Source of the DNA: a virus | Length of the DNA stretch: 5,082 nt | IMG/VR virus record: IMGVR_UViG_3300045988_004881 | Coordinates: 1-5,082 of that record | Strand: one strand, 5' to 3' | Part shown: in pieces, positions 1-5,082 of the stretch | How the letters are laid out: each line of letters opens with the position of its first letter | How positions within the stretch are numbered: position 1 is the first letter of the stretch | The notes under the pieces: model-generated | Told to the model about the DNA's origin: nothing | Seen by the model: the letters and a program-made list of their open reading frames with translations, nothing else | Database searches by the model: none | Position numbers and translations under genes: made by a program

Positions 1-840
1 ACTGGTTCCGATATTACTGCTCCTTTACTTGGTTATTATGGTGGTTTGGTCGCTGATCTTTCTTCTGTGACTGCCGCTACTATTAACTCTCTTCGTCAGG
101 CGTTCCAGCTTCAAAAACTTTATGAACGCGATGCTCGCGGTGGTACACGTTATACTGAAATTCTTCGTTCACATTTCGGCGTTGTTTCCCCCGATTCTCG
201 TCTCCAGCGTCCGGAATATCTTGGTGGTTCTGAAAGCCCTGTTATTATCAATCCTGTTGTTCAGCAGTCCGCGACCGGTGAAACCGGTGCCGCAACGCCT
301 CAGGGCAACCTTGCCGCTTATGGCCTTGCTTCTAGCACTTCGGCTAAACATGGATTTACAAAATCGTTTGTTGAGCATGGTATCATTATTGGCCTGCTTA
401 ATGTTCGCGCAGATCTCACGTATCAGCAGGGAATCCCGCGTATGTTCTCTCGCCGTACGCGTTTTGACTTCTATTGGCCGGTACTTGCTCACCTTGGTGA
501 ACAGGCTATCCTTAACAAGGAAATTTATGCTCAGGGTACTGATAAGGATGATGATGTATTTGGTTATCAGGAAAGATATGCAGAATATCGTTATTTCCCT
601 AGTATGATTACCGGTAAGCTTAGGTCTACTGATTCTCAGAGCCTTGATGTTTGGCATCTTTCTCAAAAGTTTGATAGTCTCCCTACGCTTTCTGCGCAGT
701 TTATTGAAGATAATCCGCCAGTGTCTCGCATTCTTGCAGTACAGAGTGAACCTCAGTTTATTATTGATAGCTATATTGAAATGAAATGCGCACGCCCCAT
801 GCCGGTATACGGTGTTCCTGGTCTTGTTGACCACTTCTAA
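1..840 (+). CDS. VP1: Major capsid protein VP1 (F-like), C-terminal portion. The reading frame is open from base 1 and continues from 4156..5082 across the circular junction. The full protein is about 555 aa.
   Basis: Frame 1 is open from position 1 to the TAA at 838-840. The M at 46 in the ORF track is an internal TTG and not a real start. Positions 1-99 are identical to 4984-5082, and the reading frame is continuous across that junction. The N-terminal part (see 4156..5082) carries the canonical Microviridae F/VP1 N-terminus. Third codon positions are strongly T-biased, as in the other genes. Confidence 0.9.
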   Translation, partial: TGSDITAPLLGYYGGLVADLSSVTAATINSLRQAFQLQKLYERDARGGTRYTEILRSHFGVVSPDSRLQRPEYLGGSESPVIINPVVQQSATGETGAATPQGNLAAYGLASSTSAKHGFTKSFVEHGIIIGLLNVRADLTYQQGIPRMFSRRTRFDFYWPVLAHLGEQAILNKEIYAQGTDKDDDVFGYQERYAEYRYFPSMITGKLRSTDSQSLDVWHLSQKFDSLPTLSAQFIEDNPPVSRILAVQSEPQFIIDSYIEMKCARPMPVYGVPGLVDHF

Positions 841-855
841 GCGAGGTGTTCTATT

Positions 856-1758
856 ATGGGTTTTCTCGGTAAATTTGGCGGTGCTATAATCGGTGCTGGC
901 GCTAGTTTACTAGGTGGTGTCTTAGCGAATAAACAACAGCAGAAACAGTTTAATGCTAACTATGAACTTTCTCATGATCAGTTGTATAAGCAACATCAAA
1001 TTGAAGTAGCCGATCTTCGCGCCGCTGGCCTTAATCCCATTCTATCTGCTAATGGTGGTAATAGTACTTTCGGTGCTTCTAGTGGCGGTTCTTATGAGAA
1101 CCTAGGTACTGCCGCGACTTCCGGATATATGGCCGCCCAGCAGGCTAGAAATCTTGAAATGCAGAATGAAGCTATTAAAGCTACGGTTGAAAAGACTCGT
1201 GCTGAAGCTTCTAACGTCTTACAGGATACGAAACTGAAATCTGCTCAGACCTCACAGGTTCAAGGTGAAACTACTTTGATACCACTCAAGGCTGATAATA
1301 TTTCTGCTCTTACTTCTCAGGCGAAACAGCAAACTCAGGTTTTTAAAATGCAGGTTAAGGTTGCGGATGCTAATATCAAGAAGATTCTTCAGGATATTGA
1401 AAATAGCATGCGTTTGACTGATGCTCAGGTTTCGGAGCTTGGTACACGTTCGGAAGCTAATATGGCCGCCGCTGGTGCTTCGTCTGCACTTGCGGCAAAG
1501 TCTTACGGTGAATTGTCACGATTGCAACAGCTTACACCGTATGAGATTGATAAGCTCGCGGCTGGTACTGCTGAAAATTTGGCTAGTGCGGCGAATCTTG
1601 ATGCATCTGCTCAACGTACTCTTGAAGATTCTTTGCGGATTAAGCTTGCGAATGAGCAAGAGCAGTCCGTGCAGGATATTAAAACTGGTCCCGCTCATCG
1701 TTTTGGTACTTCTATGGGTGAATTATTGCGCTGGATGCCGTTCAGTGCGTTGAAGTGA
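856..1758 (+). CDS. VP2: VP2-like minor capsid / DNA pilot protein (300 aa)
   Basis: ATG at 856, preceded by GAGGTG at 843-848 with a 7-nt spacer, and starting 16 nt after the VP1 stop. The N-terminus is a glycine-zipper hydrophobic segment, MGFLGKFGGAIIGAGASLLGG, resembling the phiX174 H pilot protein N-terminus MFGAIAGGIASALAGG. A long Q/A/K-rich region with predicted coiled-coil character follows (e.g. KATVEKTRAEASNVLQDTKLKSAQTSQVQ, QQTQVFKMQVKVADANIKKILQDIENS). Its position directly after VP1 matches gokushovirus VP2. Confidence 0.75.
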   Translation: MGFLGKFGGAIIGAGASLLGGVLANKQQQKQFNANYELSHDQLYKQHQIEVADLRAAGLNPILSANGGNSTFGASSGGSYENLGTAATSGYMAAQQARNLEMQNEAIKATVEKTRAEASNVLQDTKLKSAQTSQVQGETTLIPLKADNISALTSQAKQQTQVFKMQVKVADANIKKILQDIENSMRLTDAQVSELGTRSEANMAAAGASSALAAKSYGELSRLQQLTPYEIDKLAAGTAENLASAANLDASAQRTLEDSLRIKLANEQEQSVQDIKTGPAHRFGTSMGELLRWMPFSALK

Positions 1759-1764
1759 AAGGAG
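1759..1764 (+). promoter_or_regulatory. Shine-Dalgarno AAGGAG for the 38-aa basic protein gene
   Basis: Perfect AAGGAG, 8 nt upstream of the GTG at 1773 and directly after the VP2 stop codon. Confidence 0.7.
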
Positions 1765-1772
1765 TTTTTATT

Positions 1773-1889
1773 GTGAAACGTCGTAAACTGTCTAAGAAAA
1801 AGTCTCGTAAGATTTTCACAAAAGGAGCCGTTAACGTAAAAAAACGTAATCTCCGCGCTCGCCCTATGCGCGGTGGCTTCCGGATTTAA
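1773..1889 (+). CDS. Small highly basic DNA-binding/packaging protein (38 aa), analogous to phiX174 J and gokushovirus ORF8/VP8
   Basis: It is not in the ORF track because it is under 60 aa. GTG start at 1773 is preceded by a perfect AAGGAG at 1759-1764 with an 8-nt spacer, immediately after the VP2 stop. Translation is VKRRKLSKKKSRKIFTKGAVNVKKRNLRARPMRGGFRI: 17 of 38 residues are K/R and none are acidic. The stop TAA at 1887-1889 is 2 nt before the VP4 ATG, which suggests translational coupling. phiX174 J is also 38 aa and similarly basic. Confidence 0.7.
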   Translation: MKRRKLSKKKSRKIFTKGAVNVKKRNLRARPMRGGFRI

Positions 1890-1891
1890 TT

Positions 1892-2788
1892 ATGGCTTGT
1901 TATCATCCGATTGATTGCTGGCGTGTTCCTGACTCCAGCTCGAAATCGGGATATCGTATCGTGTTTGGTTCGCCTGCCTCGCCGCCTGCGCGAGGCGCTG
2001 AATCTTGTACTATCCCTTGTGGCAAATGTATAGGATGTAGGCTTGCGCACTCTCGGCAATGGGCAGTCAGGTGTGTTCATGAAGCGTCCTTGCATGATCG
2101 TAATTGTTTCTTGACTTTGACTTTTGATGATGCGCATCTTCCAGCTTCCGGATCTGTGAGTGTACGTGATGTTCAGCTTTTTCTAAAACGGTTACGTAAG
2201 GCTTTGTCTTATCAGAATATCCGGATTCGTTTTTTCGCTTGTGGTGAATACGGTGATAAAAATCTTAGGCCTCATTATCATCTTATTATATTTAATTACG
2301 ATTTTTCTGATGATCGGCAGTTACTTAGACAGACACCTTACGGCCCGCTTTATATCTCTGATTTTTTATTCCGCTTGTGGCCTTACGGTTTTCATACTAT
2401 TGGTAATGTTACTTTTAAAAGTTGTGCTTATGTAGCGCGCTATGTTACTAAGAAGGTGTATGGCAAGGATGCCCCAGCGCATTATAACGGTCGTACGCCT
2501 GAATTCATCACAATGTCGCGCAAGCCTGGGATCGCTCATGATTGGATAGTTAAGTATTTTGACGATGTTTATAATTATGACAGGGTTGTTCTGCCGGATG
2601 GTATGATTACGCGCCCCCCGGCGTACTATGATGATTATTTGCATTTGACGGACGCTGAAAAGTATGATATACTAAAGGCACAAAGAAAGGCGACGGTTAA
2701 GAATGAGTCGGTCACGCGCCTTCTTCAAAAGGAACAACATCAAATTGAGGTTGCTAAAAAGTTGATTCGACCGATCGAAGGAGACTAG
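1892..2788 (+). CDS. VP4: VP4 replication initiator protein (HUH rolling-circle endonuclease, phiX A-like), 298 aa
   Basis: Motif I is FLTLTF (nt 2108-2125). Motif II is the HUH sequence HYHLIIF (nt 2273-2293). Motif III, with two catalytic tyrosines in YxxxY spacing, is YVARYVTKK (nt 2429-2455); compare phiX174 A YVAKYVNKK. There is an N-terminal Cys cluster CGKCIGCRLAHSRQWA (CxxCxxC), typical of gokushovirus Rep. Confidence 0.95.
   Translation: MACYHPIDCWRVPDSSSKSGYRIVFGSPASPPARGAESCTIPCGKCIGCRLAHSRQWAVRCVHEASLHDRNCFLTLTFDDAHLPASGSVSVRDVQLFLKRLRKALSYQNIRIRFFACGEYGDKNLRPHYHLIIFNYDFSDDRQLLRQTPYGPLYISDFLFRLWPYGFHTIGNVTFKSCAYVARYVTKKVYGKDAPAHYNGRTPEFITMSRKPGIAHDWIVKYFDDVYNYDRVVLPDGMITRPPAYYDDYLHLTDAEKYDILKAQRKATVKNESVTRLLQKEQHQIEVAKKLIRPIEGD
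2777..2782 (+). promoter_or_regulatory. Shine-Dalgarno AAGGAG for the VP5-like gene, embedded in the VP4 3' end
   Basis: AAGGAG 7 nt upstream of the ATG at 2790. Confidence 0.65.
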
Positions 2789-2789
2789 G

Positions 2790-3083
2790 ATGAAAATTAT
2801 TTTTTGTGTTCATGATCGTAAAACTAATTCGTGTGCTCTTTGCAAAGAAGCCGCAAATATCGAAGAATTTGAGCGCTGGTTTGCGACTGTATTCCTTCGC
2901 GATCAGTCCATGTTTGCGCTTTATCCTCAGGACTATGATATTTATTCCGTTACTTCGCTTGATGATGAGAATATGACCATTCAGGATTCTTATCCGCCTA
3001 AGCTTATTTGTTCGGTCGATGAACTTTTCGACATCTTTAAGATTGCTCGTCCGAACCTTGCCCGAAGCTCGGACGAGGCCTAG
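2790..3083 (+). CDS. VP5-like small protein (97 aa), hypothetical; possible zinc-binding N-terminus and acidic C-terminus
   Basis: ATG at 2790 with AAGGAG at 2777-2782 (7-nt spacer) embedded in the 3' end of VP4, starting 1 nt after the VP4 stop. Its position immediately downstream of Rep is where gokushoviruses carry VP5. The sequence has C-x-H-x7-C-x2-C (CVHDRKTNSCALC) and an acidic tail, and it is followed by a terminator. Similarity to known VP5 was not verifiable by eye. Confidence 0.6.
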   Translation: MKIIFCVHDRKTNSCALCKEAANIEEFERWFATVFLRDQSMFALYPQDYDIYSVTSLDDENMTIQDSYPPKLICSVDELFDIFKIARPNLARSSDEA

Positions 3084-3117
3084 TTCTTCTCTTCTCTTTT
3101 GCCGTTCCCAGCGGCAA

Positions 3118-3156
3118 GCCGCTGATTCTTCCTCTCGTCAGCGGCTTTTTTCTTTT
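3118..3156 (+). terminator. Rho-independent terminator downstream of the VP5-like gene
   Basis: GCCGCTG (3118-3124) pairs with CAGCGGC (3139-3145) as a 7-bp GC-rich stem with a 14-nt loop, followed by TTTTTTCTTTT (3146-3156). An additional upstream CAGCGGC (3109-3115) could form an alternative hairpin with 3118-3124 using a 2-nt loop. The whole element sits in a polypyrimidine tract (3084-3100 and 3146-3162 are pure C/T). Confidence 0.55.
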
Positions 3157-3176
3157 CCCTTTATTGCCCTAGGGGC

Positions 3177-3255
3177 ATGGGGGGAAATCGCGCGGTTTAA
3201 CTGATTTTTGTGCTTGTGTTTTAACTATTCATGTCGTCCGCGAGGTTCCCCCCAT
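3177..3255 (+). repeat. Long-range 10-bp inverted repeat ATGGGGGGAA / TTCCCCCCAT (G6/C6) enclosing 59 nt, with a secondary CGCGG/CCGCG pairing inside
   Basis: ATGGGGGGAA (3177-3186) is the reverse complement of TTCCCCCCAT (3246-3255). Inside it, CGCGG (3191-3195) is complementary to CCGCG (3238-3242). The CCCTAGGG palindrome at 3167-3174 lies immediately upstream. Confidence 0.6.
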
Positions 3256-3269
3256 TATCAGCGCAGAGC

Positions 3270-3288
3270 CTGAGGCGGCCAGCCTCAG
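3270..3288 (+). repeat. GC-rich hairpin: CTGAGGC - GGCCA - GCCTCAG (7-bp stem, 5-nt loop)
   Basis: CTGAGGC (3270-3276) is the reverse complement of GCCTCAG (3282-3288). No T-run follows it. Confidence 0.6.
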
Positions 3289-3331
3289 ATAAAGCGTAGC
3301 TTTAACTTTAAAGGTTAGGTGATGTTATGTC

Positions 3332-3544
3332 ATGTACAAAGTACCTAGTTTTTTTAATCGCTTTATATTTGACGGTTTCGATCGTTGTGAGTATTGCCAA
3401 TGCGTTTTGTTTCATATTGACGACTATGTGTCTGTATGCTTAAATTGTGGTGCTTGTTTTACTAGTAGTAATCTTAAACCTACTAGTCTATTTGAAGATA
3501 CTTGTAGCGCGGATCCGCGCGGAAAGGAAGATCATGAAATTTAA
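3332..3544 (+). CDS. Hypothetical small Cys-rich protein (70 aa); candidate zinc-ribbon with CxxCxC...CxxCxxC; coding status uncertain
   Basis: ATG at 3332 with AGGTGA at 3317-3322 (9-nt spacer). The ORF stays open for 213 nt through an AT-rich region where stops would be expected. Cys positions are C19, C22, C24, C36, C39, C42 and C57, giving the CxxC-x13-CxxC spacing of C4 zinc ribbons. The stop TAA at 3542-3544 overlaps the VP3 start at 3534. It is on the same strand as all other genes, between the terminator and VP3. Confidence 0.3.
   Translation: MYKVPSFFNRFIFDGFDRCEYCQCVLFHIDDYVSVCLNCGACFTSSNLKPTSLFEDTCSADPRGKEDHEI
3507..3520. repeat. Perfect 14-bp palindrome GCGCGGATCCGCGC immediately upstream of the VP3 RBS
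   Basis: The sequence equals its own reverse complement. It ends 1 nt before the GGAAAGGAAG Shine-Dalgarno region of VP3 and lies in the last codons of the 70-aa candidate ORF. Confidence 0.65.
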
Positions 3545-3980
3545 TTCTCGCTATTCTGTTACCGGCGAAAAGCCGGGTATCACTTTTGATCAGCCATCGC
3601 AGACGCTCCAGTCATTTCGAGATGACGCGGACATTAACTGCATTATTGCGCGCTATGAGAATACCGGTGTTCTTGTTGATCCTACTGTACCCGTTTCTCG
3701 CACCCCTGATTTTGGTGATTTTTCTGATATGCCTGATTATCAGACTGCCCAGAATGTCATAATCGCGGCTAAAAATGCGTTCGATTCTCTCTCGTCTAAA
3801 GTTCGCGAACGATTTAACAATGATCCTGCCGCGTACTTTGATTTTGTTCGAAATCTTAAGGAAGGAAGTGATGAATTTGCTGAAGCCGTTAGCCTTGGAA
3901 TTGTTAACAAGCCTGTTGACCATTCTCATGAAGTACCTCCCGGAGCTTCTCAAAGTTCCGGTGAAAAAGTAAATTCTTGA
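3534..3980 (+). CDS. VP3: VP3-like internal scaffolding protein (148 aa)
   Basis: ATG at 3534 is preceded by GGAAAGGAAG (3521-3530), with the AAGGA core and a 5-nt spacer. The ORF-track start at 3447 is a GTG directly after an in-frame TAA and has no RBS, so 3534 is preferred. The sequence MKFNSRYSVTGEKPGITFDQPSQTLQSFRDDADINCIIARYENTGVL matches the gokushovirus VP3 pattern (PS.TQQSF...DIN.I...Y..TG) as far as I recall it. The protein is small and acidic, consistent with a scaffold. Confidence 0.75.
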   Translation: MKFNSRYSVTGEKPGITFDQPSQTLQSFRDDADINCIIARYENTGVLVDPTVPVSRTPDFGDFSDMPDYQTAQNVIIAAKNAFDSLSSKVRERFNNDPAAYFDFVRNLKEGSDEFAEAVSLGIVNKPVDHSHEVPPGASQSSGEKVNS

Positions 3981-4001
3981 CATTTACTAGACATTTACTA
4001 G
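3980..4001 (+). repeat. Perfect tandem duplication of the 11-mer ACATTTACTAG immediately after the VP3 stop
   Basis: Positions 3980-3990 and 3991-4001 are identical. TTGACA (3976-3981) overlaps the VP3 TGA and the first repeat copy. Confidence 0.7.
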
Positions 4002-4014
4002 CGGTAAAACGACG

Positions 4015-4050
4015 TCCGGCCAATTACACTACTTGATGTAATTGGCCGGA
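4015..4050 (+). repeat. Perfect 14-bp stem / 8-nt loop hairpin in the VP3-VP1 intergenic region
   Basis: TCCGGCCAATTACA (4015-4028) is the exact reverse complement of TGTAATTGGCCGGA (4037-4050). The loop is CTACTTGA (4029-4036). No U-tract follows it, since the downstream sequence is GTGACACCG, so it is not a canonical intrinsic terminator. Confidence 0.7.
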
Positions 4051-4155
4051 GTGACACCGTTAAACGGTTAATTCTTCACATCCTTTGAATAAGTTGTGAA
4101 TGATACAGCCTGTTGGCTTTGCCTTAGGGCGGTCATTCCAGAAAGGTTTATTGAT

Positions 4156-5082
4156 ATGAAATCAGTTATGAAGCATTTGTTTTCACAGATTCCGAGAGCT
4201 CAAATTTCTCGGTCTGTGTTTGATCGCTCTCATGGTTGGAAATCTACATTTGATAGTGGTTACCTTGTTCCGTTTCTCGTTGATGAAGTTCTGCCCGGCG
4301 ATTCTTACAAGGTTAAGTTTAATTTTTTGGCTCGTCTTAGTACTCCGATTGTTCCGACCATGGATAACTTGTTCCTCGACACTTTTTATTTTTTTGTTCC
4401 GTATCGTCTTCTGTGGAAACACTGGGAACAGTTCAACGGTCAGCAGGATTATCCGGGAGCTAGTACGGATTATCTCGTACCTCAAACTTCCGCTCCTGCT
4501 GAAGGTGGTTTTCCTGTTGGATCCTTGGAAGATTATTTCGGCTTGCCTACTGGTGTGCAAGGTATCAAGGCTAATGAATTGGCCGCTAGAGCGTATGCCC
4601 TTATTTGGAATGAATGGTTTAGAGATGAAAATTTGCAGAATCCTATCAACCTTTCATCTTACGCCGAAATTTCAACGGCTTCTGGCCTTGATGATGTTGG
4701 TCTCGGTGATGCTGGTTTTACCGGTTCTCACAAGCTTTTGAGACGTGGTAAGCGTCACGATTATTTTACGAGTGCTCTTCCGTGGCCACAAAAAGGCCCT
4801 GGCGTTGAATTACCACTTTCCGGTAATGCTGAGATTATTAGAGATGGTAATAAGGCTTTCGCTTTGAGTGATGGTGATAATTCTCATATTGTTGGCTTTT
4901 CTTATACTGGTGGTCGTGGTCAGCTCTCTAAACCGCTAGCCCCTACTGATGCTGTTGTCGGTTTTTCCCAGTTTGCGCAGGGTACTGGTTCCGATATTAC
5001 TGCTCCTTTACTTGGTTATTATGGTGGTTTGGTCGCTGATCTTTCTTCTGTGACTGCCGCTACTATTAACTCTCTTCGTCAG
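4156..5082 (+). CDS. VP1: Major capsid protein VP1 (F-like), N-terminal portion of 309 codons; continues at 100..840 by circular wrap
   Basis: ATG at 4156 with AAAGG at 4142-4146 (9-nt spacer). Translation is MKSVMKHLFSQIPRAQISRSVFDRSHGWKSTFDSGYLVPFLVDEVLPGDSYKVKFNFLARLSTPIVPTMDNLFLDTFYFFVPYRLLWKHWEQFNG. This matches the highly conserved Microviridae capsid N-terminus (F..SQ.P...I.RS.FD.SH....TF..G.L.P....EVLPGD.). There is no stop through 5082. Positions 4984-5082 duplicate 1-99 in frame. Confidence 0.92.
   Translation, partial: MKSVMKHLFSQIPRAQISRSVFDRSHGWKSTFDSGYLVPFLVDEVLPGDSYKVKFNFLARLSTPIVPTMDNLFLDTFYFFVPYRLLWKHWEQFNGQQDYPGASTDYLVPQTSAPAEGGFPVGSLEDYFGLPTGVQGIKANELAARAYALIWNEWFRDENLQNPINLSSYAEISTASGLDDVGLGDAGFTGSHKLLRRGKRHDYFTSALPWPQKGPGVELPLSGNAEIIRDGNKAFALSDGDNSHIVGFSYTGGRGQLSKPLAPTDAVVGFSQFAQGTGSDITAPLLGYYGGLVADLSSVTAATINSLRQ
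4984..5082. repeat. 99-nt terminal redundancy identical to positions 1-99; this is an assembly signature of a circular genome with a unit length of 4983 nt
   Basis: Direct comparison shows 4984-5082 identical to 1-99 base for base. The VP1 reading frame is continuous across the implied junction. Confidence 0.95.

Follow-up and report, generated by a model that had tools for sequence, protein, structure and literature searches.

A probable complete circular genome of an uncultured human-gut gokushovirus with a candidate replication-origin hairpin

Enterogokushoviruses carry their genes in the order VP4-VP5-VP3-VP1-VP2-VP8 (Kirchberger & Ochman 2020, PMC7062461). The window analyzed here, the whole 5,082-nt stretch of IMG/VR record IMGVR_UViG_3300045988_004881, has the same six-gene order, as do all of its close relatives, with a gene that we designate o70 added between VP5 and VP3. 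It differs from the enterogokushoviruses in this extra gene, in a larger genome (4,983 nt compared with 4,316-4,692 nt) and in the apparent absence of the phage-borne dif motif used by that group for XerC/D integration. With the cultured reference Gokushovirinae Chp2 (Chlamydiamicrovirus), phiMH2K (Bdellomicrovirus) and SpV4 (Spiromicrovirus) the window shares an F-type capsid with an EF4 loop, a Chlamy_scaf VP3, an HUH VP4, VP5, VP8 and a hairpin whose loop contains TACTTG. Unlike the window, Chp2 and phiMH2K have VP3 directly after VP2 (the SpV4 record annotates the capsid gene only), and o70 is absent from all three. Escherichia phage phiX174 (Bullavirinae) has in common with the window the circular ssDNA microvirus plan, a Rep with HUH and YxxxY motifs (FYVAKYVNKK in phiX174, AYVARYVTKK in the window) and the nick core ACTTG^A. 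The window lacks homologues of the phiX174 external scaffold D, spike G, B, K, C and E, whereas phiX174 F has no EF4 loop and the phiX174 origin lies inside gene A and not in a hairpin loop.

Bases 1-99 of the window are identical, base for base, to bases 4984-5082, and the two ends share no overlap longer than these 99 nt. An exact repeat of this length in 5 kb excludes a chance origin. The identical 4,983-nt unit was found with 0 mismatches in four other public assemblies, which are opened at window positions 638, 4338, 4808 and 2883 and have overlaps of 127, 119, 55 and 30 nt. The five assemblies, drawn from several ENA analyses and Logan, span k of about 31 to 127; the overlap equals k in the two records that name it (k127 and k119), and k is inferred for the remaining records. 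Because break points and overlap lengths differ among the assemblies, we interpret the redundancy as the k-mer mark left by an assembler on a circular template, with no physical repeat. The first copy (1-99) lies inside VP1 and is part of the unit genome (1-4983), while the second (4984-5082) is assembler overlap (k = 99) to be trimmed. We put at roughly 93% the probability that the window represents, in full, the 4,983-nt circle of an uncultured gokushovirus from the human gut, which a de Bruijn assembler (k = 99) wrote in linear form; circularity is based on assemblies, some of them from one run (ERR589836).

Closed in silico, the 4,983 nt fall within the range of the small circular genomes of Microviridae (about 4.2-6.5 kb), and all seven genes are on the plus strand, as is typical of the family. 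The sequence is given in the coding (virion) sense; 91% of the genome is coding, and the non-coding space amounts to only 423 nt. An initial annotation had described a circular 4983-nt genome with a 99-nt redundancy, linearized inside VP1 so that the VP1 fragments at both edges are one gene. The exact ends and the four identical assemblies opened elsewhere agree with the first claim, and the ORF that stays open across the junction agrees with the second. Trimming the repeat and starting at 4156, a check proposed at the time, produced a single 555-aa VP1 ORF. The same annotation placed all genes on one strand, as we find, but its spacers or overlaps of 1-16 nt do not hold throughout: those in the VP1-VP2-VP8-VP4-VP5 block are 15, 14, 2 and 1 nt, and two long non-coding stretches occupy 3084-3331 (248 nt) and 3981-4155 (175 nt).

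In the circularized sequence the VP1 frame opens at 4093 and ends with the stop at 838-840; its first ATG, at 4156, gives 555 aa. The 5′ part (4156-4983, plus strand, aa 1-276) reads through the junction and continues at position 1 into the 3′ part (1-840, aa 277-555 and stop), which we assigned from profile matches and alignment to relatives. VP1 matches Pfam Phage_F over its full length (1.8e-177, 591.6 bits, cut-off 25) as well as phrog_514 (1.3e-220), and has the F-type single-jelly-roll capsid expected of Microviridae. It aligns end to end with the uninterrupted VP1 of relatives with no break at the junction (MG945726, 88.6% over 555 aa), and this 555-aa VP1 is also present, unbroken, in contig L061. 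A PDB search with VP1 detected only 8DES (4.7e-204, the best match) and 9CGM (1.5e-97), which are the capsids of the enterogokushovirus PhiEC6098 and of SpV4, respectively (PMC11281519); the F proteins of phiX174, G4 and alpha3 were undetected in the same search. VP1 is 52% identical to its counterpart in Chp2, 47% in phiMH2K and 38% in SpV4, and comparison with phiX174 F gave no significant match (E = 0.2). At the level of sequence, VP1 appears to group with the gokushovirus capsids and not with Bullavirinae F.

The EF4 loop is defined as the threefold protrusion of the capsid (PMC11281519). In the window this hypervariable 'mushroom' segment starts at 4831, extends to 4983 and runs on to about position 40. 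In alignment, residues 228-304 of VP1 correspond to aa 227-296 of the SpV4 capsid protein, its EF4 loop, a set of columns to which phiX174 F contributes just 8 residues. Conservation within the clade is 0.26-0.40 in the loop region versus about 0.8 elsewhere. At sequence level, the VP1 of the window thus shows the Gokushovirinae trait of a large and variable insertion loop at EF4. The contig junction falls within this loop, which is a point to be added to the initial annotation.

The remaining genes are likewise all on the plus strand. VP2 (856-1758, 300 aa) is a DNA pilot/minor capsid protein that matches phrog_8693, 'pilot protein for DNA ejection' (7.7e-63), and is 71-93% identical to its relatives. 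VP8 (1773-1889, 38 aa) is a J-like basic DNA-binding protein (phrog_10695, 4.2e-15) with 17 K+R, no D/E and a pI of 12.0, and it is kept in all relatives compared. An alternative GTG start at 1755 gives 44 aa; the phrog_10695 match begins at residue 7 of this longer form, an SD sequence AAGGAG stands 8 nt upstream of GTG 1773, and translation more probably starts at GTG 1773 (38 aa). VP4 (1892-2788, 298 aa) is an HUH endonuclease that has two catalytic tyrosines and serves as replication initiator, as identified from profiles (Pfam REP_ORF2-G2P, 4.3e-23, 81.9 bits, cut-off 27.8; phrog_942, 2.5e-118) and from its motifs PHYHLIIF (H128, H130) and AYVARYVTKK (Y180, Y184). Both H128-Y-H130 and Y180-x3-Y184 align with the motifs of phiX174 A, as expected of a Microviridae HUH Rep. 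VP5 (2790-3083, 97 aa) matches Pfam Phage_ORF5 (2.2e-12, 46.9 bits, cut-off 27) and phrog_1670 (1.5e-13), and the internal scaffolding protein VP3 (3534-3980, 148 aa) matches Chlamy_scaf (1.7e-30, 106.3 bits, cut-off 25) and phrog_1642 (3.6e-36). The Gokushovirinae set of a Chlamy_scaf VP3, a VP2 pilot, VP5 and a small basic VP8 is therefore all present.

A Pfam scan of the other ORFs of at least 60 aa on either strand matched no family, and neither the external scaffold D family nor the major spike G family was matched by any of the 18 ORFs scanned. The full Microviridae core set claimed in the initial annotation is supported, as six proteins each match Microviridae families in Pfam or PHROG profiles, and the homology search it had suggested for VP1 and VP4 returned Microviridae matches for both. 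Its placement of the virus as gokushovirus-like also stands, with PDB matches to gokushovirus capsids only, an EF4 loop present and D and G absent.

The nearest genome, L069 (IMGVR_UViG_3300045988_012517), has an ANI of 93.5% over 95.9% of the genome, and the best GenBank phage record about 83% over 92%. By the criterion usual for phages, 95% genome-wide nucleotide identity, no deposited or IMG/VR genome examined belongs to the same species, since none is at or above this value genome-wide. This is an unexceptional new addition to a group of well-known viruses. Identical unannotated contigs are present in ENA and Logan assemblies. The GenBank relatives, with ANI of 75-85%, are Microvirus sp. 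UC145V1_C49 (OP549870), Gokushovirus WZ-2015a 80ct01 (KT264828) and the Microviridae sp. records from pig feces MG945726, MG945816, MG945754, MG945228 and MG945426. These and L069 share the seven-ORF layout, the gene order, both intergenic regions, the origin-like hairpin and o70, whereas the EF4 loop of the window is largely different from theirs (22-61% identity). An insert of roughly 60 nt (3272-3331) is common to the window and L069 only.

The gene o70 (3332-3544, plus strand) overlaps the start of VP3 by 11 nt and encodes a conserved 70-aa Cys4 (CxxC...CxxC) zinc-ribbon-like protein with no match in Pfam or PHROG. It is intact in 22 of 23 clade genomes, every indel is a multiple of 3, and C19, C22, C36 and C39 are invariant. 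Its homologues form 53 clusters, all on contigs of at most about 5.4 kb and mostly near genome length. This seventh conserved ORF was absent from the list in the initial annotation.

Both intergenic regions hold conserved, covarying hairpins. A terminator-like element follows VP5 (3101-3154, plus strand), consisting of a small hairpin (3101-3115), hairpin arms at 3116-3125/3138-3147 (inverted repeat I9) and a downstream T-run, with two-sided changes at 4 of 16 consensus pairs in 12 relatives. The hairpin and T-run (3116-3154) probably end the rightward transcript, as judged from sequence; five relatives have a deletion that removes this hairpin, which is therefore dispensable. Further along, a long hairpin closed by G6/C6 (3177-3255, plus strand, inverted repeat I10) has 15 consensus pairs, 0 of them broken in 14 sequences and 2 with compensatory changes, in a region (IGR1) with a folding z of -5.3. 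We consider it a candidate complementary-strand priming site or regulatory region. A small GC hairpin (3507-3520, plus strand) sits directly upstream of the VP3 ribosome-binding site and shows compensatory variants in the clade alignment (GCGCGG/CCGCGC, GCGTG/CACGC and GCGAAG/CTTCGC).

The second intergenic region contains a candidate plus-strand replication origin (4015-4058, plus strand, inverted repeat I2). A perfect 14-bp stem (4015-4028/4037-4050) encloses the loop CTACTTGA (4029-4036) and is followed by a TGACACC box (4052-4058). The hairpin is nearly invariant and lies inside the 60-nt stretch with the highest conservation in the genome (0.93). It occurs across Gokushovirinae, at 31 loci that include Chp2, with variants in SpV4 and phiMH2K, and the enterobacterial prophage L016 also has an origin-like hairpin. 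In the stem 12 of 13 pairs covary, the observed score was reached by 0 of 500 shuffles, and 80.5% of cells are paired, compared with 27-39% when slid. The phiX174 origin reads CAACTTG^ATA at the annotated rep_origin 4306, and the loop sequence TACTTG/A matches its nick core ACTTG^A. By this analogy the hairpin is probably the Rep origin. Because the loop resembles the phiX174 A protein site CAACTTG^A, we place a putative VP4 nick between G4035 and A4036 (CTACTTG^A), within the candidate target CTACTTGATG.

Could the hairpin instead prime complementary-strand synthesis, signal packaging, or terminate or stabilize transcripts downstream of VP3? In phiX174 an intergenic hairpin serves primosome assembly, and the origin is within a coding region with no hairpin. 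In other microvirus clades, conserved hairpins that show compensatory changes have tentatively been assigned this primosome role (PMC9865509), which also counts in favor of a non-origin role. The hairpin sits just past the VP3 stop, and a consensus scan rates it terminator-like, but on the minus strand only; that strand has no genes, and the coding strand has no T-run after the hairpin. Against all of these roles, the loop core TACTTG(A/T) is constant across phages of Chlamydia, Spiroplasma and Bdellovibrio and prophages of Enterobacteriaceae and Negativicutes, while the stems vary freely with compensation. A constant loop on variable, compensated stems suggests recognition by a conserved protein of the phages themselves rather than by host priming factors, and the loop matches the core cleaved by the phiX174 A protein. 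We consider a non-origin function unlikely, although deserving of attention.

A temperate lifestyle, with integration at a dif-like site through host XerC/D as in the enterogokushoviruses and related Negativicutes prophages, is improbable. The gene order is that of the lysogenic enterogokushoviruses. VP1 is about 58% identical to that of the Intestinirhabdus prophage L016 and 61-63% to Negativicutes loci (Veillonella, Phascolarctobacterium) and an unclassified gut bacterium, and these nearest genome-embedded relatives (58-63%) are prophages with flanking dif-like repeats in Phascolarctobacterium. However, a scan with E. coli, B. subtilis and Phascolarctobacterium dif motifs, which may differ from that of the host, gave best matches with 11-13 mismatches in 28, no better than shuffled sequence. 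The 2-nt gap between VP8 and VP4 leaves no room at the enterogokushovirus dif position, and no relative above 63% VP1 identity was found within a bacterial genome. Most gokushoviruses are without dif motifs (PMC7062461). Phascolarctobacterium prophages carry both the origin-like hairpin and a dif-like site, and the two are distinct elements with about 100 nt between them. As no dif-like site was found, the virus is probably not a XerC/D-integrating lysogen.

Very little also speaks for an assembly chimera of co-occurring strains, in which block-wise similarity would come from assembler switching. Identity to L069 is strongly block-wise, at 97-100% in VP2, VP4, VP5, IGR1 and o70 and 81-92% in VP3, VP8 and VP1, and the contig breaks in a hypervariable region, where assembly graphs branch. 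Yet five assemblies across the full range of k agree on the unit, the seven ORFs are all intact, and similarity to close relatives is generally a block-by-block mosaic that is common among deposited genomes of the clade, as natural recombination would produce. Rolling-circle intermediates are concatemeric in principle. A piece of tandem concatemer would yield the same assemblies, and the window alone shows just a terminal direct repeat, but a linear molecule with a true 99-nt repeat would give constant ends and a constant 99 nt where the assemblies differ, the circular records deposited for relatives are opened at still different positions, and all known Microviridae package monomeric circles, which makes a linear or concatemeric molecule scarcely credible.

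For the monomeric circle, we infer the ssDNA nature, virion form, host and lifestyle from homology. Its genes encode, in order, the capsid (VP1), pilot (VP2), basic DNA-binding (VP8) and HUH Rep (VP4) proteins, VP5, o70 and the internal scaffold (VP3), and its mode of working would be that of the family. Host enzymes would first make a double-stranded replicative form from the ssDNA circle. VP4 would then nick the plus strand at a specific origin, join the 5′ end via Y180 or Y184 and drive rolling-circle synthesis. New ssDNA circles would be packaged with VP5 and VP8 into T=1 procapsids of VP1, VP3 scaffold and VP2, with assembly predicted to involve no external scaffold or spike.

We speculate that the hairpin at 4015-4050 is the hitherto unmapped plus-strand origin of all Gokushovirinae, nicked by VP4 at TACTTG^A, and that o70, a clade-specific Cys4 protein, is a new accessory factor of gut gokushoviruses, a combined proposal to which we give even odds. 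If true, TACTTG^A and CAACTTG^A, the site of the phiX174 A protein, would be homologous, with the gokushovirus site displayed in the loop of a hairpin in the manner of other HUH systems.

The first and last 99 nt of the window are identical, with 99 nt being the maximal terminal overlap, and trimming the repeat leaves a unit of 4,983 nt. On the circularised unit, a single open frame runs from 4093 to a stop codon at 838-840, and its first ATG at 4156 gives a protein of 555 aa, bearing out the initial annotation, in which the two capsid pieces at the window edges were one gene across the junction (4156..840). Other public assemblies also support the circular genome proposed there. The exact VP4 protein is present on five public contigs, and four of these carry the identical 4,983-nt unit without a single mismatch; their break points lie at window positions 638, 4338, 4808 and 2883, and their terminal overlaps measure 127, 119, 55 and 30 nt. 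The overlap equals k in both records whose names give k (k127 and k119), and the 99 nt of the window follow the same pattern. It is thus the assembler that sets the length of the overlap, and where the contig breaks is arbitrary, the hallmark of a template that is circular (or tandemly repeated). A linear genome ending in a true 99-nt repeat would not yield the differing ends and overlap lengths seen in the other assemblies. The 555-aa VP1 is uninterrupted in contig L061, and in relatives opened elsewhere VP1 is collinear over the window junction (for example MG945726, 88.6% across all 555 aa). Judging by the sample names, the source is a human gut metagenome (ERR589836, PRJEB6997), and at least two of the assemblies come from the same run, making them independent assemblies and not independent samples. 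The genome is a clean worked example of a terminal overlap equal to the assembler k as the mark of a circular template, confirmed by four other assemblies at other k values.

Several assembly features were noted alongside. The junction of the window lies inside the hypervariable EF4 loop of VP1 (4831-4983 and 1-40), where strain variation probably made the assembly graph branch. An ENA scaffold of 6,360 nt comprises the 4,983-nt unit, the 55-nt overlap and ~1.3 kb without similarity to the window by blastn. The record MG945426.1 (5,637 nt, labeled 'UNVERIFIED') has the 5′ part of VP1 in an inverted duplication and carries the VP3-VP1 intergenic region twice, which probably reflects an assembly artefact.

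Profile searches against Pfam and PHROG recovered every protein named in the initial annotation, and both VP1 and VP4 fell into families of Microviridae type. The capsid protein VP1 matched Phage_F (1.8e-177) and phrog_514 (1.3e-220); the pilot protein VP2 (856-1758) matched phrog_8693, 'pilot protein for DNA ejection' (7.7e-63); the basic ORF VP8 (1755/1773-1889) matched phrog_10695 (4.2e-15); the Rep VP4 (1892-2788) matched REP_ORF2-G2P (4.3e-23) and phrog_942 (2.5e-118); VP5 (2790-3083) matched Phage_ORF5 (2.2e-12); and the scaffold VP3 (3534-3980) matched Chlamy_scaf (1.7e-30). In VP4 the HUH motif reads PHYHLIIF, and the paired tyrosines, in AYVARYVTKK, align with FYVAKYVNKK of the phiX174 A protein. 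VP8 most likely starts at GTG 1773, which has AAGGAG 8 nt ahead and is exactly where the PHROG match begins; the predicted 38-aa product has 17 K+R, no acidic residues and a pI of 12. Spacers of 1-16 nt or overlaps had been claimed throughout, and this holds for VP1-VP2-VP8-VP4-VP5 (15, 14, 2 and 1 nt) but not for the gaps at 3084-3331 (248 nt) and 3981-4155 (175 nt).

No other ORF of at least 60 aa on either strand has a Pfam match. We rejected o61 (3019-3204) and the long alternative-frame and minus-strand ORFs as genes, as they have no family matches; their variability by codon position either tracks the overlapping real gene or lacks a third-position excess. VP3 could be extended N-terminally from GTG 3447, where the frame is open in relatives, but no ribosome-binding site accompanies this start, and the extension was set aside as weakly supported. 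No tRNAs were found in the window, and a promoter scan gave 12 sites against 8.4 ± 2.7 in shuffled sequence, not above expectation, so none were called. The Rfam match to ar14, an alphaproteobacterial sRNA, at 3042-3152 (+) scored 25.2 bits against a gathering threshold of 58.8 (E 0.096); it overlaps terminator-like hairpins and was taken as chance.

Every feature that can be assessed from sequence places the virus in the Gokushovirinae. The only PDB matches of VP1 were 8DES (4.7e-204) and 9CGM (1.5e-97), which are PhiEC6098 and SpV4, respectively (PMC11281519); F proteins of the phiX174 type were not detected in that search, and phiX174 F has no significant match to the window VP1. VP1 identity is 52% to Chp2, 47% to phiMH2K and 38% to SpV4. 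Gokushovirus capsids are defined by a variable loop, EF4, that builds the threefold protrusion (PMC11281519). The window VP1 has this loop, with aa 228-304 aligned to aa 227-296 of SpV4, whereas phiX F has only 8 residues in these columns. Across the clade, conservation of coding sequence is lowest, by a wide margin, in the corresponding nucleotides (4831-40). No homologue of D or G was found in the window, which has no room for one. The gene order is VP4-VP5-VP3-VP1-VP2-VP8, that of the enterogokushoviruses (PMC7062461), and differs from the orders of Chp2 and phiMH2K.

Among GenBank phage records, the closest are OP549870, from human vaginal secretion, and KT264828, from cat faeces, which reach ~81-83% across 92-94% of the genome; several pig-faeces genomes come next. 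With the clade hairpin (described below) as query, a scan of IMG/VR added 17 further members, of which IMGVR_UViG_3300045988_012517 (L069) is nearest, with 93.5% ANI over 96%; the remaining IMG/VR members are at or below 85%. As the best ANI falls below the usual 95% criterion, the window is a separate lineage: an ordinary, complete genome, new within a well-sampled, known clade of mammalian-associated (gut) gokushoviruses.

Identity to the relatives is uneven along the genome. We compared the window block-wise with L069 and the related genomes L001, L066-L068, L077 and L078. Against L069, it is 97-100% in VP2, VP4, VP5, the intergenic region after VP5 (3084-3331) and the 70-aa ORF o70, and 81% in VP3, 85% in VP8 and 88-92% in VP1. 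In other genomes, 97-98% identity is confined to o70 or to VP5, and VP5 is 100% identical in protein to that of OP549870, whose other proteins are at 70-98%. This pattern is consistent with frequent recombination within the clade. Blocks of this kind could also come from chimeric assembly, which is unlikely here, as five assemblies give the identical unit.

The virus is probably not a XerC/D lysogen. Scanned with the dif motifs of E. coli, B. subtilis and Phascolarctobacterium, the window gave best matches with 11-13 mismatches of 28, equal to shuffled sequence; the enterogokushovirus dif position, after VP8, is only 2 nt long; and the nearest relatives inside bacterial genomes (Phascolarctobacterium, Veillonella-assigned and enterobacterial) reach only 58-63% in VP1. 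Among Negativicutes we observed gokushovirus prophages flanked by dif-like repeats, in Phascolarctobacterium faecium DSM 14760 (~5890-10450 of the locus) and in L043. Enterogokushoviruses integrate after VP8; these prophages instead open in the VP3-VP1 gap.

Comparison of the relatives also brought out a seventh ORF missed by the initial annotation. This ORF, o70 (3332-3544, +), runs 11 nt into the start of VP3; 22 of 23 clade genomes keep it intact, and all indels in it are multiples of three. Its homologues form 53 clusters in a large protein collection, on contigs that are all at or below ~5.4 kb and mostly near genome length. It is present in this clade and missing from the nine more distant genome-embedded relatives examined. 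No Pfam or PHROG family matches o70, though its four cysteines (CxxC...CxxC) are invariant. An AlphaFold model has low confidence (pLDDT 58.6), and Foldseek on that model found no significant match (best E 0.58); the weak top matches are nearly all small zinc-ribbon proteins. We describe o70 as a conserved, Cys4, zinc-ribbon-like ORF. Oddly, its third codon positions show no excess variability over the first and second (values of 0.125, 0.086 and 0.100), against ratios of 1.9-5.5 in the core genes. This constraint arises in part because of a conserved GC hairpin at 3507-3520, directly upstream of the VP3 ribosome-binding site and with compensatory variants. Immediately 5′ of o70, ~60 nt at 3272-3331, including the small hairpin CTGAGGC/GCCTCAG, are common only to the window and L069.

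As single-stranded DNA, the gaps at 3084-3331 and 3981-4155 have folds much more stable than those of shuffled sequence (z = -5.3 and -5.4). Downstream of VP5, a hairpin with a T-run at 3116-3154 (element 3101-3154), in which 4 of 16 consensus pairs are changed on both sides, looks like an intrinsic terminator that would close the rightward transcription unit. Five relatives (L067, L068, L070, L072 and L076) have lost the whole element, which is thus dispensable. A second hairpin, at 3177-3255 and closed by G6/C6, keeps 15 of 15 consensus pairs in 14 sequences, with compensatory changes at two of the pairs; its inner stem covaries, and most of the clade retains the hairpin, which the MG945726/754/228 subgroup lacks.

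The strongest hairpin of the genome lies in the VP3-VP1 gap, at 4015-4050, with a perfect 14-bp stem and the loop CTACTTGA, followed by G and TGACACC (4015-4058 with this box). The 60 nt that include it are the most conserved of the whole genome in the clade (0.93), and one relative has a compensatory double change in the stem. We found the same hairpin in 31 gokushovirus loci, among them that of the Chlamydia phage Chp2 (~2906-2950); in the P. faecium locus the hairpin lies at ~10315-10358. The loop is YYACTTGAT in all 31, most have a 3′ (C/G)TGACA box, and the stems are highly divergent yet always paired. In the alignment of these 31 instances, 12 of 13 stem pairs carry two-sided changes, 75 cells in all; pairing holds in 80.5% of cells, as opposed to 27-39% with partner columns slid, and none of 500 shuffles reaches the observed covariation score. 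SpV4 (~512-545) and phiMH2K (~3298-3337) have variants with TACTTGT in the loop, giving a subfamily-wide form TACTTG(A/T)T that in most cases precedes a TGACA box.

In phiX174, the sequence at the annotated origin (4306) is CAACTTG^ATATTAATAAC, which shares with the hairpin loop an ACTTG^A core, cut by the homologous A protein. The loop is invariant across phages of unrelated hosts, sits on a stem free to vary and corresponds to the site that a homologous enzyme cleaves, a pattern that suggests that the phage's own Rep recognizes it. We hypothesize that the hairpin at 4015-4050 is the plus-strand origin, a candidate assignment to which we give a probability of roughly 0.5-0.6. It is possible that the hairpin instead serves in complementary-strand priming, in packaging or as a transcript end, and hairpins in other microviruses have been discussed in such terms (PMC9865509). 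A dif-like XerC/D attachment site was suspected, as the Negativicutes prophages open in the same gap, but we reject it: in the Phascolarctobacterium prophages, the bacterial dif and a dif-like phage copy lie on either side of the integrated element, the hairpin is a feature of its own ~100 nt upstream of that phage copy, and in the window dif-like matches do not exceed chance. For the origin assignment, our literature search, which did not cover older subscription papers, found no description of this element, of a gokushovirus origin or of a link to the phiX decamer.

Taken alone, the genome carries little weight, adding one species-level lineage to a very large and well-sampled group of gut microviruses. 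Comparison with its relatives exposes cis-elements and a gene missed by routine annotation, namely the origin-candidate hairpin, the terminator-like hairpin and the zinc-ribbon-like ORF, and the first of these, found subfamily-wide, stands out as the candidate for a gokushovirus replication origin. In the design of synthetic or resurrected gokushoviruses, the break point must spare these elements.

What the first reader, a model, noticed from the sequence alone, without database searches (positions are those of the whole stretch)
3084..3331. A ~250-nt non-coding block packed with ssDNA secondary-structure elements: candidate origin/regulatory hub
Within 250 nt there are six elements. First, a pure polypyrimidine tract. 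Second, three copies of the 7-mer arm (CAGCGGC / GCCGCTG / CAGCGGC) that allow two mutually exclusive hairpins, of which only the downstream one is followed by a U-tract and acts as the terminator. Third, the palindrome CCCTAGGG. Fourth, a 10-bp G6/C6 inverted repeat (3177-3186 / 3246-3255) enclosing 59 nt with further internal pairing. Fifth, the hairpin CTGAGGC-GGCCA-GCCTCAG. Sixth, three TTTAACT copies (3196, 3219, 3301). This is an unusual concentration of structure for a 5-kb genome that is otherwise almost fully coding. In ssDNA phages such structured plus-strand regions serve as complementary-strand origins or primosome/primase entry sites, packaging signals, or Rep nick sites. The Rep nick site of gokushoviruses is not well defined.
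Basis: seen in the sequence. Interest (0 to 1): 0.55.

Follow-up and report, generated by a model that had tools for sequence, protein, structure and literature searches.

The report
Terminator and plasmid-like single-strand origin
This non-coding stretch of a small single-stranded-DNA phage holds a transcription stop signal followed by a folded DNA module that small rolling-circle plasmids also carry, which makes it the best candidate for the site where the host starts copying the phage's single strand into a double strand.

Summary
The window is a complete gokushovirus-type microvirus genome of 4,983 nt. All six listed elements are present, and the block folds far better than shuffled sequence (z = -5.3). 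Comparison with about 55 related phage genomes splits it into parts. Positions 3100-3151 hold two abutting hairpins plus a T-run, an intrinsic terminator after VP5 that is conserved with compensatory changes. Positions 3156-3269 hold a mini-hairpin plus the G6/C6 hairpin, with a covarying inner stem. Positions 3270-3304 hold two small hairpins found only in a subset of relatives.

The CCCTAGGG palindrome, the TTTAACT repeats and the "alternative" CAGCGGC hairpin are not conserved features.

The G6/C6 module also occurs on seven small plasmid contigs of the pMV158/RepB rolling-circle family. It is as similar there as the phage copies are to each other. It always lies on the rep-sense (nicked, displaced) strand. 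In one plasmid it sits between divergent promoters. The best reading is therefore a host-dependent complementary-strand origin, like a plasmid single-strand origin (sso), of an undescribed sequence class. This is unproven.

The Rep nick site is most likely elsewhere. The hairpin at 4015-4050 has a loop, CTACTTGATG, that matches the phiX174 origin core and is conserved across distant gokushoviruses.

The parts
3084..3100 (+). Pure pyrimidine spacer after the VP5 stop codon
   Evidence: Read directly. Pyrimidine-rich but variable in length and sequence in relatives.
3100..3116 (+). Hairpin HP1 (TGCCGTT / AGCGGCA), abutting the terminator
   Evidence: In the RNA minimum-energy fold of the window and of nearly all the 17 relatives compared (a different hairpin in L004; absent from L016, L021 and the L007 fold), and in the ssDNA fold. 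TTTGCCG is the best conserved motif of the 5' part.
3117..3151 (+). Hairpin HP2 (10-bp stem 3117-3126/3137-3146) plus T-run: intrinsic terminator after VP5
   Evidence: (I6). Compensatory changes in relatives include GCCGCTAA/TTAGCGGC, GACGCCGCCG/CGGCGGCGT and CCGTTGG/CCAACGG. Deleted in L016 and L021. The scan did not list it because its loop exceeds the scan's 8-nt limit.
3156..3175 (+). Mini-hairpin YCCCT...AGGGG. The conserved feature that overlaps the non-conserved CCCTAGGG palindrome.
   Evidence: Consensus fold of 44 sequences, 99% of cells paired, departures only as T.G wobble. Also present in the plasmid and chromosomal copies.
3177..3255 (+). Main hairpin of the shared module. Outer stem 3177-3186/3246-3255, internal loop A versus GG, inner stem 3188-3192/3239-3243, A/T-rich apical region of about 45 nt with the conserved TTAACTATTCATG.
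   Evidence: Present in 14 of 17 relatives found through the VP5 protein, so not selected by the motif. Inner stem CG/GC swaps on both arms in 22 versus 22 sequences with none mixed. Homologous copies on seven RepB plasmid contigs.
3256..3269 (+). Conserved 3' flank of the module (TATCAGCGCAG)
   Evidence: Alignment A1. AGCGCAG is shared with the plasmid copies.
3270..3304 (+). Two small hairpins (3270-3288 and 3290-3304), present only in a subset of relatives
   Evidence: Found only in the window, L010, L071 and L093. The second hairpin changes AAAGC/GCTTT to AGCGC/GCGCT in L093. Plasmids have a different GC-rich hairpin at the same place.
3317..3331 (+). Shine-Dalgarno sequence (AGGTGAT) and start codons of two overlapping ORFs (ATG 3327 and ATG 3332)
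4015..4050 (+). Outside the finding: hairpin with loop CTACTTGA, the best candidate for the Rep (VP4) nick site and plus-strand origin
   Evidence: Perfect 14-bp stem (I1). Loop invariant and stem covarying in 56 relatives. 12 of 18 positions identical to the phiX174 origin, including ACTTGAT around the annotated nick at 4306. Same loop motif with unrelated stems in 52 more distant microvirus contigs, 51 on the gene-sense strand.

Best explanation
The block is a composite of four parts.

1. Positions 3100-3151 are an intrinsic terminator, two stacked hairpins plus a T-run, that ends transcription coming from VP4 and VP5.

2. Positions 3156-3269 are a structured module made of a mini-hairpin and the G6/C6 hairpin, and may extend to 3304. 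It acts on the plus-sense single strand as the host-dependent origin for complementary (minus) strand synthesis. This is the phage counterpart of a plasmid single-strand origin (sso). After the viral circle enters the cell, the hairpin base stays folded while the rest is coated by single-strand-binding protein. A host enzyme, either RNA polymerase or DnaG primase/primosome, recognises the fold and lays down the primer for the complementary strand.

3. Positions 3270-3304 are lineage-specific hairpins of unknown role.

4. Positions 3317-3331 are the ribosome-binding site and start codons of the next genes.

What is shown: the structures, their conservation, covariation and strand specificity, and the homology with plasmid copies lying on the displaced strand. 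What is inferred: the priming function and the identity of the enzyme. The Rep nick site is not in this block.
For: - Structure: z = -5.3 for the block. The consensus fold of 44 distinct copies has 97.7% of cells paired, against 42-60% when the partners are slid.
- Covariation: two adjacent inner-stem pairs swap CG and GC on both arms, 22 versus 22 sequences with none mixed. A third pair swaps in L147.
- Strand specificity: all 34 one-sided changes are T.G wobbles on the plus sense, which would be A.C mismatches on the other strand.
- Shared module: the only similarity between the phage and contigs L042, L044, L078 and L108 is window 3152-3266 (72-75% identity, E = 1e-12 to 1e-15). Outside the columns fixed by the search pattern, plasmid-to-phage identity is 0.66-0.68, equal to the phage-to-phage median of 0.67.
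- The contigs are plasmids: L108 is a head-to-tail dimer of a 2,664-nt circle. It encodes a RepB protein (Pfam Rep_OBD E = 3e-43, RepB_C E = 2e-15).
- Cassette-like distribution: the module accompanies Rep proteins that are 100, 87, 36 and 22% identical to each other. It is absent from other RepB plasmids. This matches the known exchange of sso cassettes (PMC5703833).
- Orientation: in 7 of 7 plasmid contigs the module is on the rep-sense strand. It scores 88-110 bits there and 15-20 bits on the other strand.
- Displaced strand: L078 and L042 carry the pMV158 nick sequence TACTACGAC in a hairpin loop on that same strand (nick sequence from PMC1851628). The module therefore lies on the displaced strand, as an orientation-specific sso must (PMC5703833, PMC4595007).
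- DNA-level role: in L108 the module sits between a TTGACT-17-TATAAT promoter pointing away from it and the rep promoter region. An RNA role there is unlikely.
- Position in phages: in every relative where the flanks could be read the module lies between VP5 and the next gene, and in every microvirus contig carrying it, it is on the gene-sense (viral) strand.
- Cassette replacement in phages: close relatives L005-L007 (VP4 86-88% identical) carry an unrelated sequence at the same place.
Against: - There is no functional evidence of any kind.
- The module has no match to any Rfam family and none in 72,556 PLSDB plasmids.
- It lacks the RSB/CS-6 arrangement of classical ssoA. TAGCGT occurs in some relatives, but 3' of the stem rather than in a loop.
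- No convincing sigma-70-type promoter can be read in the hairpin (and inspection).
- The main hairpin alone is only moderately more stable than shuffles (z from -2.0 to -5.0).
- Covariation rests on two or three pairs, which could reflect very few events.
- The plasmid contigs are related to one another, so 7 of 7 co-orientation is fewer than seven independent observations.
- The plasmids also carry another large inverted repeat (L108 2589-2688) that could be their real sso.
- A copy sharing the mini-hairpin and the base of the stem sits in a chromosomal intergenic region of a Ruminococcus MAG. It occurs once (L050) or twice in tandem (L114), just upstream of a ribosome-binding site. A replication origin does not explain this.
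Confidence: 0.5

Rival explanations
1. The module works in RNA. It would be a 5'-leader or intercistronic structure in the mRNA for the downstream genes (38-aa ORF, ORF70, VP3, VP1), for example a stabilising 5' hairpin, a processing site or a translational regulator.
For: The helices are plus-sense specific, with T.G wobbles only. That fits mRNA as well as viral ssDNA. In most phage relatives the module ends 10-20 nt before the Shine-Dalgarno sequence. The chromosomal copies in L114 and L050 also end just before AGGAGG-ATG.
Against: In the phage the module lies directly downstream of a strong conserved terminator. In this window about 60 nt of extra sequence separate it from the ribosome-binding site. 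On plasmid L108 it lies between divergent promoters and is not next to any gene on its own strand. It is shared by replicons whose adjacent genes are unrelated.
Confidence: 0.2
2. The module is a small selfish palindromic element, of MITE or REP type, that has inserted into phages, plasmids and a chromosome and serves none of them.
For: It is present on three kinds of replicon. It is tandemly duplicated in L114 but single in the orthologous locus L050. Its terminal inverted repeat resembles MITE ends.
Against: There is no target-site duplication at its borders (by inspection). It has one fixed position and one orientation in every phage genome that carries it. It has the same orientation relative to rep in all plasmids. 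Only one chromosomal locus was found among 185,579 species genomes with the exact arms. The inner-stem changes are compensatory. The pattern appears in no other virus type.
Confidence: 0.1
3. The module is a double-stranded DNA site bound by a host protein, such as an operator, a recombinase or Xer-type site, or a nucleoid protein site.
For: The G6/C6 arms and the apical motif TTAACTATTCATG are conserved in sequence and not only in pairing. On plasmid L108 the module lies upstream of a promoter.
Against: Compensatory changes and wobble-only departures indicate intrastrand pairing on one strand. The 45-nt apical region is too variable for a 28-bp dif-type site. Its orientation relative to replication is fixed.
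Confidence: 0.1
4. As the first reader also proposed, the block contains the Rep (VP4) nick site or a packaging signal.
For: Structured non-coding DNA is a usual place for such sites. Nothing more specific was found.
Against: The module is shared with plasmids whose initiators (RepB) are unrelated to VP4 and differ among themselves. The only phiX174-origin-like sequence in the genome is at 4029-4042, in the loop of a hairpin. That hairpin is conserved with covarying stems across distant gokushoviruses. L005-L007 keep that hairpin but lack the G6/C6 module.
Confidence: 0.05

Closest known systems
[quoted passage not shown]
   Same: It is a non-coding module of about 115-150 nt with extensive intrastrand pairing. 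It is carried on rolling-circle replicons, including pMV158-family RepB plasmids. Its orientation is fixed on the displaced strand. It is distributed like a cassette among plasmids with different Rep proteins.
   Different: No sequence similarity to any PLSDB plasmid. No RSB plus loop-borne CS-6 arrangement. It is found in a virus genome and at a chromosomal locus. Function is untested.
Complementary-strand origins of Bullavirinae: the phiX174 primosome assembly site (hairpin in the intergenic region upstream of gene G) and the G4 primase-recognised origin
   Same: It lies in an intergenic region of a microvirus, forms a hairpin on the viral strand and would depend on host factors. The position is separate from the Rep nick site, as in phiX174 (PMC9865509, PMC5714925).
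   Different: No sequence relationship was detected, and the host is probably a Gram-positive Bacillota. Whether priming is by primosome, primase alone or RNA polymerase is unknown.
[quoted passage not shown]
   Same: It is a precedent for an sso recognised on a non-plasmid element through similarity to a plasmid sso. The assays used there would apply here.
   Different: sso1 was shown to be functional and orientation-specific. Here there is sequence evidence only.
Minus-strand origin of filamentous phages (M13/f1), where hairpins on the viral strand are recognised by RNA polymerase
   Same: Adjacent hairpins in the main intergenic region of an ssDNA phage, next to a terminator. This comparison is from my own knowledge.
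   Different: No promoter-like -35/-10 elements could be read in the folded module, and there is no sequence similarity.

Membership tests
Single-strand origin (sso/ssi) in the general sense | Non-coding DNA with extensive intrastrand pairing on the strand that becomes single-stranded | tested here: met
   Wobble pattern specific to the plus sense.
Single-strand origin (sso/ssi) in the general sense | Fixed orientation relative to leading-strand replication, lying on the displaced strand | tested here: met
   7 of 7 plasmid contigs have it on the rep-sense strand. The TACTACGAC nick loop is on the same strand in L078 and L042. It is on the viral strand in all phages. This is correlative, and the plasmids are related to each other.
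Single-strand origin (sso/ssi) in the general sense | Promotes conversion of ssDNA to dsDNA (lowers ssDNA accumulation) in an orientation-specific way | not testable with these tools
   Needs the assays of PMC4595007.
Single-strand origin (sso/ssi) in the general sense | Primer synthesis by host RNA polymerase or primase at the site | not testable with these tools
   Leads only: invariant TTCCCCCC, and an invariant TTA in the apical region. Known primase preferences are d(CCC) in C. difficile and d(CTA)/d(TTA) in other Firmicutes (PMC5204125).
ssoA class | RSB sequence at the base of the hairpin and CS-6 (TAGCGT/A) in the terminal loop | tested here: not met
   Only TTTGCCG (3098-3104) resembles the core of the RSB example TTATGCCGAGAAAATTT (PMC4598088), and it lies in HP1, not in the module. 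TAGCGT occurs in some relatives 3' of the stem and never in a loop. No BLAST match to plasmids.
Intrinsic (rho-independent) terminator | GC-rich stem-loop immediately followed by a T-run on the sense strand, downstream of a gene | tested here: met
   3117-3146 plus T6. Conserved with compensatory changes in all but two (L016, L021) of the 17 relatives compared. Termination itself was not measured.
Transcription attenuator with mutually exclusive hairpins | An alternative hairpin that competes with the terminator and is itself conserved | tested here: inconclusive
   CAGCGGC-AA-GCCGCTG can be drawn, and covaries in L002. It is never in the minimum-energy fold, would have a 2-nt loop, and is weak in L005-L007. 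HP1 plus HP2 is the conserved state.
Microvirus plus-strand origin / Rep nick site | Sequence related to the phiX174 origin core CAACTTG/ATATTAATAAC | tested here: not met
   No match within 3 mismatches in 3084-3331. The single match is at 4029-4042.
MITE / REP-type repeat | Terminal inverted repeats with target-site duplication and many dispersed genomic copies | tested here: not met
   Inverted repeat present, but no duplication at the borders. One chromosomal locus found. The scan required exact 10-nt arms, so diverged copies would be missed.
Any Rfam RNA family | Covariance-model match | tested here: not met
   Only a sub-threshold ar14 match at 3042-3152 (25 bits against a gathering score of 58.8, E = 0.096), over the terminator region.

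The most novel reading that the evidence does not exclude
An undescribed class of single-strand-origin cassette is exchanged horizontally between a clade of gut gokushoviruses and pMV158-family rolling-circle plasmids, with a relative of the element at a chromosomal locus of a Ruminococcus-like bacterium. If so, the phage and the plasmids depend on the same host priming machinery. That would tie this uncultured gokushovirus clade to Gram-positive Bacillota hosts and give the first defined minus-strand origin outside the phiX174/G4 group. A more speculative variant is that the small plasmids carry the phage's element because they exploit the phage.
Probability: 0.4. Interest if true: 0.7.

Novelty: new variant of a known kind. 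Interest (0 to 1): 0.55.

Why it matters
How microviruses other than phiX174 and G4 start their complementary strand is not known. A recent survey could only point to conserved hairpins without assigning them a function (PMC9865509).

A module shared with rolling-circle plasmids, on the strand that becomes single-stranded, turns that question into a direct experiment. The module can be cloned into an sso-less vector and single-stranded DNA measured.

It would also show that ssDNA phages and plasmids draw on a common pool of host-specific origin cassettes. That offers a sequence-based clue to the hosts of an abundant, uncultured group of gut phages.

Separately, the analysis places the likely Rep nick site at 4015-4050, in a hairpin loop conserved across distant gokushoviruses.

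Tried and rejected
- Rfam scan of the whole window at E <= 1: nothing relevant.
- BLAST of the module, its plasmid copy and the terminator region against 72,556 plasmids: no match, or chance matches only. The pMV158 record could not be fetched.
- Sigma-70-type promoter scan: no plus-strand promoter in 3084-3331. By eye, the -10-like TATAAA in some relatives has no -35 partner, so neither an ordinary promoter nor a single-strand promoter could be argued.
- Attenuator reading of the three CAGCGGC/GCCGCTG copies: not supported by the minimum-energy folds of the window or of any of the 17 relatives.
- CCCTAGGG as a functional palindrome: lost in L016, L021 and L023 while the flanking AGGGG is kept.
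- TTTAACT as a repeated site: the first and third copies are not conserved.
- Integron attC-like and dif/Xer-like readings of the apical region: considered by eye and dropped because the region is too variable.
- MITE reading: no target duplication.
- The analogous stem in L005-L007 (GTAATYC/GRATTAC) does not fold better than shuffles (z = -0.02), so it was not used as support.
- Function of the plasmid ORF next to the module (103/111 aa): no hit in Pfam, NCBIfam or PHROGs.

Full report
**What the window is**

The 5,082 bases are a circular genome of 4,983 nt with a 99-nt terminal redundancy. All genes are on the plus strand:
- VP1: 4156, across the junction, to 840
- VP2: 856-1758
- a small basic ORF ending at 1889
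- VP4/Rep: 1892-2788 (Pfam REP_ORF2-G2P)
- VP5: 2790-3083 (Pfam Phage_ORF5)
- the block in question
- ORF70: 3332-3544
- VP3: 3534-3980
- a second non-coding region: 3981-4155

GenBank holds gokushovirus-type relatives at 77-83% identity from human, cat and pig samples. IMG/VR and metagenomes gave about fifty more.

**Check of the observation**

The only coordinate error is that the middle TTTAACT starts at 3220.

As ssDNA the block folds to -45.1 kcal/mol, against -26.6 +/- 3.5 for dinucleotide shuffles (z = -5.26). In a sliding fold of the whole genome, the strongest windows are 3041-3160 (z = -7.2) and 3961-4120 (z = -6.6 and -5.9). The G6/C6 window reaches only -2.3, because its 45-nt apical part is unstructured.

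The concentration of structure is therefore real. It is shared with the other intergenic region, which the finding does not mention.

**Dissection by comparison**

I aligned the VP5-to-ORF70 spacer of 17 relatives that were found through the VP5 protein. Their selection did not depend on any motif in the spacer.

1. *The 5' part.* It is two hairpins that abut each other: HP1 at 3100-3116, and HP2 at 3117-3146 followed by T6.
   - This pair of hairpins is the RNA minimum-energy fold of the window and of most relatives. L004 has a different first hairpin, and the L007 fold lacks one.
   - HP2 shows repeated compensatory changes.
   - Two relatives (L016, L021) have lost both hairpins.
   - This is an intrinsic terminator after VP5.

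2. *The middle part.* It is a mini-hairpin, YCCCT...AGGGG at 3156-3175, followed by the G6/C6 hairpin at 3177-3255.
   - 14 of the 17 relatives have the G6/C6 arms unchanged.
   - The palindrome CCCTAGGG is not kept (for example GCGGAAGGGG in L016). The AGGGG that pairs with the upstream CCCCT is kept.

3. *The 3' part.* The hairpin at 3270-3288 and a second one at 3290-3304 lie in a stretch of about 44 nt. It is found only in the window, L010, L071 and L093.

4. *The TTTAACT copies.* Only the middle copy is semi-conserved.

**Structure of the module**

I collected 44 distinct copies, 40 from phages and 4 from plasmids.
- The consensus fold has the mini-hairpin, a 10-bp outer stem, an internal loop of A against GG, and an inner stem of 5-7 bp.
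- 97.7% of cells are paired, against 42-60% when the 3' partners are slid by one to three columns.
- Two adjacent inner-stem pairs are CG/GC in 22 sequences and GC/CG in the other 22, with no mixed case. One further pair is swapped in plasmid L147.
- All 34 one-sided changes give T.G wobbles on the plus sense, so the fold belongs to the plus-sense strand.

One caveat applies. Because these copies were collected with a pattern that fixes the arms, the invariance of the arms in this set is not evidence. The protein-seeded set is the evidence for that.

**The lead that changes the picture**

I scanned metagenomes for the two arms with any 40-70 nt between them. The pattern is a palindrome, so it is blind to orientation. 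Besides microviruses, it returned contigs with no microvirus gene at all: L042, L044, L061, L078 and L108.
- Their only similarity to the phage is window 3152-3266 (72-75% identity over about 115 nt).
- L108 is a head-to-tail dimer of a 2,664-nt unit, that is, a small circle.
- It encodes a 189-aa protein with the Rep_OBD and RepB_C domains of the pMV158 family of rolling-circle initiators (E = 3e-43 and 2e-15).
- The other contigs encode RepB proteins that are 100, 87, 36 and 22% identical to it.
- Two more plasmid contigs, reached through a RepB homologue, also carry the module (L147, L148). Others do not.
- Outside the pattern-fixed columns, the plasmid copies are 66-68% identical to their nearest phage copy. 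That equals the median between phage copies.
- RepB relatives in PLSDB are overwhelmingly from Bacillota. The phage and the plasmids have the same G+C content, 44% and 43%.

**Orientation and context on the plasmids**

- In all seven contigs the module, read in the phage's plus sense, is on the rep-coding strand. A covariance model scores 88-110 bits on that strand and 15-20 bits on the other.
- L078 and L042 carry a hairpin on that same strand whose loop is TACTACGAC. This is exactly the pMV158 nick sequence 5'-TACTACG/AC-3' (PMC1851628). The rep-sense strand is therefore the one that is nicked and displaced as a single strand.
- In L108 the module lies between a near-consensus promoter, TTGACT-17-TATAAT, that points away from it and the rep promoter region. 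It is probably not transcribed there.

A cis element that meets all of the following fits the definition of a single-strand origin (PMC5703833, PMC4595007, PMC5714925):
- it is shared by replicons with unrelated initiators;
- it always lies on the strand that becomes single-stranded;
- it is structured on that strand;
- it is exchanged like a cassette.

The phage needs such a site, and none is known for gokushoviruses (PMC9865509).

**What does not fit**

- The module matches no known sso class. There is no hit in PLSDB, no RSB/CS-6 arrangement and no Rfam family.
- I could read no promoter in the fold.
- The covariation involves few pairs.
- The plasmid contigs are related to each other.
- The plasmids have another large inverted repeat that could be their origin.
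- A Ruminococcus MAG has two tandem copies (L114) of an element that shares the mini-hairpin, the base of the stem and the ATTAT flank, but has a different GC-rich apex. It scores 39.9 bits. A related metagenome contig (L050) has one copy at the same locus. In both it lies between two chromosomal genes, just before a ribosome-binding site.
- This chromosomal copy keeps alive an RNA-level reading and a repeat-element reading. The former is weakened by the terminator upstream in the phage and by the plasmid context. The latter is weakened by the lack of target duplications and by the fixed position and orientation.

**The Rep nick site**

- The hairpin at 4015-4050 has a perfect 14-bp stem and the loop CTACTTGA.
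- Window 4029-4046, CTACTTGATGTAATTGGC, matches the phiX174 origin CAACTTGATATTAATAAC at 12 of 18 positions, including ACTTGAT around the annotated origin position 4306.
- It is the only such site in the genome.
- In 56 relatives the loop is invariant and the stem covaries: CCGGCC/GGCCGG, CCAGCC/GGCTGG, CCCCGC/GCGGGG, CCTCAC/GTGAGG.
- The same loop motif sits between unrelated stems, such as GCACAGTTAC/GTAACTGTGC, in 52 microvirus contigs whose VP1 is only about 50-55% identical. It is on the gene-sense strand in 51 of them.
- Relatives L005-L007 keep this hairpin but lack the G6/C6 module.

The plus-strand origin is therefore most likely in the other intergenic region.

**Verdict**

The block is a terminator, followed by a module whose best-supported role is a host-dependent complementary-strand origin of a new sequence class, followed by lineage-specific hairpins and a ribosome-binding site. 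I put the origin reading at about 0.5. The kind of element is known, but this version and its sharing between a gokushovirus clade and RepB plasmids appear to be undescribed.

Noticed in passing
window 3327-3443: A 38-codon hydrophobic ORF (MSCTKYLVFLIALYLTVSIVVSIANAFCFILTTMCLYA) overlaps ORF70 in another frame. It is exactly 38 codons long in the window and in all 17 relatives examined, including the distant L005-L007. It may be a small membrane or lysis protein, and it moves the end of the non-coding block to 3326.
   Followed up: partly
window 3981-4155: The second non-coding region holds several features: the origin-like hairpin 4015-4050, a tandem 11-mer CTTGACATTTA/CTAGACATTTA at 3976-3997, a small hairpin ACCGTTAAACGGT at 4056-4068, the conserved GGAGTGACACC after the hairpin, and a promoter-like site TTCACA-18-AATGAT at 4075-4104 upstream of VP1.
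   Followed up: partly
window 3332-3544: ORF70 is conserved in all relatives (55-100% amino-acid identity). It has a CxxC...CxxC pattern and no family assignment in Pfam, NCBIfam or PHROGs above threshold.
   Followed up: partly
L108 1-5512 (metagenome contig OLYN01004484.1): This is a 2,664-nt RepB plasmid assembled as a dimer. Besides rep and the shared module it has an ORF of 103/111 aa with a GGWREGAGRP motif and no family hit. It also has a 27-codon hydrophobic ORF (MNDVITFFISVVAGVIANCISKWFDGK) that looks like a type I toxin, and a perfect 24-bp inverted repeat at 2589-2688.
   Followed up: partly
L114 1981-2200 and L050 715-849: A chromosomal intergenic element in a Ruminococcus MAG shares the mini-hairpin, stem base and ATTAT flank of the phage module but has a different GC-rich apex. 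There are two tandem 101-nt copies in L114 and one copy at the orthologous locus in L050.
   Followed up: partly
L010, L032, L069 compared with the window: The genomes are mosaics. These contigs encode VP2, VP5 and ORF70 identical to the window, but their VP3 is 77% and their VP1 79-83% identical, which indicates recent recombination between lineages.
   Followed up: no
L106 (contig OJJY01000846.1): This 9,835-nt contig is an inverted dimer of a microvirus genome with two copies of the module in opposite orientation. It is either an assembly artefact or a replication intermediate.
   Followed up: no
window 3010-3077: Two further inverted repeats (3010-3019/3047-3056 and 3046-3054/3069-3077) lie inside the 3' end of VP5. 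They contribute to the strongest folding window of the genome (3041-3160).
   Followed up: no
L078 and L042, rep-sense strand downstream of the module: Tandem repeats of about 36 nt (GATAGTGTSCACTTGAGTAYATAAAGTGATCCTGACG) lie between the module and rep. They look like iterons or a RepB bind locus.
   Followed up: no
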